IMG/VR virus record: IMGVR_UViG_3300032236_000747
Span: 290,681-354,680 of that record
Length of the DNA stretch: 64,000 nt
Strand: one strand, 5' to 3'
Numbering within the stretch: position 1 is the stretch's first letter; every line of letters begins with the position of its first letter. Shown here one piece after another: positions 1 through 64,000 of this stretch. A model generated the notes under the pieces. That model was not told where the DNA came from. It made no database searches and saw nothing but the letters and a program-made list of their open reading frames with translations. The position numbers were made by a program, and so were the translations under genes.

Positions 1-19
1 GATATCAGTCAGTCAATCT

Positions 20-682
20 ATGGCTATTAAATTAGATGACACATATGTTCAAATTACTCCTGTTGATCAGTATTCTAATAGTACTACCCCTTGGACTTTT
101 AGTAGTACTGGCACACTTACATTCCCTAACGATACTGTGCAAACCACAGCCTATTTAGGAACTGCTACAACTGGAAGAGTTGGTGGAGTTAAGATTGGTA
201 GTGGCATTAGTATAACAGCAGATGGTACCATATCGGCTGCGGCAATTAGCACATCTAGTTTCTTAGTTAATAACTTTACCGCAGTAGGTACAACCACGGT
301 AGGTGTATTTAAAGCAACACAGGTAGCGGAAACATTCACTAGTTTAACTCCTGCCAACGCATCAACTGCTACACTTAACTGTTCAGGTGGTAATGTCTTT
401 AATATCACAATGGGGACATTGGGTCAAAACTGGACTCCATGGTTGACTAACCTTAATGTAACATCAGGCACAGTGGCTACTGTATCTATCATTGTTAACC
501 AAACAGGCACAGCTTACATTCCGACTAGTGTGGTTATTCCGGGCGCTACTAATACTAGTTTTACATGGCAAGGCGGATCTACTCCAACAGGTAGTCCTAA
601 CAAGAAAGATGTTATTGCTTATAACATCTACAGTACAGCAACTAACCAATATGTTGTATTAGCACAGTTGATATCATTCTAA
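20..682 (+). CDS. Putative virion fibre/structural protein (Thr/Ser-rich)
   Basis: 220 aa ORF; motifs GTLTFPNDTVQTTA and GGVKIGSGI recur in the large fibre at 9599. Confidence 0.6.
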   Translation: MAIKLDDTYVQITPVDQYSNSTTPWTFSSTGTLTFPNDTVQTTAYLGTATTGRVGGVKIGSGISITADGTISAAAISTSSFLVNNFTAVGTTTVGVFKATQVAETFTSLTPANASTATLNCSGGNVFNITMGTLGQNWTPWLTNLNVTSGTVATVSIIVNQTGTAYIPTSVVIPGATNTSFTWQGGSTPTGSPNKKDVIAYNIYSTATNQYVVLAQLISF

Positions 683-690
683 GGACTGCA

Positions 691-1509
691 ATGTTTGGAT
701 TTTTTACTAACGCTATAGGTTTTGGGGAACGACCTGCTATTAAGCAGACTGTTACTGCGGCCAACTTAACCGCTACTGTGACTGCTACAGTAGTTTGGTA
801 TGATATGAGTACTACTGGTACAAATTATGTAGATCAATTTGTACAAGCTACTTCTGCTGCTACCCCTATAAACAGCGGAACAGCTATTACTAAGTTTATT
901 AATCGAGCCAATACTGCAACTTATACAATGACAGTGTCGGGTAATCCGCAGTATGTTACTAATGCTAATAATACATTGGGTGCTGTCAAGTTCACAGGCA
1001 GTCAATACGGAACATTAGGTTCTATGTCAACAGTATTTGGTGGCAAGTCGGGGATGACTGCTATTGCTGTGGTCAAGCCCGCTGCAATGTCTACATCAAC
1101 ATCGGGTGGCTTGTGGATATGTGGTTCAGACAACGGTCCAGAGATGGTTATAAAATACGAAACTAGTGTATGGAAATGTACTGTTGCTGGATACACTGGC
1201 GCTACTACAGTTCCTTTGAACACTACTACTTGGCAAGTGTTCAGTTTTGTGTTTGATGGCATAGCACCAGCAACTGCTGGTAGACTGCGATTCCGTTATA
1301 ACAAAGCAGATCAAGTATTAACCTATAGTGGAACTGCTGGTACTGCCACAGGTGGTTCAACAGACAACTACTATATAGGTGGTATGGGATCAGGTCCTTC
1401 AAATCAAATGAGCGGACAGATAGGCGAGTTCTTTATTTGGAATCGTGCTCTTAAAGTTTCTGAAGTAAGTGCTATAGAAACTTATCTCGGAACCAAGTGG
1501 GGTATATAA
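691..1509 (+). CDS. Concanavalin A/LamG-like lectin-fold virion protein
   Basis: VVWYD N-terminal motif and C-terminal GQIGEFFIWNRALKVSEVSAIETYLGTKWGI typical of LamG-like domains. Confidence 0.75.
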   Translation: MFGFFTNAIGFGERPAIKQTVTAANLTATVTATVVWYDMSTTGTNYVDQFVQATSAATPINSGTAITKFINRANTATYTMTVSGNPQYVTNANNTLGAVKFTGSQYGTLGSMSTVFGGKSGMTAIAVVKPAAMSTSTSGGLWICGSDNGPEMVIKYETSVWKCTVAGYTGATTVPLNTTTWQVFSFVFDGIAPATAGRLRFRYNKADQVLTYSGTAGTATGGSTDNYYIGGMGSGPSNQMSGQIGEFFIWNRALKVSEVSAIETYLGTKWGI

Positions 1510-2873
1510 TGGCAATAACAATACGATCAGCACAGACTATCAGCAACGGTATTAAACTCAAAGGTAATTACAATATTAACGAAGGTATAATCTTATGGCT
1601 TGATGCTGCCAACCCAGCAAGTTATCCTGGTTCAGGAACAACCTGGTATGATTTAACCAGCAATCACTATAACGCTACCTTATATGGCGCTACTTATAGC
1701 AACAGGGCCATCAACTTTGACTACACACAAAGCCAGTATGCTGCACTAGCCGCTAACAATATCCTAGGTGGAGACTTTACAGCTATAGGTTGGGTCTATG
1801 TTCGCAGTTATCAAGCCTGGAGTAGACTATTTGATTTTGGTAATGGTGCAGGTGGTGTTAATGTGATTCTAGCAGTTACACAGGGCTCTAGTGGGAATCC
1901 TGTGTGGAGCACTGACGGAGCAGATAATATAAACAGCAGTCAACTATTACCTCTAAATCAATGGGTTCAGTTGTCAGCAACTCAATCAGGACTAACAGGC
2001 ACAATCTACATAAACGGACAACAAGTGGCTAGTGCTACTAATACTGGAATAGCTACTGTAACTCGTAATCTCAACTATATTGGCAAGAGTAACTGGAATG
2101 GTGATGGTTACCTAGATGGTAAGATTAAATCGTTGAAAATGTGGAATAGAACACTGAGTCCTAGTGAGATTAGTTTTGACTATCAAACTAACAATCCTAA
2201 TATTGTTACTACAGGACTCTACGCCAACTATGATGCCACTGCAATAACCAACACCACAACATTCCCAGACTCTAGCGGTAATGGTCGCAATGCTAGCTTG
2301 TTTAATGGTCCTACTACTACAATATTTAATGGTACACAAGTATTACAGTTAAACGGTAGCAGTCAATATTTTGCTAAAAATGATGGGTACGGTTCAGACT
2401 TGGACTCAGCGTTTACATTTGATGTATGGGCGTGTCCTGTAAGTGCTGGCACACCAGGAGTGCTGATAGCCGAATGGTCACCGACGGTTACTGGCGGCTG
2501 GCAAGATACACAGATGGGATTTACTAATGTGGATATCAGAGCAGGTGTTTATAATACTAATGCCGCTGTAGCCAAAGACAGTTGGACTGCTAACACTTGG
2601 TATCATATCGTAACAACATATGACGGGTCTATACTTAGAACCTATGTCAATAGTGTAGCAGGTGCTACTAGTGCAGGAGCAAAACAAAGTCCAACAGGAT
2701 CTAGTGTTGGGCCAACAGTTTTAAGTATGGGTATACCTTGTGCTGATTATCTAGGCGGCGTTAGCGGATACTTTCACGGATTTATTGGTGCTTGGAAAAT
2801 CTACAACCGAGCACTAACACCTGCAGAGGTAAATCAAAACTTTAACGCACTACGCGGTCAGTACGGAGTATAA
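1509..2873 (+). CDS. Tandem LamG/ConA-like domain virion protein
   Basis: Two repeats of LWLDAANPASY..WYDL / WNRTLS and YNRALT; ATG overlaps upstream TAA (TAATG). Confidence 0.8.
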   Translation: MAITIRSAQTISNGIKLKGNYNINEGIILWLDAANPASYPGSGTTWYDLTSNHYNATLYGATYSNRAINFDYTQSQYAALAANNILGGDFTAIGWVYVRSYQAWSRLFDFGNGAGGVNVILAVTQGSSGNPVWSTDGADNINSSQLLPLNQWVQLSATQSGLTGTIYINGQQVASATNTGIATVTRNLNYIGKSNWNGDGYLDGKIKSLKMWNRTLSPSEISFDYQTNNPNIVTTGLYANYDATAITNTTTFPDSSGNGRNASLFNGPTTTIFNGTQVLQLNGSSQYFAKNDGYGSDLDSAFTFDVWACPVSAGTPGVLIAEWSPTVTGGWQDTQMGFTNVDIRAGVYNTNAAVAKDSWTANTWYHIVTTYDGSILRTYVNSVAGATSAGAKQSPTGSSVGPTVLSMGIPCADYLGGVSGYFHGFIGAWKIYNRALTPAEVNQNFNALRGQYGV

Positions 2874-2874
2874 C

Positions 2875-3681
2875 ATGAGCCTAATAATTAATCCAGGATA
2901 CACAATAGGGCCAGGTACTACTCTACATAGTGGCAATCCAGTAATACCAGCACCAACGGGACTAACCAGTAGTAATCCTAGTACAAGTGCGTGGGCTATT
3001 AAACAGGCATATCCAAATAGTCCGGATGGCCGATACTGGATACAGAACGCTAACATTAACGGCGGAGCTCCTGTACAGATTTATGCTGATATGACCACAT
3101 TGGGTGGCGGCTGGACCTTATTAGTACAGAACCCTAGTTCAGACTGGACCACCTCAAATGGCTTATTACGCAATCAAACCTCACCACCTAGCAGTCTAGT
3201 TGACTTTAACAGCAATGGCTCCGGCACGGCCTACAGCATACTAGGTTGGGCAGATTATATCAAACGTAGCGCAAGCGGATTTGATTATATGTTTGATGCT
3301 GGCTACAGAGGACGCAACGGAGCGGCTTATACTGCTAACGAAGCCTATAGTTTTGTTGAAGTATGGAACAATCAATCAGTTGGAAGTGTTGGATTAGCTA
3401 ATAACGGTTGGCGCAAGAACATTACAGAAATTCAGCGTTTCCCAGCAGGTACTTCAAGCGATACTAACTTAACTTGGAACTACGATCAAGACGGTATAGA
3501 AGCTCGTATGCCCTGGTATGCCTACGGAGGCCACGATGCTCAAGCAATATTGACCACAGACGGCCCAGGCAATGGGGGGTGGTGGGGAACTATTATAGCA
3601 ACAGCTGGCTGGGATCCAGCACCATGGCATAACCCCTCAGGTTGGGGTTACCCAAAGGTTATCTGGTACTGGGTTAGATAA
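2875..3681 (+). CDS. Fibrinogen C-terminal-like (lectin) domain protein
   Basis: PDGRYWI...QIYADMTTLGGGWTLL motif characteristic of fibrinogen/intelectin-like domains. Confidence 0.7.
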   Translation: MSLIINPGYTIGPGTTLHSGNPVIPAPTGLTSSNPSTSAWAIKQAYPNSPDGRYWIQNANINGGAPVQIYADMTTLGGGWTLLVQNPSSDWTTSNGLLRNQTSPPSSLVDFNSNGSGTAYSILGWADYIKRSASGFDYMFDAGYRGRNGAAYTANEAYSFVEVWNNQSVGSVGLANNGWRKNITEIQRFPAGTSSDTNLTWNYDQDGIEARMPWYAYGGHDAQAILTTDGPGNGGWWGTIIATAGWDPAPWHNPSGWGYPKVIWYWVR

Positions 3682-3704
3682 CACAAAAACAGGTAAATAC
3701 GCAT

Positions 3705-4886
3705 ATGACACATCCAATACCATTTCCAACAAGCCCTCAAACAGGGCAACAATTTCTAGCAGATAATACAGTGACTTATATCTGGACTGGAGATCGTTGG
3801 TCTTCTAGTCGTGCTCTAGTTAATAGATATACAACATTTACTGTAGAAGAAGGCGCATTTGCAGATTTTGACTACAATCCATCAATTAATAAGTTATTAG
3901 ATAGTGGTGATAGTACTACAGAATCATACCGTTTTATAGATGCAGGCAGTTCTAATGTTGGACTTGAGCAAATAACTGTCACATCATCTTATCTAGCACC
4001 TAGCGGATACGCACCTGGTGATTTTGGCACAGTTACTTACTATATTGTACACGACGGCGCACAAGAAGCTGGTCTAGTTTTCCACGGACTAACCGGCGGT
4101 GGAGACCAAACAATAACAGGCACCTACGCTCAGGGCAGTAATACTTTAGTAATACCTCCATTATATCAGAGTTTATGGTCACAAATAGTATCTGTTAGAG
4201 CTTATGTGGTAGACAGTCTCGGTGATACATATTTTGCTGATGTTAGCGATATGTGGGAAACACCTTATGGTCCGTGTCTAGTAGCAGGCACATTAATGAC
4301 ATTGGCTGATGGAACACATAAGAAGATTGAAGACATTACATATGATGATGTATTGAGTGTATGGAACTTTGATCTAGGTGAAATGTCAGAAGCCCGTCCA
4401 CTATGGGTCAAACGCAAACAAACCGCCGGAGACTATACACTGGTAAAGTTCAGCGATGGTACAGAATTACGCACTGTTGGACACCATATATTCAACAAAC
4501 AAGTAGGCGAGTTTACAAAGATTATCACTGATGATACTCCGGTAGGTACTATCACCGTAAACGAACAAGGACAAGAGATTGCTATTGTTAGCAAAGAACT
4601 AGTGCGAGAAACTGTAGACTACTATAACATCTGGACACAGTATCATTTGAACGCTTATGCTAATGGTCTATTAACTGGCAACAAATATTGTAATATCTAC
4701 CCTGTTGTGGATATGAAGTATGTGAAAGATGACAGAACTTTACGCTCTGTAGAAGAATTTGCGGATATCGATGAGAAATATATCGCAGGTATGAGATTAC
4801 AAGAACAAACATTCGATTTAGCATTTATACAAACTATGGTAGATAGAATAGAATTATTAGACAGCAAGGCTGCTATAACAGCATAA
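3705..4886 (+). CDS. Virion-associated protein with Hint (intein/hedgehog-like) autoprocessing domain
   Basis: P/CLVAGTLMTLADG block A (Cys codon 4275), TVGH block B, YYNI...ANGLLTGN end (Asn codon 4680). Confidence 0.8.
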   Translation: MTHPIPFPTSPQTGQQFLADNTVTYIWTGDRWSSSRALVNRYTTFTVEEGAFADFDYNPSINKLLDSGDSTTESYRFIDAGSSNVGLEQITVTSSYLAPSGYAPGDFGTVTYYIVHDGAQEAGLVFHGLTGGGDQTITGTYAQGSNTLVIPPLYQSLWSQIVSVRAYVVDSLGDTYFADVSDMWETPYGPCLVAGTLMTLADGTHKKIEDITYDDVLSVWNFDLGEMSEARPLWVKRKQTAGDYTLVKFSDGTELRTVGHHIFNKQVGEFTKIITDDTPVGTITVNEQGQEIAIVSKELVRETVDYYNIWTQYHLNAYANGLLTGNKYCNIYPVVDMKYVKDDRTLRSVEEFADIDEKYIAGMRLQEQTFDLAFIQTMVDRIELLDSKAAITA

Positions 4887-4899
4887 TAGGAAAACAACT

Positions 4900-6522
4900 A
4901 TGACAACGAGAATTAAACAAAGACGCGACACAGCGGCAAACTGGTTAGGTTATAACCCAATTCTAGCACTGGGAGAAACAGGCTGGGAAACTGATACCGG
5001 CCGCGTAAAAATAGGCGACGGATCCTCAAACTGGCAAACCCTACAGTATGCAGTAGGTGGCGCAGGACACGGACTAGGTGGTGCTATTCAAATAGGAACG
5101 GTATGTACATCTGGTTCATATTGCGGTTGTTGTAATAACTCAGTGGCTATTGGCACAGGTGCTGGTTCTTGCTGTAGATGCAGCGGCCCGTCGATCGCTA
5201 TAGGACACGATGCAGGACATTGCAAACAACATGGATCTGCGATCGCAATTGGTCGCCAGGCAGGGCGTTGTTGCCAAGCTATGAATACAATAGCCATGGG
5301 TCGTTATGCTGGCTCATACGGTCAAAACTACGGTGCTGTTGCTATTGGTAAGTATGCTGGCAACTATGGTCAACAATCATATGGAGTAGCCATTGGGTAT
5401 GGTGCTCAAAACGGTTATGGTGGATGTAATGCTGTTGCCATCGGACATTATGCAGGCAGCTATGGGCAAAATACTTCTGCCGTAGCTATTGGACATCAAG
5501 CAGGTTCCTGTTGTCAAGGATATCGATCAGTTAGTATTGGACGTTGGGCAGGCCAGTGTTGTCAGTGCTACCAGTCAGTGGCTATCGGTGCATTGGCAGG
5601 AAGAGAATATCAAGGCGAGTGTTCGGTTGCTATCGGTCGTCATGCTGGTCTTGTAAATCAAGGTTCCAACTCTGTAGCTATCGGACATCAAGCAGGACAG
5701 GGATTAGGCGATAGTCAGTACTATTGTCACATAAACGCAACTTATGTATCTGGTGGTGCTAGTGGAGCTACAACATTTGTAGTCAATACTGTTGCAGGCA
5801 TTCACCCAGGTATGTATCCTGAAGGTGCTAACCTTGGCCCTCAAAAGGTCACAGCAGTTAACACAGCAACCAACGAAATCACTTTAGATTTTGGTACCTT
5901 TGGACAGTTAAGTGGTACATACTATTTCTACGGTGCTCAAGGTAGTAATGCTGTTGCTATTGGTGCATATGCTGGTCTTTCAGTTCAACAAGATAATAGC
6001 ATTATTATCAACGCTACAGGCATTGAAGTAAATTCAGCAGGTACAGGCACAACGGTAATTAAACCAGTTGCGCCAACTACTACTGGTAATCCTTTGTATT
6101 ATAATGCCGACACTGGTCAAATTACCTACGGTACTGTTAATCGTTATGTCAGCACTGCTACCAGTACACCTGTCAATGCCCCTGTAATTGATATAACTAG
6201 TAGTAAGGTATTCCTAGCACCGCTATCTGGTGGTAATGCCAGCTATGTAATACCAGGGAATGGATTATATGACGGACAAACTATTGAATTCTACCCACAA
6301 TGGGTCTCTGGCACAAATAACACAGATGTAGCGAACATCTTTATCTATGTGTCAAATATATTTGATATTAATTCAGGAAACGGTCAATACTCCGGTGGCG
6401 GATACTACAACTGGTATCCATTCCAAACTTATAACACAACAGGTGCCGCGAAAGGTACCGCAACTTGGGATGCCCACCAACAACATTGGGTGATTGATCC
6501 AGGTTGGACCAAGTTTGATTAA
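4900..6522 (+). CDS. Tail fibre: Mtd_N-like N-terminus plus Cys-rich YadA-head-like 14-residue repeats
   Basis: RIKQRRDTAANW...GETGWETDTGRVKIGDG N-terminus; repeated AVAIGxxAG units. Confidence 0.8.
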   Translation: MTTRIKQRRDTAANWLGYNPILALGETGWETDTGRVKIGDGSSNWQTLQYAVGGAGHGLGGAIQIGTVCTSGSYCGCCNNSVAIGTGAGSCCRCSGPSIAIGHDAGHCKQHGSAIAIGRQAGRCCQAMNTIAMGRYAGSYGQNYGAVAIGKYAGNYGQQSYGVAIGYGAQNGYGGCNAVAIGHYAGSYGQNTSAVAIGHQAGSCCQGYRSVSIGRWAGQCCQCYQSVAIGALAGREYQGECSVAIGRHAGLVNQGSNSVAIGHQAGQGLGDSQYYCHINATYVSGGASGATTFVVNTVAGIHPGMYPEGANLGPQKVTAVNTATNEITLDFGTFGQLSGTYYFYGAQGSNAVAIGAYAGLSVQQDNSIIINATGIEVNSAGTGTTVIKPVAPTTTGNPLYYNADTGQITYGTVNRYVSTATSTPVNAPVIDITSSKVFLAPLSGGNASYVIPGNGLYDGQTIEFYPQWVSGTNNTDVANIFIYVSNIFDINSGNGQYSGGGYYNWYPFQTYNTTGAAKGTATWDAHQQHWVIDPGWTKFD

Positions 6523-6542
6523 TACACAAAGGATAACATAAA

Positions 6543-6794
6543 ATGGCACAATATAACATTACAGCAACATCAGCTAGTAGAGACATGACAGTGAGTAACA
6601 CCACTATTGACATCTTGGTAGAAAATGAAGAAGGTGGTCGTCCAACAGCGGGCACAAGAATACAATTTCCAAGTCCTGCTGAGTTTGATACACTGGAACT
6701 AGCACAGAAATATGCCAACAGCTATGCTGGACATCTAAATGATCATTATCACGAAGGTGGCGATGATTGGGTTGGACAGGCTACAGCAGTTTAA
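6543..6794 (+). CDS. Hypothetical protein
   Basis: 83 aa ORF with AAGGA RBS. Confidence 0.6.
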   Translation: MAQYNITATSASRDMTVSNTTIDILVENEEGGRPTAGTRIQFPSPAEFDTLELAQKYANSYAGHLNDHYHEGGDDWVGQATAV

Positions 6795-7388
6795 TCAAGC
6801 TCTAATACCAGCGTCCTTCAACTGTAGGCAAGTTTTACATTTGCCGCAGGGTTGGATGCTTTCTTTTGAGTATACTGGAGTGCGGCATGACCAAAACATG
6901 TTCTTTAATGTGTCAGGCAAGCTGTCATAGATCTCACGCTTGGTCAAGTCAAGTACAGGGTAAATCTTCTTTACACTTGTAAAAGCTGACAGTATAGCAT
7001 TAGCACGGACTCTGCGCTCTTCTAGACTGTGATTGCTGTCATCAGACTGCATGCCTAGAGCTACTAGTTTGATATCAGGGTTTACACTACAGATATAGCC
7101 CGCAAAAAAGTTGATGCTGTCCGTGTCATACATATACTGTCCATTATAGGGTTGACTGGCTATTTGGCTTTCACTATAGACAAAACTGTAGCCTAGACGT
7201 TCTAGTTCTCTTAGTGCCATTTCGACTGTAATGGCCTCGGCACGGTGTCTGTCCTCTACATTGTGTTGATGCACGTGATGTATGTGTATCTGGTAGTCTT
7301 GATATTCAGGATCTGTTAATAACTTATAAACAGTACCTAGACTGTCTAGGCCACCTGAATACATTACAAGGATTGTTTTTTGTTCCAT
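6795..7388 (-). CDS. QueC-like adenine nucleotide alpha-hydrolase (7-cyano-7-deazaguanine synthase-like)
   Basis: SGGLDS PP-loop and C-terminal WSC...CGKCKTC zinc site. Confidence 0.8.
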   Translation of the reverse strand: MEQKTILVMYSGGLDSLGTVYKLLTDPEYQDYQIHIHHVHQHNVEDRHRAEAITVEMALRELERLGYSFVYSESQIASQPYNGQYMYDTDSINFFAGYICSVNPDIKLVALGMQSDDSNHSLEERRVRANAILSAFTSVKKIYPVLDLTKREIYDSLPDTLKNMFWSCRTPVYSKESIQPCGKCKTCLQLKDAGIRA

Positions 7389-7825
7389 ATATAAAATGTG
7401 TAAACGTTGTTAACGGGATGCTCTTCTGGCTGTGGATCTAGTTCATAGACACGTGGAAAATACACAGCGTATTTTGTGGGCCAGTTGGGATTTAAAAACG
7501 TGCGTGATATAAATCGATCACAATGATCTAGAACAATGGGCAACAAGCGTTCTGTAAAATCTTTACCCAAGGCTAGTCCGCCGTCGATTATTATAGTGTC
7601 CCAATGTTCGTTCAAACTAAACCAATCTTTGACCCTTATTTTAGGATCATTGTAAACTGGCTCTAGGTCCCATGCTTCTGTACATAAAGGTAATAGTAGC
7701 TTAGTGCTACCCAGCAATAAAACTTTACCTCTACAATATCTTTCAAATACAGCATAATCATCTTGATTAGGAGCAGCGGGCCACTCTAATGTTGTCCAGA
7801 ATTCGGGGTCGTTGATCATGCTCAT
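7364..7825 (-). CDS. Hypothetical protein, possible truncated class I SAM-methyltransferase fold
   Basis: KVLLLGST and DTIIIDGGL segments; preceded by TAAATA-N5-ATG. Confidence 0.4.
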   Translation of the reverse strand: MSMINDPEFWTTLEWPAAPNQDDYAVFERYCRGKVLLLGSTKLLLPLCTEAWDLEPVYNDPKIRVKDWFSLNEHWDTIIIDGGLALGKDFTERLLPIVLDHCDRFISRTFLNPNWPTKYAVYFPRVYELDPQPEEHPVNNVYTFYIWNKKQSL

Positions 7826-7913
7826 GTGGATATTTAAGCGGTAAATAACGGTAGAACATACAATAATGGCTGAGATTACCTAACTAGGTAAATATAGCAA
7901 ACGGAGACAACAA

Positions 7914-8240
7914 ATGTCAGTAAACTTTAGAAAAGGTGCTTATTACCCAGGCACAACCCAGAATCAAACAACAACTAGCACTAATGCTGTGACCAATGCT
8001 TTTAGTTCAACTACGAGCATTATTCGTGTCGCAGTACAAAATGATACATATGTTCAGCCTGTTAACAACTCTAGCACAACGGCCACTGTTAGCAGTATGA
8101 TCATCCCAGGTGGTGGCGTAGAGTTCTTCGCAGTTCGCCCGAATACATATCTAGCACACCTATTAGTGAGTTCGGCGGGTTGGATAAGTGTTACTGAACT
8201 TTCTAATCTAAACAATATTGTAAACGGAACAACTTACTAA
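7914..8240 (+). CDS. Hypothetical small virion protein
   Basis: 108 aa beta-rich ORF, TAAATA at 7889 and GGAG RBS. Confidence 0.6.
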   Translation: MSVNFRKGAYYPGTTQNQTTTSTNAVTNAFSSTTSIIRVAVQNDTYVQPVNNSSTTATVSSMIIPGGGVEFFAVRPNTYLAHLLVSSAGWISVTELSNLNNIVNGTTY

Positions 8241-9289
8241 TGTGGGCAAAACCTGGTCATGTTAAACCAGCTGGAAGTCTACACACCGTAGCCAAAGCTA
8301 TTAATATTAAGAATACTGTGGATCGTTACGGTTTCTTTGAACAGCAACTAGATGGTGGAACTTATATTGATTTTAATCAAAGTATTTCTAGACAACAGGT
8401 AAAGTTTATCTGTACCAACTTCAACGGCAATCCAACACACGGCAGCTATATCAAAGTTAACGGTACACTGATAGCAGGTGACAAGCAGGGTCTTGCCCCG
8501 GACGGTGTTAACACTAACCTTGCACCATTCCAAATGGGTCGCGGACATACCATTGTGGTCATAAACCCAGCTGATGGTTCTATAAGAGCTGGTTATCCAA
8601 AATTATATGATACCTACGGCAACTCCGCACTATGTAGCCAAATGAGACTTGATCTCAATATTGTAGACCCTAATGATATTGTAGCCATTGGCACATATGA
8701 TGCTACCAGCTGTACACAAGATCTTCGCGACGGTCTAACCAATTACTTCGGCGACATTACTTATAGTAACACATGGACCAGCAGTCGTATCAGCCAGATG
8801 TTCTTGGGCAAGCGAAACTCCTTCATTGACTATCTACCAGGTGCGGTTCGCAGAACCTATGGATCATACTATAACGGTACCAAAGCATATTTTAATACAG
8901 CCAGTGTTACAGCAACAACCGTTGCTACAGACTTTCAAGTTAGTACAAACACCGCTAACTTCAGCTATCAGTATCAAGGTTACATACTGGCAGACTATAC
9001 AGGAACTTGGACATTTGCGTTTACCACAGATGACTATTGTCATATCTGGATAGGACCTGAGGCACTTCGTTCACCGGACGTTGCTGGCGCAGAAAATGCT
9101 GCAAGTCCAATCGGCAGTGGTAGTTTTACAGTTAATATGGTATCGGGCACGTACTACCCAATTAAAGTAATGTACGGAAACAGTGGCGGGCCGGGAAATC
9201 TTACATTGTCCTGGAACCGCAACGGATCTGGTGCATCAACTAACTGGACCAACAAACTGTACTTCAACCCAAGAACAAATGGCTTCTAA
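8240..9289 (+). CDS. ILEI/PANDER-like plus PA14 carbohydrate-binding domain protein
   Basis: RGHTIVVINP..YDTYG..DIVAIGTYDA (ILEI-like); GYILADYTGTWTFAFTTDDY..YYPIKVMYGNSGGPGNLTLSW (PA14-like). Confidence 0.7.
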   Translation: MWAKPGHVKPAGSLHTVAKAINIKNTVDRYGFFEQQLDGGTYIDFNQSISRQQVKFICTNFNGNPTHGSYIKVNGTLIAGDKQGLAPDGVNTNLAPFQMGRGHTIVVINPADGSIRAGYPKLYDTYGNSALCSQMRLDLNIVDPNDIVAIGTYDATSCTQDLRDGLTNYFGDITYSNTWTSSRISQMFLGKRNSFIDYLPGAVRRTYGSYYNGTKAYFNTASVTATTVATDFQVSTNTANFSYQYQGYILADYTGTWTFAFTTDDYCHIWIGPEALRSPDVAGAENAASPIGSGSFTVNMVSGTYYPIKVMYGNSGGPGNLTLSWNRNGSGASTNWTNKLYFNPRTNGF

Positions 9290-9300
9290 TAAATACTATC

Positions 9301-9576
9301 ATGAGAGCAAAAGAATTTACAATTAACATTCCTATCAACATTAAGATCAATGGTGATGGCGAGCCTGAAATCAGCACAAGTCAAGATACCGAAGCTGATG
9401 TAGATTCTAACCCTGTATTTGTTCCGCCTCTACAGCAACATTTAGAGCTACACAAAGCAGAACTAGGTAAAGAAAGCCCTGTCATTGACAAACTTACACA
9501 AGATAATGATATTGGCACAGAACCGGACGGAACCGAAGCACAGCTAGCTAGACTCAAGCAACTGATGGCCCGATAA
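9301..9576 (+). CDS. Hypothetical protein, putative internal head protein
   Basis: MRAKEF N-terminus; TAAATA-N5-ATG. Confidence 0.55.
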   Translation: MRAKEFTINIPINIKINGDGEPEISTSQDTEADVDSNPVFVPPLQQHLELHKAELGKESPVIDKLTQDNDIGTEPDGTEAQLARLKQLMAR

Positions 9577-9598
9577 ATACTCAAACTAGGGTATTTTA

Positions 9599-12500
9599 AT
9601 GGCCTTCATTCAGAAGTTATTCACAACACTACAAAACTACGATAATGGCGATACTCGTATTGGCGAGCTCAACCGTATTTGGTATGACTCTAATCGTAAT
9701 GCCTTCTACATATCTGACGGCCAAACAGAAGGCGGTATACTAATTGGTGGCGGTGGTGGTGGCGGAACTTACACACTATTAACAGCAACTACTACCCGCC
9801 TAGGTGGTGTTAGAATCGGTGCTGGTATTCAAGTTGATTATCGCGGTGTTATTAGTGTAAACACATCTACGCTAGCAGGACCACAAGGTCCTAAAGGCGA
9901 CACTGGTCCTAAAGGGGATACTGGAACACAAGGATCAGTTGGGGCTCAAGGCGATCCCGGTATAGGAGTTCCTGTCGGCGGCGTTGCTGGACAAGTGCTG
10001 GCTAAAATTGACGGTGTTGATTATAATACATATTGGGTTGATCAAACTGGTGGTACAGGTAATGGTAGCGTAATACAAAGTGATATAGCTCCTACTCCTG
10101 CAAATACTACGACTCTTTGGTATGATACAGTAGGCGGTCGTAGTTATGTGTATTATTACGGGGGTTGGGTTGACGCTAGCCCAGGAATAGGCGGGATACC
10201 TGGACCAAAAGGCGATACAGGTACGCAAGGACCTACTGGACTACAAGGAGACATAGGTCCAAAAGGTGATACAGGTACTCAGGGACTAATAGGTCCAATG
10301 GGTCCGAAAGGCGATACAGGTACTCGAGGCCTTACTGGTGATATAGGCCCAGTTGGACCAAAGGGAGATACCGGAACACAGGGATTGATAGGACCAACAG
10401 GACCTAAAGGGGACACTGGTACACAAGGTATTCAAGGACCGATTGGTCTAACTGGAAACACTGGAACACAGGGTATACAAGGAATTCCGGGCGAAGGCGT
10501 TCCGGTAGGCGGAACTGCCGGGCAAGTATTAACCAAGATTGACGGTGTTGATTACAATACACACTGGGTTGATGCTAATTTTTCTAGTTCAACTGCTACT
10601 GCTGGTGTAAGTGATATTACCGCAGGGACAGGAACTTATGTATCTGCTAATACAGGTTCAGTGAGCATCTGGGTTGATCCAAACGTAGTCGAAGGCACGG
10701 TAGCTCCTGCATCTACAGCTTCATTTTGGTATGATACTAATGTAGGTCGACTATTCATATATTATAATGGGTCTTGGATTGATGCTAGTCCGGGAACTAC
10801 TGGTATACCTGGTCCAAAGGGAGACACTGGAACTACTGGTCCAACTGGACTACAGGGAGATATTGGCCCTAAAGGTGATACCGGTACAGCAGCTACCCTA
10901 GTTATAGGAACAGTTACCTTAGGAACTTATACAAGTGTAATTAATGTAGGCGATCAATACAATGCTGTGTTTGACTTTGTATTACAGCAAGGACCTAAAG
11001 GTGATGCTGGGCTCAAAGGCGACACAGGAACCACAGGTGCAACTGGCGCACAAGGACCTAAAGGTGATACTGGCACCCAAGGAATACAAGGCATACAAGG
11101 TTTTCAGGGAATACAAGGCATTAAAGGTGATACTGGCACCACCGGAGCAACTGGTGCTACAGGCAGTGTTGGTCCAAAAGGTGATACCGGTACACAGGGT
11201 ATTCAAGGTATTCAGGGACCAAAAGGCGATACAGGAACTACCGGCGCACAAGGTATCCAAGGCATACAAGGTATCCAGGGCGTAACGGGTAGTACAGGTA
11301 CTCAAGGACCAAAAGGCGATACTGGCTCAATTGGCATAGCTACATTAAATTTAGGCACAGGTACATACGGCACACTAACATCGCAGACATTAAGTTTATG
11401 GATCGGCCAAGATGTTTCTGCTACAAGTAATGTAACATTTAACTCTGTGGCTATTAGTAATCTTGGTAGCATTTTATCATCTCAAGTAAACATTGATGCA
11501 TTTATTACAGTCTATACCTTAACTAATGTTGTTGACTATAGTTCTACTGCTACTTTGGCATCGGGTGTTTACGGTAACATCAATGGAGTTCAACCTCCGT
11601 GGACTGTATTTGATCTAAGTCCCGGACCTTCAGGTACTCCTGTAAGTACTATTGCTATTAACGATAAACTAACAGGTGCTGGTATTATTCCTAGTACCGT
11701 AGAAGATCGCGGCACCGGAACTTATGCATCTTATGTTATTGTTAATTTAGATCTAGCTGGCCTAGGACAGATACAACCTTTAGTTGGGGCGGCATTTAAC
11801 CTTGTACGCCCACTACAAAAAGCTGGCTTGGACATTACTACACAAAACAACACAGACATTTTCCTAAACAGCAATGGTCTAGGTGATGTACTAGTTAACA
11901 CCAACATTCTACCAGTTGCCACCAATGTAAGTAATTTAGGAAGTCCAGACTTTAGATGGAAGAGTTTGTATGTTGGCCCAGGTACTATCTATGTCTTAGA
12001 TGAAACATTAGGCAAAGATATTAGCATTGGCGCTCGTGACGGACTACTATATGTACAAAACGGTGCTGGGCTTGTAGTAGGTGAGTTTACTCTTATTGAC
12101 AATCAGATTAAGATTGCCAATCCCGATCGTGATATTATTATTGGAACTACTACTGCTACAGGTAGTGTAGTATTAAATCGTCCTATTAGAGTTAACACAC
12201 TAGCAGGACAAACTTCATTTAGTGTAGATAGACTAGGTCTAACTACAATCCACCCACTTATCTCAATGAGCTCTACTCAATCAGCATTGAATATTGTGGG
12301 CAACACTAGCGGACTACAGCAACCTCGTAATTTTAACGATACAATGTTGCAGATTACAGGTGCAGACAATACTGCTACTCGTGTAAGTTTAGATTCATTT
12401 GGTACAGGCACATATCCAGTTATTGCTGGTCGTCAAGCAGGCGGAACAGTAGCGTCTCCAAGTCAAACAAAATTAAACGATACGCTGTTAAGATTTAGTG

Positions 12501-15500
12501 CCCAGGGTTGGGGGACTACAGGATATGTAAGTACTATTGCTCGTATAAACATGCGAGCTCTACAAGATTTTACTGACACCGCCGCAGGCACAGGAATACG
12601 TTTTCAATTAACTCCTATAAACACAACTACAATACAAACTGTTACAGTAGACATCACTGCTACAGGTATAAGTTTTGTTGGTAACTCTATTGGCGGAATC
12701 ACATTCAGTAACAATGACAGACTAACTTACTTCCCAACACCTGTGGGACAAGCCGGCTTATATTTAAAGTCAGATGGTACTACAATGAGTTGGCAAACAG
12801 GAGGTGCTGGCGCCAAAGGTGATACCGGTACAGCAGCTACAATTACAATAGGTACTGTTACAGTTTCTACAACTACAGCAAGTGTAACCAATGTAGGTAA
12901 CTCTAGTAGTGCTATACTTAATTTTGTCTTACAACAAGGTCCACAAGGTATCCAGGGAGCTACCGGTAGCACAGGAACACAGGGACCCAAAGGCGATACA
13001 GGTACTACTGGCGCACAGGGCATACAAGGTATTCAAGGCATTCAGGGAGCAACCGGAACCAGTGCGACAGTTATGGTTGGACTAGTTACTACAGGTTCAA
13101 CAGCTCTAGTTACTAACACAGGAACAAGTGCTAACGCGGTACTTAACTTCCAAATTCCATGGATACCGGGCCCACAGGGCGCAACTGGTGCTACGGGAAG
13201 TACAGGTACACAAGGACCTAAAGGGGATACCGGAACACAGGGTATTCAAGGACCTATTGGGCCAACTGGAACATTTACAGGTAGTGTAGTTACTCTAGCA
13301 TCTGCTGATACTGCGGCACTGACTTATACATCATCAACTGGCATATTCTCATTCACTCCTAACAATGTCTATAAGACATTGTCTAGTTTAAGTGATGTTA
13401 ATGTTCCAGCACCCGGCAACAATCAAGTACTAACCTGGAGTACCGGCACTAATCGTTGGATTCCTACAACAGTAAACGGTGTTGGTGTTCCTATTACAGG
13501 TATTGCCTACTATGGTACATTCTACGACGTGGGCGCGGATCAAACAGCGCCACTGACAACCAGCAGTTATGTTGTAAGAATAGATCACACTGACGGTAGC
13601 AATGGCATCAGCATTGTTGACAATAATCAAATAACATTTGCCTACGGCGGAACTTATGAAGTAGAGTTTAGCATACAGTTCCAAAATACAGATACTAAAG
13701 ATGCCACTGTTAGTGTATGGTTTAGAAAGAACGGCGCAGACATAGCAGATTCAAACAGCATATTCACAGCGCCAAGTAAGCAAAACGGTAATGGATTCTT
13801 GATAGCAGTCACTCCGTTTATCGTCACAGTCAACGCCGGCGACTATGTACAGATTATGTGGTCAAGTGACAATACAGTAACCAAAATCGTCACAACAGCG
13901 GCTGGAACTACCCCAACTGTTCCACGCACACCGGGCGTTATTATCACAGTGGTGCCGGTTACCTCAGTGGTTATCCCAGGCACCGTTGAGAGTTTAACAG
14001 TAACGGGCAATGCCAGTGCCAATAACTTTATCTCAGCGTATCTGCCCATAGTGTCAAGTGGTACTACTACTGTGCTGTCTGTTACAAGTCCGCACTATAT
14101 ATCAGTAAGTGGTGTATCAACACAGACTATCAAACTGCCAAACGCTACCTTATTGACTGTAGGACAAAGTTACAAGATTGACAACAACTCAAGTGGCAAT
14201 GTTTACATACAAGATGCTACTGGTGCTCAGATTGGCGGTGCTCTGTTACCGGGTGCGGCCACTGAAGGTAGAGTTATTAATGTAGGTACAACAGCAGGCA
14301 CATGGGATGGTTGGAACTATGTTCCTGGCAATGTATCATTTGGCACAAGTCAGATGGTGTTTACTGGCGGGACCATTGTAGCCAGCACATTCACTGGTAG
14401 TTTAGTAGGTACTGCTACCACAGCAACCTACGCACAATCATTTAATACTGCGACTCTAGTAACTACTGCTGTTAGTGCTACTACTGCCACTAACGCTGGT
14501 TACGCATATTCATTTAATACAAACACAGTCGTAACTACAGCAGTTACAGCAACTAACGCTGGGTATGCCTACTCGTTCAACACATCAACCCTAGTATTGA
14601 AAGCAACTACAGCTACACTGGCACAAACTGTTACTGCGGCCGCACAGCCTGCTATCACAAGTGTAGGAACACTAACAAGTCTATCACTTCAGGGCAGTAT
14701 AACATTTAATGATGCCACTACACAATCTACAGCATGGACTGGTAGTACATATAGAATAATCAAAGTTGCTGACGGTTTTGGAGTAGGCCTACCATTCCAG
14801 TCTTATGTAACTGCTGATACCAGCACAGGCATTATTGTTTCCGCATTAACTGGTATTCCAGCAAGCCCTACATATAAAACTTGGACATTTGGGTTTGACG
14901 GAGTCTTAACATTCCCAGATAACTCAACACAAACAGTTGCGTGGAATACAAGCACAGCAGTTTATTATTCACAGATAAGGAATGCGCCTTCTACTACAGG
15001 CACAGCAGTATTCAATATTGTTAGTGCTACTAACATAACAGTTGGCGGAACAACAATACAAAACTTGTTTAGTGTATCAACAGCTACAGTGAGCAATACT
15101 GCTACTAGTCTTGTCTATAATACTAGCACCGGTGTTTATACATTTACACCATTTAGTCTAAACACCAGTACACTAATGGCTCGAGCTGTCACTGTTACAA
15201 GTTCAACACAAGCGGCTATTACCGCACTTGGTACATTAACGTCTCTATCAGTTAGCGGAGCATCAACAGTTAGTGGGCTTGCTACCTTTAACTATACAGG
15301 CGGTGGATCAACTTCAACTATTTCTGTCAGTGGGCAAAATAGCAAAGGTGGCGCACTATATCACGACTTCCTAAGTGCTACTAACGGGTTAGCCACTGCT
15401 ACCAATGCTACCAAATATTTCCGTCTAAACAACGTAGGCACCTTAGAAATATTGAATAGTGCTTATAATGCAACTGTATTCTCAGTAACTGATAACGGAT

Positions 15501-16525
15501 ATATTGCTATCAATGCGGCATCCGGTGTTTCAAACGGTTTGCCTGGTAATAATGCTATAGCGATGAATAACAACAGTTACATCTACGATGATGGTAACTA
15601 TCACCTTACAAGTAAGTCTGGTAGCATTTGGATCAATGCCAACGGTGGTAATGATGTTAATATAAACACACAAGTCCCTAGTGGTACTATGCCAGGCGGG
15701 TTGAATGTACAGGGTGCTATAACAAGTCAAGGCTCTGGTACAGCCGCTACATCGTTTATATCAGGTGTAAACGCATATAGTGGCGTAGCACTACAGCTGA
15801 CTCCAAACGGTACAGGTGCGGCAAACCAAGCTATTCGTGATACATCAAGTGCGGCAAGCACAATGTATTTTGACGTTAATACTGGTGGTAGTGCTCACGG
15901 CCAATTCCAATTTAGATCAAGCAATGCGTTTAGTCAACTCTTGGTTGTAAGTAATAGTGCCGTAACAGTTAACAGACAAATGTTGATAGGTGGTGGTAGT
16001 CAAGGCGCCTATGTTACTATTAACGGAACAAACACTTACAACATCAATGGGCCTTTTGGATACTTAAACGGTGGCGGCGCAGGCGCCATCAACAGCAGTG
16101 GATCAACGGGTAATCAAGGGTTTTCATTACAATGTAGTGGACGTATTCAAGCTAATGAAGTTGACGTTCCTTCAGACGAACGATTAAAAGACATACAGGG
16201 CACTATTCCTTTAGATAAGGCACTACAGTTTGTTCGAGCCGTAGATGGTATCTTGTATACTTGGAAGCCAGGATTTGGCGACAACGGATTAAAGTCAGGG
16301 TTTAATGCTCAAGGTGTATACAAAGCTGGATTTGATCATATGGTTGTTCCTGTGCCAAATGATCGTGTAGCGGGTTCAACTGATGCTGATGGATTTACAA
16401 GCCCAGATAAGTTCCAATTAAGTTTAAACTATCAAGAAGCTATCCCATATCATCACGAAGTTATCAAGCACTTGCTAGATCGTATTGAGCAGCTAGAAGC
16501 TACAGTAGCCAAGTTAACTAAATAA
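9599..16525 (+). CDS. Giant collagen-like tail fibre with C-terminal peptidase S74 intramolecular chaperone
   Basis: Several G-X-Y tracts (GPKGDTG repeats), duplicated modules, C-terminal SDERLKDI...GFNAQ...LNYQ and coiled coil. Confidence 0.9.
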   Translation: MAFIQKLFTTLQNYDNGDTRIGELNRIWYDSNRNAFYISDGQTEGGILIGGGGGGGTYTLLTATTTRLGGVRIGAGIQVDYRGVISVNTSTLAGPQGPKGDTGPKGDTGTQGSVGAQGDPGIGVPVGGVAGQVLAKIDGVDYNTYWVDQTGGTGNGSVIQSDIAPTPANTTTLWYDTVGGRSYVYYYGGWVDASPGIGGIPGPKGDTGTQGPTGLQGDIGPKGDTGTQGLIGPMGPKGDTGTRGLTGDIGPVGPKGDTGTQGLIGPTGPKGDTGTQGIQGPIGLTGNTGTQGIQGIPGEGVPVGGTAGQVLTKIDGVDYNTHWVDANFSSSTATAGVSDITAGTGTYVSANTGSVSIWVDPNVVEGTVAPASTASFWYDTNVGRLFIYYNGSWIDASPGTTGIPGPKGDTGTTGPTGLQGDIGPKGDTGTAATLVIGTVTLGTYTSVINVGDQYNAVFDFVLQQGPKGDAGLKGDTGTTGATGAQGPKGDTGTQGIQGIQGFQGIQGIKGDTGTTGATGATGSVGPKGDTGTQGIQGIQGPKGDTGTTGAQGIQGIQGIQGVTGSTGTQGPKGDTGSIGIATLNLGTGTYGTLTSQTLSLWIGQDVSATSNVTFNSVAISNLGSILSSQVNIDAFITVYTLTNVVDYSSTATLASGVYGNINGVQPPWTVFDLSPGPSGTPVSTIAINDKLTGAGIIPSTVEDRGTGTYASYVIVNLDLAGLGQIQPLVGAAFNLVRPLQKAGLDITTQNNTDIFLNSNGLGDVLVNTNILPVATNVSNLGSPDFRWKSLYVGPGTIYVLDETLGKDISIGARDGLLYVQNGAGLVVGEFTLIDNQIKIANPDRDIIIGTTTATGSVVLNRPIRVNTLAGQTSFSVDRLGLTTIHPLISMSSTQSALNIVGNTSGLQQPRNFNDTMLQITGADNTATRVSLDSFGTGTYPVIAGRQAGGTVASPSQTKLNDTLLRFSAQGWGTTGYVSTIARINMRALQDFTDTAAGTGIRFQLTPINTTTIQTVTVDITATGISFVGNSIGGITFSNNDRLTYFPTPVGQAGLYLKSDGTTMSWQTGGAGAKGDTGTAATITIGTVTVSTTTASVTNVGNSSSAILNFVLQQGPQGIQGATGSTGTQGPKGDTGTTGAQGIQGIQGIQGATGTSATVMVGLVTTGSTALVTNTGTSANAVLNFQIPWIPGPQGATGATGSTGTQGPKGDTGTQGIQGPIGPTGTFTGSVVTLASADTAALTYTSSTGIFSFTPNNVYKTLSSLSDVNVPAPGNNQVLTWSTGTNRWIPTTVNGVGVPITGIAYYGTFYDVGADQTAPLTTSSYVVRIDHTDGSNGISIVDNNQITFAYGGTYEVEFSIQFQNTDTKDATVSVWFRKNGADIADSNSIFTAPSKQNGNGFLIAVTPFIVTVNAGDYVQIMWSSDNTVTKIVTTAAGTTPTVPRTPGVIITVVPVTSVVIPGTVESLTVTGNASANNFISAYLPIVSSGTTTVLSVTSPHYISVSGVSTQTIKLPNATLLTVGQSYKIDNNSSGNVYIQDATGAQIGGALLPGAATEGRVINVGTTAGTWDGWNYVPGNVSFGTSQMVFTGGTIVASTFTGSLVGTATTATYAQSFNTATLVTTAVSATTATNAGYAYSFNTNTVVTTAVTATNAGYAYSFNTSTLVLKATTATLAQTVTAAAQPAITSVGTLTSLSLQGSITFNDATTQSTAWTGSTYRIIKVADGFGVGLPFQSYVTADTSTGIIVSALTGIPASPTYKTWTFGFDGVLTFPDNSTQTVAWNTSTAVYYSQIRNAPSTTGTAVFNIVSATNITVGGTTIQNLFSVSTATVSNTATSLVYNTSTGVYTFTPFSLNTSTLMARAVTVTSSTQAAITALGTLTSLSVSGASTVSGLATFNYTGGGSTSTISVSGQNSKGGALYHDFLSATNGLATATNATKYFRLNNVGTLEILNSAYNATVFSVTDNGYIAINAASGVSNGLPGNNAIAMNNNSYIYDDGNYHLTSKSGSIWINANGGNDVNINTQVPSGTMPGGLNVQGAITSQGSGTAATSFISGVNAYSGVALQLTPNGTGAANQAIRDTSSAASTMYFDVNTGGSAHGQFQFRSSNAFSQLLVVSNSAVTVNRQMLIGGGSQGAYVTINGTNTYNINGPFGYLNGGGAGAINSSGSTGNQGFSLQCSGRIQANEVDVPSDERLKDIQGTIPLDKALQFVRAVDGILYTWKPGFGDNGLKSGFNAQGVYKAGFDHMVVPVPNDRVAGSTDADGFTSPDKFQLSLNYQEAIPYHHEVIKHLLDRIEQLEATVAKLTK

Positions 16526-16549
16526 TATACTAACTTTTAAAGGTTTAAC

Positions 16550-17371
16550 ATGAAGAAGATTTTATTTGCACTATTGCTAGCAGCCACAAGCCTAGCACAC
16601 GCTTGGGACCAACGTGCCCCTAATCCAGTACAAGCCTGTGCTGTCCATAGCCCATATGGCTTTGCTCAAACAGCTCGTACAGCACAACCAATCTGCAGAG
16701 AGGCCTATCTAGTAGCATATGATGCACCAGTTAAAATTCCGGCTTATGTCGCTTATACACTACAGCCACAGAACGCACTTGGATGCTTTCCTCGCACTAA
16801 TGCTTTTGTCGCTGATCAGTCAATCACTGGTGGAGCTCGCCCTGACGACTACGCAGGAACAGGCTACGACAAAGGACACGCAGCCCCAGATGGAGATTTG
16901 TCTTGGTCTGCACAAGTAGAATACGAAAGTTTTTTAATGACAAACATGTATCCACAACACGGTTCTTTAAACAGGGGAATCTGGAAGTTGTTAGAGACAT
17001 CAGTCCGCGGATGGGCCGTCCAACTGAACCAACCATTTACTATATACGTTGGCGCTTTATATGGCGCTGGTGATCCTACTATTGGTAATGGCGTTATCGT
17101 TCCGCACGGTTTCTACAAGATTGTTATTAATAACACAACAGGTCAAGTTGCAGGCTGGATGTTCCCACATACCAAACCTTATGTTAATCTAGGCAACGAC
17201 CTAACCAAGTTCCGTGCTACTATAGCACAGATACAACAGCAAGCAGGAGTACAATATAAGTTTCCTGCCAAGGCTGTTGAACTACAACCTGGTCAAGAAT
17301 GGCCGGTCAACTTTGGCGCACTAACAAACGCTAAAAGAGCAAAGTGCGGCGCTAATGCATCCGCAGATTAA
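16550..17371 (+). CDS. Secreted DNA/RNA non-specific endonuclease (NucA/EndA beta-beta-alpha-metal family)
   Basis: Sec signal peptide MKKILFALLLAATSLAHA; YDKGHAAP and NMYPQHGSLNRGIWKLLE motifs. Confidence 0.9.
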   Translation: MKKILFALLLAATSLAHAWDQRAPNPVQACAVHSPYGFAQTARTAQPICREAYLVAYDAPVKIPAYVAYTLQPQNALGCFPRTNAFVADQSITGGARPDDYAGTGYDKGHAAPDGDLSWSAQVEYESFLMTNMYPQHGSLNRGIWKLLETSVRGWAVQLNQPFTIYVGALYGAGDPTIGNGVIVPHGFYKIVINNTTGQVAGWMFPHTKPYVNLGNDLTKFRATIAQIQQQAGVQYKFPAKAVELQPGQEWPVNFGALTNAKRAKCGANASAD

Positions 17372-17382
17372 GGAAATAAGAA

Positions 17383-17586
17383 ATGCAAGGTACAGTGAAG
17401 TGGTTTAATACCGTAAAAGGGTTTGGTTTTATCACACCCGAAACAGGCGGAGCGGATGTATTTGTACATTATTCGCAAATTCAAGCAGATGGCTATAAAA
17501 ACTTAAAAGAAGGACAACAAGTTCAGTTTGAGCTAGTTAGTACTCCAAAAGGCGATTTAGCAAATTCGGTTACTGTTGTCGGTTAA
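17383..17586 (+). CDS. cspA: Cold shock protein
   Basis: GTVKWFN..KGFGFI..DVFVHYS RNP1/RNP2 motifs. Confidence 0.95.
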
Positions 17587-17636
17587 AATAAATAAAGGAT
17601 ACACTTAAAACTGTATCCTTTACTATTTGCCACACA

Positions 17637-18473
17637 ATGAAAACATTCAAAGACTATCTTAGGGAAGCACAACAGGCCGCAGCAGCGGAACCTGAAGATG
17701 ATGAACCTCCTAAGAAAAGAACACAAACACAAGATCGTCCTAATACCAGTGCCTATGATAGAGCATTCGGACAACAAGGACAAGATCACCCCCTAGCACA
17801 AAATCCTGATCACAATCGCAGAGAACGTGAACCAGAACAGCCAGATGATCCTAGAGGCCGTCAATCTAGCAGAGATAATACTCGCAATAGAACAAGCGGT
17901 CTAAGCACACCGGGTATGTCGGATTTACTTGCTAACCTAAGAGATATAGAGCCACATCCAGATGATGTTCCTAATCCAGACCAAGAACCTAGACAAGACA
18001 TAGAACTAAGAGTAGACACAGAAAACCTACCATCGGTGGCAGGACAGGCTCTACAAGCTTCGGGTATTGTCAATCCAGAATGGCACAAGGTAGCTAACCT
18101 ACCAGGCAACATGAAACGTGCTATACAATCACTAGGTCGACATTTGTTTAGTAGCATGACAAGTACTCCTACAGAAGAAATACAAATGATTGCTAATCTA
18201 GGAGGACAAGGTCCTAACACTACAAGAGAAGTTAACTCTGTGGCTAACTGGATTCGTGAACACGGTGATGATCAAGGACCAGGCAACATAGATTTCGCAA
18301 CTAGCATCCCAGGATACAACGCAGAGATACATAACTATGTAGCAGCAGGAATACATTGGTTGTTGGTTAGAGATGAGTTTGGACAATACATTTATAGTTG
18401 GCCAGAGCAAGATTCTCTAGAGCATCGATCAGCTGCAAGACTAGGCAACGATAGACCAAGATTAGGTAGGTAA
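17637..18473 (+). CDS. Putative internal head protein
   Basis: N-terminus MKTFKDYLREA resembles the T4 internal protein capsid-targeting sequence. Confidence 0.6.
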   Translation: MKTFKDYLREAQQAAAAEPEDDEPPKKRTQTQDRPNTSAYDRAFGQQGQDHPLAQNPDHNRREREPEQPDDPRGRQSSRDNTRNRTSGLSTPGMSDLLANLRDIEPHPDDVPNPDQEPRQDIELRVDTENLPSVAGQALQASGIVNPEWHKVANLPGNMKRAIQSLGRHLFSSMTSTPTEEIQMIANLGGQGPNTTREVNSVANWIREHGDDQGPGNIDFATSIPGYNAEIHNYVAAGIHWLLVRDEFGQYIYSWPEQDSLEHRSAARLGNDRPRLGR

Positions 18474-18480
18474 ATATAAA

Positions 18481-19422
18481 ATGAGACCAGAACGATTAAG
18501 ATTATTTGCTCAACTAGCAGAGCAGTTAATGGAAGCTAGTACCGCCGGCGATTTAGTTAAGCGCCATCCAGGTGGTAATGAGATCATGCAGAAGTTGCAT
18601 AGAGATCTAGGACTACCACACAACGTAACATGGTCCGAACTAGGCATGGGAGAACGTTTCCATTGGACTCCGTTTAAAGAAACCAAGTTCGGTAGCTGGG
18701 TTATTGTTAAAGGACCAAAAGGCACAGGAGCCATTCAAGCTCAGAAAGGCGGCGGCGCATATCTAGGCATGGCTAGCACAGGTGGCCCTATTGAAACAAT
18801 CAGAGATGACCGTGGTGGTAACATTGTAGACTTTCTAGTAAGACATCTAGGCAAGGATCTAAGAAGATATAGCGGAGACACAGTAGGACCAGCGTCGACA
18901 TATCAACGAACTGATAATCCAAGACAAATGACATATCCTGAAAAAACAAAATACAGGAAAGATCTTAAAACACTGGGCGGTTCAAAGAAAACCATGGATG
19001 CTGATGCCATACTAAAAAGATTTAAACCTCTATGGAAATCTGGTGTAGTAAAAGCTATGGCTGACATTCAAGGTTTTGTTTCTCAACAAATCAAAGCAGG
19101 TGCCTATGCCAAAGCTGAAAGTAAAATTCAAAGATTAAAAAAACTTCAATCAATAATGAATATTTTAGACAATGATGAAGAACTACCACCATCAAATGAT
19201 TACAGTGATAGTAATATTCTTTCATCTGCTGTTAAGAGTGCTATTACTCTCGGAGCAGCGCACTACTATCCAGAGTTAACAGGTAATGTAACTAAAAACG
19301 GTTACTCTTATCGTGCAGGTAATGCTGAAGGTACACAAAAGTTATTACAAGATATCGCAGGAGGTGATACAAGTAAAATGTTTACAGTAGCACATTTCTT
19401 TAGAAGGAGTTTAATATCATGA
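18481..19422 (+). CDS. Hypothetical late protein, putative internal head protein
   Basis: LAE/LME motifs near N-terminus; TAAATA-N4-ATG. Confidence 0.55.
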   Translation: MRPERLRLFAQLAEQLMEASTAGDLVKRHPGGNEIMQKLHRDLGLPHNVTWSELGMGERFHWTPFKETKFGSWVIVKGPKGTGAIQAQKGGGAYLGMASTGGPIETIRDDRGGNIVDFLVRHLGKDLRRYSGDTVGPASTYQRTDNPRQMTYPEKTKYRKDLKTLGGSKKTMDADAILKRFKPLWKSGVVKAMADIQGFVSQQIKAGAYAKAESKIQRLKKLQSIMNILDNDEELPPSNDYSDSNILSSAVKSAITLGAAHYYPELTGNVTKNGYSYRAGNAEGTQKLLQDIAGGDTSKMFTVAHFFRRSLIS

Positions 19423-20459
19423 AGCTAGGACAGATTGTTACAGAAGCCAACATAGCCCTTAAGGTATTAAAAGACCCTAAACTACCTAAGCAGTTATACA
19501 TTGCTTTTACTCATGATAGTAGTCTTCCTGGAAACATTATTGCTAGACTAGGAACAAAGCCTACAGTAGAGCAAGTAGTTAAAGCATGGAGTGATCTAAT
19601 AGATAGTTCTCTAAGAGATAGTAACTACGGTGACCTAAGTTCTAATGGTAAGTTTGATGATTGGTTGTTAAGATTGTATATATCCGGTCAAGTTGATTAT
19701 GAAGATATCAACGGAGAAGCAGGAGATGCTCTTGGACTGTGGAGTGCCCTAAGCAGAAGAGGTAGACTTGATGTTAAAGATCAAGACTTCAACAAGTTTA
19801 AAGATATCCATAGCCTTAGAGCAGCAATGAATAAACCTCAGTATCGTGCTGAACTAGAAAGAATTAAAAACTCGGAAATTATTGAAAAACACAAGCGTGC
19901 TAGAAAAGAAGTTGTGTTAATCGACGATGACAGATTCCATGTTATTCTACCATTGAACTATGGTGCTTGTTATACATTTAATAACTCCGAAGGTATTCAA
20001 GCAAACTTCTGTACTGGAGGTAGTAACGGTCTACACTGGTTCCAGAACTATGCTCCTTATACACCTATTATCAGTATTCTAGATAAAACTAATATGAATA
20101 ATAAGTGGGGCAAATGGCAGTTACACGCATGGCCAGCTTTTGGTGCTGCCGGACAGTTAGTTAATGCTGAACAAAATAACAGAGGTGATCTACCGGGAAA
20201 TGATCGTAAGTTTGCTGAACTATTTCCGGGATTAATGAAGAGAATAGTAGCAGCTCTGGCAGAGAAGGGCCCTGAGATTGAACAACTCAGCGGTGAACCG
20301 GATTCTACAGGAACTACACTAATTCGCGGAGGCTACGATATACAAGACGCTATTTCTCGTATTAAACAAACTTTTCCAGCTAGCTATGCTTCGGAAGAGC
20401 CCGGAGCAGAAGAACCGGGCGCCGGCGAACCAGCACCAGGCGGCGAAGAGTTGTACTAA
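19419..20459 (+). CDS. Hypothetical late protein, putative internal head protein
   Basis: MKLGQIVTEA N-terminus; ATGA overlap with upstream gene. Confidence 0.55.
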   Translation: MKLGQIVTEANIALKVLKDPKLPKQLYIAFTHDSSLPGNIIARLGTKPTVEQVVKAWSDLIDSSLRDSNYGDLSSNGKFDDWLLRLYISGQVDYEDINGEAGDALGLWSALSRRGRLDVKDQDFNKFKDIHSLRAAMNKPQYRAELERIKNSEIIEKHKRARKEVVLIDDDRFHVILPLNYGACYTFNNSEGIQANFCTGGSNGLHWFQNYAPYTPIISILDKTNMNNKWGKWQLHAWPAFGAAGQLVNAEQNNRGDLPGNDRKFAELFPGLMKRIVAALAEKGPEIEQLSGEPDSTGTTLIRGGYDIQDAISRIKQTFPASYASEEPGAEEPGAGEPAPGGEELY

Positions 20460-20460
20460 A

Positions 20461-20565
20461 CCCACCTTAGGGCCGTTGTCGCTAACGGTTAGGACGAAAG
20501 TCCAGGCGTCACAAGGCGGCTGCTGCCGACCACATTACTTACGCCAGAGTATTGTGATAAGTGAG
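20461..20565 (+). ncRNA. Candidate structured RNA of unknown class
   Basis: GC-rich intergenic stretch; stems CCGTT/AACGG, GGAC-GAAA-GTCC, GGCGT/ACGCC, CGGC/GCCG; possible pseudoknot TCACAA/TTGTGA. Confidence 0.55.
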
Positions 20566-20579
20566 CAATAAATACTATT

Positions 20580-21863
20580 ATGAAAATACATCATCTCTTA
20601 AATGAAACTGTAGAAACTTATACTACTGTAGATGAGTTCGTGGACATTATGAAGGATTTTTTACCTTTGGCCATGCATCATCTTAAGATAGATGCGCTAC
20701 CTCACATTAGGTTAGAAAAGTATATCAAAGACTCACATCAGCCTACGTTTGGCAAATACGTTAACGAAGAAAATGTGATACACGTAGGCATTGAAAATCG
20801 TCACCCATTAGATGTTCTAAGAACACTAGCACATGAACTAGTACACTTTAAACAAGGAACAGAGAATAGATTAGATGCCAAGAGCGGCGAAACTGGCAGT
20901 CCTATAGAGAATGAAGCACACGAGGTAGCTGGTATTATCATGCGTCATTTTGGTAAAAGATATCCTCATTATTTTACAGACACAGCTATTACTATTTCCG
21001 AAGATTGGAACAAAGTTAATCACCACGATAAAACTAACGGCCTAAGTCGTAAAGCAGTCAAAGCCTATCGTCGTGAACATCCAGGTAGTAAACTACAAAC
21101 AGCAGTTACTACTAAACCTAGTAAGTTAAAGGCGGGTAGTAAGGATGCTAAACGCCGTAAAAGTTTCTGTGCTCGTATGAGTGGCAACAAAGGCCCAATG
21201 AAAAAGCCTAATGGTAAACCTACTCCTAAAGCATTGGCCTTGCGCCGTTGGAACTGTGAGAGCATTGAAGAAATGCGTCAGCTGATCGAAACAGCTGAAC
21301 AGGTTATCATGCAGGAAAAATGGAGCAAGAAGTATAAGAGTAGTATCAACTGCTCACATCCTAAAGGCTTTAGTCAACGTGCCCATTGTGCCGGTAAGAA
21401 GAAGCACAATGAAAGTCATGACGTTATGGAACATGTATGCCCTGATTGCGGTATGTGCCAAACACATGGTACACTTAATGAGATTAAGAAAGGCGCCAAA
21501 GACTCAAACGGCTTTACCAAGTGCTGGCCAGGACATCATGCCGCTGGTACTAAGAAAGGTAAAAATGGTGGACAGGTTCGTAACTGTGTGCCTAACGAAA
21601 GTGTGGCGGAAGGTGGTGGAGCTCAACAAGCAGCCATAGCTATTGCTAAACGTGAAAGCGGCAAGTATACCAAAGACGGCAAGCGAATAAAAGAAAACTT
21701 TGCTGACGGAAAGCATCCCGAAGACAAAGGCGACAGCAAACGCTATGGGGTTCCTACTAAAGCAAGCGTGAGCACACTACGCAAGGTAGCACATCAAGGT
21801 GGTCGTAAAGGACAACTAGCTCATTGGATGGCTAATATGAAAGCAGGCAAAGCCAAAAAATAA
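20580..21863 (+). CDS. Modular late protein: HExxH metallopeptidase-like module plus basic/Cys-His modules separated by x-x-E sites
   Basis: TLAHELVHFKQ; KRRKSFCARM, CSHPKGFSQRAHC, CPDCGMC, KCWPG..NCVP modules; LNE, ISE, MQE, LNE, VAE, IKE linkers. Confidence 0.7.
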   Translation: MKIHHLLNETVETYTTVDEFVDIMKDFLPLAMHHLKIDALPHIRLEKYIKDSHQPTFGKYVNEENVIHVGIENRHPLDVLRTLAHELVHFKQGTENRLDAKSGETGSPIENEAHEVAGIIMRHFGKRYPHYFTDTAITISEDWNKVNHHDKTNGLSRKAVKAYRREHPGSKLQTAVTTKPSKLKAGSKDAKRRKSFCARMSGNKGPMKKPNGKPTPKALALRRWNCESIEEMRQLIETAEQVIMQEKWSKKYKSSINCSHPKGFSQRAHCAGKKKHNESHDVMEHVCPDCGMCQTHGTLNEIKKGAKDSNGFTKCWPGHHAAGTKKGKNGGQVRNCVPNESVAEGGGAQQAAIAIAKRESGKYTKDGKRIKENFADGKHPEDKGDSKRYGVPTKASVSTLRKVAHQGGRKGQLAHWMANMKAGKAKK

Positions 21864-21887
21864 GGACTAGCTGTTACACTAGTCCTT
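21862..21887. terminator. Hairpin between convergent genes (probable terminator)
   Basis: AAGGACTAG/CTAGTCCTT inverted repeat. Confidence 0.55.
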
Positions 21888-21911
21888 GTAGATGCGCTAT
21901 GCGCCTTATAA

Positions 21912-22181
21912 TTATTTTGTTTTGTTTCCGGTGTTAACAAAAGCGTACATTTTTTCCGCAGTCTCTAGAACCTTTTCGATTCCTGGGAACTCTGGCATAG
22001 TAACGCTGCTAACTAGTTGCCCAGTTTTTTCATCACGCTTGCTAGACATTTCCCAACCTTGGAACTTCATAGCATATTCCTGACCAACTAGGTCCTTGGC
22101 CATTGCTAGAATGTCTGTACGGATTTCATATCCGTTTTTATTAAATTTAACTTCTGGTACTTTTGGAGTTAGATCAGTCAT
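21912..22181 (-). CDS. Hypothetical protein
   Basis: 89 aa ORF, coupled to upstream minus-strand gene. Confidence 0.7.
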   Translation of the reverse strand: MTDLTPKVPEVKFNKNGYEIRTDILAMAKDLVGQEYAMKFQGWEMSSKRDEKTGQLVSSVTMPEFPGIEKVLETAEKMYAFVNTGNKTK

Positions 22182-22405
22182 TACACAGTTCCCTTCGTGG
22201 CTTTGTAAAATGAATCGCTGGCATTCTTAACGATTGCTTGAGCGATATCCATAGAACTTTTAACTGAACCTTTTGCAAAGTTAGTTTGTGCGTCGATGAG
22301 TTTGATTAGATCTGCTTTGAACTTAGCATCGGTAACAAAAGTGTTAACGAGCTTCTTTTTACCATCCTGAATGGATTCGATAATTGTATCTTGATTGATA
22401 AACAT
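22181..22405 (-). CDS. Hypothetical helical protein (phasin-like, tentative)
   Basis: 74 aa amphipathic helix pattern; AAGGAG RBS; minus-strand TAAATA promoter. Confidence 0.5.
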   Translation of the reverse strand: MFINQDTIIESIQDGKKKLVNTFVTDAKFKADLIKLIDAQTNFAKGSVKSSMDIAQAIVKNASDSFYKATKGTV

Positions 22406-22476
22406 ATTTTTCTCCTTTGTGTGTATGTTTGTGTGTAGACAGCAATATTGCCGTCTAAGTATTTATTATACAGATA

Positions 22477-23040
22477 TTACTTTAATATTGCAAGTGGTTT
22501 AGCAAAACGTTTGCCCCAATAATCCATAACTGCTATATTACTGTCGGTAGCTTCTGTGAAGTAGGTCTGTAAACTAGGATGGTCTAAGTGAATATTAGCA
22601 AGTGTTTCGCCGTCCTCACTCTCCATATGAATGCCGTGTTTAGTACATAAATGCTTAATGACTCTGTTTGTACTTAAACAGACCATAGTACCTTCTAGGA
22701 AGTTATGTGTCCGGCACCATTGGATAGCACGTTTCATAAGATGTGTACCCATACCTTGCCCTTGATATTCTTTAAGAACACTAAAGGCTAGTTCCATTTC
22801 ACTTTTCTTGTCAATGGCAATGTGTGCCACTGCTATCAAATCTAGGTTATTGTCTTCTATGGCAAATAGGATATTGTGCTCATAATCCTTTTCCCACCCA
22901 TTGCATAGGTTATCGATAACACTATCAGACAGAGGATTGGCAAAACGCAGGGTCTTGCTTTCTCTGTCTAGTGCTTTTAGATGTTTGCGATACTTTGGAT
23001 ACTCATGATGAAGTACCCGCCTTACAGTGGTAAATGGCAT
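22477..23040 (-). CDS. GNAT family N-acetyltransferase
   Basis: ELAFSVLKEYQGQGMGTHLM acetyl-CoA binding motif A. Confidence 0.9.
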   Translation of the reverse strand: MPFTTVRRVLHHEYPKYRKHLKALDRESKTLRFANPLSDSVIDNLCNGWEKDYEHNILFAIEDNNLDLIAVAHIAIDKKSEMELAFSVLKEYQGQGMGTHLMKRAIQWCRTHNFLEGTMVCLSTNRVIKHLCTKHGIHMESEDGETLANIHLDHPSLQTYFTEATDSNIAVMDYWGKRFAKPLAILK

Positions 23041-23041
23041 G

Positions 23042-23155
23042 TTATTGATTCCATACTAGCCAAATGACCATAAGGACAACACCCCATGCTGCTGCCTTGG
23101 GACCCCAATGATCTTCAGTACCAGGCTTTGTAACCGTGCTTTTTGTAGTATTCAT
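23042..23155 (-). CDS. Small membrane protein (37 aa, not in ORF track)
   Basis: MNTTKSTVTKPGTEDHWGPKAAAWGVVLMVIWLVWNQ; AGGAG RBS. Confidence 0.6.
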   Translation of the reverse strand: MNTTKSTVTKPGTEDHWGPKAAAWGVVLMVIWLVWNQ

Positions 23156-23209
23156 GCTTTAACTCTCCTAGTTCTATTAAAAAATTCCAAATAGATTGTG
23201 CTGTTTTGA

Positions 23210-23401
23210 TTAACATGGAAAACCTCCGCATTGGCGATTTGACATCTTGTTGTCAAACTCGCGCATTAAACGATCTACATCTCCGGCGTTTTGTGGATCG
23301 TGACTTACAATATATGCTTCTAACGCTGAGCCATAGGTTAATGGCTTCTCAAATGATTCAGCTAGGCTCTTGACCCAACTTACTAGTGGTTGTATAAACA
23401 T
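23210..23401 (-). CDS. DUF3563-like small protein
   Basis: LEAYIVSHDPQNAGDVDRLMREFD resembles this betaproteobacterial family (from memory). Confidence 0.55.
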   Translation of the reverse strand: MFIQPLVSWVKSLAESFEKPLTYGSALEAYIVSHDPQNAGDVDRLMREFDNKMSNRQCGGFPC

Positions 23402-23559
23402 TTTGTTTTTCCTCTGTGTATAAAATGTGTAGTACTCATGGTTTCTACTGAGTATTTATGCTAGTATACATTGCAGTGCAACAAAAGTCAACGTTGCATT
23501 TTACCAAAATATGTGTTACACTAATAGCAGATAACAATAAATACCAAAAGGGAATAAAA

Positions 23560-23862
23560 GTGCAAAGAAAAACCCGAAGTCTACTAGAAGAACTAAACGA
23601 CATATCTGTTAAAAAAGACAGTGAAGCCTTCATTGAAGCTAGGGCAGGGCATGTTATTGATAGTGCTATCAACTTACTAGCTCTTATAAAAGAAAACTTT
23701 GATCCCGAAACAGCCTACGAACTAGAGCGCAGACTAATAAACAGCATTAAAGGTGCTGATCCCAGTAAGTTTACCAGAGGCATACGTAAACTTAGAGATA
23801 GTAAAGAAACAGCCAAGAACCTTACTATCATAAACGGTAATCTCGAATCCGATTCAAATTAA
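23560..23862 (+). CDS. Hypothetical late protein
   Basis: GTG start after TAAATA (23539) and AAGGGA RBS; shorter than ORF-track call. Confidence 0.6.
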   Translation: MQRKTRSLLEELNDISVKKDSEAFIEARAGHVIDSAINLLALIKENFDPETAYELERRLINSIKGADPSKFTRGIRKLRDSKETAKNLTIINGNLESDSN

Positions 23863-23946
23863 CATATATTGGGCCCTTTTCTCCTAAATGACTAAATAGT
23901 AGTACACCGATCTCGGAGCGAGATCATATATTCAAGGAGAACTAAA

Positions 23947-24414
23947 ATGGGTGGAATTTCAAGAGTACATGGTGGCTTACTAGCACCAAAAAACTTCGCA
24001 GGCGTTAATCTACAAGACTATACACTAACTTTCTGGGTTGGTGACGCAGCAGCAGTTTGGGCTGATTATGTCTATGTTGGTGCTAACTCAACAGGCGCAA
24101 GCATCTATGCTACACAAGGTACATATCCAGGTGGCGCATTTGATCAAATCTTCCGTAATGCTACTGGTAACATTGGCTCTATCAGCCGTGTTGGTACACT
24201 ACAAAGCACAGCTACATCAGCTACACTAAACTTCGCAGTTGAAGTATTGGGCGCTGATTACCTAAGCACAGGTACACTAGGTCAAGGTAGTTCAGAAGAT
24301 ACAACTTACGCATATGCTACAACAGCATTGGCTTTACAAGGTCGTATCCGTGAACTAGGAACAGTTAACGGCGTCCACTTGACAAGCGCAACAGTTGCTG
24401 CATTTGTATATTAA
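23947..24414 (+). CDS. Putative virion structural protein
   Basis: TAAATA, 5' hairpin GATCTCG/CGAGATC, strong AAGGAG RBS, highly biased codons, downstream terminator. Confidence 0.65.
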   Translation: MGGISRVHGGLLAPKNFAGVNLQDYTLTFWVGDAAAVWADYVYVGANSTGASIYATQGTYPGGAFDQIFRNATGNIGSISRVGTLQSTATSATLNFAVEVLGADYLSTGTLGQGSSEDTTYAYATTALALQGRIRELGTVNGVHLTSATVAAFVY

Positions 24415-24441
24415 TCAGTAACACACAGTTTTATTACTGTA

Positions 24442-24472
24442 GAAAGGCATCTTTTTTAGATGCCTTTTTCTT
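24442..24472 (+). terminator. Rho-independent terminator
   Basis: AAAGGCATCT/AGATGCCTTT stem followed by T-tract. Confidence 0.75.
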
Positions 24473-24501
24473 TGACCATAAATATCATAAAGTAGGTACT
24501 T

Positions 24502-24927
24502 ATGGAAAACATAGAAATAAAAACTCTTATAGATATAACAAACACAAACAAGAGTAGGCCAAATCAAGCAAACGGAGTAGAGTACGATCAATACAGAAAC
24601 TATACAACATTGATGCAGACTATAGGACTAAGATGTATTATCACCTACGATAGTAATCCCACTGTAGAAAATATAGATGTTAGCAATCTGGGGTTTGGAT
24701 CAGAGTATACAGGCAAACATAATGTATGGACGTTTCGCTTTAGACCTGATAGGCAACTAGCGTTTGAAGACGAAGGTAATCCTGTGGGCTTGTTAGTGCA
24801 CGACATGCATGAGATACCTGTTATTAAAAAATTAACTGAAACGATAAATATCGATAAGGCTGTATTCTTTACCTATGAATCACAGTACAAAAATACACTC
24901 ATCACGGCACTTTCAGGCAACTCTTAA
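24502..24927 (+). CDS. Hypothetical late protein
   Basis: 141 aa ORF after TAAATA. Confidence 0.65.
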   Translation: MENIEIKTLIDITNTNKSRPNQANGVEYDQYRNYTTLMQTIGLRCIITYDSNPTVENIDVSNLGFGSEYTGKHNVWTFRFRPDRQLAFEDEGNPVGLLVHDMHEIPVIKKLTETINIDKAVFFTYESQYKNTLITALSGNS

Positions 24928-24966
24928 TATTTTTCTATAGCAGTACAACTAAACAGGAGACCTTAA

Positions 24967-25248
24967 ATGGCATCAGTAGCAGAACGAGTAAGCGTGCTAG
25001 AAACGCAGGTATTAAACATAGACGAAAAAATTGACGACATCAAAGAAGATGTTAAACAAAATCATACAGATATCAAGACCCAACTTACTGATATGTATAA
25101 TGCGTCTTGCACCCAACACTCCGAGTTAGCTAAAAAAATAGGCGACATTGAAAAGTTTAAGAACAAATGGATGTATATGATCATTGGCGGTGTTGCAGTA
25201 CTAGGTTACCTAGCAGGACATTCGGGAATACTTAAAATACTTTCATGA
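24967..25248 (+). CDS. Coiled-coil protein with C-terminal TM helix (holin/XhlA-like, tentative)
   Basis: ERVSVLETQV coiled coil; WMYMIIGGVAVLGYLAG TM segment. Confidence 0.5.
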   Translation: MASVAERVSVLETQVLNIDEKIDDIKEDVKQNHTDIKTQLTDMYNASCTQHSELAKKIGDIEKFKNKWMYMIIGGVAVLGYLAGHSGILKILS

Positions 25249-25958
25249 GAGCCTACGAAATATTCCTAGAAGATGTAACTGATCAGATCCAACCTAATCA
25301 AGCTGTAGGTAGTGGACCTGGTAAGATTGCACAGACTCCAGGAAATAAAGCAGCAAAGCCTGCTATGCCTAGTGCTACAACAATAGCAAATGCTGCTCAA
25401 GGAGCAGGAACCACACCGGATGCTACACAACCGGTTGGACAAAAACAAATGATGGGACAAAATGTCCCTGGACAACAACAAACAGGATCTGCTACACAAG
25501 GAACTGTAGGTACTATGGGTACAGCAGGAAGACCAGGTACACCCGATCCCAAGAGTGGCATGACACAAACACCTGCTCAACAACAAAGTCAGTTACAAAA
25601 AGCGCAGAGTCAGCTACAGCAAAAACAACAACAAGATCAAATAGCTCAGAAAAAGACTGATCTAACCAAAGACCTTAATCAACTTAAAACTGTAGCACCT
25701 AGTATTAATGTTTCCAAGGATGCAGATGCTCTAACAAAACCAGCAGATGAAAGATCCCCACAGGACCTTAAAAACATGGCAGGTATCACGAATGATATTG
25801 CCAGCATCATTGGACAACAGAACGGAACACAACAACTAAAACAGTTGTTAATGAAAATGAAAACCCTCGATGCTCAAAAGCAACAAGCACAGCAAGCAGA
25901 TAATCAAGCAGAGTTAGATAGTCTATCTCAACAAAATACCCCAACTCAGGCTAGATAA
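25245..25958 (+). CDS. Gln-rich low-complexity putative internal head protein
   Basis: MRAYEIFLED N-terminus; Q/P/G-rich body. Confidence 0.55.
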   Translation: MRAYEIFLEDVTDQIQPNQAVGSGPGKIAQTPGNKAAKPAMPSATTIANAAQGAGTTPDATQPVGQKQMMGQNVPGQQQTGSATQGTVGTMGTAGRPGTPDPKSGMTQTPAQQQSQLQKAQSQLQQKQQQDQIAQKKTDLTKDLNQLKTVAPSINVSKDADALTKPADERSPQDLKNMAGITNDIASIIGQQNGTQQLKQLLMKMKTLDAQKQQAQQADNQAELDSLSQQNTPTQAR

Positions 25959-25966
25959 ATATCACT

Positions 25967-26182
25967 ATGCGAATACATCATATCATCGATGGAATATCTA
26001 TTATCATTACCAATGAAGAACGCCGATTCATTTCTAAAAATGATGATAAGACTGTGACCATCGAATCACTAGACGATCACGATCAGTGGGTCGCTCAGAA
26101 CCTAGTACGCAAGGGTGTTTACACACTAAGTAAAGATAAGAAACACATTACTAGGATTGACAATGCTAGAGAAAGTCTATAA
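25967..26182 (+). CDS. Hypothetical late protein
   Basis: TAAATA-N5-ATG. Confidence 0.6.
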   Translation: MRIHHIIDGISIIITNEERRFISKNDDKTVTIESLDDHDQWVAQNLVRKGVYTLSKDKKHITRIDNARESL

Positions 26183-26615
26183 ACAGATTGAAAACCTTGC
26201 CCGTGGCGTTAAAACAGATTTACGCCACAAAGGTTTTGTAGTCCCTATTGAAAACAGAGACGGGTCAATAAGTGTAGACCTTTACACTATATCTAAATCA
26301 AAGGCAGGATTCTATAAGATTACTAGCAATGCTGGTGATGTATTAGTAGATCATATTAACTTACCGCAAACCGCTGCCCTATTGGCTAACAGTCTAGCAC
26401 TTGGACGCTGGGTAGATGATAGGCTACTAAACGAAGATAGGCAATATGGATACAGTTTGTTTGAAGAACTTCAGGCCAAACACATAATAGACAAGCGCCG
26501 TGATTGGGATAGGGTAGATATTATGTATACTAAGATGTCATTAGCAAAGCATAGAAAAACTGCCGCTAAACAGGCCATAATGAATAGTTTTGAAAAACTA
26601 CGCAACGTGAGATAA
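26163..26615 (+). CDS. Hypothetical protein
   Basis: ATG after AGGA RBS; 150 aa. Confidence 0.6.
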   Translation: MLEKVYKQIENLARGVKTDLRHKGFVVPIENRDGSISVDLYTISKSKAGFYKITSNAGDVLVDHINLPQTAALLANSLALGRWVDDRLLNEDRQYGYSLFEELQAKHIIDKRRDWDRVDIMYTKMSLAKHRKTAAKQAIMNSFEKLRNVR

Positions 26616-26642
26616 ATATAATATCATTTTCTGGAACCTAGC

Positions 26643-28052
26643 ATGATTACAAACGATTTAAACGCCAAGTTAACAGCGGCCAAACTTAATGAAAATATGT
26701 ACAAGAAGTTTGGCACAAAGATTAACTTTGACAAATACACGAGAGAAGAACTAGAAAACTATCGTAATCTTCTACGTACTAATATTCATCAAGTAGAAAC
26801 TAGCAGCAACTTTAATGATTTGTTAGCCAACGAAACATATCAAAAAGACAAATACATGATGGGTGTATTAAACACTAAGATCAAAGAGATGTTAGGTGAA
26901 GCTAGGATCCTATCAGAAAAGAGCAAAACACAGAAGCAAGCACGTACGATGGCAGCAGCCGCACACGATCCAAAGTTTGCTAAGAAAGTGGGAATCAAAC
27001 AAAGCGTGGCCAAGGAATTCAACAAGGCCGATACAGGAACTAAAAAATTGAGCCAAGCTATGAAAAACAAAAAAACAACCGAAGCCCTAAAAGGCAACCA
27101 ATATAAAATAGATGCCAACAAAAACGGAAAAATAGACGGCGACGACTTTAAAAAGTTACGTGCTAAAAAGACCGAAGGCGCAATGGACACAGTTAAGGCA
27201 GTAGGCAAGAAAGTTGCTGGCGCTGTTAACAAAGCCATCGGTCATGGAAGCGATGAGGAAATGCGCAAAGATCTACAGAAAAAAGTAGGAGTAGCACAAA
27301 CTGGTAAGAAACCAGCAGCTCCTGTCAAAGAAGCCTCTAAGAAAAAGAATGACGGCAATCTGGCCAACAATGCCAAACCATACGACAAAGTAACACGCGG
27401 TGATGTTATCTCCGGTCGCCTTGGTAAAGATGAAATGGGTGGCAAGAGGAAAACAACTATGAAAAAGAAAGCAACTGAATCACAACTAATCTTCCGTAAC
27501 CACGTTAAGATTGTTAATGAAAGTCTAGCATACTTGCTAAACGAAGATGAAGAAGGCAAAGCCAAAGCCATTACCGCTGCCAGTGATATGGTCAATGACT
27601 TTACAACATGGATGCAACGTGTTGGTCAATACCAAACTAAATCTATGATTGAACTAGCTGATAGCATCCGTGCTGAGTTTGGTCAAGCCGAAGCAGAAGC
27701 ATTTAAGAATGCAGTTGCTCCTGCTCTACAAGCTACACTAGAAACAATGACACAACAACGCGAAGCTATTAGTCATGCTGTTGCTGTGCTAGCAGGTGAA
27801 GCCAGCGACATGGACCAAATGGGTGGAATGGGCGGCGGCGAAGTTCCTGACATGACTGGCGGTGCCGATGAGTTCTCTAGCCCATCAGGACAAGACAGCA
27901 TGAATGCAGGCGACGAGTTTGGTGCCAGTGATGCTGCTGCAGGTGGAATGGAAACCAGCGGACGTGAACTACGTGAAAGCCATAAGCGTGCTGCTGCCAA
28001 GAGCCGTATTGCTGAATCACATGCCATCATGAGTATCCTAAGCGGAAAATGA
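26643..28052 (+). CDS. Putative prohead core/scaffold-like protein with many x-x-E sites
   Basis: LNE, LSE, TTE, KTE, VKE, ATE, VNE, LNE, LRE, IAE motifs separating basic segments; late promoter at 26613. Confidence 0.6.
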   Translation: MITNDLNAKLTAAKLNENMYKKFGTKINFDKYTREELENYRNLLRTNIHQVETSSNFNDLLANETYQKDKYMMGVLNTKIKEMLGEARILSEKSKTQKQARTMAAAAHDPKFAKKVGIKQSVAKEFNKADTGTKKLSQAMKNKKTTEALKGNQYKIDANKNGKIDGDDFKKLRAKKTEGAMDTVKAVGKKVAGAVNKAIGHGSDEEMRKDLQKKVGVAQTGKKPAAPVKEASKKKNDGNLANNAKPYDKVTRGDVISGRLGKDEMGGKRKTTMKKKATESQLIFRNHVKIVNESLAYLLNEDEEGKAKAITAASDMVNDFTTWMQRVGQYQTKSMIELADSIRAEFGQAEAEAFKNAVAPALQATLETMTQQREAISHAVAVLAGEASDMDQMGGMGGGEVPDMTGGADEFSSPSGQDSMNAGDEFGASDAAAGGMETSGRELRESHKRAAAKSRIAESHAIMSILSGK

Positions 28053-28435
28053 GATTATTTGAAGTAGAAGGCAACATTGTCAATGATCTTGTTGTCTTGT
28101 TAAGAAACCAGGTAGGCAGGACAGATAGCGTAAGTCATAACAAAGCTCCACAGACTTTAACGTATCCTGCTTTAGCCAGCCTTATGAACAATTTAGGTTA
28201 CCCTGGTATTACCAAAGATAGTTTAAAACAACTATACGATGGTAGTGATGAGCTTAAGAAGTTAATCAGAGATCCAAAACCAGCAGGTGAAGATCCTAAT
28301 GCCAACGCAGCCGACGTTGTCACATTAAAAACATCCGAAGAACGTACCAAAGATGAACCAGCTACAGCAGCCGGGGGCAAGAGTATAGACTCTATGGCTA
28401 AATCTGGTGCTAACTATAAACCCGAACTAAGTTGA
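28049..28435 (+). CDS. Hypothetical putative internal head protein
   Basis: MRLFEV N-terminus; ATGA overlap. Confidence 0.55.
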   Translation: MRLFEVEGNIVNDLVVLLRNQVGRTDSVSHNKAPQTLTYPALASLMNNLGYPGITKDSLKQLYDGSDELKKLIRDPKPAGEDPNANAADVVTLKTSEERTKDEPATAAGGKSIDSMAKSGANYKPELS

Positions 28436-28460
28436 CATTAACTTAGAGAAGTAGTATACT
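28432..28460 (+). promoter_or_regulatory. Sigma70-like promoter, probably leaderless
   Basis: TTGACA-N17-TATACT, ATG 5 nt downstream, no SD. Confidence 0.75.
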
Positions 28461-28465
28461 CAAGT

Positions 28466-29188
28466 ATGATATACACTCCTCCGCCTTTTATTGAGCGGTT
28501 CCAATACAAAAACTGTAAACAAATAAACGATCCTGTTACACGCAAGCGTGTATACCTAACACCAGACGGCGAAAGTCTTCCAAGCGTTACAACTATCCTT
28601 AGTGCTACTAAAGATATGACCCATTTAAATGAATGGAAAAAGCGTGTTGGTGTAGAAAACGCACAACGTATAACCACCGAAGCTGCTGGAGTAGGCACAG
28701 CAATGCACGCCAATCTAGAACGTTTTATCATTGGTGAACAACGTCAACCCGGCAACAATGTAGTGCATGTACAAGCCAACAAAATGGCTGATGTTATTAT
28801 CGAAAATGGACTAAGCAAGGTAAACGAAGTATGGGCCATGGAACAGAGCTTGTACTTTCCGGGCTTGTTTTCAGGCACCACTGACCTAGTAGGTGTATAC
28901 GAAGATGAACCAGCAGTAATGGACTACAAACAAACTAATAAGCCTAAGAAAGCAGAGTGGGTAGACGACTACTATATGCAGCTAATGGCCTATATATTAG
29001 CACATAACGAAGTATACGGCACCGACATTCGCAAAGGTGTTATCTTTATGTGTAGTAGAGACTTCCAATACCAGCAGTTTACTCTAGAGCCCAAAGACTT
29101 TAACAAGTGGCAAGATGCTTGGTTAAACAAAGTAGAAGAGTATTACACAACAGGTATGAAAGGCCTCAAGCAACTACTCACGCAGTAA
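28466..29188 (+). CDS. PD-(D/E)XK exonuclease (Cas4/MGME1-like phage family)
   Basis: LPSVTTIL, GTAMH, EQSL...GTTDL...DYKQ motifs. Confidence 0.85.
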   Translation: MIYTPPPFIERFQYKNCKQINDPVTRKRVYLTPDGESLPSVTTILSATKDMTHLNEWKKRVGVENAQRITTEAAGVGTAMHANLERFIIGEQRQPGNNVVHVQANKMADVIIENGLSKVNEVWAMEQSLYFPGLFSGTTDLVGVYEDEPAVMDYKQTNKPKKAEWVDDYYMQLMAYILAHNEVYGTDIRKGVIFMCSRDFQYQQFTLEPKDFNKWQDAWLNKVEEYYTTGMKGLKQLLTQ

Positions 29189-29215
29189 GATAAATATCTA
29201 ACTAGGGGATATTAT

Positions 29216-30964
29216 ATGGCTGTTATAGAGATTGCTAAGATACAAGTACGCAGAGGAAATGAAGGTGATGTTGGAATGCCTCAACTCGACAGCGGTGAGT
29301 TCGGTTGGGCTATAGACACACAAACACTTTACATCGGTAATGGTAGTGTAGCAGAAGGAGCGCCAGCAGTTGGCAATACAGAGGTTATTACAGCTAATAA
29401 CATATCAAACTTCTTTAACTTAAATGCTGTTTATACATACGGATCTAGCTACGGAAATCCGTATTCTATTGTAGATTCAAACATAAGAAAAGCTGTTACT
29501 AGATCTGTTTCGTCAAAGTTAGATGACTTTGTTAATGTTGTAGACTTTGGCGCAGTAGCAGACTGGAACGGAGTTAGTGGTACTGATAATACACAAGCGT
29601 TTCAAACAGCGATAGATAACCTATATCTAACAAACACATCTACAAATGGTCAGCTATTAAGAATACCAGCAGGTACTTATTATATTGCCGGAACTATATA
29701 CGTACCACCTAACGCTACTATAACAGGTGACGGACCCGACAAGACTGTACTAGTAGGTGTTTCTGGAAGTAACCCATTGATTCAACTATGCGACGGTAGC
29801 AGCCCAGGCAACGGATCATATATTATATTTGTACCAGGGCAGGTTAATATAACAGGACCCGGAAAACCAACTAACATATATATAGAAGGAATGACCTTCA
29901 CCTATACTACAGATCCTAGTTCTTTCAGTCCATTAACATCTTATTCTCCTTTGTTAAGCCTGGACTGTGTTACAACTTGCCGAGTCGTCAACTGTAAGTT
30001 TTTAGGATTATATACAGCACAAACTATATACACTAGCGATACTAACGACCAATATAATGGATACACCGGTATAGACATCAGGAGTCAAGGTACTTCTATT
30101 AGTGTACTAACTTCGGATAATATATTGATTAAAGATTGTGTGTTTATTGGATTAAAATACGGTATCACTTCAAACTATAACTGTTCTGATATACTGATTG
30201 TTAATAACCTATTTGAAATATTGAATAGGGGAGTTAACTGGGCAACCAACCTTGCTAACTACAACACAGAAGGTCCTATTAGATCAAGAATCAATAGTAA
30301 TATTTTTGACTACATTTATAACGAAGGTATCTACGCAGGATCTAGTATTAATCAAACACAGCACATATCTAGTTTTAACTCGTTTTTTACAGTAGGAACA
30401 CACTTAGATAGCGCACCATTTGACGATACAAATGCCATTACACCTAGTATTAGATTTAACAGCGCAGGTAACGTATCTGTTGAAGATAAGTTTTATAGAG
30501 ACGAAAAGGTAGCAAGACTAACAACGGCCCCTACAAAATATGTACCTAGTATACTAGGTAAGGTATCTGTGTCATCTAATGTAGCATACACCAAGACTTG
30601 GGATATAACCGGCATTCCAACTTTGCCAACGGCACTAGTCTATATTCCATATGCTGGCAATGATCAAACAATCAACATACCTTATCTATATACTACATCC
30701 GGTGTTGGGGCTACTCCTAATGTGTATGTGACTAGAAAAGGAGTACTGTCAATATCTGTTTCTACTATAGCAGGAGCAGGACCACAACCAGTAACTGATA
30801 CATTTACATACACCTATACAGGTGGTGGTGGCACTGACCCGGAACCATTAAACGGTTTAACATTTACAGCAACGTTGGATACCACAGGCAACTTTATCAA
30901 AGTAGCCTACACAGGTAACTACAACGCAGGCACAATAGAATATCAATACAACTATCTAGGTTAA
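29216..30964 (+). CDS. Tail/baseplate protein with pectate-lyase-like beta-helix (putative depolymerase)
   Basis: IQVRRG..GEFGWAIDTQTLYIGNG N-terminus; VNVVDFGA..DNTQAFQTAID..IPAGTY motif. Confidence 0.75.
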   Translation: MAVIEIAKIQVRRGNEGDVGMPQLDSGEFGWAIDTQTLYIGNGSVAEGAPAVGNTEVITANNISNFFNLNAVYTYGSSYGNPYSIVDSNIRKAVTRSVSSKLDDFVNVVDFGAVADWNGVSGTDNTQAFQTAIDNLYLTNTSTNGQLLRIPAGTYYIAGTIYVPPNATITGDGPDKTVLVGVSGSNPLIQLCDGSSPGNGSYIIFVPGQVNITGPGKPTNIYIEGMTFTYTTDPSSFSPLTSYSPLLSLDCVTTCRVVNCKFLGLYTAQTIYTSDTNDQYNGYTGIDIRSQGTSISVLTSDNILIKDCVFIGLKYGITSNYNCSDILIVNNLFEILNRGVNWATNLANYNTEGPIRSRINSNIFDYIYNEGIYAGSSINQTQHISSFNSFFTVGTHLDSAPFDDTNAITPSIRFNSAGNVSVEDKFYRDEKVARLTTAPTKYVPSILGKVSVSSNVAYTKTWDITGIPTLPTALVYIPYAGNDQTINIPYLYTTSGVGATPNVYVTRKGVLSISVSTIAGAGPQPVTDTFTYTYTGGGGTDPEPLNGLTFTATLDTTGNFIKVAYTGNYNAGTIEYQYNYLG

Positions 30965-31399
30965 ATGCAATATCAAGAAGTAGAAGAAAACCTTGACGAG
31001 TGGGTCAAGTTTAGAAATAATCTCACTCATAGTACCACTCCATTGGGTGATGTAGCAGACTTTTGGGGCAAGGTAAAACAAATCCAGTTCAACCACAAAA
31101 TAGATCCTCATCATCCTGCAAGTTGGCCTACCCCTTGGTCAATCATAGCAGACGGACAATACGATGATCTGACCACAGCCATAATGATTGGTTATACCAT
31201 TAAGCTAACAGATCAGTACAAAGATAGTAAAGTAGAAATCCGTATTCAAGTTGACGAAGACCGAACTAGGTTGTATAATCTAGTATACGTGGATGATATG
31301 TATGTACTAAATTACGAAAGGTTTAGAGTAGTTAAAGCCCAAGACATAGATGATTCGTTTTTTATAGAAAATCTAGTTGAGCTAGCAAGACCTAGGTAA
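30965..31399 (+). CDS. Hypothetical protein
   Basis: 144 aa ORF directly after the tail gene. Confidence 0.6.
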   Translation: MQYQEVEENLDEWVKFRNNLTHSTTPLGDVADFWGKVKQIQFNHKIDPHHPASWPTPWSIIADGQYDDLTTAIMIGYTIKLTDQYKDSKVEIRIQVDEDRTRLYNLVYVDDMYVLNYERFRVVKAQDIDDSFFIENLVELARPR

Positions 31400-31452
31400 A
31401 TATCTTCCTAGGTAAGTCGATCCCAAGAACAATAACAAAAAGAAGGTAAAGT

Positions 31453-33783
31453 ATGATCACAGTTGTTAAGCGCAACGGAGAGAGAGTTCCATTAGATATC
31501 AACAAGATACAGAGACAAGTAGCACACGCATGTAAGGGGATAGACGGAGTAAGCCCTAGCATGATTGAAATCAAAGCCCAGATTGAAATACATGATGGGA
31601 TGACAACACAGACCATAGACGAGCTCTTGCTCAAGGCAATGGTTGACTTAATAGACGAGTCAGAGAATCCAGAGATTAACAACGTTAACTATCAATATGT
31701 GGCAGGCCGTCAAAAGGTCAGTATGTTGCGTAAAGAAATCTACGGAGAGTACGAACCTCCTAGACTTTTTGATATAGTTAAGAAAAATACTGAATCGGGT
31801 CTATACAGCAAAGAACTACTACAATGGTATACAGAAGATGAGTGGAACATTATCGACTTATTCATTGATCATGCCAAGGACGAAACATATACGTTTGCTG
31901 CTATTGCGCAGCTAGCAGAAAAATATCTTGTGCAGAATCGGGCCACTGGTCAAATCTACGAAACTCCGCAAGTACGTTATGCAGTTGCAGCGGCAACCGC
32001 TTTCCATAATGAACCTAAAGAAAAGAGATTAAAATATGTTAAAGAATATTATGAGTGCGCATCTGATGGTCACTTTACTTTGGCTACTCCTGTACTTGCT
32101 GGCCTTGGTACTCCTACCAAACAGTTCAGTTCATGTGTTCTTATTAGTTCTGACGATACACTCGACTCTATTTTTGCCGCCGGAGAAATGATGGCCAAGT
32201 ATGCTAGCAAGCGTGCTGGCATTGGTTTAGAGATTGGACGCATAAGACCTGTTGGAGCCCCTATTAGAAATGGAGAGATCAAACATACAGGTTTAATCCC
32301 ATTCCTTAAGAAATGGTTTGCTGACCTTCGTAGTTGTAGTCAAGGCGGCATTCGTAACGCAAGCTGTACAGTTACATTCCCTGTCTGGCATTATCAGTTT
32401 GAAGACCTTATCGTTCTAAAGAACAATCAAGGCACTGAAGAAGTGCGTGTTCGTCAAATGGATTATAGTGTAGTTGTCAACAAGATGTTTTGGAATCGTT
32501 ATAAGAACAATGAAATGATTACATTGTTTGATCCGCATGACGTACCAGATCTCTATGAATCTTATTATCGTAATAGCACAGAGTTTGAAAAGTTATATAC
32601 AAAATATGAGCAAGATAAGAACATTAAAAAGAAAGTTGTATCGGCAGATGCGATATTCAAAGGTGGAATCCTTAAGGAGAGGACTGATACGGGGCGTATA
32701 TATCTTGTCAATATCGACAACGTTATTGGCCAGGGACCGTTTGATACTACCACAGATCCAATATATCAATCAAATTTATGCCAAGAGATACTTTTACCCA
32801 CAAAGCCTTTCCAGAGAATTGAAGATCCAGAGGGACGAATTGCTCTTTGCACTCTTGGCAGCGTAAACTGGGGAGCGTTCCGTAACCCACAAGAAATGCG
32901 CAAAGCCTGTAGAGTATTACTACGTTCGTTGTCTAATCTACTAAGCTATCAAGATTTTTTAAGTGTTCAAAGTCAGTTAGCTAATAATGAGTTTGAGCCA
33001 CTAGGCATCGGTGTAACCAACCTTGCTTATTGGCATGCCAAACGTAACCTGAAGTACGGAAACCCTGACTCACTTGCTGAAGTCAAGCGTTGGATGGAAC
33101 ATCAAGCATTTTACTTGACAGAAGTCAGCGTTGAACTAGCACAAGAGAGAGGAGCTTGCGAGCGTAGCTCATACACATATTACGGTAAAGGTATTTTTCC
33201 TTGGGAACGACGTAACCCAGGAGTTAATGAGCTAACTGACTTTACTCCTAGTTTAGATTGGGAACCACTACGTGCTCGTATGAAACAATACGGTATTCGT
33301 AATGCTACACTAATGGCCGTGGCACCGGTCGAATCCAGCTCAGTTGTGTTAAACTCCACCAACGGAATTGAAATGCCGATGGAATTGATTTCTGTGAAGG
33401 AATCGAAAGCTGGATCGTTTGTACAAGTCGTGCCAGAGTACAAACGTCTAAAAAATCGTTATCAGCTAATGTGGGATCAAATGGACTGCGTTGATTACTT
33501 GAAGACAGCATGTGTGCTAGGAGCATACATTGACCAAAGTCTAAGTACCAATACATTCTACAATCCAGCACACTTTGTAGGTAACAAGGTTCCTGCTACT
33601 TTGGTTGCTAAAAACCTAATGCTGGCTTACAAATGGGGTTTGAAGACAGTATACTATAGTTTAATCAATAAGGTTGGCGCTAAAGCAGAAATAACAGGCA
33701 CCAATGTTATACCCGGCATTGCTATTAGCTCTGCTGACAACGTTCTATTAATAGACGAAGACTGCGAGGCATGTAAGTTATGA
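31453..33783 (+). CDS. nrdA: Class Ia ribonucleotide reductase alpha subunit
   Basis: N-terminal ATP cone VVKRNG; FSSCVL, SNLCQEI, C-terminal CEACKL. Confidence 0.98.
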   Translation: MITVVKRNGERVPLDINKIQRQVAHACKGIDGVSPSMIEIKAQIEIHDGMTTQTIDELLLKAMVDLIDESENPEINNVNYQYVAGRQKVSMLRKEIYGEYEPPRLFDIVKKNTESGLYSKELLQWYTEDEWNIIDLFIDHAKDETYTFAAIAQLAEKYLVQNRATGQIYETPQVRYAVAAATAFHNEPKEKRLKYVKEYYECASDGHFTLATPVLAGLGTPTKQFSSCVLISSDDTLDSIFAAGEMMAKYASKRAGIGLEIGRIRPVGAPIRNGEIKHTGLIPFLKKWFADLRSCSQGGIRNASCTVTFPVWHYQFEDLIVLKNNQGTEEVRVRQMDYSVVVNKMFWNRYKNNEMITLFDPHDVPDLYESYYRNSTEFEKLYTKYEQDKNIKKKVVSADAIFKGGILKERTDTGRIYLVNIDNVIGQGPFDTTTDPIYQSNLCQEILLPTKPFQRIEDPEGRIALCTLGSVNWGAFRNPQEMRKACRVLLRSLSNLLSYQDFLSVQSQLANNEFEPLGIGVTNLAYWHAKRNLKYGNPDSLAEVKRWMEHQAFYLTEVSVELAQERGACERSSYTYYGKGIFPWERRNPGVNELTDFTPSLDWEPLRARMKQYGIRNATLMAVAPVESSSVVLNSTNGIEMPMELISVKESKAGSFVQVVPEYKRLKNRYQLMWDQMDCVDYLKTACVLGAYIDQSLSTNTFYNPAHFVGNKVPATLVAKNLMLAYKWGLKTVYYSLINKVGAKAEITGTNVIPGIAISSADNVLLIDEDCEACKL

Positions 33784-34880
33784 GTAAAGCACAATACGAT
33801 TTTAGTAAACCAACTAACTATTTAAAACGACATATGTTTCTGGACCCAGCTGGTCCAGTTACTGTTCAAAGATTTGAAGAAGTTAAATATCCAAAAATAC
33901 AAAAGTACGAGGAACTTGCTCGTGGGTTCTTTTGGGTACCTGAAGAAATATCTTTAACTAAAGACAAGATTGATCATAAGGAAGCTAGCGATGCTGTTAA
34001 ACATATCTTTACTAGCAATCTATTGCGCCAGACTGCTTTGGACTCCATTCAGGGTCGTGCGCCTTTCCAAGTATTTGGACCAGTCAGTTCAATCCCAGAG
34101 CTTGAAGCACTAACACTTACATGGAGTTTCTTTGAAACAAGTATCCATAGTAAGAGTTATAGTCACATCATTCGTAATGTCTACGGTGTGCCTAAAGAAG
34201 AGTTTAACAAGATCCACGATACTAAAGAAATCATAGGCATGGCGGCCAGTGTCGGTCGTTACTATGAAGAACTGCACATACTTAACAGCCGTAAAGAGCT
34301 AGGCGAAGAAGTTGCTCTACGCACGCATAAGCGAGCCATTTGGATGGCCTTACACGCTAGCTATGCTCTAGAAGCTCTACGCTTTATGGTATCCTTTGCT
34401 ACAAGTCTAGCCATGGTTGAGAATAAGATCTACATCGGCAACGGTAACATTATTTCATTGATTCTACAAGACGAGTTACTACATACAGAATGGACAGGCT
34501 GGTTAATCAACCAAGTACCAAAAGATGATCCAGACTTTATTTCCATTGCTGAAGAATGTGCTGCTGAAGTGTATGCTCTATACATGGACGTTATCCGTGA
34601 AGAAAAAGAGTGGGCTACCTACTTGTTTAAACTAGGTCCAGTTATTGGATTGAATGCTATTATCCTACAAGACTTTGTAGACTATACAGCATTTACTAGA
34701 TTAAAAGAAATCGGAATCAAGTACCTTGAAGATCATCCACGCCAGAGTCCTATCCCGTGGTTTAACAAGCATGTAAATATCAATAAGAAACAAACCGCTC
34801 TACAAGAAAACGAATCAACAAACTATGTTATTGGTGTAATGAGCGATGCGGTAGAGTACGCAGAACTACCAGATTTATAA
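33780..34880 (+). CDS. nrdB: Class Ia ribonucleotide reductase beta subunit
   Basis: FFWVPEEI, ETSIHSKSY, EALRF, DELLH di-iron ligands. Confidence 0.98.
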   Translation: MSKAQYDFSKPTNYLKRHMFLDPAGPVTVQRFEEVKYPKIQKYEELARGFFWVPEEISLTKDKIDHKEASDAVKHIFTSNLLRQTALDSIQGRAPFQVFGPVSSIPELEALTLTWSFFETSIHSKSYSHIIRNVYGVPKEEFNKIHDTKEIIGMAASVGRYYEELHILNSRKELGEEVALRTHKRAIWMALHASYALEALRFMVSFATSLAMVENKIYIGNGNIISLILQDELLHTEWTGWLINQVPKDDPDFISIAEECAAEVYALYMDVIREEKEWATYLFKLGPVIGLNAIILQDFVDYTAFTRLKEIGIKYLEDHPRQSPIPWFNKHVNINKKQTALQENESTNYVIGVMSDAVEYAELPDL

Positions 34881-34893
34881 TAAGGAAGAACAA

Positions 34894-35124
34894 ATGAATG
34901 CGATTGTATGGAGTAAGTATCACTGCCCTTTTTGCGACCAAGCAAAGGCATTGTTAAAATCAAAAGGATATACTATTGAAGAACGCAAGATCGGAGATGG
35001 CTATACCAAAGAAGAGTTGCTAGAAGCAGTTCCTAGCGCACGTACAGTACCACAAATATTTTTAGATGGTGCTCATGTTGGTGGATTTGATGAACTGAAG
35101 AGACATTTTAATACGGTGATCTAA
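34894..35124 (+). CDS. grxC: Glutaredoxin
   Basis: CPFC active site, TVPQIF, GGFDEL. Confidence 0.95.
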   Translation: MNAIVWSKYHCPFCDQAKALLKSKGYTIEERKIGDGYTKEELLEAVPSARTVPQIFLDGAHVGGFDELKRHFNTVI

Positions 35125-35597
35125 TGTCACAGTCTTTACCTTCTAGCGATGAAAGAAAGATGGAAGATCTTACAGACGACGATTTTGATATCAATAGCCA
35201 GACGATTAACATCAATGGTGGTAATAGTTGGCCTTATACTATGTCTACACTTAACACAGCTAGCTATTCTTGGCAACCAAGTTTAGGTAATATAACTGTT
35301 AGCAGTACACCTTCTAGTGGTAGCTGGTTAACTTCTAACGGAAGCGGAAGCACAGTATATACATCTAGTAATCTTAACGGATCAAATCTAAAGGTTTCGG
35401 GAGATGCTGAAGTCGACGGCGATATAAAAATCAAAGGTAAGAGCCTCGGTGAGTTTATGGATACCCTAGAAAGGCGCCTTGCTATATTAACTCCTGATCC
35501 TGATAAACTAGCACACTTCGAAGCTCTCAAGAAAGCATATAACCATTACAAGGTATTGGAAGCACTATGTGAGCTTCCAAATAAAAAAGATGAGTGA
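35124..35597 (+). CDS. Hypothetical protein
   Basis: Ser/Thr-rich N-half, helical C-terminus. Confidence 0.7.
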   Translation: MSQSLPSSDERKMEDLTDDDFDINSQTININGGNSWPYTMSTLNTASYSWQPSLGNITVSSTPSSGSWLTSNGSGSTVYTSSNLNGSNLKVSGDAEVDGDIKIKGKSLGEFMDTLERRLAILTPDPDKLAHFEALKKAYNHYKVLEALCELPNKKDE

Positions 35598-35733
35598 ATC
35601 CAATAAAATCAACGAGCTAGAAAAACAAATAAGATTTCTAACACAACAAGTTAGTAACTTAAATAAACGAGTAGACTTTTTAGAGCGTGAAAACAAACGC
35701 CGTAGAAGTGAAATACAACAACAGAAAAAATAA
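35590..35733 (+). CDS. Small coiled-coil protein (47 aa, not in ORF track)
   Basis: MSESNKINELEKQIRFLTQQVSNLNKRVDFLERENKRRRSEIQQQKK. Confidence 0.6.
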   Translation: MSESNKINELEKQIRFLTQQVSNLNKRVDFLERENKRRRSEIQQQKK

Positions 35734-35740
35734 GGACAGT

Positions 35741-36028
35741 ATGTTATTAAGTAAACCAATCGCTGCTAATGATATTATCAGCATTAAACTAATCAACGGT
35801 GATGAACTCATCACACGTTTTGTGGGTGAAGATGCTACCAGCATTGAAATCGAGCGCCCGCTAGCATTAACTATGGGAGCACAAGGGCTAGGTATGATTC
35901 CTTGGGTATTCTTAGGTGATAAGAATGTAATGTCACTAAAGAAAGATCATGTGTTTGTAATGGTACCTGCTAAAAAGGATGCCGCTGATCAGTACACGGA
36001 AGGCACTACTGGCATTGCGTTGAGATAA
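35741..36028 (+). CDS. Hypothetical protein, Sm-like fold (tentative)
   Basis: IISIKLINGDELITR pattern; AAGGA RBS places the start at 35741. Confidence 0.55.
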   Translation: MLLSKPIAANDIISIKLINGDELITRFVGEDATSIEIERPLALTMGAQGLGMIPWVFLGDKNVMSLKKDHVFVMVPAKKDAADQYTEGTTGIALR

Positions 36029-36029
36029 C

Positions 36030-37397
36030 ATGGCAACTAGTAATCAAGATACTGGTAGTGTTAATGCTGCAGGATCGGCTGCTAGTTATGCCACACAACC
36101 TGCAGGTACTGTAACCGGCGTTTCTAGACTATGGACTAGTGGTCAGGCTGCGCCTGTTGTTGAACGGTCGGTGTCTGTAGTCGGAGCATCAACTGATATT
36201 ACTACAGGGATTACTAGTGTAAATGCAGGAGTAGAAGCAACTAGCGCAGCAACTGTCGCAGCACCTAGTGTAACTTCTACTTTGGGTGCTGCTGCTGGTA
36301 CTGTTGGTACAGCCTTGGCAGCGGCTAGTGCTGTGGCAATAGGCGGTGGGGCAGTAATGGGGTTGATTAAATCAGTGTTAGGCCCTTGGAGAATAGCACC
36401 TTCTGTGAGTCTTACTGTCGGCGGCCTGCCTGCCATGAAGCAGTTATCTGGATTAGGTGCTCTCAAACAGTTTGCTAATAATATAACTAGTGGAGCCAAG
36501 GCAGGTTACAAAGGTCTACAAGCAATAGAAGGAAAAGTTTTAGGAACAGTTATTTCTGCAGTAGCAGGACAGGGTAGCAGTAATCCAAACGCAGCATCAA
36601 CTCCAGTTACTACGGCTAGTAACATTGTTGCGGCCAGTGCTATTGCCAACGTTGATACAACTAAGGTCAATCCGTATTCTACAGCACTTATAGAAGACAT
36701 GGTTTTCTGTAAAGTCTTGTCAACTGCTACAACTAGTACAGTTATATACCTAGCAGGTAATACAGGTACATCAGCTGGCGCTGTATTTTGGCAAGTACAA
36801 CAAGACTTTGCTAGTACTGCTACAGGATCTTATCAAAGTATTTTTTATTCAGCAAAACTCTTAACTGACGGATTATGCGGAGTATCCCAAACATCGGGGA
36901 TTATGAGTCTTGAAGATATTATTAAATCTAGTTCAACTAGTACGTTCGGCTCTGGTGTAATAACAATGCCTTCTGTTGGAACTTTTGCCGGAACACTCTA
37001 CTACTCGGATTTTATAAATTCTTCTACCGTGGCATTAGCTAACCTAATCATTGCGGCTAATACTTCTACTAGCACAGTTGCTCAAATAACTACACTTAGA
37101 AGCAATCTTAATCTTTATACTCAAAACTTATCAAATAGAGTTAACGCAGATATAAACAATCAAATAACTTATCTTACACAGATGGGTAACATAGGTAGTG
37201 TTGCTAATGCTGCTAAGACATTAACTGAGATTAGAAGCAATCAACCATTAGATATTATTAATCTCTACCAAAGTACGATCAACCCTGCTCTATATAATCA
37301 TATTAATACACTTTCGATACTAAGTTATATAGATTCATCTAACACAGCAACAGCAGCAGCGGCTGTATCTGTTCTAACAGCAACTACTGCTACATAA
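36030..37397 (+). CDS. Ala/Thr/Ser-rich hypothetical (probably virion) protein
   Basis: 455 aa open frame, low complexity. Confidence 0.55.
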   Translation: MATSNQDTGSVNAAGSAASYATQPAGTVTGVSRLWTSGQAAPVVERSVSVVGASTDITTGITSVNAGVEATSAATVAAPSVTSTLGAAAGTVGTALAAASAVAIGGGAVMGLIKSVLGPWRIAPSVSLTVGGLPAMKQLSGLGALKQFANNITSGAKAGYKGLQAIEGKVLGTVISAVAGQGSSNPNAASTPVTTASNIVAASAIANVDTTKVNPYSTALIEDMVFCKVLSTATTSTVIYLAGNTGTSAGAVFWQVQQDFASTATGSYQSIFYSAKLLTDGLCGVSQTSGIMSLEDIIKSSSTSTFGSGVITMPSVGTFAGTLYYSDFINSSTVALANLIIAANTSTSTVAQITTLRSNLNLYTQNLSNRVNADINNQITYLTQMGNIGSVANAAKTLTEIRSNQPLDIINLYQSTINPALYNHINTLSILSYIDSSNTATAAAAVSVLTATTAT

Positions 37398-37416
37398 ACT
37401 AGTAATAAATACCTAC

Positions 37417-37479
37417 ATCCAAATAGCATCCCGGCGTAGCCAGGGCTAGATAGGGCTAGGCGAAGCTAACTGTTTGGAT
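37417..37479 (+). ncRNA. Candidate small structured RNA or leader transcribed from a late promoter
   Basis: TAAATA 37406-11 predicts +1 at 37417, the first base of the closing stem ATCCAAATAG/CTGTTTGGAT; two internal hairpins. Confidence 0.45.
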
Positions 37480-37486
37480 CGTCGGG

Positions 37487-37515
37487 TTGACAACATTCCT
37501 TGATTGTTGTATAAT
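37487..37515 (+). promoter_or_regulatory. Sigma70 promoter for the tmRNA precursor
   Basis: TTGACA-N17-TATAAT perfect consensus. Confidence 0.9.
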
Positions 37516-37520
37516 AAAAG

Positions 37521-37586
37521 TTATTGCTGTATGAAGCAAAGAGAAAAGTGTTCTGGACGCGGGTTCGACTCCCGCCAGGTCCACCA
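37521..37586 (+). ncRNA. ssrA: Permuted two-piece tmRNA, acceptor piece
   Basis: T-arm GCGGG-TTCGACT-CCCGC, acceptor 3' strand CAGGTCC-A-CCA. Confidence 0.93.
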
Positions 37587-37597
37587 TAAGGAAGTTT

Positions 37598-37840
37598 GTG
37601 AAAGAGTATTACATAGTTAATGGTAAAAAGTGTAAAAGAGATTCATTGCAAGATGACCTCATTTGGTCCATGAAACAATCCGATAACACTTTCAAACATT
37701 ATTGGATAGACGAACAGCAAGGATTAGGAAACAGTCACGGTGGACAATATATGCCTCCGTGGATTATGAATCGTAATCGTTATGTTGTTGATGATTTTGG
37801 AACGGTTGTAAAATATCTTCCATACAAAGTTTCTTTATGA
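37598..37840 (+). CDS. 80-aa ORF inside the tmRNA intervening segment
   Basis: AAGGA RBS plus GTG right after CCA; stop ends 1 nt before tmRNA G1. Confidence 0.7.
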   Translation: MKEYYIVNGKKCKRDSLQDDLIWSMKQSDNTFKHYWIDEQQGLGNSHGGQYMPPWIMNRNRYVVDDFGTVVKYLPYKVSL

Positions 37841-37841
37841 T

Positions 37842-38030
37842 GGGCCTGCCATGGTTTCGACAGGGCAAAGAGTAACAGAGTGGACAGCAGGGCAAAGCAG
37901 AAGCCCTTAGGGTTGGGGATTCCCGGCCGTAGACGCAAAAAAAGTAAATGCAAACGACTCACAGTTTCTAATGGTTGCCTGATAAAGGCTTCCGGGGTAG
38001 GAAATACCTTGCAACAGAAAATAACAGAAC
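37842..38030 (+). ncRNA. ssrA: Permuted two-piece tmRNA, coding piece; tag ANDSQFLMVA*
   Basis: GGGCCTG pairs with CAGGTCC giving G3.U70; GGTTTCGAC; TAAAT-GCA resume at 37950; TGA TAA at 37980-85; 3' end approximate. Confidence 0.92.
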
Positions 38031-38049
38031 CCGCTTCGGCGGGTTTCTT
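38026..38049. terminator. Bidirectional Rho-independent terminator
   Basis: AACCCGC-TTCG-GCGGGTT between convergent transcripts. Confidence 0.85.
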
Positions 38050-38728
38050 ATGTTTTCTTAGAAGCCCATTGTTTAACTGCTGGATAGTATGTTGTAAACA
38101 GTTGATGACGTTTTTTGATTTCAGCAGCAGGCGCAGCTTTTCCATTAATGGCTCTTGTAACTGAAGCAGTATCAGCAAAGTCCTTTATACGTCTTTTAAC
38201 ATTTTGATCCCAAAACCATTTAGCAATCTTTGCCGCTTCGTGGGGATCTGCTGCCTTACTAGGATGTTCAACATAATATGATTCATCGCCATGCACGCCT
38301 GCGCCAGCAGCAATATAGTTACCCTTGCCTGTTAACTGAATGAATCCACGTCCGGCATATTCCAAAGCATCATTTGCGCCTTGGTTACCTGTGCTACGTG
38401 CATATTTGTGAGCTGCTTTATTAGGCCGACCTATCTCGCCGAGGTGTTTAAAGTTACCTGTTTCTGCGCTACACTGTGCTAGAAACTGTGCTAGTTCTGT
38501 TGGCTCGGTCATACCGCTGTTAATAGCATGTGAAGACAGTATTTTACGTGCTACATCGGCATCAACTTTTGGTGCTTGAACTAGTGGTTGCACTTTTGTA
38601 CTACGTGGATCTATTTTTTGGGGATGTTGAACAGGCTTGGCTTGTGCTATACCTGCTGCCATTGCGGCTGCTCCACCAAGGAATCCCCTGCGTGTTAAAT
38701 CTTCTCTAGTAATTTCGTATATTCGCAT
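38048..38728 (-). CDS. Glycoside hydrolase family 19 (endolysin/chitinase-like) with twin-arginine-like N-terminus
   Basis: FLAQCSAETG and YAGRGFIQLTGKGNY motifs; TRRGFLGG; TAAATA-N4-ATG. Confidence 0.88.
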   Translation of the reverse strand: MRIYEITREDLTRRGFLGGAAAMAAGIAQAKPVQHPQKIDPRSTKVQPLVQAPKVDADVARKILSSHAINSGMTEPTELAQFLAQCSAETGNFKHLGEIGRPNKAAHKYARSTGNQGANDALEYAGRGFIQLTGKGNYIAAGAGVHGDESYYVEHPSKAADPHEAAKIAKWFWDQNVKRRIKDFADTASVTRAINGKAAPAAEIKKRHQLFTTYYPAVKQWASKKT

Positions 38729-38757
38729 CAAGTATTTAGTTATGGATAAAAGATGAC

Positions 38758-38786
38758 TTTACAACCGACGATTTCTTGTGTATAAT
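38758..38786 (+). promoter_or_regulatory. Sigma70-like early promoter (leaderless ORF 38793)
   Basis: TTTACA-N17-TATAAT, ATG 6 nt downstream. Confidence 0.7.
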
Positions 38787-38792
38787 ATTACT

Positions 38793-38912
38793 ATGATAGC
38801 TTATTGGATAGTCGCAGGATTTTTTACCGCATTCGGGTGGCATTATGGTGAAAAGTTTATTGTGACATATGTTGACAAACCCGAAACTAAAATAGAACAA
38901 CTGGAAAAGTAA
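38793..38912 (+). CDS. Small membrane protein (39 aa)
   Basis: MIAYWIVAGFFTAFGWHYGEKF... Confidence 0.55.
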   Translation: MIAYWIVAGFFTAFGWHYGEKFIVTYVDKPETKIEQLEK

Positions 38913-38913
38913 T

Positions 38914-39138
38914 ATGGCAACAAAGAAAAAAGCCAAACAGTTTAACTATGCTGTAGGTCACTACTGGGAAGGCGAAAGCGGATCAGTAGGTACTTATGCT
39001 TACGGCAATGATATCTTCTACGGCACTATGGAACAAGCACAAAGCTTCTTGAAATATGTACAGGAAGAGAACAAAAAGAAAAAAGTAGCTGATCGCAGAG
39101 ATTGGCGTATCTTTCAACTAATCGAAGTTCCGGTATGA
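38914..39138 (+). CDS. Hypothetical early protein
   Basis: 74 aa, coupled array. Confidence 0.65.
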   Translation: MATKKKAKQFNYAVGHYWEGESGSVGTYAYGNDIFYGTMEQAQSFLKYVQEENKKKKVADRRDWRIFQLIEVPV

Positions 39139-39251
39139 CAGAATTTAGCTGGGGGCCAATCATTGGCACAGTTATTGCTATTGCGGGTATGTTGTTTGCG
39201 TTGGTATTGGGTTATATCATCGGTTATAGTGATGCCAAGGAAGGCAGATGA
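39135..39251 (+). CDS. Small membrane protein (38 aa)
   Basis: ATGA overlaps both ends; hydrophobic segment. Confidence 0.55.
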   Translation: MTEFSWGPIIGTVIAIAGMLFALVLGYIIGYSDAKEGR

Positions 39252-39457
39252 ATGAATCCGAGAACACCATGCGAGCCTTGGCAGAAAAGCCGTTGCTGGT
39301 CAAAAGCCGCTGGTGCTTGGTTGGATGGCATCGTTGGACACAGTGGGGTAAACCACTAATCCGAGAAGAAGGCGCCTATACAGTAGACTATCAAACTCGA
39401 GTTTGTGCCAGTTGTAATGTGTATAATGTTAAAGTTTTGAGAAGGGTATGGAAATGA
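39248..39457 (+). CDS. Hypothetical protein with C-x4-H-x-W and CxxC motifs
   Basis: WCLVGWHRW...VCASC. Confidence 0.6.
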   Translation: MNESENTMRALAEKPLLVKSRWCLVGWHRWTQWGKPLIREEGAYTVDYQTRVCASCNVYNVKVLRRVWK

Positions 39458-39470
39458 TGCAAGATTTAGA

Positions 39471-39495
39471 AGTTTTTTATGAGGATGACGAATGA
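39471..39495 (+). repeat. 25-bp direct repeat copy 1 (gene junction)
   Basis: AGTTTTTTATGAGGATGACGAATGA identical to 40255-40279. Confidence 0.9.
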
Positions 39496-39941
39496 AAACA
39501 CAAACAGTTGAAACATACGATTGGCAAGAAGATGTTGAGCCTATTCTTCGTGCCAATCTAAATGAACTACTTGTTGCTAAAGGTATTGACCCATTAGATG
39601 ACTTACACGGCGGTACCTTCAAAGATGGCAAGTGGGTTAGTGTTAGTGAATCACGGGACTATCGTAACTACTGGCATGCCTATGTTGAGATGTGGGGTGA
39701 GCGACTACATAACGACAGTTATCAAAATGTTTGGTTCAATGACGCCGATGATGACGAAGAATGGCACTACTGTGTCAAACATCTACGTCAATGGGCTAAC
39801 CATACCTATCGTCAGTATAATCACACTGACCCTAACTGGACAGATGACTTAGTTATTGCGTTGCGTAAGGTAGTGAAAGAACATTTCCCTAAAGATGAAG
39901 TACATGGTGGTCATCCTGTTGTATTCTGGTGGAGTTGGTAA
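39492..39941 (+). CDS. Hypothetical protein
   Basis: 149 aa, GAGGA RBS inside repeat. Confidence 0.7.
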   Translation: MKTQTVETYDWQEDVEPILRANLNELLVAKGIDPLDDLHGGTFKDGKWVSVSESRDYRNYWHAYVEMWGERLHNDSYQNVWFNDADDDEEWHYCVKHLRQWANHTYRQYNHTDPNWTDDLVIALRKVVKEHFPKDEVHGGHPVVFWWSW

Positions 39942-40279
39942 TGATTACACTACAACTATTGGAAGCTGATGATGTTGTACATCCAGATGATTGGTGCCGT
40001 CCTTTAAGCATTGTATCAATGAGCGGTGGACACAGTGATTACTATTCATTTACTAATCAATACACGGGCGCACCTGAGAACAATGTCAAATGGGTCAAAG
40101 TCAAATATATTCTTGGCAAACCTTGGCACGGCAAAACAGTCAAAGAGATTGACGCAGGTCTAGGTAAGTTTATAAAATATGAATATGTAAGGGGAGATAT
40201 CCCAATACGAAGCCGACTGAGTCTGAGTGGTTACAACATCACTGACTATACAAAAGTTTTTTATGAGGATGACGAATGA
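39941..40279 (+). CDS. Hypothetical protein
   Basis: TAATG overlap, GGAG RBS. Confidence 0.65.
   Translation: MITLQLLEADDVVHPDDWCRPLSIVSMSGGHSDYYSFTNQYTGAPENNVKWVKVKYILGKPWHGKTVKEIDAGLGKFIKYEYVRGDIPIRSRLSLSGYNITDYTKVFYEDDE
40255..40279 (+). repeat. 25-bp direct repeat copy 2
   Basis: Identical to 39471-39495. Confidence 0.9.
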
Positions 40280-40455
40280 TGATTCCACACACTGAATATG
40301 AAAAACTTGCCCTCCTTGAAGAAATTCAACGAGGGGACAAGGTCGTTCTTCCTACCAGTATGGAACACGCTAGGTTTATGGTGATGGTTGGGCAGGCCTA
40401 TATCAATGAGCATCATCAGGCTTTAATGGATACCATTAAATACTCTGATAAATAA
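40276..40455 (+). CDS. Hypothetical protein (59 aa, not in ORF track)
   Basis: ATGA overlap; MMIPHTEYEKLALLEEIQRGDKVVLP... Confidence 0.6.
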   Translation: MMIPHTEYEKLALLEEIQRGDKVVLPTSMEHARFMVMVGQAYINEHHQALMDTIKYSDK

Positions 40456-40456
40456 A

Positions 40457-40513
40457 TTTGCGGGTGGTCCGCAAACCCACAGACTTTAATAATAAGCGTT
40501 TAGTCTGTACGCT
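40457..40513 (+). promoter_or_regulatory. Structured 5' leader: hairpin plus H-type pseudoknot
   Basis: TTTGCGG/CCGCAAA; ACAGACT/AGTCTGT whose loop AGCGT pairs with adjacent ACGCT, just upstream of AAGGAG. Confidence 0.5.
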
Positions 40514-40528
40514 GTATAAGGAGATACC

Positions 40529-41425
40529 ATGATGTATCAATCAAAACTCGTTGCGAGTCTAAAAGCTAACGGCAAAATTCTACGTGAATTTAAAGACACA
40601 GTATACATTCCATTCGGCAGTGAATACTCATTCCTAATCAAGAACCTTCATACACAACGAGCATGTGTTAATATTTTTATTGACGGTGAAGATGTTGTAG
40701 AGGGCGGACTTGTTGTTAACGCAGGACAAGAAGTTAACCTAGAACGTTATGTAAAGAACGGTAACCTCACAGCAGGTAACAAGTTTAAGTTTATTGAACG
40801 CACAGGTGCAGTTGAAGAGCACCGAGGTATAAAACTAGAAGATGGTCTAGTGCGCATTGAGTTCCAATACGAAAAGTATACACCACCATTGGTTACAACG
40901 AAATGGGTTCCGGGACATTATGAGTACGACACTAGCCTTACTCGCGGCCTGTTTAACAATCCAATGTATGGTGGTATGACTGGCATTAGCAATAGCACCG
41001 GAGATCGTTTCAGCGTAACTGCTAGCGGTGCTAGCTATTCAACTAATGTTAACGGCCAAATGCGTGGTGTTGATTTTAGCAAAGGAGAAAGTGTAAAAGC
41101 AACTGCTGCGGCCGCAATCAACAAAGTAGCACCTCAGTCTAGCGAAGTACACGATGGTATGGCCACTTGTGATTGGAACGATGTTGGTATTACTGTTCCC
41201 GGTAGCAAGTCAGATCAACGTTTCACTCATATTACAATGGGGGCAATGGAAATAGAAAAGCATAGTATTGTTCTTAAACTACTAGGCGAAACCCCTGATA
41301 ACAAACCTGTACTACAGCCCGTTACAGTTGAACGCAAGCCCGAGTGTGTGACCTGCGGCAAGAAGAACAAGGCTACTGCTAAGTTTTGCGCAGAGTGTGG
41401 TACAGCACTAGAAATATTTGCTTAA
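40529..41425 (+). CDS. Hypothetical protein with C-terminal double zinc ribbon
   Basis: CVTCGKK...FCAECGT at C-terminus; strong RBS. Confidence 0.75.
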   Translation: MMYQSKLVASLKANGKILREFKDTVYIPFGSEYSFLIKNLHTQRACVNIFIDGEDVVEGGLVVNAGQEVNLERYVKNGNLTAGNKFKFIERTGAVEEHRGIKLEDGLVRIEFQYEKYTPPLVTTKWVPGHYEYDTSLTRGLFNNPMYGGMTGISNSTGDRFSVTASGASYSTNVNGQMRGVDFSKGESVKATAAAAINKVAPQSSEVHDGMATCDWNDVGITVPGSKSDQRFTHITMGAMEIEKHSIVLKLLGETPDNKPVLQPVTVERKPECVTCGKKNKATAKFCAECGTALEIFA

Positions 41426-41439
41426 TATTTTAGTACTAC

Positions 41440-41459
41440 AAATCCGCTTCGGCGGATTT
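41440..41459 (+). terminator. Rho-independent terminator
   Basis: AAATCCGC-TTCG-GCGGATTT. Confidence 0.75.
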
Positions 41460-41462
41460 CTA

Positions 41463-41491
41463 TTGACTATTTGATAAAACCACTGTATAAT
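41463..41491 (+). promoter_or_regulatory. Early promoter with TAAAACCA(C/G)TG spacer motif
   Basis: TTGACT-N17-TATAAT; ATG at 41498 (leaderless). Confidence 0.8.
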
Positions 41492-41497
41492 AATAAC

Positions 41498-41905
41498 ATG
41501 GAATACAAAGTTCAATGCCGTAGCACTAAGACAAAGCGTTATGTGGAATCACTAATGCCTAGTTTAATCAAACAGCTGAAACTTGAAAATAGTCGCAGAT
41601 TTGTGTTGATCGACATATCTAAAAATGCTCCTAATCCACTAGCACTCGGTAGCACCACTACGTTGCCTGGATTAGATAGCTATGTTATAGCATTGCGTCC
41701 TCAAAAGTTATTAGAACTAGGCTCTACCCTAGCACATGAAATGATTCATGTTAAACAGTTTGCCAAGGGACAGTTTCAGATTGTAGACGGCAAGTATTTC
41801 TGGATGGGCAAGCGTGTTACAAAACGTACAAAATACTTAGACCAACCCTGGGAAGTAGATGCTTACAGTAAACAAGAAATCGTTTTTCGAAAGGCCTTAG
41901 AATGA
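41498..41905 (+). CDS. HExxH zinc metallopeptidase-like protein
   Basis: TLAHEMIHVKQF ... PWEVDAY. Confidence 0.8.
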   Translation: MEYKVQCRSTKTKRYVESLMPSLIKQLKLENSRRFVLIDISKNAPNPLALGSTTTLPGLDSYVIALRPQKLLELGSTLAHEMIHVKQFAKGQFQIVDGKYFWMGKRVTKRTKYLDQPWEVDAYSKQEIVFRKALE

Positions 41906-42105
41906 ACATCCAAACCGTAGCAGACAATCTGCGTAACACAATCTCCGGCAAGGAATACATGCTCCAAGAACTTGAAGGAATGAAGTTCAACGAGATAGGC
42001 AAGAACATTGCCAATGATGCAACAATCAAGTTTCTTACTATCAACATCGGCGAACTCCGGCGTATCTTAGAGGATGTGGAACAGTGTATCGGAGTTGAAG
42101 AATGA
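41902..42105 (+). CDS. Hypothetical protein ending GVEE
   Basis: Ends in TCGGAGTTGAAGAATGA, shared with 58785 and 59203. Confidence 0.65.
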   Translation: MNIQTVADNLRNTISGKEYMLQELEGMKFNEIGKNIANDATIKFLTINIGELRRILEDVEQCIGVEE

Positions 42106-42115
42106 ATAAAAAGCC

Positions 42116-42144
42116 TTGACATCTTGGTAAAACCAGTGTATAAT
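42116..42144 (+). promoter_or_regulatory. Early promoter
   Basis: TTGACA-N17-TATAAT with GGTAAAACCAGTG spacer. Confidence 0.9.
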
Positions 42145-42170
42145 AATATACATCGCAACAAGGAGTTAAC

Positions 42171-42551
42171 ATGGCACGTTTAACCAAAGCAGAAAAACTG
42201 GCACTTGAGCACGCAGAGCGTGAAGAGCGTGAGGCAACTGCCGCTGCACATTACTTTCCACGCTTAATGGCAGCATTAGCCACAGCTACAAACTATCCAA
42301 ATAACTTTGAGCTCAAAGTTAAAGACGGAATGTTTTTACTATATAATCGCAATACGGAAGAAACTTATGCGTTAAGCCCTTCTTGGAATCGCGAAGTATG
42401 GGAGTTAGACAACTTAGAAACAGAGCTTGAACATGCCGAACAAGCTCGCATTGAAGCCAAGCGTATTGATGATCTTGCTAGGGCCGCTTTTAACAAGCTG
42501 ACCAAAGAAGAACAACAAGCTCTGGGATTGAATAGCCGTTACAACTGGTAA
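42171..42551 (+). CDS. Hypothetical early protein
   Basis: AAGGAG RBS, 126 aa. Confidence 0.75.
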   Translation: MARLTKAEKLALEHAEREEREATAAAHYFPRLMAALATATNYPNNFELKVKDGMFLLYNRNTEETYALSPSWNREVWELDNLETELEHAEQARIEAKRIDDLARAAFNKLTKEEQQALGLNSRYNW

Positions 42552-42561
42552 GGAGTCCAAA

Positions 42562-42729
42562 ATGGATGAACTTAAAATTCGCTTCGACGAGGACGAAGGT
42601 AAGTATTATGTATACTTTAATGGACCTTGGGGGCAATGTGCTTATCAAAGTGATCCTTTTGATACTCTAGAAGAAGCCGAGGCTTTTAAGCAAGAACAAG
42701 AAGATTCTGCCGATTATTCTGGCGAATAA
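42562..42729 (+). CDS. Small acidic hypothetical protein (55 aa)
   Basis: AAGGAG RBS; MDELKIRFDEDEGKYYVYF... Confidence 0.65.
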   Translation: MDELKIRFDEDEGKYYVYFNGPWGQCAYQSDPFDTLEEAEAFKQEQEDSADYSGE

Positions 42730-42732
42730 TGG

Positions 42733-42761
42733 TTGACAATACGGTAAAACCAGTGTATAAT
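42733..42761 (+). promoter_or_regulatory. Early promoter for rIIA
   Basis: TTGACA-N17-TATAAT with GGTAAAACCAGTG spacer. Confidence 0.9.
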
Positions 42762-42799
42762 AAACACATACAGACAAACACACAACTGAAAGGTAAAAA

Positions 42800-44998
42800 A
42801 TGATTCTTAACACAGCACCACAAGACCAAGCTATTTTAAGCAACGTCGGTGAAATTGGCGACTTTAAGATTAAAGCAAGTGCCAAGGCATTCAGTATCTT
42901 GAGCTCAGGCTTGTATGCTAACAAGATCCGTGCTATTGTGCGTGAGTTGTCGTGTAATGCGGTAGACAGTCATGTGGCTGCAGGCAAAGAAGAGGTACCG
43001 TTTGAAGTACATTTGCCTAACCAACTTAGTCCACATTTTAGTGTGCGTGACTTTGGTACTGGTTTAAGCCACGAGCAAGTTACACAAATCTATACAACTT
43101 ACTTTGAAAGTACCAAGACTGACAGTAACTCCTTTATTGGTGCATTGGGCCTAGGCTCAAAGAGCCCGTTCTCTTACACAGATAACTTCACTGTTACTGC
43201 TATCAAAGATGGTCGTAAGGGCATTTACTCTGCGTTCATCAACAACGACGGTGTGCCTAGCATTGCGTTGATGATGGAAGAACAAACTGACGAACCAGCA
43301 GGTGTTGAAGTTAAGTTTGCCGTTGAAGATCGCTATGACACTTCTAAGTTTGCTGAAGAAGCTCGTCATGTGTTTATCAACTTCAAGTTGCGTCCAACTA
43401 TCCTAGGTAGCTCAGGATTCCAGTTCTATGAGCGCAAATATGAATCCAAGGACATTATTCCAGGCGTACACAACTTTACTACACGTGGCTATGATAAGAG
43501 TATTGCTGTTATGGGCAATATTGGTTATCCGATCGATGTTCCTAACGCAGAAAAGAATCTAGGTGAACTAGAAAACTTGTTGAGCTGTGGTTTGGAAATG
43601 CACTTTGCTATCGGTGAGCTTGACTTCCAAGCAAGCCGCGAAGGTTTGTCATACATTCCTAGTACCATTGAAGCTATTCGTAAAAAGTTAAAAGATGTTA
43701 ATGAAGCATTAACTGTAGTGTTAGCTAAAGAAGCAGACGCTATTGTTAATCTCTGGGAACGTGCAGACTTTTTGAATCGTCGTTCAAACAACTATCTGTG
43801 GCGAGCCGCTGTTGAGAAATATGTAACTGACTCGAAATTTGAGTTGATTGAAAAGACTCATAACTATTTGCGTACACGAGTATTTGAACTCGGTGTATCC
43901 GATCTGGCATCTAAGTTCAATATTTCATTAAACGGCTTTATCAAACAACAGAGTTATTCAGCTTGTACTAAGATGAGTTCTCACAGCAAGAGCATCGGCC
44001 CTGACCCTGATCGTCCTGGTTATTACCTTACTAAACAAGTGTGGGACGTTAGTGCCAGTTTAGACACGGGCTTTGTAATCAACGATACAAAAGTTGGTGC
44101 CACAGAGCGTGCCAAGTATCATTGGAGAAATACTCCCCGCAAGAATGATGACGGTACAACTATTCCTTCAAATGTCTTTGTGTTAGAAAAAGCTGACCGT
44201 AGTAAAGAAATGAAACTCAAGGAATTCTTTGATTACATTTCTAGTCCACCAACTGCCAATGTCTTTACGGCATCTGATTTGAAGGAAAAGCCACGCCAAA
44301 CATCATCTGCCTTGGGTCGTAATGTTAGCCTAATGCGCATGGAAGAACGTGGCATGGGCGGTTACTATCGTGAAAAGGAAATGGTATGGCGTGATGCTGG
44401 AAAGCTCGACTCTTACGACAATAGCAAGACCTACTACTATTTGCCTTTGAGTGGATACACTGTTCAAAGTGCGTATGGGTACACTAGTGCTACAGAGATG
44501 TATAAAGATCTCAACGAGTGTGGTATCGGTGGTTTGATTCCAGAAACTGTTTTTGGTGTTCGTAAGATCGACATCGAAGCTGTTAAGGCCAAGAAGAACT
44601 GGGTCAACCTTGAAAAGTTTGTTTTGGATAAACTGACCAAGCAGAATCCCAATGATTTGATGTCGTTGGCTGTTAGTGCCATTGACGACTACGAAAGAGT
44701 CAAGTATAATAGTAAGATCGTCAACAAAGTCTCTGATCCTAAGAGTCCGTACTCGGTATTGGCAAATAAGTTCAAAGGCGTAACAGCAAAACGTTACAGT
44801 AGTCATCGTTTGAATAGTGTGTGTTCTAAGTTTATTCCTAAGAACCCTATTAATCCAGACAAGATTATTGCATCGTTTGTTAAAGAATCAAAGGATGTGA
44901 TTGCCCGGTATCCTTTGTTAGAAATCATGCGTTCGGATTCGAAACATGAAGCAGTGGCAGAGTACATTAACATGATTGACGCAAAGAAAGGTGTCTAA
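42800..44998 (+). CDS. rIIA: T4 rIIA-like protein (N-terminal GHKL/HSP90-like ATPase)
   Basis: RELSCNAVDSH, VRDFGTGL, STK, GALGLGSKSPF motifs; adjacent rIIB-like gene. Confidence 0.88.
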   Translation: MILNTAPQDQAILSNVGEIGDFKIKASAKAFSILSSGLYANKIRAIVRELSCNAVDSHVAAGKEEVPFEVHLPNQLSPHFSVRDFGTGLSHEQVTQIYTTYFESTKTDSNSFIGALGLGSKSPFSYTDNFTVTAIKDGRKGIYSAFINNDGVPSIALMMEEQTDEPAGVEVKFAVEDRYDTSKFAEEARHVFINFKLRPTILGSSGFQFYERKYESKDIIPGVHNFTTRGYDKSIAVMGNIGYPIDVPNAEKNLGELENLLSCGLEMHFAIGELDFQASREGLSYIPSTIEAIRKKLKDVNEALTVVLAKEADAIVNLWERADFLNRRSNNYLWRAAVEKYVTDSKFELIEKTHNYLRTRVFELGVSDLASKFNISLNGFIKQQSYSACTKMSSHSKSIGPDPDRPGYYLTKQVWDVSASLDTGFVINDTKVGATERAKYHWRNTPRKNDDGTTIPSNVFVLEKADRSKEMKLKEFFDYISSPPTANVFTASDLKEKPRQTSSALGRNVSLMRMEERGMGGYYREKEMVWRDAGKLDSYDNSKTYYYLPLSGYTVQSAYGYTSATEMYKDLNECGIGGLIPETVFGVRKIDIEAVKAKKNWVNLEKFVLDKLTKQNPNDLMSLAVSAIDDYERVKYNSKIVNKVSDPKSPYSVLANKFKGVTAKRYSSHRLNSVCSKFIPKNPINPDKIIASFVKESKDVIARYPLLEIMRSDSKHEAVAEYINMIDAKKGV

Positions 44999-45231
44999 TG
45001 AAAACATTTGATACATTTGAAGAGGTAGTAGAAATGCTACCTTGTATGAAAAAACCGATTGTAGTTCACACAAAGCGTATTGACGAAGAGTTTCGAGTTA
45101 ATACACTGGAAGGTAATTACAAACAAGGCAAGCCCGGAGACTATTTGATGAAGGGCATCGACGGAGAGTTGTATATTTGCGACGGTCCGATTTTTGAGAA
45201 AACTTACGATATTTTGAAAGAAGGCAAGTAA
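44998..45231 (+). CDS. Small hypothetical protein (PGDY-motif)
   Basis: TLEG...GKPGDYLMKGIDGELY. Confidence 0.7.
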   Translation: MKTFDTFEEVVEMLPCMKKPIVVHTKRIDEEFRVNTLEGNYKQGKPGDYLMKGIDGELYICDGPIFEKTYDILKEGK

Positions 45232-45232
45232 A

Positions 45233-46042
45233 ATGGCATACCCATATTTGATCCAAGGTAAGAACATTGTTGTTGTTATTGGCAATAACAGTCATACTAT
45301 TAACAAGAGTCACATTAACTATCAGAAGGTTCTTGATGCTATTAAAGCTGATGATTGGGACACAGTTAAGAATGTGATTGAACCACAGAAGGTTGTCCTT
45401 AACTATGGCGCTGGCAATATCAGCATCAAAGGTGATGTACTGTATTGGAAGAATGAAGAACTTCATACTAGCCTTACAGTTCGTATCATCGAGATGTTGG
45501 AAGAAGGCTTTCCGATTGAGCCAATGGTTAACTTTATGGAAAACTTGATGTCTAACCCAAGTAAGCGTGCCGTTAGTGAGTTGTATGGTTTCTTGTCAAA
45601 GAATAACTTGCCAATCACTCCAGATGGTCACTTCTTGGCCTACAAGAAAGTACGCGATACTTACTTCGACGTCCACAGCAACACCATGGACAATAGCGTT
45701 GGTAAAGTTCTTGAAATGGAACGTAATCAAGTTGACGATGATCAGAACAATACTTGTTCAACAGGTCTGCACTTCTGTAGTCAAAGCTATTTGAATCACT
45801 TTGGTGGAGAGCGTACAGTTATTGTTAAGATCAATCCACGTGACGTTGTAAGTATTCCTACTGACTACAATGACAGCAAAGGTCGCACTTGCCGCTATGA
45901 AGTTATCGGCGAGTTGGGCGTTGATGCCGACGAAGCGTTTACAGCGCCTGTACAAGAAAATGCCAATCAACCAGTGTTTGATAATGTCAACTACGGTGCT
46001 GGTACTTCAAACATGCCATTTGGTTCTCCAAACGGTGGTTAA
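45233..46042 (+). CDS. rIIB: T4 rIIB-like protein
   Basis: ITPDGHFLAYKKV, MERNQVDDD, CSTGLHFCS, VKINPRDVVSIPTDYN..KGRTCRYEV. Confidence 0.88.
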   Translation: MAYPYLIQGKNIVVVIGNNSHTINKSHINYQKVLDAIKADDWDTVKNVIEPQKVVLNYGAGNISIKGDVLYWKNEELHTSLTVRIIEMLEEGFPIEPMVNFMENLMSNPSKRAVSELYGFLSKNNLPITPDGHFLAYKKVRDTYFDVHSNTMDNSVGKVLEMERNQVDDDQNNTCSTGLHFCSQSYLNHFGGERTVIVKINPRDVVSIPTDYNDSKGRTCRYEVIGELGVDADEAFTAPVQENANQPVFDNVNYGAGTSNMPFGSPNGG

Positions 46043-46065
46043 AAAAGGGGCTTAGACCCCTTTTT
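46041..46065 (+). terminator. Rho-independent terminator
   Basis: AAAAAAGGGG/CCCCTTTTT. Confidence 0.75.
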
Positions 46066-46338
46066 ATGTTGTAAAAGGACAGCGCGGTAAGGTTGGCGCC
46101 CGTGGCAAAATGTAACTCGGATTCCATAGGATGCGGCGATGCTTAAATGCTCCCCGAGGTAGAATATGCCTAAGTTACGATCAACCCTTCCAGCAGTCGG
46201 GAAAAAGCGAAAACGCGAAAGCGGTCAGTAAAGGTTGGCAAATATGGACAAGGCACCCGCTTTTAGGAACCCCCATATAACCGTTGTAAAACTGGCAAGT
46301 GAGGTTACCACCGGTCAAATCCAAGACTGCTACAACAT
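46066..46338 (+). ncRNA. Candidate large (about 270 nt) structured RNA of unknown class
   Basis: ORF-free, GC-rich; terminal stem ATGTTGTA/TACAACAT and nested long-range stems. Confidence 0.65.
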
Positions 46339-46357
46339 ATTTTGAATAATAAATCAC

Positions 46358-46415
46358 TTTACAACGTGATTAAATGATAGTATAATAAATACATACAGCA
46401 AAGAGATAGACTCTG
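46358..46415 (+). promoter_or_regulatory. Composite sigma70/late promoter plus GAUAGAC-loop leader hairpin
   Basis: TTTACA-N17-TATAAT overlapping TAAATA; AATCAC-N8-GTGATT palindrome; AGAG-ATAGA-CTCT hairpin. Confidence 0.7.
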
Positions 46416-46441
46416 AGCACATTTATACAAAGGATTTTTGT

Positions 46442-47461
46442 ATGTCAAAACAATATAACACTCTAGTCCTCATCGGACGTTTTCAACCCTTACACAATGC
46501 TCACCTTGAGATTATCAAGCGAGCCACAGCACTTACAGATGAACTAGTTATCATCGCTGGTAGCGCAAACCAACCACGTACTTATAAGAACCCGTTTACG
46601 TTTGATGAGCGTGTTGCAATGATCAAGGCTGCTACTAGCGGTTTAGCAATGCGGGTCCATGTTGAATCTAACATTGATACTATCTATAATGATCAAGCAT
46701 GGGCAGTTCGTATCCAAAGCATTGTTAGCAAGTACCGTGTCCTAGGTGGTCGTACTGCTGTTATCGGTCATAAGAAAGATGCTAGCTCATTCTACTTGGA
46801 TATGTTCCCCCAATGGGAATACGTAGATGTAGAAAAGATCGAGCCACTGGGTGCCACTGACATCCGAGACTTGTACTTCAAACAAAGTTTCAACAGCAAC
46901 TTTATTAAGAATGTTGTTCCAACTACTACCTACGACTTCTTAATGGAATTCCGCCAAACCGAAGAGTTCCAACAAATCATTCGTGAGCGTGAGTTCGTCG
47001 AAACCTACAAGAAGCAGTATGCTAGTTTGCCATATCCTCCAATCTTCAGTACTGCTGACGCTGTTGTTATTCAAAGCGGCCACGTGCTAATGATTAAACG
47101 TAGAGCAGAGCCAGGTAAGGGCCTGTGGGCATTGCCAGGTGGTTACGTTAACGCTAACACAGACCGTACAGTAGAAGATGCCGCTATCCGTGAACTCCGT
47201 GAGGAAACAATGATTAAGGTGCCTGCGCCTGTACTGCGTGGCAACATTGTTCGCAGTAAAGTATTTGATGCTATTGACCGTAGCCCACGTGGACGCATTA
47301 TTACACACGCCTTCTTTATCCAACTGCCAGATGGTGAGTTGCCTCGAGTAAAAGGTAGCGACGATGCTGAGAAAGCACGTTGGGTTCCGATCGCAGAGGT
47401 CAAATCAGAGGAATGCTTTGAAGACCACTACGAAATCATTCAACACTTTCTTGGAGCATAA
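46442..47461 (+). CDS. natV: Bifunctional NMN adenylyltransferase / Nudix ADP-ribose pyrophosphatase (NadM-Nudix)
   Basis: GRFQPLHNAH (HxGH-like), GSAN..KNPF, GATDIR; Nudix box GGYV..EDAAIRELREETM. Confidence 0.95.
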   Translation: MSKQYNTLVLIGRFQPLHNAHLEIIKRATALTDELVIIAGSANQPRTYKNPFTFDERVAMIKAATSGLAMRVHVESNIDTIYNDQAWAVRIQSIVSKYRVLGGRTAVIGHKKDASSFYLDMFPQWEYVDVEKIEPLGATDIRDLYFKQSFNSNFIKNVVPTTTYDFLMEFRQTEEFQQIIREREFVETYKKQYASLPYPPIFSTADAVVIQSGHVLMIKRRAEPGKGLWALPGGYVNANTDRTVEDAAIRELREETMIKVPAPVLRGNIVRSKVFDAIDRSPRGRIITHAFFIQLPDGELPRVKGSDDAEKARWVPIAEVKSEECFEDHYEIIQHFLGA

Positions 47462-47462
47462 T

Positions 47463-47792
47463 ATGAACTGGAAAGTTAAAATCAAGCTAGATGATATTAC
47501 ATACGGTCCTAAAGATGAAGAACTCGACGAGCTGACTGTAATGACCTTTGCTCATGAACTTATGAAGCAAGGCTATCGCAAGACCAGTAATGCCTACTGC
47601 ATGGTTAGTCGCATTGATCGTAAAGATTGGGTAGAAGTTATGGCTAAAGAGCGTCACTGTAGTGTAGCAGACTTTTACAATCTAGACGGTAGCGGAATAA
47701 GAGACAGCCACCGTGATCATTATATTCGTTGTTTCAGCAACGACACACTAACTGTGCATCCGTTGATTCACAGAAAAATGAAAGGTTATTAA
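47463..47792 (+). CDS. Hypothetical protein
   Basis: ATG after GGAG; 109 aa. Confidence 0.7.
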   Translation: MNWKVKIKLDDITYGPKDEELDELTVMTFAHELMKQGYRKTSNAYCMVSRIDRKDWVEVMAKERHCSVADFYNLDGSGIRDSHRDHYIRCFSNDTLTVHPLIHRKMKGY

Positions 47793-47943
47793 AATGAAAG
47801 ATAAGATAGACATAGCGGTTTTTATCTGTTTATTTGTAGCTCTCTATGTTAACCTAACAAGTATTCCTAAGAAAGAATATCCTCGAGAAGTGCGTGGAGC
47901 ATTGATAAGATTAGAAACAAAATGAAAGGTTATTAAAATGAAA
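47775..47943 (+). repeat. Pair of 25-bp direct repeats (47775-47799, 47919-47943) flanking a 43-aa ORF
   Basis: AAAATGAAAGGTTATTAAAATGAAA twice. Confidence 0.9.
47794..47925 (+). CDS. Small membrane protein (43 aa)
   Basis: MKDKIDIAVFICLFVALYVNLTSIPKK... Confidence 0.55.
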   Translation: MKDKIDIAVFICLFVALYVNLTSIPKKEYPREVRGALIRLETK

Positions 47944-48129
47944 TTTATTTTAGTTGCGTATTTGATATCAGGCGTACCTAGTACAGGAATGTCTATTAAC
48001 TGGGAAGTCAAGGGTGATTATGACACAAGGGCTGAATGTATCTACGCAAGATCACAGTTGATTAAATCTGTTCAAACAGGACCTAAGAAAAAATACGAAT
48101 GCCACGCCATGGAGGTAAGTGTAGAATGA
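47938..48129 (+). CDS. Small hypothetical protein with two Cys
   Basis: 63 aa; hydrophobic N-terminus. Confidence 0.6.
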   Translation: MKFILVAYLISGVPSTGMSINWEVKGDYDTRAECIYARSQLIKSVQTGPKKKYECHAMEVSVE

Positions 48130-48605
48130 CACTAAAGCACACAAAAGGTAATCTCCTCAACCTAGCAGAAGCAGGCGAGTTTGATGTTGTGGTACAAGGC
48201 TGTAATTGCTTTAACACAATGGGTGGTGGTATTGCTCGAGAGATTCGCGAACGCTATCCTCATGTAGCCGCAGTAGACAGCAAAACTGTTCGCGGTGACT
48301 ACAACAAGTTAGGCACGTGGACCAGTGAAAATGTTATTGTAAAAAATGGTACAGTTACATTTGATATTATCAACGCCTACACTCAATACAATATGAGTAC
48401 AGGTGAAGATGTATTTGAGTATACTGCTTTCTTGTTGATTCTAGAAAAACTTTTATACGCTCACGGCGATAAACGAATTGGCTTGCCATACATTGGTATG
48501 GGACTAGCAGGTGGTGATCGAGAAACGATCATTCCGATGATTGAGGAATTTGCCTACCGTGTTGCTGATAAAGGTGGTACAGTCACTTTGGTAGAATTTG
48601 GTTGA
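48126..48605 (+). CDS. Macrodomain (ADP-ribose binding/hydrolase) protein
   Basis: KGNLL..DVVVQGCNCFNTMGGGIA..IINAYTQ..LPYIGMGLAGG; ATGA-coupled start. Confidence 0.9.
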   Translation: MTLKHTKGNLLNLAEAGEFDVVVQGCNCFNTMGGGIAREIRERYPHVAAVDSKTVRGDYNKLGTWTSENVIVKNGTVTFDIINAYTQYNMSTGEDVFEYTAFLLILEKLLYAHGDKRIGLPYIGMGLAGGDRETIIPMIEEFAYRVADKGGTVTLVEFG

Positions 48606-48659
48606 CACAATAATGATGTTGTGTTATGCTGATAACAAGTCCACTAGATAGACTGGTGG
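48602..48659 (+). promoter_or_regulatory. Sigma70 promoter plus GAUAGAC-loop leader hairpin
   Basis: TTGACA-N17-TATGCT with TG extension; ACACAA-N8-TTGTGT palindrome; CCACTAG-ATAGA-CTGGTGG. Confidence 0.75.
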
Positions 48660-48683
48660 CATTTTAAATAAAGGAACTTTATT

Positions 48684-50081
48684 ATGAAACTCGCAAAAAA
48701 CATTATTCTGAACACTGACTCATACAAAGTGAGCATGTTCAAACAATACCCAGCAGGTACTACAGGTGTATATTCTTACATTGAATCACGAGGCGGACGT
48801 TACGATCAGACAGTATTCTTCGGACTCCAAGCGTTCATTAAAGAGTACTTACTCGACCCCATCACACAGGCAGACATTGATGTGGCTGACGAAATCCTTA
48901 CCGCGCACGGTGAGCCTTTCAACCGAGCAGGATGGCAATACATTCTTGACAAGCACAATGGACGCCTCCCAGTTGTCATTCGGGCCGTCCCTGAAGGAAC
49001 ACTTGTACCTGTCAAAAACGTACTCGCTACTATTGAAAACACTGACCCAGAATGCTTCTGGTTAACTACTTGGCTTGAAACAGCCTTGCTTCGTGCTATT
49101 TGGTATCCTACCACAGTAGCTACTCAATCTTACACAATCAAGAAAGTTATTCTTGACTATTTGGAGAAAACAGGTGAAACTAGTACAATCAATTTTAAAC
49201 TGCACGATTTCGGTGCTCGTGGTGTATCTAGCTTTGAGTCAGCGGGCATCGGAGGCGCAGCACACTTGGTTAACTTCATGGGTAGTGATACTATTTCTGG
49301 TGTTCTTTATGCTCGTGAATACTATGATGCTGGGATTGCAGGTTTTAGTATCCCTGCCGCCGAGCACTCAACAATCACTAGTTGGGGCCGTGCTGGTGAA
49401 GTCGATGCCTACAGAAACATGCTCAAACAGTTTGGACGAGAAGGATCAATCTTCGCAGTTGTCTCCGACAGTTACGACATTTTCAATGCCGCAAGCAAAC
49501 TCTGGGGTGAAGAACTCCGAGATGAAGTAATCGCTAGCGGAGCAACAGTTGTTATTCGACCAGACAGCGGTGATCCTGTTACTGTTAACCGTCAGTTGAT
49601 TGCTATCTTAGATCAAAAGTTTGGACACACAGTTAACAGCAAAGGATTCAAAGTCCTTAACAATGTTCGCCTCATTCAAGGAGATGGTGTAAATGAACTT
49701 ACTATTCGCGGGATTCTGGGTGCTTTTATGGCTCTTGGGTATAGTGCTGATAATATTGCTTTTGGCATGGGTGGAGCGTTGTTGCAAATCGTGGACCGCG
49801 ACACACAACGATTCGCAATGAAGTGCAGTTCCATGCAAGTGGGCGATAAGTGGGTAGATGTACAAAAAGATCCAATCACTGACGCCGGTAAGAAGTCTAA
49901 AGCAGGTAGTGTAACTCTTTGGGAGAGCGGTGGAGAATGGGTAAGTGCTGTTGATCAACCAAAAGGTTGGACAGATAAAGGATTTGGCCCATTCACCGAA
50001 ATGCTTGAAGAAGTTTACCGTGATGGTCGCCTAATCAAAGAAATTACTTTTGACCAGGTTCGGGCAAACAGCAATAAATAA
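48684..50081 (+). CDS. nadV: Nicotinamide phosphoribosyltransferase (NAMPT)
   Basis: TDSYKVS, LHDFGARG, IPAAEHSTIT, VVSDSYD, VVIRPDSGDP, LIQGDGV motifs. Confidence 0.97.
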   Translation: MKLAKNIILNTDSYKVSMFKQYPAGTTGVYSYIESRGGRYDQTVFFGLQAFIKEYLLDPITQADIDVADEILTAHGEPFNRAGWQYILDKHNGRLPVVIRAVPEGTLVPVKNVLATIENTDPECFWLTTWLETALLRAIWYPTTVATQSYTIKKVILDYLEKTGETSTINFKLHDFGARGVSSFESAGIGGAAHLVNFMGSDTISGVLYAREYYDAGIAGFSIPAAEHSTITSWGRAGEVDAYRNMLKQFGREGSIFAVVSDSYDIFNAASKLWGEELRDEVIASGATVVIRPDSGDPVTVNRQLIAILDQKFGHTVNSKGFKVLNNVRLIQGDGVNELTIRGILGAFMALGYSADNIAFGMGGALLQIVDRDTQRFAMKCSSMQVGDKWVDVQKDPITDAGKKSKAGSVTLWESGGEWVSAVDQPKGWTDKGFGPFTEMLEEVYRDGRLIKEITFDQVRANSNK

Positions 50082-50086
50082 TTTGC

Positions 50087-50115
50087 TTGACAAGCGTCAC
50101 TATAAGTTGTATACT
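50087..50115 (+). promoter_or_regulatory. Sigma70 promoter
   Basis: TTGACA-N17-TATACT. Confidence 0.85.
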
Positions 50116-50167
50116 CAACACAGTGACGTAAGTCATTTATTTTAATATATTAAAAGGAAACTTAAAA

Positions 50168-50620
50168 ATGAAAAAAATCGCATTCGCAACAATCTTGGCT
50201 GTAGCAGCAATGGCAGCATCAGCGGTTGAAGTTGGTGTAGTTGGCGTTGAACAAACAACTCCAAACCCAAATCGTTATGGTTATGGTGTTACTGTTGGTG
50301 AGAACTTCGGTGCTTACAATGTAACAGCAGGTGTTAGCCGTTTCATCCGTGAAGCAAATGACCAAACTCGTGTTACCCTAGTTGGTAGCAAAGAAGTTGC
50401 TAAGTTGGGCCCAGTTGCAGTCAGCGGTCGCGTTGGCTATGCTTACTTGAATAACCGTACAGGTGATGATGGTTCAGCATTAACAGTTGGTGTTGGAGCA
50501 AGTGTTCCAGTTACAAAGACTGTAGCAGTTGGCGTAAGCGTTGATCGTCAATACGGCCAAAACCGTGTTAGCTCATTTGACGGTAACGTTGTAACAGCTG
50601 GTGTTAAAGTAGGATTCTAA
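50168..50620 (+). CDS. Outer-membrane beta-barrel protein (8-stranded, Ail/Lom/OmpA-like)
   Basis: Signal peptide, alternating beta strands, C-terminal VKVGF BAM signal. Confidence 0.8.
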   Translation: MKKIAFATILAVAAMAASAVEVGVVGVEQTTPNPNRYGYGVTVGENFGAYNVTAGVSRFIREANDQTRVTLVGSKEVAKLGPVAVSGRVGYAYLNNRTGDDGSALTVGVGASVPVTKTVAVGVSVDRQYGQNRVSSFDGNVVTAGVKVGF

Positions 50621-50637
50621 TCCACGATTTAATTAGC

Positions 50638-50659
50638 AGAGGCTCTTCGGAGCCTTTTT
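50638..50659 (+). terminator. Rho-independent terminator
   Basis: AGGCTC-TTCG-GAGCCT plus T-tract. Confidence 0.85.
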
Positions 50660-50674
50660 ATTTGAAAGACTATA

Positions 50675-50923
50675 ATGACCTACGCTGAATATTTCGACCT
50701 AGTAACCTATAAAGCAACATATCACCTAGGTGATAGAATCATAGGTAAGCATAATGGTATTCCATTTGTAGGCACTGTTGGCAATGATAGACAACTTAAT
50801 CCAACGGAAGGTCCACGTATTAGTGTTCATTTAGATTTGCCATTAAAGGTTGACGGAACAGTTAAATGTGTTATACTAGTTAAACACAAAGATGTTAAAC
50901 GTCTTAAAGAATTAAGCGTCTGA
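50675..50923 (+). CDS. Hypothetical SH3-like small protein
   Basis: 82 aa; last 8 nt overlap tRNA 5' end. Confidence 0.6.
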   Translation: MTYAEYFDLVTYKATYHLGDRIIGKHNGIPFVGTVGNDRQLNPTEGPRISVHLDLPLKVDGTVKCVILVKHKDVKRLKELSV

Positions 50924-50990
50924 GGCTAAGTGGTATTGCAAGGGCTTCTAAAACCCGAGACAGCAGGTTCGAACCCTGTCAGGCGCACCA
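50916..50990 (+). tRNA. tRNA with CUA anticodon (amber suppressor-like)
   Basis: 75 nt; GCGTCTG/CAGGCGC-ACCA acceptor; D-loop AGTGGTA; loop TTCTAAA; T-loop TTCGAAC; anticodon stem only 3 WC pairs. Confidence 0.75.
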
Positions 50991-51005
50991 AACAAAAGAA
51001 AAAAT

Positions 51006-51299
51006 ATGAATGTAACTGTAATGGGTGATCGTGTATTGATCAAACGAGTTGTTAATGAAGCTAAAACAACAGGCGGTATTATTTTCTCCTGGAATGGTGA
51101 AGATAAAACCAGCGAAGGGATTGTAATGGAAGTTGGTCCTGGCCATAAGACTGACGAAGATATTATTATTCCTACAGGTGTTGAAGTTGGAGACAGAGTT
51201 CTCTATAATGTCACAGCTGGTGTACCAGTAAAGGTAGACGGCGAGGATATGACTATGTTAAAAGCAGAAGATATCTACGCTGTAGTTGGAGAAGAGTAA
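51006..51299 (+). CDS. groES: Co-chaperonin GroES
   Basis: GDRVLIKR..TTGGII..VMEVGPG..VGDRVLY. Confidence 0.93.
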   Translation: MNVTVMGDRVLIKRVVNEAKTTGGIIFSWNGEDKTSEGIVMEVGPGHKTDEDIIIPTGVEVGDRVLYNVTAGVPVKVDGEDMTMLKAEDIYAVVGEE

Positions 51300-51325
51300 A
51301 AATGGAAAATCCAAGGAGAAACGCA

Positions 51326-51685
51326 ATGCGTAGTGTAAAAGTAAACAAAAAAGAGTTAATGACTATTCTAGCAGACAATAAAAAGAAACATGTCAAAGAG
51401 TTTGAAGAAGCAGTCAAAGATTATAAAAAGGCCGCCCTTAAGGTAGCCAAGGAACACGTAGAACTAGCCAAGACAGGCGAGCTAGATAAGATTGCTAAGA
51501 TCCGTAGTATGCCAAACGGGCCTATAAGCTATGAAGACAGCTATAATCGTGCTATCCGTATGATGGAACTAAGCGTAGACGAAGTCATCGAACTTGAAGA
51601 ACAGATCTTTAATCAGCTGGTCCTTGATGAGTGGATGTGGAAGCAGGCATTTGTCGCTTCTGCTAGTTTGTATAAAACAATTTAA
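51326..51685 (+). CDS. Hypothetical helical protein
   Basis: AAGGAG RBS places the start at 51326. Confidence 0.7.
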   Translation: MRSVKVNKKELMTILADNKKKHVKEFEEAVKDYKKAALKVAKEHVELAKTGELDKIAKIRSMPNGPISYEDSYNRAIRMMELSVDEVIELEEQIFNQLVLDEWMWKQAFVASASLYKTI

Positions 51686-51763
51686 AGAACCTGGGTTTGA
51701 CAGTTTTTCCTGCACCCCCTAAAAACTGTCACTAAATATATTGTCAACTAAGGAGAAACTAAA

Positions 51764-52336
51764 ATGACAAAATCGTAGATTGAATATAGTTGTAAGGACC
51801 TAGTGTTCCATTTTAACAAAAAACATCTAGAAGATCCGACCATACCTATGTGGGTCGTTAAAGCACATGGCGTCACGTTCTACGTCAATCACGTAACAGC
51901 AGATATGCCTTGGAGTACCAAAGAAACTCCTGACAATGATAAAACCAAAGGCAGTATCAAGTTCCAGAAATGTAAACTAGTCATTGACGATGATAACTGT
52001 GCTACTATCTCTAAGTTAGGTGTACTTGAATCTCTTACCTTAGATCATCCCAGAGTAGTACACGCTCGTATCATGGCTGCTAATGGCGGAAAGTTTCACT
52101 GTGCTTTAAAGCTAGGCGAGTTCAAGCACAGCAAAATCAAATTCATCCAAGGCGCTTGTAGTAGTGGGTATATTATCTGCGACTTACTTGAACCTAAAGA
52201 GATTACTATGGCTAGTTTAAAGTATACTCGTGACTTCCGTATATTAAGTGCCAACGAAGTATACTACAAGGAATATGCCAAGACTGGGGATTTTATCGAC
52301 GAAGATGCCTTGTGGGATGAAGACGAAGATGATTAA
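51764..52336 (+). CDS. Hypothetical protein with in-frame TAG at codon 5 (readthrough candidate; code-11 alternative start GTG 51803)
   Basis: TAAATA 51733, AAGGAG-N8-ATG ACA AAA TCG TAG ATT GAA..., in frame with ORF 51803-52336. Confidence 0.65.
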
Positions 52337-52443
52337 TAGTTTGCCTATTACAGGCATTGAAAAATACAATAGCTTTTTCCTATAAAATCGTTGATTTCAT
52401 TAGTAAATACTATTATAATATAACTTTACAAGGAGAGACACAC

Positions 52444-52893
52444 ATGTCTATTACAATAAAAAATCTCGAAAGCGCACTTGCTGGTGAGTCACAAGCTCAC
52501 ATCAAGTACCGTTACTTTGCCAAACTAGCAAGAGCAGAGGGCCATGAAGAAGTTGCTAAACACTTTGAACACACAGCGGACCAAGAGTTGCTACACGCAT
52601 GGGGGCATTTAGAGTTGCTTATCGGTAAGCCAACAACTAAAGAGTGTTTGGAAAAAGCCATTGAAGGTGAAACATACGAGTTTACCGAAATGTATCCAAA
52701 GATGGAAGAAGAAGCCGAACTCGAAGGCAACGACGAAGCATTGCTCGAAGCACGTCTTCAAACAGCAGAAAGCAAAGAACACGCAGAGCAATTTGCCCAA
52801 GTTCTAGCCAAAGCTGAAAAACGTTTTGCAGCATTGACCAAGGTCGAGAAGAGACACGCATTAGCATATCAACAAGTAAAGGAGACACTATAA
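52444..52893 (+). CDS. rbr: Rubrerythrin (ferritin-like di-iron domain)
   Basis: AGESQAHIKY, QELLHA, GETYEFTEMYP, EHA motifs; AAGGAG RBS. Confidence 0.92.
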   Translation: MSITIKNLESALAGESQAHIKYRYFAKLARAEGHEEVAKHFEHTADQELLHAWGHLELLIGKPTTKECLEKAIEGETYEFTEMYPKMEEEAELEGNDEALLEARLQTAESKEHAEQFAQVLAKAEKRFAALTKVEKRHALAYQQVKETL

Positions 52894-53024
52894 TGGATCG
52901 CATTTGTATTGTATGTGGACACGTTCACGATGAAGAACTAGAAGGTAAGTGGGAAGAACTAGCAGAAACATTTGAATGTCCAGAATGTGGTGTGGGCAAA
53001 GAAGACTACGTGTTAATGGAATAA
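52893..53024 (+). CDS. Rubredoxin (43 aa, not in ORF track)
   Basis: CIVCGHVHDE...WEEL..TFECPECGVGKEDY. Confidence 0.92.
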   Translation: MDRICIVCGHVHDEELEGKWEELAETFECPECGVGKEDYVLME

Positions 53025-53048
53025 TATCTTATATTATTATTGGTAAAG

Positions 53049-53095
53049 AAATGGTAAACTTGTCTCTTGACAGTTTACCATTTTTCGTTTATAAT
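53049..53095 (+). promoter_or_regulatory. Terminator-like 12-bp inverted repeat overlapping a sigma70 promoter
   Basis: AAATGGTAAACT/AGTTTACCATTT plus T-tract; TTGACA 53067-N17-TATAAT 53090. Confidence 0.7.
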
Positions 53096-53116
53096 AATAC
53101 AAAGGAGAGATAGTTT

Positions 53117-53449
53117 ATGTCATCTAATAAAACAATCGAAAGTCTAATGGAGTTTTGTAAAAAGAATTCCGGTGACGAGCAGATTTGGTCCGGCAAGAGT
53201 GGTACATACTTTTGGAACACAGGTAAGACAACAGCAGATATGGTACTTAACGGTGTAGTACGAAAGTTAGCAGGCATCGACGCAAGCGGCAGGAAGATTT
53301 GGACTGTAGCAGGTTCATTCAAGATTGCAGAAAATGGCACTATTCTACGTTTTACAGGTCTTGCTAAAAAAGATCAAGTAACCATTGCCCGTGTTGGTCA
53401 AATCAAAGTTGAAGCTAAAGCCACTGTAGCAGAAACAGCCCTAGTATGA
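53117..53449 (+). CDS. Hypothetical protein
   Basis: AAGGAG RBS, 110 aa. Confidence 0.7.
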   Translation: MSSNKTIESLMEFCKKNSGDEQIWSGKSGTYFWNTGKTTADMVLNGVVRKLAGIDASGRKIWTVAGSFKIAENGTILRFTGLAKKDQVTIARVGQIKVEAKATVAETALV

Positions 53450-53841
53450 GTATGCATCTACATCACCCATCCTTGTCTTATAATGGTAAGAAAAAAGGCA
53501 AGCAAAAGTTCCGCAATGCTGACGAGGCCGCAAGATCACGCGAGCTCGATGCTAGCTGGAAAGAAATGCAAAAGAAATGGGGAGTTGAAGCAGAAGAAAA
53601 GAAACGTAGTCGAGCAATGAATGCTGAACCGTTGACCTATAAGTTATCTGTTCCAGCTGGTCGTGCAACTAACTCTGCTATCCCTAGTAGAGACACAGGG
53701 CACCTTGGCACAGTTCGTTCTAAGGACATTCCTAAATACACCGGTACCAAAGTTATCGGTATCGGTACTATGCATAAATCAAACGCAGTACCTATCTTCA
53801 GCGATGAGGAAGCTATAGATATCAGTAAGATGCGACGATAA
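53446..53841 (+). CDS. Conserved T4-like phage hypothetical protein
   Basis: YTGTKVIGIGTMHKSNAVPIF motif. Confidence 0.7.
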   Translation: MSMHLHHPSLSYNGKKKGKQKFRNADEAARSRELDASWKEMQKKWGVEAEEKKRSRAMNAEPLTYKLSVPAGRATNSAIPSRDTGHLGTVRSKDIPKYTGTKVIGIGTMHKSNAVPIFSDEEAIDISKMRR

Positions 53842-53849
53842 ATATCCCT

Positions 53850-55199
53850 ATGAAACCATCATTCAACGACAAACTAATAGCATATCTAGTATTATTCAGT
53901 GGACTGGCGATTTCCGGTGTAGCAGAATATTACTCCATTATGGGCCTAATGGCCATCTACCCTGCTGCACTTATTCCTATTGTTATCATGGGTGTAGTGC
54001 TAGGCATTGGGAAGATTAGCGGAACTGTTTGGCTCAAACAAAACTGGGAATGGTCACCGTTCTTTCTTAAAGCATATGTGTTACCTGCTATTGTTGTCTT
54101 GATGTTGATTACAAGTTTAGGTGTATTTGGTTTCCTAAGTAAAGCACACAGTGATCAAAGTTTAGTTAGCGGTGATGTACTAAGTAAGATTGCGGTATAC
54201 GACGAAAAGATTAAGGTAGCAAAGGAAAATATCGATGCTAATCGCAAAGCTCTCAAACAGATGGATGAGTCTGTGGACCAAGTTATGGGTCGAAGTCAAG
54301 ACGAAAAAGGTGCGGACAAAGCGGTTGCGCTACGTAAAGGGCAGGCCAAAGAACGCACTCGATTACTTTCTGAGATTACAGCCGAACAGAAAGCTATTGC
54401 CCAGCTTAGTGAAGAACGGGCACCCATTGCCGCAGAAGTGCGTAAGGTGGAAGCAGAAGTTGGTCCGATAAAATACATTGCACACTTACTCTATGGAGAA
54501 AATCCAGATGCTAATATTCTTGAAAAAGCGGTTATTTGGGTCACTGTTCTTATTGTTATCGTTCTCGATCCTTTGGCTGTTGTCTTATTGTTAGCAAGTC
54601 AATACAGTTTCCAACGCTTCCGTGAATACGAAGAAAGTAGCTGGTTAGATGATCAAGCAGACGAGTTAACAGAAGCTTTTTATGTGGCAGATGTAGGAGA
54701 AAAACCTACAGCAGAAGAAAAAGTTCCTGAAGAGGAAGATCTCCTAGTTGAAAACGAACCAGAAAAGGCTTATCTAAAACAACCATTTGTGCATTTTAGA
54801 AATCTAACTCCTATGCCAGCGCCTTCAAATGATATTACATCTGGGTTTGGTAGGTCAGAGATTGTAGAGATTCCAGACATGGAACGTCCTGGCGATTACC
54901 TAACACCGCCCGACGATACTCCGAACTTTGAAGGTGTTAAGATAGACGGTGAGTGGGTACAAACAGGCCCAGCGATTGAGCCGGACCCATTTGAGGGCAA
55001 AGAATATGTAATGATGGATGGACAGCAAATGCATGTCAGTGCCGCTAGAACAGTACTTGCTCATAAAAATCGTGAAAACAGCGGATACGTTCAAAATGAA
55101 GAACAGGGCGAAGGCACTAAGTGGAACCGTGTTATCAGTGAAGCAGAATACAGAGACAAAATAAATGACAATAAAGATAACCCTAGTAACACCGCCTGA
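53850..55199 (+). CDS. Membrane protein with coiled-coil and acidic tail
   Basis: Three N-terminal TM helices, central coiled coil, further TM; TAAATA-N5-ATG. Confidence 0.75.
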   Translation: MKPSFNDKLIAYLVLFSGLAISGVAEYYSIMGLMAIYPAALIPIVIMGVVLGIGKISGTVWLKQNWEWSPFFLKAYVLPAIVVLMLITSLGVFGFLSKAHSDQSLVSGDVLSKIAVYDEKIKVAKENIDANRKALKQMDESVDQVMGRSQDEKGADKAVALRKGQAKERTRLLSEITAEQKAIAQLSEERAPIAAEVRKVEAEVGPIKYIAHLLYGENPDANILEKAVIWVTVLIVIVLDPLAVVLLLASQYSFQRFREYEESSWLDDQADELTEAFYVADVGEKPTAEEKVPEEEDLLVENEPEKAYLKQPFVHFRNLTPMPAPSNDITSGFGRSEIVEIPDMERPGDYLTPPDDTPNFEGVKIDGEWVQTGPAIEPDPFEGKEYVMMDGQQMHVSAARTVLAHKNRENSGYVQNEEQGEGTKWNRVISEAEYRDKINDNKDNPSNTA

Positions 55200-55566
55200 T
55201 ATATACCAGAACGACAATGAGGGTATATTTTTAGCCAACTTATCAGAAGATGAACAAACAGCAGCCACACAGTGGTTGAGCAAGTTTGAAACCGAGCAAG
55301 ATATTAATATATACTTCTATCAAGGTGAGGTAGAAGTGCCTTGGTTTTTGCACAGCATGGCCGCCAGCAAGTATAAGTACATTGAGCTAGATACTAAAAT
55401 AGACGTCGGACTATTATTAGCAGGTTACTTGTTAGGTAAACCAAATACATTTTATGCTAGTAAAAATCCCAACATTTTAGCTGTTTACAATCACATCAAT
55501 CAAAATCAAGTTAGGGGTGTGGTTGAATTTTTTGAAAGAACACTAGGTGCAGAAAAACAACGATAA
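55165..55566 (+). CDS. Hypothetical protein
   Basis: 133 aa, precedes clpX. Confidence 0.65.
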   Translation: MTIKITLVTPPDIYQNDNEGIFLANLSEDEQTAATQWLSKFETEQDINIYFYQGEVEVPWFLHSMAASKYKYIELDTKIDVGLLLAGYLLGKPNTFYASKNPNILAVYNHINQNQVRGVVEFFERTLGAEKQR

Positions 55567-56788
55567 TAATCACAGTTGTGATTTTTGTGGGAAAAGTAAA
55601 GACGATGTAGAAAAACTTATAGTAGGAGAAAGCTCTGCTATATGTAATGACTGTGTTGAACTTTGCGTAGACATCCTCAAGGATGATAAAGTTAAAAAGT
55701 TTCCAGCAGATGAAACTAAACAACTATTCAATCCTGTGTCCATTAAAGACTTTCTTGACAACTATATCATTGGACAAGACGAAGCTAAGATTGCTATCAG
55801 TGTTGCTGTATGCCAACACTTTAAGCGCATTAACAATCCCAATAAAGATATACAGTTAGAAAAGACCAACGTATTAATGATGGGTCCGACTGGTTGTGGT
55901 AAAACACTAATGGCCAAGAAGATAGCTGAATATCTAGATCTACCATTTGCTATATGTGATGCTACAGGTATAACTGAAGCAGGATACGTAGGTGACGATG
56001 TGGAAAGCGTTCTAACACGTTTATTAAATGCCGCTGACGGAGATGTTGAAAAAGCACAGCGTGGCATTGTTTATATCGACGAAATCGATAAGCTAAGTCG
56101 TAAAGGTGAAAACGTTAGTACCACAAGAGATGTAGGCGGAGAGGGCGTCCAGCAAGCTCTACTTAAAATGGTAGAAGGCACTATCATGCGTTTGCCCAGC
56201 GATAATAAACGCAAGCACCCCAGGGGTGAAATGAACGAAATCGATACAAGTCAAATCTTGTTTATCTGCGGTGGGGCTTTTGTTGGCTTAGATAAGATTA
56301 TTCAAAAGCGTACAAGTTCCAGTAGCATTGGATTCCACGGTACTCCAACTAAGAAAGACGAAGTGTTGGCTAGCTATCATGATGTTACTACCAAAGATTT
56401 GATTAACTTTGGACTTATTCCTGAGTTTATTGGACGCTTTGGTCTTATCACAGCAGTTGACGAGCTAGGCGAAACTCAGTTAATATCTATTCTAAAAGAA
56501 CCTAAGAATAGTTTGATATCGCAATATCAATATCTGTTTCAGTTAGATGGCGTAGAACTAGCATTTGAAGATACAGCATATTCTGCTATTGCTGACAAAG
56601 CCAAAGAGATGAAGACTAATGCTAGGGGCTTAAAGAGCATTTTAGAAAAAACATTATTGCCCTATCAGTTTGAAGCTATCGATCTTGTAGCACGAGGTTT
56701 AACAAAGATTGTTATAAGTAAAGATACAGTAGAAGGAAAACCTGCTACACTTATATTTGAACAACAGAATGAGAAAACCAAACAGTAA
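55547..56788 (+). CDS. clpX: ClpX AAA+ unfoldase
   Basis: CDFCGK zinc domain, [34 protein letters not shown] loop. Confidence 0.97.
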
Positions 56789-57002
56789 ACGAGGCTTGGC
56801 AGTTGAAGTAAGAGACGACAATGTTAATGTTGCTCTTAGGAAATTCAAAAGAAAGATAGACGATAGTGAACGTTTGATAGATTATCTTGCACACGAGTTC
56901 TATGAGAAACCAACTACTGAACGCAAACGTAAAGCAGGCGCTGCCAAAGCCCGCTGGAAAAAGAAACTAAGAGAACAACAGTTACCTAAGAAACTATACT
57001 AA
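56769..57002 (+). CDS. rpsU: Ribosomal protein S21
   Basis: [11 protein letters not shown]...[14 protein letters not shown]. Confidence 0.9.
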
Positions 57003-57007
57003 AAGTA

Positions 57008-57901
57008 ATGAAGCAGTACCACATTATTTGTAGCGACAATGTTTCCGCTTTGGCACAACTGCCTGAGAATAGCATTGATGCCTGTATCACTGATCCTCCA
57101 TACGGCATGGATATTGCGGGCGCAGGATGGGATAAGAATGTCCCTCCAAGAGCAACTTGGGAAGCTGTATTTCGTGTGCTCAAGCCCGGCGCATTTGTAC
57201 TAAGCTTCTGTAATCCAGAGTTCTATCATAGAATGGCCGTAAACGTAGAAGACGCAGGATTTATTCCTAAAGATATGATTATCTGGATGGTCACTACAAA
57301 GATGGCCAAGGCAAACAGACTTAAGCCAGCACACGAGCCTATATTTGTAGCACAGAAGCCCCTAGACGGTACCATTGAAAATAATGTAGCTACATGGGGA
57401 TGCGGGCGCATTAACACAACTACTACTCGTGTACCTTGGGACGGCAAACCTCCCAAAGGATGGATCAAGGGAGGAGTTAAGCGCAGAGCATTCGGCGGTG
57501 ATGTTGCTAAGGCAGCAGACGCAGTCACCGAAACTGAAGACGCTAATCCAAATGGCCGTTATCCCACAGATATTATTGGTCATTTTGACGAACCCGATCA
57601 TCAAAAGTATTTCTATGCTCCTAGAGCAACACGCAAAGAACGTGGAGAGTATAATGACCATCCTACTCCCAAACCTATTAATCTAATGCGTTATCTGTGT
57701 AGAGTGTATGCTCCTCAAGGCGGAGTAGTGCTTGACCCATTCATGGGCAGTGGTAGCACAGGCATTGCTGCTCTACAAGAGGGCATGGAGTTCTACGGTA
57801 TAGATTTAAGTCAACATTACTGCGATATTGTACACAAACGTATTACAGATCATGTTGTAAATCAGTTGCCCGCTGATAAACTATTTGACTACGAACCCTA
57901 A
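57008..57901 (+). CDS. DNA N6-adenine/N4-cytosine methyltransferase (beta class)
   Basis: DPPY motif IV, HPTPKP, VLDPFMGSGSTG motif I. Confidence 0.93.
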   Translation: MKQYHIICSDNVSALAQLPENSIDACITDPPYGMDIAGAGWDKNVPPRATWEAVFRVLKPGAFVLSFCNPEFYHRMAVNVEDAGFIPKDMIIWMVTTKMAKANRLKPAHEPIFVAQKPLDGTIENNVATWGCGRINTTTTRVPWDGKPPKGWIKGGVKRRAFGGDVAKAADAVTETEDANPNGRYPTDIIGHFDEPDHQKYFYAPRATRKERGEYNDHPTPKPINLMRYLCRVYAPQGGVVLDPFMGSGSTGIAALQEGMEFYGIDLSQHYCDIVHKRITDHVVNQLPADKLFDYEP

Positions 57902-57913
57902 GTGTGTTATAAT
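57885..57913 (+). promoter_or_regulatory. Sigma70-like promoter
   Basis: TTGACT-N17-TATAAT with TG extension. Confidence 0.75.
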
Positions 57914-57939
57914 ATTATATACATTTTAGAAAGATACTC

Positions 57940-58470
57940 ATGGCAAAACATTTAATGGTTGACTTGGAAACTATGGCAGTTACCCCAAGAGCAACAATAC
58001 TTACACTAGGTGCAGTTCATTTTAATCCACACGGTAACGGTATCGGTGAACAGTTATACTTTCGCATTGACATTGATGCTCAGGATGCACTAGGTCGTGA
58101 AGTAGATCCAAACACTCTCGATTGGTGGAGCAAGCAAGATCCTGCTATCATGGAAGAAGCATTTAGTCCAGACAATCGTTTGCCGTTAGATGAAGCTGTT
58201 GACAAGTTTCATAAGTTTGCTTGGGGATGCGATGCGTTTTGGAGTCACGGTGCTGTGTTCGACTTAATCATTATTGAAGATTTGTATCGTCAAATGGGGC
58301 GTGTTCTTCCTTGGCAGTTCTGGCAATGTCGTGACACACGCACATTGTTTGATCTAGGATTTGACCCGGATATGCCACAAGGGGGCAAACACGATGCCTT
58401 ACAGGATGCTATAAGACAAGCAGTTGGTGTTCAAAATATGTACACTAAACTAAAAATCAGGCCTCGTTAA
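57940..58470 (+). CDS. DEDDh 3'-5' exonuclease (DUF5051/Rv2179c-like)
   Basis: MVDLETM, FDLII, RDTRT, HDALQDA. Confidence 0.88.
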   Translation: MAKHLMVDLETMAVTPRATILTLGAVHFNPHGNGIGEQLYFRIDIDAQDALGREVDPNTLDWWSKQDPAIMEEAFSPDNRLPLDEAVDKFHKFAWGCDAFWSHGAVFDLIIIEDLYRQMGRVLPWQFWQCRDTRTLFDLGFDPDMPQGGKHDALQDAIRQAVGVQNMYTKLKIRPR

Positions 58471-58521
58471 ACCTCAAGTTCCGGATTGGTACGTAGTTGC
58501 TGAGTATGCTGGAGAAGTTCG

Positions 58522-58785
58522 ATGAATCAACAAATTAAAAAACTTGCCGGTCGAGCATTAGACGCCTCAGTACCGCAAACTTGGACAACCTTGACTGCTT
58601 ACGATTTAAATAAGTTTACAGAAAAATTCGCCGAGTTGATTGTCAAGGAATGTATTGAACGAATTACCACATATGATTTGGTGCCCGGTCATTCTGCTAA
58701 ATGGGAAGACATTTACGATATTCATGCTAGGTTGTTACAAGACTTAGGCGAAGATTTGAAAGAACATTTCGGAGTTGAAGAATGA
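58522..58785 (+). CDS. Hypothetical protein, FAELIV-EC/HFGVEE family
   Basis: Paralog of 58967-59203. Confidence 0.7.
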   Translation: MNQQIKKLAGRALDASVPQTWTTLTAYDLNKFTEKFAELIVKECIERITTYDLVPGHSAKWEDIYDIHARLLQDLGEDLKEHFGVEE

Positions 58786-58970
58786 ACGAATATTTCACAA
58801 AACAAATTGAACAAGGTGCCACAGAAATGTTTTTCTATGGACTAGAACGACCGGAACCTTTTACTGTAAGCATTATGAGTCACAAAGGCTCATTGGATAC
58901 ATTTCCTACCAACTTGAAATATGTGCGTCATTTAACTGATGGTATGCCCTTGTTCAAGGAAACAGTATGA
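58782..58970 (+). CDS. Hypothetical protein
   Basis: ATGA overlaps. Confidence 0.6.
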   Translation: MNEYFTKQIEQGATEMFFYGLERPEPFTVSIMSHKGSLDTFPTNLKYVRHLTDGMPLFKETV

Positions 58971-59203
58971 ACGAACGAATTCAACAACTTGCTCTACAGG
59001 CTAGAGAATATGCTAATTCTAAAGAGCCATATGAAAAGATAAAAAACAAAGCCTGGATCGATGTTTATGATGAAAAGTTCGCCGAGTTGATTGTTCGTGA
59101 ATGTATCAACCAGTGTGCCGATAATGATAGCAATGACGAATGGGATAAAGGTGTTCGTTGGGCGGCGGCACAGATTAAACAACATTTCGGAGTCGAAGAA
59201 TGA
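58967..59203 (+). CDS. Hypothetical protein, FAELIV-EC/HFGVEE family
   Basis: Paralog of 58522-58785. Confidence 0.7.
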   Translation: MNERIQQLALQAREYANSKEPYEKIKNKAWIDVYDEKFAELIVRECINQCADNDSNDEWDKGVRWAAAQIKQHFGVEE

Positions 59204-60018
59204 TAACGATTAATCTAGTTTCGGATTTACATTTAGACGTCTCTGGGTATTTAGATTTACCAGGCGGGGATGTTCTCATTTTAGCAGGCGACATCTGTGA
59301 AGCGAAAGAACTACACAAAGAGTTTCATAGTACTAAAGTAGTAGATCGAGAGCCCGGCGCTTTTCCCTGCCACGATTTCTTCGAGTTTGTCGTTCCACGC
59401 TATAAAAAAGTCTTTATGGTAATGGGCAATCACGAACACTATCGCGGCCGCTTTGACAAGACCTATAATCAACTTAAATCTATTCTTCCGCCTAATGTAA
59501 CTCTATTAGAAAACGAAGTAGTAGAATACGAAGGTGTGATGTTCCTTGGTGCTACATTGTGGACTGACCTTAACAAAGGCGATCCTATTACTGTGTATAC
59601 TATCAAGAATATGATGAATGAGTACAAGTGTGTGCAGAACTTCTATGAAGAAAAAGGTCTGTATCATAAACTGACTCCTGACCATACCGCCATGGTTCAT
59701 AGAGAAACCAAAGCGTATTTTAAAAAAGTTCTAGAAGAACACAAAGATAAACCTTTTGTTGTTATCACACACATGGCTCCTAGTTTCCAAAGCGTAAACT
59801 GGAAGTATGAAGGTCAAACAACCAGCAACGGTGGTTACTGTTCTAGCATGGAAGAGTTTATTTTGGATCACGAAAACATCAAAGTTTGGGTACACGGTCA
59901 TGTGCATGATCCGGTAGATTACACAATCGGTTGGGCCCGTGTACTTTGTAATCCACGTGGCTACCTACCTTGGGAAGCCGGTAATGGATTTGACCCAACA
60001 TTTACATTTGATATATGA
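59200..60018 (+). CDS. Calcineurin-like metallophosphoesterase
   Basis: SDLH, AGD, GNHE, THMAP, HGHVH motifs. Confidence 0.93.
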   Translation: MITINLVSDLHLDVSGYLDLPGGDVLILAGDICEAKELHKEFHSTKVVDREPGAFPCHDFFEFVVPRYKKVFMVMGNHEHYRGRFDKTYNQLKSILPPNVTLLENEVVEYEGVMFLGATLWTDLNKGDPITVYTIKNMMNEYKCVQNFYEEKGLYHKLTPDHTAMVHRETKAYFKKVLEEHKDKPFVVITHMAPSFQSVNWKYEGQTTSNGGYCSSMEEFILDHENIKVWVHGHVHDPVDYTIGWARVLCNPRGYLPWEAGNGFDPTFTFDI

Positions 60019-60242
60019 CCGCCGACTGGGGCGCCAAAGACAAATACAATGACTATCCTTACAAGATAGAAATATTTCCCATGGGCGGGCTCAAGGATAG
60101 TTGGGCACGTCAAGGTTGGTGTGCTGACAATGTAGGCGAAAGAGAAGAAGCCTGGGATTTTTACAGCGAACGATATGATCAGCAGGTATATGTATTTGCT
60201 AGACAGAAAGATGCTGTTAACTTTGCTTTAATATGGGTGTAA
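60015..60242 (+). CDS. Small protein, F-x-L-x-W C-terminal family
   Basis: Ends DAVNFALIWV. Confidence 0.65.
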   Translation: MTADWGAKDKYNDYPYKIEIFPMGGLKDSWARQGWCADNVGEREEAWDFYSERYDQQVYVFARQKDAVNFALIWV

Positions 60243-60243
60243 A

Positions 60244-60534
60244 GTGATCTCAAGTATTGTATGGGGAAGAAGTATTGGTTGGAATCTTGATTTTAGAAGT
60301 TCAAAGAAAAAAGGAATGGAATACACAATCATAGTAGATGGCCCAGGCTGTTATCCTTGGACCAAACATTTTGCTTGGCTTCCAGTTAAAACAATCACAG
60401 GTCTACGTGCTTGGGGTGTTACAGTTTACAAACGTAGGGTGTGGTTAGTGTGGGGCACAGGATTCCACATGGAACCACATGTAGAGTATGCTACATTATT
60501 TGAAGTACTAGCAGATGGCAGACGCGGTTACTAA
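60244..60534 (+). CDS. Small Trp-rich protein (FAWxPV family)
   Basis: KHFAWLPVK...EYATLFEVL; paralog of 60999. Confidence 0.65.
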   Translation: MISSIVWGRSIGWNLDFRSSKKKGMEYTIIVDGPGCYPWTKHFAWLPVKTITGLRAWGVTVYKRRVWLVWGTGFHMEPHVEYATLFEVLADGRRGY

Positions 60535-60790
60535 ACACCATAAAAAACTTAAAGGTACAATTCCACCTGTGGTCTTGCCACCGGGCGAGCATTTTGTTAT
60601 ATTAACTAAAGCAGACGTTGATGGAGAGCCGTGGTACACTGTGCGTATAAGCCCTAAAGTCCGAGATTGGTTAGTTAAACAACCTACTAATCAATGGTAT
60701 GAGCATTTTGGTAACAACCACTATAGGGTTGCGTGTACCTTTGACCTTAGTGAAAAACTATATACAACTATGTTGTTAACTTGGCTATGA
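60515..60790 (+). CDS. Small protein, F-x-L-x-W C-terminal family
   Basis: Ends LYTTMLLTWL. Confidence 0.65.
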   Translation: MADAVTKHHKKLKGTIPPVVLPPGEHFVILTKADVDGEPWYTVRISPKVRDWLVKQPTNQWYEHFGNNHYRVACTFDLSEKLYTTMLLTWL

Positions 60791-61002
60791 AAAAAGTAAC
60801 ACTCACAGATAAGTCTCCCAACGAAGTTATTGACATTGTTCGTGCTTTGCGAGAAGAAGGTCTAGTACAAGGCACTAACTTTGATTTTGCTTATCATCAA
60901 AGCAAATGGGACGAAATGATAGGAGAAATTCCTACGCAGGCTACGTTTACATTTTATAATGACAAGTATGCTACATTTTTTATATTAAAATATTGTAAAT
61001 GA
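60787..61002 (+). CDS. Small protein, F-x-L-K-Y C-terminal family
   Basis: Ends YATFFILKYCK; ATGA-coupled. Confidence 0.65.
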   Translation: MKKVTLTDKSPNEVIDIVRALREEGLVQGTNFDFAYHQSKWDEMIGEIPTQATFTFYNDKYATFFILKYCK

Positions 61003-61205
61003 AAAAAGAAATATTTGTTGCTAGGAAAATAGAAATACTATCTTGGAAAAAATGGTTTGCTTGGTATCCTGTAAAGATACACGGAAAAAGGGTATGGCTT
61101 AAAAATGTATATCGTCGTTGCATTAACACCTATGTTGATTACGATGATTGGAGTCGTTATGAGTATGGTACTTTATTTGATATATTGAAAGAAGACATAA
61201 CATGA
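60999..61205 (+). CDS. Small Trp-rich protein (FAWxPV family)
   Basis: KWFAWYPVK...EYGTLFDIL. Confidence 0.65.
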   Translation: MKKEIFVARKIEILSWKKWFAWYPVKIHGKRVWLKNVYRRCINTYVDYDDWSRYEYGTLFDILKEDIT

Positions 61206-61501
61206 AAGTTAACCCTAAAATAGAAGATGCTTTTCTTCCCATGTACGAAGATGATATTATTCCTCTTGAAGAAATAAAGAAAAAACGTGATCGATATTGG
61301 GCCATGTTGCGCAGAGCTAAAAACGAGTATTTAAGTCTAGTAGACGGCACAGAGTACAACGATGGTATTAATGGTTTCTATTATTTCATGCAGCAGAACT
61401 ACGGTCTTCAACCAGAGTTGATTGACGGCAACCTAGGATCAACGTATAATATAGTTGACGAAAAGAAATATCTATTGTTTTTACTAAAGTACGGATCATA
61501 G
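61202..61501 (+). CDS. Small protein ending in TAG, in frame with next ORF
   Basis: Ends KKYLLFLLKYGS-TAG-GCA-ACC-GCC-ATG. Confidence 0.7.
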   Translation: MKVNPKIEDAFLPMYEDDIIPLEEIKKKRDRYWAMLRRAKNEYLSLVDGTEYNDGINGFYYFMQQNYGLQPELIDGNLGSTYNIVDEKKYLLFLLKYGS

Positions 61502-61510
61502 GCAACCGCC

Positions 61511-61759
61511 ATGGAGTTAAAAATAAGTGAAGGTCGTGTATACGGTTCACGATATTATACAGTTGAAGTTGTTACTGGTCTGTTCTCCAGAGAAAAACTA
61601 ATAAAGATAGACGATGTAAAAAACTGGGTCACTGAAGCATTTGGCTCAACCTCTGCAAAAAGTATATTAGAACCCGGTAGCCGATGGTATTATACCTATG
61701 ATACTTTCTGGTTTCGTAATCAGAAAGATCTAACATTATTTGTGTTGAGATGGTCATGA
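61511..61759 (+). CDS. Small protein, LRWS family
   Basis: Ends KDLTLFVLRWS. Confidence 0.7.
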   Translation: MELKISEGRVYGSRYYTVEVVTGLFSREKLIKIDDVKNWVTEAFGSTSAKSILEPGSRWYYTYDTFWFRNQKDLTLFVLRWS

Positions 61760-61947
61760 GAGTTTTAAATAAAAAATACTGGCCTCACCAGTTCAATGTT
61801 AATCCCGATAAAATATCCGAAGCACGTAAATGGTGCTATAGTAGTTTTAAAAGCGGCAACTGGAAATCGTTTGATGTCGGTAATAATACAAAGTTTGCTT
61901 TTAAAAGAGGCATCGATGCTACTATGTTTTCACTGAGGTGGTCATGA
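61756..61947 (+). CDS. Small protein, LRWS family
   Basis: Ends DATMFSLRWS. Confidence 0.7.
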   Translation: MRVLNKKYWPHQFNVNPDKISEARKWCYSSFKSGNWKSFDVGNNTKFAFKRGIDATMFSLRWS

Positions 61948-62192
61948 AACCCGATAAACTAGAAACAATATTGGCACGAGCCGTATTAGAAGTAGGAGTA
62001 GGACGAAATGGTCGTTGGCAACTTACACCGGAGGCAAGGGTAATCACTGGCAATCCAAAATATGATGCACAAATTCATCATGTGTTGGTTGAGTATGGTA
62101 TAGAAGTAAAGTTAGACAAAAATAACAATATGGAAGATTACCGTGTAGTTGATGAAAAAAAGTTTATAATGTTTTTACTGAGGTGGTCATGA
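61944..62192 (+). CDS. Small protein, LRWS family
   Basis: Ends KKFIMFLLRWS. Confidence 0.7.
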   Translation: MKPDKLETILARAVLEVGVGRNGRWQLTPEARVITGNPKYDAQIHHVLVEYGIEVKLDKNNNMEDYRVVDEKKFIMFLLRWS

Positions 62193-62581
62193 TTGAGTGG
62201 ATTAAAGATAAATGGCTTACCTGGCGCACAGGCAAGGACAAAGATCAGCGTGATTGGGAAGCGTGGTATGAAACTAATGTAGTTTATCGTGCGTCTACAA
62301 TCCCTAACATGTTTATGAACTTTAAACATGTTATTGAAGTTTCACACGAAAAGTTTTTAGACTACTGCGAACCATTTGACTGGGTCCCTTGCGAAGATGC
62401 ACTACAATACTTCTGGCCACAACGCGAACTAGGCAATAACGCTGTCTGGAGATTTGAACGAGTCATTTGGGACAAGTGGGAACAAAGATGGCACATAAGC
62501 TCACTCGGCGACGAAGACAAAGTGTTTGTAGCAACAAATAATCAACGAGATGCTGTAATGATAGCATTAAAATATGCATGA
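62189..62581 (+). CDS. Hypothetical protein, same C-terminal family
   Basis: Ends RDAVMIALKYA. Confidence 0.7.
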   Translation: MIEWIKDKWLTWRTGKDKDQRDWEAWYETNVVYRASTIPNMFMNFKHVIEVSHEKFLDYCEPFDWVPCEDALQYFWPQRELGNNAVWRFERVIWDKWEQRWHISSLGDEDKVFVATNNQRDAVMIALKYA

Positions 62582-62784
62582 AACTCAAAGTTAAATCATT
62601 GAGCTCTATAGAACAGTGGTGCGAAAAGCATCTGGGCCCACGGTTATACTATATTCATGATCGTCGAGGTGGCATGGTATGGAGAATAAAAAAGGATCCT
62701 GCGGGCGGCTGGGAACTAGAAATAGACAATGACCATCAAGCACTATTGTTGATATTAAAATTCAGTGATGAAATATCAACCTAA
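62578..62784 (+). CDS. Small protein, same C-terminal family
   Basis: QALLLILKF near the C-terminus. Confidence 0.65.
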   Translation: MKLKVKSLSSIEQWCEKHLGPRLYYIHDRRGGMVWRIKKDPAGGWELEIDNDHQALLLILKFSDEIST

Positions 62785-63067
62785 CGAATCCTATGATGAA
62801 TGGGCTACCCGAGTTTCTATGTATGAAAAGGGTAGAGCTCTTCAGCGAATCGCCAGCGGAGAAAACATAGAAGAAGTAATGGAAGAAATGAGTCGTAGAA
62901 TCACTGACAAACTATTACATCCAATCCGCAAAGTTATAACAGAATCCGGACCTAAAACAACCGAAGCAGAAATGGAAGAAAGCAGGCAACGTTATAAAGC
63001 AGAAATGGATAAAAAAGGGCTAACTGCTGATCAAGTTGATGGCCAAATATTTGACAAAAATCAATAA
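62768..63067 (+). CDS. Hypothetical protein (C-terminal half resembles the glutamyl-tRNA reductase dimerisation helix, tentative)
   Basis: EEMSRRITDKLLHP motif. Confidence 0.5.
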   Translation: MKYQPNESYDEWATRVSMYEKGRALQRIASGENIEEVMEEMSRRITDKLLHPIRKVITESGPKTTEAEMEESRQRYKAEMDKKGLTADQVDGQIFDKNQ

Positions 63068-63113
63068 ACTGTGTATAAATATATTTGTAAGATACTTTTA
63101 AGGTCTTACAAAT
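63051..63113 (+). promoter_or_regulatory. Composite sigma70/late promoter and leader hairpin for dnaK
   Basis: TTGACA-N17-TATAAA with full TATAAATA; ATTTGTAAGA/TCTTACAAAT inverted repeat. Confidence 0.7.
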
Positions 63114-63135
63114 CTTACTTTTTAAGGAGAATATT

Positions 63136-64000
63136 ATGAGTAAAGTAATCGGTATCGACTTGGGTACCACAAACAGTTGCGTAGCTATTATTGAAAATGG
63201 AACCACAAAGGTTATTGAAAATAGTGAAGGCGCAAGAACAACACCCTCAATCATAGCTTACACTGACAGTGAAATACTAGTTGGCGCAACAGCTAAAAGA
63301 CAAGCAGTAACAAACCCCAAAAACACAATCTACGCAGCCAAGCGTTTAATCGGACGCAAGTTTAAAGAACAGGCTGTACAGAAAGACATCGACTTAATGC
63401 CCTATGAAATCGTCGAAGCAAGCAACGGCGACGCATGGGTAAAAGCACAAGGCAAAGAACTAGCACCTCCACAAATCAGTGCTGAAGTTCTACGCAAAAT
63501 GAAACAAACTGCTGAGGATTATCTAGGTGAGACAGTTACACAAGCGGTTATCACAGTACCTGCGTACTTTAATGATAGCCAAAGACAAGCGACTAAGGAT
63601 GCTGGAAAAATCGCCGGCTTGGAAGTACTCCGTATTATTAACGAGCCTACTGCGGCAGCTCTTGCTTATGGCGTTGATAAAGCTACTAAAGGTGACAGGA
63701 AAGTTGCTGTTTACGATCTTGGTGGCGGTACATTCGATGTTTCGATCATTGAAATCGCGGATTTGGACGGCGAAAAACAAATCGAAGTATTAAGCACTAA
63801 CGGAGATACATTCCTCGGTGGTGAAGATTTTGACCAACGCATCATGGACTACCTAGTTGACGAGTTTAAGCGTGATACTGGTGTTAATCTCAAGAATGAT
63901 ATGCTGGCCTTACAGCGTTTGAAAGAAGCTGCTGAAAAAGCCAAGATTGAACTTTCTAGCTCACAACAAACTGATGTCAACTTGCCATACATCACAGCAG
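63136..64000 (+). CDS. dnaK: DnaK/Hsp70 chaperone (runs off the window end; not in ORF track)
   Basis: [50 protein letters not shown]. Confidence 0.99.

What the first reader, a model, noticed from the sequence alone, without database searches (positions are those of the whole stretch)
46396..48659. Same GAUAGAC-loop hairpin in the leaders of both NAD salvage genes
Seen: just after each promoter, AGAG-ATAGA-CTCT (46402-14, natV) and CCACTAG-ATAGA-CTGGTGG (48641-59, nadV). The stems differ but the G-AUAGA-C loop is identical, which is the signature of a conserved RNA operator. I did not notice it in other leaders. Each promoter also overlaps a 6-N8-6 palindrome of different sequence. Inference: co-regulation of phage NAD salvage by an RNA-binding protein (possibly the Nudix or macrodomain protein sensing ADP-ribose/NAD) or a minimal metabolite-responsive element.
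Basis: partly seen in the sequence, partly recalled or inferred. Interest (0 to 1): 0.7.

Follow-up and report, generated by a model that had tools for sequence, protein, structure and literature searches.

The report
Conserved RNA hairpin before NAD-salvage genes
The two matching hairpins are real and belong to an apparently undescribed, strongly conserved two-hairpin RNA leader that sits only in front of the two NAD-salvage genes (natV/nadM and nadV) in this jumbo phage, in many related phages and in many proteobacteria, so it is very probably the control element of that pathway.

Summary
Observation confirmed at the stated coordinates. Each hairpin (H1: variable stem, loop AUAGA closed by G-C) starts 3-5 nt after a sigma70-like promoter. 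An SD/AUG-containing hairpin (H2) follows, with the loop about 38 nt from the ATG.

A covariance model finds only these two sites in the 354,680-bp genome (30.1 and 29.4 bits; next 13.7).

The element recurs in 70 of 96 nadV and 54 of 79 natV leaders of related IMG/VR phages, with abundant compensatory stem changes. It is also in the cultured Xanthomonas phages LucasX and RTH11 and in bacterial natV(nadM-Nudix)-nadV operons of Lysobacterales, Burkholderiaceae and Caulobacter. Five bacterial genomes each give exactly two strong hits, one before each gene. Loop consensus is G-[R N W G A]-C.

It has no Rfam 15 match, and I found no paper describing it.

It is a sense-strand RNA, not a DNA operator, and it is not phage-specific: it travels with the gene cassette.

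Mechanism is inferred. The most likely reading is a translational operator bound by a cassette-encoded protein, with NatV the best candidate. A minimal riboswitch is the main rival. Neither binding partner could be tested here.

The parts
46358..46386 (+). sigma70-like promoter of natV (TTTACA-17-TATAAT); the inverted repeat AATCAC/GTGATT (46352-46371) brackets the -35
   Evidence: 11 of 12 matches; sequence
46398..46418 (+). H1 of the natV leader: outer GC/GC pair, 2x2 internal loop (AA/GA), 4-bp stem AGAG/CUCU, loop AUAGA (46406-46410) closed by G46405-C46411
   Evidence: -6.0 kcal/mol, 98% of the ensemble; 30.1 bits; R2 41.7 bits
46424..46444 (+). H2 of the natV leader: 8-bp hairpin UAUACAAA/UUUGUAUG with GGAUU in the loop. 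It holds the SD (AAAGGA, 46429-46434) and all of the AUG (46442-46444)
   Evidence: covariation of the homologous helix
46442..47461 (+). natV: bifunctional NMN adenylyltransferase (NadM type) + Nudix ADP-ribose pyrophosphatase, 339 aa
   Evidence: PF01467 + PF00293; end-to-end match to 2QJO, E 2.6e-93
47463..48605 (+). Four intervening ORFs, not part of the conserved element: 109 aa (phrog_8098), 43 aa, 63 aa, and 159 aa at 48126-48605 (macro-like, phrog_335)
48602..48630 (+). sigma70-like promoter of nadV (TTGACA-17-TATGCT, with TG before the -10); the inverted repeat ACACAA/TTGTGT (48605-48624) lies in the spacer
   Evidence: for the covarying spacer repeat in relatives
48641..48659 (+). 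H1 of the nadV leader: 7-bp stem CCACUAG/CUGGUGG (one G-U), loop AUAGA (48648-48652) closed by G48647-C48653
   Evidence: -9.3 kcal/mol; 29.4 bits; R2 35.2 bits
48667..48683 (+). H2 of the nadV leader: 7-bp hairpin AAUAAAG/CUUUAUU with loop GAA. It contains the SD and ends directly at the ATG (48684)
48684..50081 (+). nadV: nicotinamide phosphoribosyltransferase, 465 aa
   Evidence: PF04095 + PF18127

Best explanation
Shown:
- Each NAD-salvage cistron carries a bipartite 5' leader RNA.
- H1 is a stable hairpin whose stem sequence is free but whose apical pentaloop (consensus R-N-W-G-A, here AUAGA) and closing G-C pair are fixed.
- After a short unstructured linker comes H2, a weaker hairpin that holds the Shine-Dalgarno sequence and abuts or includes the start codon.
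- The H1 loop lies 37-43 nt before the start codon in most leaders.
- The element occurs only before natV (or the first gene of its operon) and nadV, in phages and in bacteria.

Inferred:
- H1 is the recognition site of a translational operator.
- A trans-acting factor that travels with the cassette binds the loop. The best candidate is the NadM-Nudix enzyme NatV itself, acting like other metabolic enzymes that bind their own mRNA when free of substrate.
- Binding either occludes the standby/linker region or stabilises H2, lowering translation of both enzymes.
- Accumulation of substrates after NAD+ breakdown (NMN/ATP, ADP-ribose) would release the RNA and raise expression.

My probabilities:
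- functional sense-strand cis-regulatory RNA specific to natV/nadV: about 0.9;
- read by a protein rather than a small molecule: about 0.5;
- that protein being NatV: about 0.3.
For: It is RNA and it is conserved:
- 77% of stem cells are paired against 53% in shuffles, covariation score 0.52 against 0.14, and 0 of 500 shuffles reach it. Sliding the partner destroys the signal.
- Both helices are supported on 118 leaders: 84% paired, H2 94%.
- G-U pairs are frequent and every copy lies on the gene strand.

Specific to the two genes:
- two strong hits in the own genome;
- two in each of 5 large relatives, with the extra weak hits inside ORFs;
- the two best hits in the 305-kb LucasX genome;
- exactly two hits of 24-54 bits in each of 5 bacterial genomes of 4-9 Mb, the next at 20 bits or less;
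- one further genome among 150 sampled Pseudomonadota, again with two hits.

Tied to translation:
- H1 is kept where nadV follows natV without a promoter.
- Loop-to-start distance is 37-43 nt in 147 of 165 leaders.
- H2 holds the SD and AUG.

Protein-like recognition:
- Only about 5-7 fixed nucleotides, all apical.
- No pseudoknot partner for the loop.
- H1 and H2 coexist in the ensemble, so no switch is predicted.
- Rare deviant loops are shared by both leaders of one genome: Variovorax GUUGA in both, and BcepSauron an AAGA tetraloop in both.

Portable factor, NatV favoured:
- The cassette plus leader moves between alpha-, beta- and gamma-proteobacteria and phages.
- nadV has H1 in 50 of 57 bacterial loci with natV upstream, but in 1 of 23 without it (Fisher p 1e-12).
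- Phages whose NadV is still about 83% identical but whose NatV is replaced by a 33%-identical type carry a different loop (G-GUAGU-C or G-GCAGU-C) before natV and no H1 before nadV.
- No regulator gene flanks the Xanthomonas operon.
Against: - No binding was tested. The complex prediction was not run by the tool.
- NatV aligns end to end with Synechocystis NadM-Nudix and has no extra RNA-binding domain. To my knowledge no RNA binding is known for this family.
- The natV-H1 association may be phylogenetic or due to physical linkage, because leader and gene can be exchanged together.
- One phage with a B-type NatV (L207) seems to have an AUAGA loop, and L218 has GAUAGAC with yet another NatV type. 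Loop type therefore does not track NatV type cleanly.
- Positions 1-3 of the loop vary even within a genome (RTH11, L302).
- Several phages with both genes have no H1 (RsoM2USA, ACP17, X1).
- No transcript data exist for this phage.
Confidence: 0.45

Rival explanations
1. Minimal riboswitch. The H1 loop, alone or docked on H2, binds a universal metabolite of the pathway (NAD+, NMN, ADP-ribose, nicotinamide or PRPP) and changes how accessible the SD/AUG hairpin is.
For: - It is a metabolic-gene leader with an invariant core across alpha-, beta- and gamma-proteobacteria and phages, and it keeps working after horizontal transfer. A universal ligand would explain that.
- Each cistron has its own copy next to an SD hairpin.
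- From my own knowledge, very small riboswitches exist: guanidine-II has two hairpins with conserved loops, and preQ1-I is about 34 nt.
- Two NAD+ riboswitch classes are already known, each with a narrow gene association (abstract of PMC6859854 for nadA).
Against: - Only a pentaloop and its closing pair are conserved. There is no conserved internal loop, junction or tail.
- No covarying partner for the loop.
- No mutually exclusive structure with H2.
- Loop positions 1-3 vary, and whole loop classes differ between lineages: GYAGU, GUUGA, AAGA.
- Never found before other NAD genes.
- Absent from nadV loci that lack natV.
- No match to the nadA, pnuC or any other Rfam model.
Confidence: 0.2
2. 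Structural mRNA element without a dedicated sensor. H1 acts as a 5'-terminal or processing-defined stabiliser hairpin, or as a standby-site organiser, that sets mRNA half-life and translation efficiency of both cistrons. The conserved loop is read by general machinery such as the ribosome or S1, RNase E, or another universal RNA-binding protein.
For: - H1 starts 3-5 nt from the predicted 5' end in promoter-proximal copies.
- It is followed by an AU- or pyrimidine-rich single-stranded linker and then a structured ribosome-binding site.
- The H2-type SD hairpin also occurs without H1, in other phages and before other early genes.
Against: - A mere stabiliser would not need an invariant loop, nor a fixed distance to the start codon.
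- General machinery would not explain restriction to two genes per genome.
Confidence: 0.15
3. boxB-like antitermination site. The pentaloop hairpin in the nascent leader recruits an N-like protein that modifies RNA polymerase.
For: - Two promoter-proximal hairpins per genome.
- A purine-rich pentaloop on a variable stem, with loop classes differing between lineages. This resembles lambda, P22 and phi21 nut sites (my own knowledge). The loop variant GUAGA differs from lambda nutL GAAGA at one position.
Against: - It is present in bacterial chromosomal operons and between natV and nadV with fixed spacing to the AUG.
- No conserved boxA-like sequence appears in the alignments.
- The T-run after the window's nadV H1 is not conserved, so there is no terminator to read through.
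Confidence: 0.05
4. Double-stranded DNA operator (palindrome) for an NrtR/NiaR/NadR-type transcription factor.
For: - NAD genes, including nadM-nadV in Synechocystis, are controlled by NrtR at palindromic DNA sites (PMC2330246).
- H1 lies next to promoters.
Against: - The half-site sequences are not conserved; only their complementarity is.
- G-U pairs are tolerated and the conserved centre is asymmetric.
- It is strictly strand-specific.
- It occurs between cistrons without a promoter.
- No regulator gene lies next to the operon.
Confidence: 0.03

Closest known systems
PyrR binding loops of the pyr operon (Rfam RF00515)
   Same: - A conserved hairpin is repeated before successive cistrons of one nucleotide-metabolism operon.
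- It is read by a protein encoded in that operon, an enzyme homologue whose RNA binding is tuned by pathway nucleotides.
- Recognition centres on a purine-rich apical loop.
(All from my own knowledge.)
   Different: - PyrR works by transcription attenuation through anti-antiterminator choice; here the partner structure is an SD/AUG hairpin.
- The loop sequence differs.
- No Rfam match.
- The binding protein here is unproven.
Translational operators of phages and bacteria (MS2 coat-protein hairpin, T4 gp43 operator, ThrRS operator)
   Same: - A short hairpin with free stem sequence and a fixed loop.
- It sits beside the ribosome-binding site, about -45 to -25 from the AUG.
- In those systems a protein competes with the 30S subunit. 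(My own knowledge.)
   Different: - Different loops and proteins.
- Here two cistrons share the operator, and the element is spread through bacteria and phages by transfer of the cassette.
Guanidine-II (mini-ykkC) riboswitch
   Same: Two small hairpins, with conservation confined to the loops and closing pairs, and the second hairpin at the ribosome-binding site. It shows that a minimal hairpin element can sense a metabolite. (My own knowledge.)
   Different: - Both mini-ykkC loops are the same ACGR and kiss each other.
- Here the second loop is just the SD, no loop-loop complementarity was found, and there is no Rfam match.
NAD+ riboswitches class I (nadA motif) and class II (pnuC motif)
   Same: Leader RNAs with a narrow association to a single NAD-pathway gene.
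   Different: - No covariance-model match.
- Those aptamers have bulged stems or pseudoknots with many conserved nucleotides.
- Different taxa (Acidobacteria, Streptococcus) and different genes.
lambda-type boxB (nut) hairpins
   Same: A purine-rich pentaloop on a short variable stem, two sites per genome just after early promoters, and lineage-specific loop classes.
   Different: - No boxA.
- Fixed spacing to a start codon.
- Present in bacterial operons.
- The first loop base is mostly A rather than G.
NrtR / NadR / NiaR regulons
   Same: Dedicated control of NAD salvage genes, including nadM-nadV and nadV. In those systems Nudix or NMNAT folds serve as sensor modules.
   Different: Those are DNA-binding transcription factors with sequence-conserved palindromes (PMC2330246). 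This element is an RNA structure.

Membership tests
Rfam NAD+-I (nadA) / NAD+-II (pnuC) riboswitches | Match to the family covariance model (sequence plus structure) | tested here: not met
   cmscan of window 46300-48750 at E up to 10, and of five bacterial loci at E up to 1: no match to any of 4227 families
PyrR binding site (RF00515) | Match to the family covariance model | tested here: not met
   No Rfam match
Riboswitch (generic) | Conserved aptamer core beyond a simple loop (junction, internal loop or pseudoknot) | tested here: not met
   Only the pentaloop core and closing pair are conserved; no covarying partner for the loop
Riboswitch (generic) | Expression platform mutually exclusive with the aptamer | tested here: not met
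   H1 and H2 are both in the minimum-energy fold; P(H1) is 0.99 across 158 leaders
Riboswitch (generic) | Direct, selective binding of a small molecule | not testable with these tools
   Needs in-line probing or ITC
Protein-bound translational operator | Structured site with covarying stem and fixed loop adjacent to the ribosome-binding site | tested here: met
   covariation; 37-43 nt to the start codon; SD/AUG hairpin
Protein-bound translational operator | Specific binding of a protein that lowers translation | not testable with these tools
   The complex-prediction job for NatV plus H1 was not folded; EMSA and toeprinting are needed
lambda-type nut site (boxA + boxB) | GNRA-like pentaloop G-A-A-R-A, with boxA upstream | tested here: not met
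   Loop consensus is R-N-W-G-A, with A first in 142 of 158 leaders; no conserved upstream box in the alignments
lambda-type nut site (boxA + boxB) | Cognate N-like arginine-rich antiterminator encoded by the phage | not tested
   No search was made. The presence of the element in bacterial chromosomal operons argues against it
NrtR-type DNA operator | Sequence-conserved palindromic half-sites recognised in duplex DNA | tested here: not met
   Half-sites vary freely with compensatory changes and G-U pairs; the element is strand-specific
Intrinsic terminator | GC-rich hairpin followed by a conserved U-tract | tested here: not met
   The scan flags the window's nadV H1, but the T-run is absent in most homologous leaders

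The most novel reading that the evidence does not exclude
The element is a new class of NAD-pathway control RNA. One possibility is the first case of an NAD-salvage enzyme (NadM-Nudix/NatV) acting as an RNA-binding autoregulator. The other is a third, minimal NAD-related riboswitch class. Jumbo phages would have captured it together with the genes, so that their NAD+-reconstitution counter-defence is switched on in proportion to NAD+ breakdown in the infected cell.
Probability: 0.55. Interest if true: 0.85.

Novelty: new variant of a known kind. Interest (0 to 1): 0.75.

Why it matters
- NadV plus NatV is the two-enzyme route by which phages rebuild NAD+ after NAD-depleting bacterial defences, and by which many proteobacteria recycle nicotinamide.
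- How this operon is regulated in Lysobacterales, Burkholderiaceae, Caulobacter and these phages is, as far as I could find, undescribed. The NrtR study does not cover them.
- A compact leader of about 55 nt that is specific to exactly these two genes gives a directly testable handle on that regulation.
- Cultured systems are available: Xanthomonas with phages LucasX or RTH11, Lysobacter, Caulobacter and Burkholderia.
- It could reveal either a new moonlighting RNA-binding enzyme or an unusually small sensor RNA.
- It is also an example of a phage importing a host regulatory RNA together with auxiliary metabolic genes.

Tried and rejected
- **Chance:** rejected by model scores and conservation.
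- **Known RNA family:** no Rfam 15 hit for the phage or the bacterial versions. Six literature searches found no description.
- **Pseudoknot between the loop and downstream sequence:** mutual information and complementarity scans found only diffuse compositional signal. The conserved UUAU before H2 in natV leaders is better explained as pairing with the AUG.
- **H1/H2 alternative pairing:** not predicted.
- **Terminator:** the T-run is not conserved.
- **Phage-encoded CsrA or RegA as partner:** no homologue in the genome.
- **Small ORFs that follow H1 in some relatives** (108, 119, 124 and 67 aa) as regulator: no Pfam match and no homologue in this genome.
- **Macro-like ORF as partner:** not co-conserved with the element.
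- **NatV plus H1 complex prediction:** the tool did not fold it. This is evidence neither for nor against binding.
- **RNA-seq evidence:** only DNA metagenome runs (freshwater or aquatic) hold the sequence, so no reads were laid.
- **R1 on large GC-rich genomes:** gave coding-region false positives. The bipartite model R2 solved this.
- **Two fold calls on Variovorax L276:** I used wrong coordinates and ignore them. The sequences stand.
Full report
**1. The observation**

The window is the last 64 kb of a single 354,680-bp virus record with 40% G+C. This is a jumbo phage from a freshwater or aquatic metagenome; only DNA runs hold it. In this window all ORFs of 250 aa or more lie on the + strand.

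- Homologues of rIIA (42800-44998) and rIIB (45233-46042) precede the region.
- natV (46442-47461) is a NadM-type NMN adenylyltransferase fused to a Nudix domain.
- nadV (48684-50081) is a nicotinamide phosphoribosyltransferase.

Each starts 3-5 nt after a strong sigma70-like promoter. The two 6-N8-6 palindromes at the promoters are also there.

GATAGAC is over-represented in the window, 13 copies against 5.6 expected. The other eleven copies have no stem and lie in coding sequence.

**2. Conservation in related phages**

Protein-guided scans of IMG/VR gave 80 loci with NadV at 76-85% identity and 80 with NatV at 74-88%.

- GATAGAC in a hairpin is present in 70 of 96 distinct nadV leaders and 54 of 79 distinct natV leaders.
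- Stems differ freely, for example CCUAGAG/CUCUAGG, CCCCACG/CGUGGGG and CCUCAGG/CCAGAGG.
- On 92 distinct copies, 77% of stem cells pair against 53% after shuffling. The covariation score is 0.52 against 0.14, reached by 0 of 500 shuffles, and sliding the partner abolishes it.
- The pair next to the closing G-C is AU 39, CG 31, GC 12, UA 4.
- G-U pairs are common, and nearly all copies are on the gene strand: 259 GATAGAC on + mostly with a stem, 58 on - nearly all without. It is therefore a sense-strand RNA structure, not a duplex operator.
- H1 persists where nadV follows natV directly without a promoter. There the natV stop codon lies in its 5' arm, so it is not a promoter feature.
- In some relatives H1 instead heads an operon of a small unknown ORF followed by natV.

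**3. A second helix**

RNAalifold on 118 leaders returns two hairpins: H1, and H2, which holds the Shine-Dalgarno sequence in its loop and 5' arm and ends at or inside the start codon.

- H2 is 94% paired and four of its six pairs show double changes.
- In the window, H2 of natV pairs all three bases of the AUG. H2 of nadV ends one base before it.
- The distance from the closing G of H1 to the start codon is 37-43 nt in 147 of 165 leaders.

**4. Specificity**

- Model R1 (H1 alone) finds two hits in the own genome at 30.1 and 29.4 bits, with the next at 13.7.
- It finds two strong hits in each of five relatives of 220-300 kb. Their weaker extra hits lie inside ORFs, without promoter or H2.

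**5. Beyond this phage group**

- The cultured Xanthomonas jumbo phages LucasX and RTH11 have the same leader before both genes. In LucasX these are the two best hits in 305 kb.
- Bacterial loci with NadV at 55-69% identity give model hits only on the + strand, at two fixed places before a nadM-Nudix gene and before nadV. The taxa are Xanthomonas, Lysobacter, Stenotrophomonas, Luteimonas, Dyella, Caulobacter, Burkholderia/Paraburkholderia, Ralstonia, and Thiotrichaceae and Methylococcaceae MAGs.
- A bipartite model R2, built from 118 phage and bacterial leaders, gives exactly two strong hits of 24-54 bits about 1.1 kb apart in each of five bacterial genomes of 4.2-8.8 Mb. Nothing else exceeds 20 bits.
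- In 150 evenly drawn Pseudomonadota, one more genome matches, again with two adjacent hits.
- Bacterial loops are GACAGAC 42, GAUAGAC 30, GAAAGAC 5, GAGAGAC 2 and GGUAGAC 1. Rare variants have U at the third loop position. The core is therefore G-[R N W G A]-C.
- nadV has H1 in 50 of 57 loci where natV lies upstream and in 1 of 23 where it does not.
- The Xanthomonas operon has no adjacent regulator gene.

**6. Evolution**

In a NadV tree:

- LucasX and RTH11 nest inside the clade of Lysobacterales-type bacteria, as do Caulobacter and a Xanthobacteraceae MAG. The cassette with its leader is therefore horizontally mobile.
- The window's NadV sits in a phage clade.
- Within that clade, phages with a replaced NatV are interleaved with the window's type. 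Their NatV is only 33% identical but has the same two-domain architecture.
- Those phages carry the same leader architecture before natV but with loop G-GUAGU-C or G-GCAGU-C. They have no H1 before nadV, even where nadV has its own promoter and H2.

Other deviant classes are shared by both leaders of one genome:

- GUUGA in a Variovorax;
- an AAGA tetraloop closed by C-G in Burkholderia phage BcepSauron.

Several phages with both genes lack H1 and keep only an H2-like SD hairpin: RsoM2USA, ACP17 and X1. RAS14, XacN1, Xoo-sp13 and D479 have nadV without a nearby natV, and they also lack H1.

**7. What it is not**

- It matches none of the 4227 Rfam 15 families, in either the phage or the bacterial version.
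- Six full-text searches found no paper describing it. The NrtR study does not treat these taxa.
- It is not a terminator, because the T-run is not conserved.
- It is not a palindromic DNA operator.
- No pseudoknot partner for the loop was found.
- H1 and H2 are predicted to coexist: P(H1) is 0.99, and the median H2 energy is -3.7 kcal/mol in phages and -8.0 in bacteria. This is not a classical switch architecture.

**8. Mechanism (inference)**

The fixed spacing to the start codon, the per-cistron copies and the SD/AUG hairpin all point to control of translation initiation.

It is therefore either encoded in the cassette, or a universal metabolite, or universal machinery.

Four observations favour a protein encoded by the cassette:

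- the very small, purely apical conserved core;
- lineage-specific loop classes shared by both leaders of a genome;
- the absence of a switch structure;
- the tie to natV presence.

NatV is the best candidate. It would repress both mRNAs when unliganded and release them when NAD+ breakdown products accumulate.

Against this:

- NatV has no extra domain relative to the solved Synechocystis enzyme.
- Loop type does not track NatV type perfectly.
- Nothing about binding could be computed, because the complex job was not folded.

A minimal riboswitch is the main rival. A stabiliser or standby element read by general machinery comes third.

**9. Verdict**

The identity of the trans-acting partner is open.

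The element appears to be an undescribed cis-regulatory RNA motif with ready experimental systems.

Noticed in passing
window 48602-48630 and 46352-46386; relatives L005, L097, L060, L130, L143, L092, L145: The promoter spacers of nadV (and some natV) promoters in relatives contain a covarying inverted repeat, TTG-ACnnnn / loop a(a/g)u(a/g)gg / nnnnGT-TATACT. Some natV promoters have GC-rich hairpins with a UUCG loop between -35 and -10, or repeats bracketing the -10. The mean best repeat is 5.2 bp against 4.1 in shuffles. These may be terminator or 3'-end hairpins of the upstream unit overlapping the promoter.
   Followed up: partly
L003, L006, L008, L013, L021, L027, L036, L039, L052, L056, L070, L072, L073, L077 (about 40 nt before natV): A group of phages with near-identical NadV but a 33%-identical NatV has the same leader architecture with loop G-GUAGU-C or G-GCAGU-C, and no H1 before nadV.
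   Followed up: partly
L349:868-930 and L349:2424-2488 (Burkholderia phage BcepSauron): Both the natV-like and the nadV leaders fold into a hairpin with an AAGA tetraloop closed by C-G, followed by an identical SD hairpin GCAAC-AGGA-GUUGC. This may be a further variant of the motif.
   Followed up: partly
L113:3673-3999, L119:3642-4001, L086:3096-3470, L111:3805-4008: In some relatives H1 precedes a small ORF (108, 119, 124 or 67 aa) that heads the natV operon. None has a Pfam match or a homologue in the window's genome. The 108-aa protein has a Cys/His-rich motif.
   Followed up: partly
window 47770-47800 and 47913-47943: The translation initiation regions of the two small ORFs (47794-47925 and 47938-48129) are a near-identical repeat of about 25 nt, AAAATGAAAGGTTATTAAAATGAAA, each forming a small SD hairpin (AATGA-AAGG-TTATT).
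   Followed up: no
window 37494-38073: ARAGORN calls a 580-nt permuted tmRNA-like gene with tag peptide AKKVNANDSQFLMVA. It is the only tRNA or tmRNA call in the window.
   Followed up: no
window 48126-48605: This 159-aa ORF (phrog_335, 'phosphatase') has weak similarity to Poa1p-type ADP-ribose 1''-phosphate phosphatase and to the YmdB macro protein. It sits between natV and nadV in many relatives but not in bacteria.
   Followed up: partly
L233 (Bacillaceae MAG contig, 5.6 kb) and L234 (Methylococcaceae MAG contig, 289,642 bp): These 'bacterial' contigs carry phage-like leaders, and their NadV groups with the phage clade in the tree. They may be jumbo-phage contigs binned into MAGs.
   Followed up: no
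genome positions 60968 (+), 256498 (-) and 253148 (-), outside the window: A few other genes directly after sigma70-like promoters also have an SD-in-hairpin abutting the ATG, for example TGCGTAC-AAGGAG-GTACGCA-ATG. H2-type hairpins are therefore not exclusive to the NAD genes, whereas H1 is.
   Followed up: partly

Follow-up and report, generated by a model that had tools for sequence, protein, structure and literature searches.

A conserved early amber codon in a phage gene is paired with a phage-encoded suppressor tRNA, pointing to a translational switch

Results

The locus and its neighborhood

We analyzed a window of 64,000 nucleotides (positions 290,681 to 354,680 of the IMG/VR record IMGVR_UViG_3300032236_000747, a 355-kb giant-phage contig). 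Megablast of the region against GenBank phages gave no match. The gene of interest is on the + strand and is preceded by the ribosome-binding site AAGGAG (51750-51755), which is followed after an 8-nt spacer by an ATG (51764-51766), the sense codons ACA AAA TCG (leader M-T-K-S, 51764-51775) and an in-frame amber codon, TAG (51776-51778). The reading frame continues with ATT GAA TAT AGT TGT AAG GAC CTA and the GTG at 51803-51805, which gene callers take as the start of a 177-codon ORF that ends at the TAA at 52334-52336. From the codon after the TAG, the body of the gene (51779-52336) comprises 185 codons plus TAA and encodes a two-domain protein of unknown fold, here called the FHFNK protein. 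The original prediction of a strong initiation signal that leads into an amber codon in frame with this ORF is thus correct. A window-wide scan for a ribosome-binding site, a start codon, at most 20 codons, a TAG and then at least 50 open codons found only this site with a strong ribosome-binding site and an ATG; the pattern is therefore not a common chance arrangement. An independent Logan assembly of the probable source run covers 50900-51861 with no difference, at word depth 15.

A tRNA gene with anticodon CUA lies upstream on the same strand. ARAGORN missed it, but an Rfam search (RF00005) placed it at 50916-50987 with 46 bits against a cut-off of 29 and an anticodon loop of UUCUAAA. Its 3′ end lies 789 nt upstream of the TAG, and with the encoded CCA the gene extends over 50916-50990. 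It carries G1-C72 and the discriminator A73. The tRNA starts 8 nt before the end of the upstream 82-codon ORF (50675-50923), such that the TGA stop of this ORF lies inside the tRNA acceptor stem.

The surrounding auxiliary genes encode a protein that is nicotinamide phosphoribosyltransferase-like, by resemblance of its 465-aa translation only (48684-50081); GroES (Cpn10; 51006-51299); rubrerythrin, followed by a 43-codon ORF with two Cys-x-x-Cys pairs that is probably a rubredoxin (52441-53024); a ClpX-like ATPase (55547-56788); class I ribonucleotide reductase (31453-33783); and a 2308-residue collagen-repeat protein with an S74 chaperone domain (9599-16525). In the same sample, a relative lacks the GroES gene and the 127-codon gene (joint 50990 to 51761), and there the tRNA is followed after 30 nt, starting TAAATA, by the amber-leader gene. 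The window also contains a permuted (two-piece) tmRNA gene at 37525-37982 on the + strand, which scores 106.9 bits in Rfam and is also called by ARAGORN. Beta-proteobacterial-type or permuted tmRNAs lie 1-3 kb from the CUA tRNA in three related loci (L003, L005 and L071), which hints at a betaproteobacterial host and a “translation island.”

A promoter-like motif, TAAATA, lies at 51733-51738 and resembles the T4 late promoter TATAAATA. In 40 of 78 related loci the motif lies 25-33 nt upstream of the ATG, against about 3 expected. Within the window the motif (often ATAAATA; for example at 9574, 16519, 26613, 29191, 51733 and 52404) occurs 33 times on the + strand and 11 times on the − strand, and 21 of the + copies lie within 60 nt upstream of a + strand gene start. 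The description of the gene as a late gene in the original prediction rests on this motif.

The TAG is conserved and is followed by a coding signal

The ORF has 1225 homologs, on contigs of up to about 360 kb or more. About half are called from M/V-F-H-F-N-K, and the rest carry an N-terminal extension with Q where the window has TAG. This Q is an artifact of code-15 translation of TAG and says nothing about which amino acid is inserted: the DNA encoding one such protein reads ATG ACA CAA CAA TAG ATT and does not translate to the database sequence. Public collections hold this family in three forms (called from the GTG, called from an internal Met in M-W-V-V-K, or with Q in place of TAG), and alignments built from them can mislead.

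We examined the DNA of 18 IMG/VR loci, 80 metagenome loci and a few others retrieved through protein look-ups. In 17 of 17 IMG/VR loci, and in 93 of 99 related loci overall (43-99% protein identity), a ribosome-binding site, an ATG, 1-8 further sense codons and a TAG directly precede the conserved I-x-Y-x-C-K-D-L-V-F-H-F-N-K. A strong ribosome-binding site plus ATG precedes the TAG in all 78 non-redundant related loci. Counting the ATG, the leader has 2-9 sense codons (2 in 48 of 78 loci), and its sequence is not conserved. In contrast, the TAG is invariant in 73 unique in-register sequences, in which the next codon is always Ile and the nine codons after the TAG vary mainly at third positions, the signature of a translated region. 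The base after the TAG is A in all 93 TAG-type loci.

The GTG at 51803 is probably an ordinary valine codon. Across relatives the codon at this position is GTG, GTA, GTC or GTT, with a third-position entropy of 1.46 bits. An AlphaFold model (pLDDT 89.7) places residues 4-17 in one continuous core strand that carries a conserved Cys, and a start at the GTG would remove part of this predicted first strand together with the Cys. The fold and family of the protein are not recognizable from our searches. A homolog of 67-69% identity, scanned in place of the window protein, has no Pfam hit. Foldseek found nothing below E = 0.03 in the PDB and only the protein's own family in BFVD, and the ESM Atlas gave no usable lead. 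The predicted RNA fold around the TAG is unremarkable (z = 0.57).

The gene is linked to a CUA tRNA

ARAGORN and Rfam together found a CUA tRNA upstream on the same strand in 47 of 49 non-redundant TAG-type loci with at least 1.5 kb of upstream sequence. Distances run from 27 to 3234 nt, and 14 are within 55 nt. The 55 unique tRNAs from related loci share G1-C72, C2-G71, A73 and an invariant UCUAA, and show compensatory changes in all four stems. They are therefore functional genes under selection. Comparison with neighboring phage tRNAs gave no isotype, as identities were about 0.7, at noise level; A73 and similarity to phage tRNA-Lys genes hint at Lys, although Gln is also possible. In two relatives (L007 194-279 and L069 3546-3624, both on the − strand) the Rfam “freshwater-2” RNA motif lies just upstream of the CUA tRNA on the opposite strand.

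The window is not recoded

A greedy ORF set covers 93% of the window under the standard code (code 11), with 59 TAA, 29 TGA and 2 TAG stops among 90 ORFs, although TAG is as common a trinucleotide as TGA (2555 against 2093 over both strands). One of the two TAG-terminated ORFs (61202-61501) is followed 9 nt later, in frame, by the next gene. Of about 90 genes, only the FHFNK gene has a credible in-frame TAG; the others include the collagen-repeat tail fiber, proteins with Mtd_N domains (major tropism determinant, N-terminal) and ribonucleotide reductase. Related loci and the complete genome of Rhizobium phage RHph_I1_18 still use TAG as a stop in about 10% of ORFs, so that an efficient suppressor would extend some phage proteins. 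The +4 base and the distance to the next stop for natural TAG terminators show no special pattern.

The same leader occurs on PTH2 genes and in other phage lineages

In the six loci whose FHFNK gene lacks the TAG, an identical leader (AAGGAG, 7 nt, ATG, one codon, TAG, then ATT or ATA) heads a PTH2-like peptidyl-tRNA hydrolase gene. This gene opens a tight operon that ends in the FHFNK gene, downstream of a CUA tRNA. Contigs of 147-164 kb show the CUA tRNA immediately upstream of amber-leader PTH2-like and/or single-domain FHFNK genes, and one contig has two such leaders. A 164-kb phage contig (L114) has a cluster of 25 tRNAs that contains both a CUA and a UCA suppressor-type tRNA (1767-1840 and 2767-2842); the CUA tRNA is the one directly upstream of the amber-leader gene.

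PTH2-FHFNK fusion proteins also start with an amber leader, although in some fusions (L117, L113 and L115) an ATG lies four or five codons after the stop and the gate could be leaky there. Among the fusion proteins, P0206 and P0268 score above the cut-off of the PTH2 profile (Pfam PF01981) or carry a precomputed PTH2 hit, whereas the PTH2 part of P0211, which has no relative in IMG/VR, is recognized only by its N-terminal motif. P0206 scores 32 bits, the gene of Sinorhizobium phage Phosso 60.6 bits, and the gene of locus L100 21.1 bits, just below the cut-off.

Cultured phages carry related arrangements. In RHph_I1_18, an unannotated 82-codon FHFNK gene (M-S-E-F-M-TAG-N-E-S-C...; MN988519.1, about 11019-11270) ends 30 nt before the annotated “tRNA-Pyl(cta),” while the PTH2 gene of this phage has an ordinary start. 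The PTH2 genes of Agrobacterium phage Atu_ph07 (MF403008.1, 198552-198884) and Phosso (PV764938.1, 176653-176985) are annotated from an internal Met and so lack their conserved first strand (..K-L-R-I-Y-S-I-I/V-R-x-D-L-E), which lies upstream, in frame, behind a leader stop. In both phages PTH2 and FHFNK share an operon. However, Yersinia phage fHe-Yen9-04 and Sinorhizobium phage phiN3, which carry suppressor tRNAs, have no FHFNK or PTH2 gene within 2.5 kb.

The leader stop matches the suppressor anticodon

A TAG leader goes with a CUA tRNA in dozens of loci. For the other two stop codons the match rests on a single case each. In contig L110, the leader ATG ACA CAC TAA of a PTH2-FHFNK fusion goes with a tRNA with anticodon UUA 1.06 kb upstream, and no canonical start codon lies between the stop and the conserved PTH2 N-terminus. 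In Atu_ph07, the leader is ATG ATT GGC GAA CAC TTT TGA, and the only suppressor tRNA of the phage has anticodon UCA (PMC6102473); we recovered this tRNA at 430713-430787. A relative without a leader (L120) has no suppressor tRNA within 4 kb. Phosso has a TAG leader, but its predicted CUA tRNA was not found in the 17 kb examined, nor by tRNA similarity or by synteny with the Atu_ph07 suppressor.

Discussion

The reading that we consider probable, on comparative evidence and in the absence of peptide, ribosome-profiling or reporter data, is that the gene starts at the ATG at 51764 and that its fifth codon, UAG, is decoded by the phage's own CUA tRNA. RNA libraries compared with the region contain only relatives and may contain DNA. 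In this reading the 190-residue protein is made only when the tRNA is present and charged, and if release factor 1 wins at the UAG only a four-residue peptide is released, so the gate is clean. The base after the stop, A in the 93 jumbo-clade loci and a purine in most others, may favor suppression over RF1, as E. coli context effects would suggest. The pair would be one instance of a widespread phage module, in which a suppressor tRNA is paired with a short leader (start, a few codons, matching stop) on genes for the FHFNK-domain protein, for a PTH2-type peptidyl-tRNA hydrolase, or for fusions or operons of the two. Such an arrangement acts as a translational AND gate, or coherent feed-forward loop, that ties production of translation-linked proteins to suppressor activity. 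The comparison of homologs thus supports the readthrough proposed in the original prediction, while the timing or host-gating purpose that it proposed remains an inference.

There are several other possibilities for this arrangement, each of which we consider unlikely. The ATG-to-TAG stretch could be a separate mini-ORF, with the tRNA irrelevant and the protein starting at GTG 51803, the start that gene callers pick, from an AAGGA 4 nt upstream. This spacing is probably poor for initiation, the nine codons after the TAG are conserved as protein with third-position variation, the valine codon is often not a GTG, and the segment belongs to a confidently predicted core strand. Ribosomes might instead terminate at the TAG and reinitiate on the adjacent codon, which in the jumbo-phage clade is always ATT, ATC, ATA or ATG, and AUU may serve as a rare start codon, as in infC. 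In other lineages, however, this codon is AAC, AGA, ACA, GTT or CTG, which excludes reinitiation there, and reinitiation explains neither the tight linkage to a CUA tRNA nor the match between leader stop and suppressor anticodon. A sequencing or assembly error, or a recent nonsense mutation in a decaying gene, is excluded by the independent assembly and by the presence of the TAG in more than 90 independent assemblies and in cultured phage genomes.

Genome-wide reassignment of TAG would account for the suppressor tRNA and for the scarcity of TAG stops, and some databases already translate the site as Q. Coding density and the lack of any other credible in-frame TAG argue against it, within the 64 kb of the genome that we analyzed, as does the use of TAG as a stop in related loci and RHph_I1_18. 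The TAG could also be read through without any regulatory purpose, either as a neutral change tolerated once the tRNA existed or as a dependency that merely locks the tRNA gene into the genome. Consistent with this, it lies in a non-conserved N-terminal stretch where any amino acid would do, and the tRNA persists in phages whose FHFNK gene has lost the TAG. This alternative is somewhat less remote than the others but still doubtful, since the TAG is invariant across 73 unique sequences whose synonymous sites are saturated and the same leader design arose on at least two unrelated genes and with all three stop codons. In addition, the stop always sits within the first ten codons, which a clean gate predicts and drift does not.

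Full-text searches found genome-wide recoding and synthetic analogs but no description of this module. In code 15 and code 4 phages (crAss-like, Lak and others; bioRxiv 10.1101/2021.08.26.457843), a phage suppressor tRNA likewise reads a stop codon inside phage genes while the host uses the standard code, and has been proposed as a post-transcriptional regulator. There, 26-71% of genes carry in-frame stops and coding density collapses under code 11, whereas here one gene in about 90 carries one stop, at a fixed position in the first ten codons and physically linked to the tRNA, and the gated genes are PTH2/FHFNK genes rather than lysis or structural genes. The prfB gene (release factor 2) also depends on how an early in-frame stop, UGA, is decoded, but it escapes by a +1 frameshift and its product reads the stop; here escape would be by a cognate suppressor tRNA, and no feedback by the product has been shown. 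The synthetic “leak dampener” of Ho et al. (NAR 2020, PMC7969014) uses the same feed-forward logic, a suppressor tRNA plus nonsense codons in a regulated gene, to abolish leaky expression, but is an engineered circuit in E. coli plasmids, whereas the arrangement here is natural, conserved across phage lineages and tied to particular gene families. The output of the ribosome-rescue factor ArfA, made only when tmRNA rescue is limiting, is similarly set by the state of termination or rescue, but through a truncated non-stop mRNA and tmRNA tagging; no rescue activity has been shown for the FHFNK protein. Programmed readthrough in Q-beta A1 and MuLV gag-pol also decodes an in-frame stop as sense to give the functional product, but uses host near-cognate tRNAs at low efficiency to add a C-terminal extension and gives two products; here the stop is N-terminal, termination gives no product and the virus supplies a cognate tRNA. 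The lambda bar minigenes (AUG-AUA-stop) are two- or three-codon ORFs with a functional link to peptidyl-tRNA hydrolase, but they are not continuous with a downstream protein and are not read through, and the link to Pth is toxicity by peptidyl-tRNA drop-off.

The purpose of the gate is inferred. The gated genes are tied to translation by fusion of PTH2 with the FHFNK domain, by shared operons with overlapping stop and start codons, and by neighboring tRNA clusters and tmRNA genes. Suppressor-driven readthrough is known to create non-stop ribosomes, and very short ORFs are known to cause peptidyl-tRNA drop-off (PMC8012679), and coupling PTH2/FHFNK output to suppressor activity therefore makes sense. 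Most likely, proteins that recycle peptidyl-tRNA or act on ribosomes appear in step with the readthrough that the suppressor causes; alternatively, they are kept silent until the suppressor has accumulated. Because the FHFNK protein has no recognizable fold or family, this “damage control” purpose is conjecture. A counter-defense role is also possible, as the ochre-leader fusion of L110 lies among Tad2-like and Acb2/Tad1-like hairpin genes (667-957 and 3923-4595), which are anti-Thoeris and anti-CBASS sponge families. A more speculative and rather unlikely possibility is a closed control loop, in which the PTH2/FHFNK proteins would act on the suppressor's own aminoacyl- or peptidyl-tRNA, on release factor or on ribosomes that have read through, and would thereby set the level of stop-codon readthrough in the infected cell. 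That would be a phage-encoded homeostat or switch for termination, analogous to prfB, and possibly the first evolutionary step toward full genetic-code change.

The arrangement also exposes systematic mis-annotation, not only of the genes of RHph_I1_18, Atu_ph07 and Phosso but of thousands of metagenomic proteins called from an internal codon or with a spurious Q. Many standard-code phages carry suppressor tRNAs with no known target, and this finding gives them a concrete, conserved target: a single stop codon in the leader of a neighboring gene. It links suppressor tRNAs genetically to peptidyl-tRNA hydrolase and to a new protein domain, and would be a natural counterpart of the amber-gated circuits built in synthetic biology. 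It may also show how genome-wide recoding begins.

What the first reader, a model, noticed from the sequence alone, without database searches (positions are those of the whole stretch)
60015..62784. Tandem array of about 11 small paralog-like ORFs sharing a C-terminal F-x-L-[RK]-[WY] signature and a repeated junction
Seen: highly divergent bodies with conserved ends (FALIWV, MLLTWL, FFILKY, LFLLKY, LFVLRWS, MFSLRWS, MFLLRWS, MIALKY, LLILKF). Three ends share TGAG(G/A)TGGTCATGA (61746, 61934, 62179), in which GAGGTG is the next SD. Inference: an expandable effector array with a common fold or docking helix and variable specificity surfaces (for example anti-defence or host-binding decoys), shuffled via the junction.
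Basis: partly seen in the sequence, partly recalled or inferred. Interest (0 to 1): 0.6.

Follow-up and report, generated by a model that had tools for sequence, protein, structure and literature searches.

The report
Phage array of uncharacterised mini-domain genes
A giant T4-like phage carries a run of eleven tiny genes, nine built on one uncharacterised, virus-only mini-domain whose last codons also act as the ribosome-binding site and overlapping start of the next gene.

Summary
Between a metallophosphoesterase gene and dnaK, a 354,680-bp T4-like metagenomic phage packs 11 small co-directional ORFs. Nine end in a strand-plus-helix motif (F-x-F…D-A-x-x-F-x-L-[KR]-[WY], at most a few residues before the stop). 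Two (o02, o05) belong to another family.

Six of the nine match one profile. AlphaFold2 folds o08 (pLDDT 84) as a β-α-β-β-α mini-domain. The o06 model keeps the α-β-β-α core. o10 shares only the last ~15 residues.

The domain has no match in Pfam, PHROGs, NCBIfam or by sequence in the PDB. It is nevertheless abundant: 3,697 50%-identity clusters, about 97–100% viral. In 24 related phage contigs it always sits at the C-terminus, in single clusters of 5–20 genes. Gene content and order differ between relatives, while each subfamily is under purifying selection.

The repeated junction TGAG[GA]TGGTCATGA encodes L-R-W-S-stop with an ATGA stop/start overlap. Family-wide, the motif Arg uses the rare codon AGG in 71% of cases against 9% elsewhere, which creates GAGG just before the next ATG. 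The junction is therefore a built-in Shine-Dalgarno and coupling signal. I found no sign that it is a recombination site.

The protein function is untested. It is most likely a set of accessory or host-takeover binders.

The parts
59200..60018 (+). Metallophosphoesterase gene, the conserved left anchor of the array. Its stop overlaps the o01 start (ATGA).
   Evidence: PHROG 1649 at 1.2e-53. The same gene (cluster 27) precedes the array in L003, L005, L019 and L025.
60015..60242 (+). o01, 75 aa, family member with a variant end (FALIWV).
   Evidence: It is a row of A2, so its match (4.1e-11) is by construction.
60244..60534 (+). o02, 96 aa from a GTG start. It is NOT a family member; it belongs to a second family (CYPW…FAWxPV…VWGTGFHMEP).
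   Evidence: Paralog of o05 (blastp 1e-8). Orthologs occur in 8 related loci, and their N-termini (IVWGRSIGWN) support the GTG start. dN/dS is 0.19.
60515..60790 (+). o03, 91 aa, family member (end MLLTWL). Its orthologs elsewhere carry an extra N-terminal extension.
   Evidence: Ortholog cluster 1 has 13 members.
60787..61002 (+). o04, 71 aa, family member (end FFILKYCK). Its start overlaps the o03 stop (ATGA).
   Evidence: Ortholog cluster 12.
60999..61205 (+). o05, 68 aa, paralog of o02; not a family member.
   Evidence: Only weak PHROG hits, the best being phrog_7749 at 0.006.
61202..61501 (+). o06, 99 aa, divergent member. A long N-terminal helix precedes the α-β-β-α core.
   Evidence: AlphaFold2 pLDDT 78: H22-47, H56-67, E69-74, E77-84, H87-97. 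hhalign against the core family aligns 43 columns in register but weakly (probability 38%). Paralog of o09 (3.5e-7).
61511..61759 (+). o07, 82 aa, canonical member (end LFVLRWS).
   Evidence: Best own-genome match to the A2 profile (3.1e-17), though o07 is itself a row of A2. Independent support: homologs P0076 and P0103 at 46-48% identity; ortholog cluster 4, dN/dS 0.29.
61756..61947 (+). o08, 63 aa, the minimal domain. β1 61786-61800, α1 61804-61845, β2 61861-61878, β3 61885-61902, α2 61909-61941.
   Evidence: AlphaFold2 with A2: pLDDT 84, pTM 0.67, E11-15 H17-30 E36-41 E44-49 H52-62.
61944..62192 (+). o09, 82 aa, divergent member of the o06-like subfamily (end MFLLRWS).
   Evidence: The A2 profile sees only its last helix (E 0.08). 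One ortholog in L024.
62189..62581 (+). o10, 130 aa, member of a large, well-conserved ~130-aa family that shares only the terminal strand and helix with the others.
   Evidence: Most of the 348 hits are ~130-aa homologs of o10. 21 IMG/VR loci. hhalign against A2 aligns only the last 15 columns, probability 74%. dN/dS 0.17.
62578..62784 (+). o11, 68 aa, family member with a 7-residue tail after LLILKF.
   Evidence: It is a row of A2, so its match (1.1e-8) is by construction.
61746..61759 (+). Junction 1, TGAGATGGTCATGA. It encodes (L)-R-W-S-stop of o07, holds an SD-like GAGA, and its ATGA is the start of o08.
61934..61947 (+). Junction 2, TGAGGTGGTCATGA. It encodes (L)-R-W-S-stop of o08, holds GAGG 5 nt before the ATG of o09, and has the ATGA overlap.
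   Evidence: 23 of 24 nt identical to junction 3.
62179..62192 (+). Junction 3, TGAGGTGGTCATGA. It is the end of o09 and the start of o10.

Best explanation
The region is the variable accessory-gene block of a T4-like jumbo phage. It holds nine members of a very large, virus-restricted and so far uncurated family of small proteins (55-130 aa).

The family is built on a C-terminal mini-domain with the order β-α-β-β-α. Its core is formed by a Trp in helix 1, a Trp in strand 2, F-x-F in strand 3, and D-A…F-x-L-[KR]-[WY] in the last helix.

The family split long ago into many subfamilies. Each is conserved across phages and has its own surface residues and N-terminal additions. Different phages carry different subsets in different orders, always together in one cluster.

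The genes are packed end to end and are probably translated as one coupled string. The domain ends 1-2 residues before the stop, and its final codons (Leu ending in G, Arg as AGG, Trp TGG, xxA, TGA) spell a Shine-Dalgarno-like GAGG(T) 4-5 nt before an ATG that overlaps the stop. Each gene therefore brings the ribosome-binding site and start context for whatever gene follows it.

What is shown: family membership, the predicted fold, clustering, variable content, purifying selection and the codon bias.

What is inferred: that translation is actually coupled, and that the proteins are non-essential host- or phage-protein binders (host takeover or counter-defence) that use one stable scaffold with subfamily-specific surfaces.
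For: Reality and clustering.
- The motif is enriched in the array.
- In 24 related loci, 200 ORFs match the motif profile. 199 are on the same strand, 183 end 0-2 residues after the match, and there are 5-20 per locus.
- In three whole viral contigs of 92-239 kb, all copies lie within a 3.6-6 kb stretch.

Fold.
- o08 is confidently modelled (pLDDT 84).
- The o06 model has the same α-β-β-α core.
- ESM-Atlas shape neighbours at TM 0.76-0.80 are clusters of 62, 547 and 4,872 members, 97-100% viral, with no common Pfam family.
- BFVD neighbours are uncharacterised proteins of uncultured Caudovirales phages.

Abundance.
- 3,697 representatives at E<=1e-3 among 1.84 billion.
- 133 of the 149 best have the domain within 2 residues of the C-terminus, and their median length is 84 aa.

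No curated family: Pfam, PHROGs and NCBIfam give nothing. A sequence search of the PDB gives nothing.

Real genes: dN/dS is 0.14-0.34 in eight ortholog groups, with dS near saturation.

Variable content and order. For example, subfamilies 52 and 53 are swapped between L006 and L007 while their flanks stay collinear.

Junction.
- The motif Arg is AGG in 64 of 90 cases against 60 of 674 elsewhere in the same proteins (Fisher 2e-37). It is the majority codon in 38 of 51 ortholog groups.
- The preceding Leu codon ends in G in 57 of 79 cases against 219 of 745 elsewhere, while the Phe codon shows no bias.
- 98 of 152 family genes end in ATGA against 109 of 397 other genes in the same loci. An SD-like core occurs in the last 12 coding nt of 82 of 152 family genes against 66 of 397 others.
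- TTGAGGTGGTCATGA is the commonest 15-mer gene end across unrelated contigs.
Against: - No experiment or expression data exist. The only sequencing run that holds the stretch is DNA and is probably the source sample.
- Only three of the nine window members use the Arg/SD version. The others have Lys, Ile or Thr and no obvious SD, so coupling through this signal is not universal here.
- o10 shares only ~15 residues with the core family, and o06/o09 align weakly (probability 38%). For those three, common descent of the whole domain is not established.
- Structural neighbours in the PDB are generic (best Z 6.3), so the fold gives no functional lead.
- The 'binder' function is an inference from size, diversity and genomic position alone.
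- The codon counts include related sequences, although the group-level count (38 of 51) holds.
Confidence: 0.55

Rival explanations
1. Cassette shuffling through the junction. The conserved 15-24 nt at each gene end acts as microhomology for recombination, which duplicates, deletes and reorders cassettes, much as PeSL elements do in T4-type hyperplastic regions.
For: - Content and order differ between relatives and change at gene boundaries.
- The same 15-mer ends many non-orthologous genes.
- The o08 and o09 ends are 23 of 24 nt identical.
- Some metagenomic members carry N-terminal fragments of other phage genes (Gp23, Laminin_G_3), as illegitimate recombination would produce.
Against: - The codon bias is limited to the SD-forming bases, and the Phe codon four codons upstream of the Arg is unbiased.
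- At equal amino-acid identity, the last 24 nt of non-orthologous members are no more similar within a genome than between genomes.
- 14-15 nt is short for homologous recombination.
- The subfamilies are ancient, with saturated dS.
Confidence: 0.2
2. The C-terminal motif is a free signal rather than part of a fold. It could be a docking peptide, a degron, a chaperone (DnaK) binding site or a packaging tag, analogous to the shared targeting sequence of the T4 internal proteins.
For: - The motif sits at the extreme C-terminus in 89% of the best hits.
- It is hydrophobic with a basic residue.
- A phage dnaK lies just downstream in this window, and a ClpP gene lies near the array in L003.
Against: - AlphaFold2 models the motif with high confidence as helix 2, which runs to the penultimate residue, in both o08 and o06.
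- Conservation extends over the whole ~55-residue domain.
- dnaK adjacency is not seen in the related loci examined.
Confidence: 0.08
3. The proteins are small nucleic-acid-binding regulators. A β-α-β-β-α module resembling KH, RRM-like or polymerase N-terminal domains would act on host or phage RNA or DNA.
For: The VIA-align neighbours include the N-terminal domain of E. coli Pol II (Z 6.3), KH domains (Z 5.2-5.3) and EF-G or ribosome-associated domains.
Against: - All Z values are under 7, which the tool notes is typical of chance arrangement.
- By inspection of the alignments, no conserved GXXG loop or basic patch is evident.
- Secretin N-domains, DCoH and designed proteins score equally.
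Confidence: 0.12
4. The ORFs are not real genes, and the motif reflects only an RNA/DNA signal repeated along a transcript.
For: The junction clearly carries a nucleic-acid-level signal.
Against: - Purifying selection acts on every ortholog group tested.
- The fold is confidently predicted.
- The family comprises thousands of protein clusters.
- All copies lie on the coding strand.
Confidence: 0.02

Closest known systems
Hyperplastic regions of T4-type phages, with PeSL-mediated modular shuffling (PMC2839356, PMC4122927)
   Same: Both are blocks of small, phylogenetically variable ORFs of unknown function set between conserved genes of a T4-like genome (gp23-type capsid protein; rIIA, NrdA). 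In both, gene content differs between relatives.
   Different: PeSLs are intergenic terminator/promoter composites. Here the genes overlap with no intergenic space. Promoter-like and terminator-like sites are at chance level. The repeated element lies inside the coding sequence and is best explained as SD plus ATGA. In addition, most ORFs here are homologous to one another.
Translational coupling by ATGA stop/start overlap with a Shine-Dalgarno inside the upstream gene (textbook bacterial and phage operon feature; from general knowledge)
   Same: An ATGA overlap, with GAGG 4-5 nt upstream of the ATG and lying within the preceding ORF.
   Different: Here the SD is written into the conserved C-terminal residues (L-R-W) of a protein domain family. 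The signal therefore travels with the family. It recurs in 38 of 51 ortholog groups that have Arg at the motif.
T4 internal-protein (IP) loci and phage anti-defence gene islands (from general knowledge; not tested here)
   Same: Tandem, polymorphic small genes with a shared terminal element and variable bodies. A role in phage-host conflict is suspected.
   Different: The IP signal is an N-terminal cleaved targeting peptide, and anti-CRISPR islands hold unrelated folds marked by an HTH gene. Here the shared element is a folded C-terminal domain. No HTH marker was noted, and no link to any defence system has been shown.
β-α-β-β-α two-layer modules: secretin N-domains / ring-building motif, KH-like domains, DCoH, YbjN
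   Same: Same order of secondary-structure elements and similar size. VIA-align Z 4.6-6.3, rmsd 1.9-3.1 Å over 52-63 residues.
   Different: There is no sequence similarity (2-16% identity) and no significant Foldseek hit (best E 0.18). By inspection, I noted no GXXG loop in the alignments. The resemblance is at the level of a common arrangement only.

Membership tests
Any curated protein family (Pfam-A, PHROGs v4, NCBIfam 20) | A profile match at or near the curated threshold | tested here: not met
   In Pfam and PHROGs, the ten array ORFs o01-o10 and 10 canonical relatives gave no hit better than E 0.0027, all far below the cut-offs. o11 and o12 were scanned in Pfam and PHROGs; only o12, which is not a family member, hits a family (GlutR_dimer). 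In NCBIfam, o01-o10 gave nothing meaningful.
New 'L-R-W-tail' phage mini-domain family (defined here) | A match to the ~68-position core profile (W in helix 1, W in strand 2, F-x-F, D-A, F-x-L-[KR]-[WY]) | tested here: met
   Met for o01, o03, o04, o07, o08 and o11 (E 3e-17 to 1e-8). These six were part of the seed alignment, so the independent support comes from 3,697 outside hits and from relatives in 24 loci. Not met over the full length for o06, o09 and o10, which match only the last helix or not at all.
New 'L-R-W-tail' phage mini-domain family (defined here) | Domain at the extreme C-terminus, at most 3 residues before the stop | tested here: met
   Eight of the nine window members qualify; o11 has a 7-residue tail. 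183 of 200 relatives have a tail of at most 2 residues, as do 133 of the 149 best database hits.
New 'L-R-W-tail' phage mini-domain family (defined here) | β-α-β-β-α fold | tested here: inconclusive
   Predicted for o08. The α-β-β-α core is predicted for o06.
PeSL (promoter-early stem-loop) shuffling cassettes of T4-type phages | An intergenic composite of a terminator stem-loop and an early promoter flanking the variable ORFs | tested here: not met
   The ORFs overlap by 4-20 nt; the only gaps are 1 nt (60243) and 9 nt (61502-61510). Promoter-like sites: 19 found against 21.5 expected. Terminator-like sites: 7 found against 5.5 expected. The only repeats longer than 14 nt lie in coding ends.
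KH domain | A conserved GXXG loop between two helices, and nucleic-acid binding | tested here: not met
   I saw no GXXG among the conserved columns listed for A2 and A5. The topology is β-α-β-β-α, with no helix pair. Binding was not testable.
Secretin N-domain / ring-building motif | Part of an exported, ring-forming membrane-complex protein | not tested
   The only evidence is fold-level similarity at Z 4.6-5.1. The window proteins are 63-130 aa stand-alone ORFs. No signal-peptide prediction was run.

The most novel reading that the evidence does not exclude
The family is a self-contained 'plug-and-play' gene cassette system. Each cassette encodes a binder on a common mini-scaffold. Its conserved last codons carry both the ribosome-binding site and start overlap for any downstream neighbour, and also a microhomology that lets cassettes be gained, lost and permuted. 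T4-like phages of uncultured aquatic hosts would thereby gain a combinatorial, integron-like arsenal of host-takeover or counter-defence proteins without a dedicated recombinase.
Probability: 0.15. Interest if true: 0.75.

Novelty: new variant of a known kind. Interest (0 to 1): 0.5.

Why it matters
This work defines a very large, virus-restricted protein domain: at least 3,697 clusters at 50% identity. The domain is missing from Pfam, PHROGs and NCBIfam, and tblastn with three family proteins found no match in 50,697 sequenced phage isolates. It nevertheless occupies a multi-kilobase block in many large uncultured phages.

It also gives a clear, testable example of dual coding. The conserved end of a protein domain is shaped jointly by protein folding and by the need to start translation of the next gene.

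If the proteins prove to be host- or defence-targeting binders, the family would be a rich source of small, stable scaffolds. It would also serve as a marker for the accessory 'arsenal' region of T4-like jumbo phages.

Tried and rejected
- DNA and protein searches of 50,697 phage isolates gave nothing. This covered megablast of the region and tblastn of o07, o10 and the canonical relative P0129. The metallophosphoesterase and rIIA genes find only relatives below 45% identity.
I used the o10-family alignment A3 instead.
- A PDB sequence search with the A2 profile gave only a chance hit at E 0.47. Foldseek against the PDB gave no hit at E<=1e-3. VIA-align gave only generic α/β neighbours, with Z<=6.3 for o08 and Z<4 for o06.
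- Sequencing runs: a single DNA holder, probably the source sample, and no RNA.
- I tested for gene conversion or concerted evolution at the junction and found no within-genome excess similarity.
- A recent tandem duplication of o07, o08 and o09 is rejected. The three fall in different ortholog groups, and their common junction is the family-wide consensus.
- A literature search found no description of the family.
- Cluster look-ups gave no informative names.

Full report
CONTEXT

The window is the last 64 kb of a single 354,680-bp contig. The contig is an IMG/VR virus record that CheckV rates 100% complete. Its GC content is 40%.

It encodes a gp23-type major capsid protein. It also encodes rIIA, the NrdA ribonucleotide reductase subunit and a nicotinamide phosphoribosyltransferase. 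It is therefore a T4-like jumbo phage known only from a metagenome. No phage isolate is close to it. Megablast finds nothing, and its metallophosphoesterase and rIIA have only relatives below 45% identity.

The local gene string is entirely on the + strand:
- DNA methylase, 57008-57901
- Rv2179c-like exonuclease, 57940-58470
- three small ORFs
- metallophosphoesterase, 59200-60018
- the eleven small ORFs of the finding, 60015-62784
- a 99-aa ORF (o12)
- dnaK, which runs off the contig end

THE OBSERVATION

The 14-mer TGAGRTGGTCATGA occurs three times, at 61746, 61934 and 62179. The chance expectation is 0.04.

A regex for the motif at ORF ends finds 13 of 1,689 ORFs genome-wide, and 7 of them are consecutive here. 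A profile of the last 32 residues retrieves only the nine array genes plus two marginal ORFs elsewhere.

Two ORFs are not part of the family. These are o02 (60244-60534) and o05 (60999-61205). They are paralogs of each other (blastp 1e-8) and belong to a second small family that is also conserved in relatives.

WHAT THE SHARED ELEMENT IS

Aligning the members shows more than a tail. A strand (F-x-F) and a helix (D-A-x-x-F-x-L-[KR]-[WY]) are preceded, in most members, by a helix carrying W[CLV]…[FY]G and a strand carrying W.

AlphaFold2 models the minimal member o08 (63 aa, with a 20-sequence alignment) at pLDDT 84 and pTM 0.67. The order is β1(11-15)-α1(17-30)-β2(36-41)-β3(44-49)-α2(52-62). 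The near-invariant residues are W26, F58, L60 and W62. These are what one expects of a hydrophobic core, not of a free docking peptide.

The divergent o06 (pLDDT 78) has a long N-terminal helix followed by the same α-β-β-α core.

Profile evidence sorts the nine into three groups.
- o01, o03, o04, o07, o08 and o11 match the core profile over most of its length. They were seed sequences, so the independent support comes from outside hits.
- o06 and o09 are paralogs of each other (3.5e-7). They align in register to the core family over 43 columns, but weakly (hhalign probability 38%).
- o10 shares only the last 15 columns (probability 74%).

A shared fold is therefore well supported for six members, plausible for two, and open for o10.

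HOW WIDESPREAD IT IS, AND WHETHER IT IS KNOWN

None of the 20 family proteins scanned hits Pfam or PHROGs, and none of the window proteins hits NCBIfam. The core profile finds nothing by sequence in the PDB.

Foldseek finds nothing significant in the PDB. The exhaustive aligner gives only generic two-layer α/β neighbours:
- E. coli Pol II N-terminal domain, Z 6.3
- designed ferredoxin-like proteins
- DCoH and YbjN
- KH domains
- secretin N-domains

These values are within the range the tool itself calls common.

The family is nevertheless large.
- hmmsearch of the core profile against 1.84 billion cluster representatives gives 3,697 hits at E<=1e-3.
- Among the 149 best, the median length is 84 aa, and 133 carry the domain within two residues of the C-terminus.
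- ESM-Atlas shape neighbours (TM 0.76-0.80) are clusters of 62, 547 and 4,872 members, 97-100% viral.
- BFVD neighbours are uncharacterised proteins of uncultured Caudovirales phages.
- o10 belongs to a tightly conserved ~130-aa family, whose members make up most of the 348 hits and whose Atlas clusters are 100% viral.
- tblastn of o07, o10 and a canonical relative finds nothing in 50,697 isolate records.

ARRAYS IN RELATIVES

I fetched 24 loci around o10 homologs from metagenomic and IMG/VR contigs.

An iterated profile finds 200 family ORFs in them. 199 are on the same strand, with 5-20 per locus. In three whole viral contigs of 92-239 kb, every copy lies within a 3.6-6 kb stretch. In several loci the metallophosphoesterase gene is again the left neighbour.

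Clustering all ORFs into ortholog groups gives the following:
- The window genes o02, o03, o04, o06, o07, o09 and o10 each have orthologs in other phages. o01, o05, o08 and o11 are singletons at the threshold used.
- The set present and its order differ from phage to phage. For example, groups 52 and 53 are swapped between L006 and L007 while the flanks stay collinear.

Ortholog groups show dN/dS of 0.14-0.34, with dS near saturation. These are real genes under purifying selection, and the paralogs are old. This is not a recent expansion in this phage.

It is not met.

THE JUNCTION

The three identical junctions encode (L)-R-W-S-stop. The TCA Ser codon and the TGA stop form ATGA with the next start.

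This is a property of the whole family, not of this phage. Among 152 unique family genes in the 24 loci plus the window:
- 98 end in ATGA, against 109 of 397 other genes in the same loci.
- The commonest 15-mer gene end is TTGAGGTGGTCATGA.
- The motif Arg is AGG in 64 of 90 cases, while AGG is 60 of 674 Arg codons elsewhere in the same proteins (Fisher 2e-37).
- Counted by ortholog group, 38 of 51 groups have AGG as the majority codon.
- The preceding Leu codon ends in G in 57 of 79 cases, against 219 of 745 elsewhere.
- The Phe codon four codons upstream of the Arg shows no bias: 82% against 77% TTT.

The bias is therefore limited to the bases that spell GAGG(T), 4-5 nt before the ATG. The one-residue tail (102 of the 130 unique genes in which a terminal [KR][WYF] is found) fixes that spacing.

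I conclude that the end of the domain doubles as a Shine-Dalgarno and coupling signal for the next gene. The function of that signal is inferred from sequence statistics and has not been measured.

I tested the alternative that the repeat reflects recombination or gene conversion. At equal amino-acid identity, the last 24 nt of non-orthologous members are no more alike within a genome than between genomes. There are no intergenic PeSL-like elements either. The genes overlap, and promoter-like and terminator-like sites are at chance level.

In the window itself, only o07, o08 and o09 use the Arg version. The other six have Lys, Ile or Thr and no evident SD.

FUNCTION

Nothing here measures function. 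The facts that bear on it are these:
- The proteins are very small and soluble-looking, built on a common stable core.
- Subfamily-specific residues and N-terminal additions are conserved across phages.
- The genes sit in the variable accessory block of T4-like genomes.
- The complement differs between phages.
- The family is almost exclusively viral.

The reading I think most likely is a set of non-essential proteins that bind host or phage components (host takeover or counter-defence) on one scaffold. I put that at roughly even odds.

A nucleic-acid-binding role is a weaker alternative, based only on low-Z fold neighbours. A free C-terminal signal (degron, chaperone site or packaging tag) is unlikely, given the predicted packing of the helix.

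COMPARISON WITH KNOWN SYSTEMS

The genomic setting matches the hyperplastic regions of T4-type phages (PMC2839356, PMC4122927). The defining PeSL element, however, is absent.

ATGA coupling with an upstream in-gene SD is a textbook feature. What is unusual is that the SD is embedded in the conserved terminal residues of a domain family, so it is inherited with the family.

The fold has the same topology as secretin-N / KH-like / DCoH modules, but membership in any of those families is not supported.

VERDICT

I rate this a new variant of a known kind. It is an undescribed but very abundant phage domain family, arranged in translationally linked arrays.

Noticed in passing
window 62768-63067 (+): o12 (99 aa) lies between the array and dnaK. 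It matches the Pfam dimerisation domain of glutamyl-tRNA reductase (GlutR_dimer) at E 7.7e-7, 29.8 bits, above the 22.9-bit cut-off. A stand-alone HemA-dimerisation-like protein directly upstream of a phage Hsp70 is odd.
   Followed up: no
window 58522-58785 and 58967-59203 (+): Two further small paralogs (blastp 1.6e-8). They share KFAELIV[KR]ECI and an identical HFGVEE end. The last 27 nt, including the ATGA overlap, are 93% identical. No family hit.
   Followed up: partly
window 60244-60534 and 60999-61205 (+): o02 and o05 form a second small family (CYPW…FAWxPV…VWGTGFHMEP…YAT). It is conserved in at least 8 related phage loci, with dN/dS 0.19. Ortholog N-termini support the GTG start of o02. 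The only family signal is a weak hit to PHROG 7749.
   Followed up: partly
metagenomic relatives P0202, P0233, P0182, P0247; L012:6501-6857 and other o03 orthologs: Some family members carry short N-terminal pieces of other phage proteins. Seven of 36 long members hit Gp23 capsid protein; in P0202 the hit covers PF07068 positions 3-38. Others carry a Laminin_G_3 fragment or DUF4116 repeats. Orthologs of o03 carry a GRQTGKS P-loop-like extension that o03 lacks. Its resemblance to a terminase Walker A motif is from memory, and Pfam gave no hit.
   Followed up: partly
G000:C1:16409-16624 (+) and 247524-247793 (-), outside the window: Two diverged, dispersed copies of the domain in the same genome (E 0.012 and 3.3e-4). 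Each lies on the same strand as an adjacent long ORF.
   Followed up: partly
P0148, P0185, P0147, P0222 (metagenomic proteins): These are single proteins that contain two tandem copies of the domain.
   Followed up: no
window 57885-57913 and 61422-61450 (+): The two best sigma-70-like sites, each 11 of 12 matches. The first lies in the gap before the exonuclease gene. The second lies about 60 nt before o07, just upstream of the only 9-nt intergenic gap in the array. The overall count of such sites is at chance level.
   Followed up: no
window 9599-16525 (+): A 2,308-aa ORF, the largest in the window. It was not examined.
   Followed up: no
protein cluster of P0151: A 1,069-aa fungal protein (Kalmusia sp., KAJ4291966.1) is listed in the same 90% cluster as a 56-aa family member. 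This is probably a clustering artefact or a contaminant.
   Followed up: no
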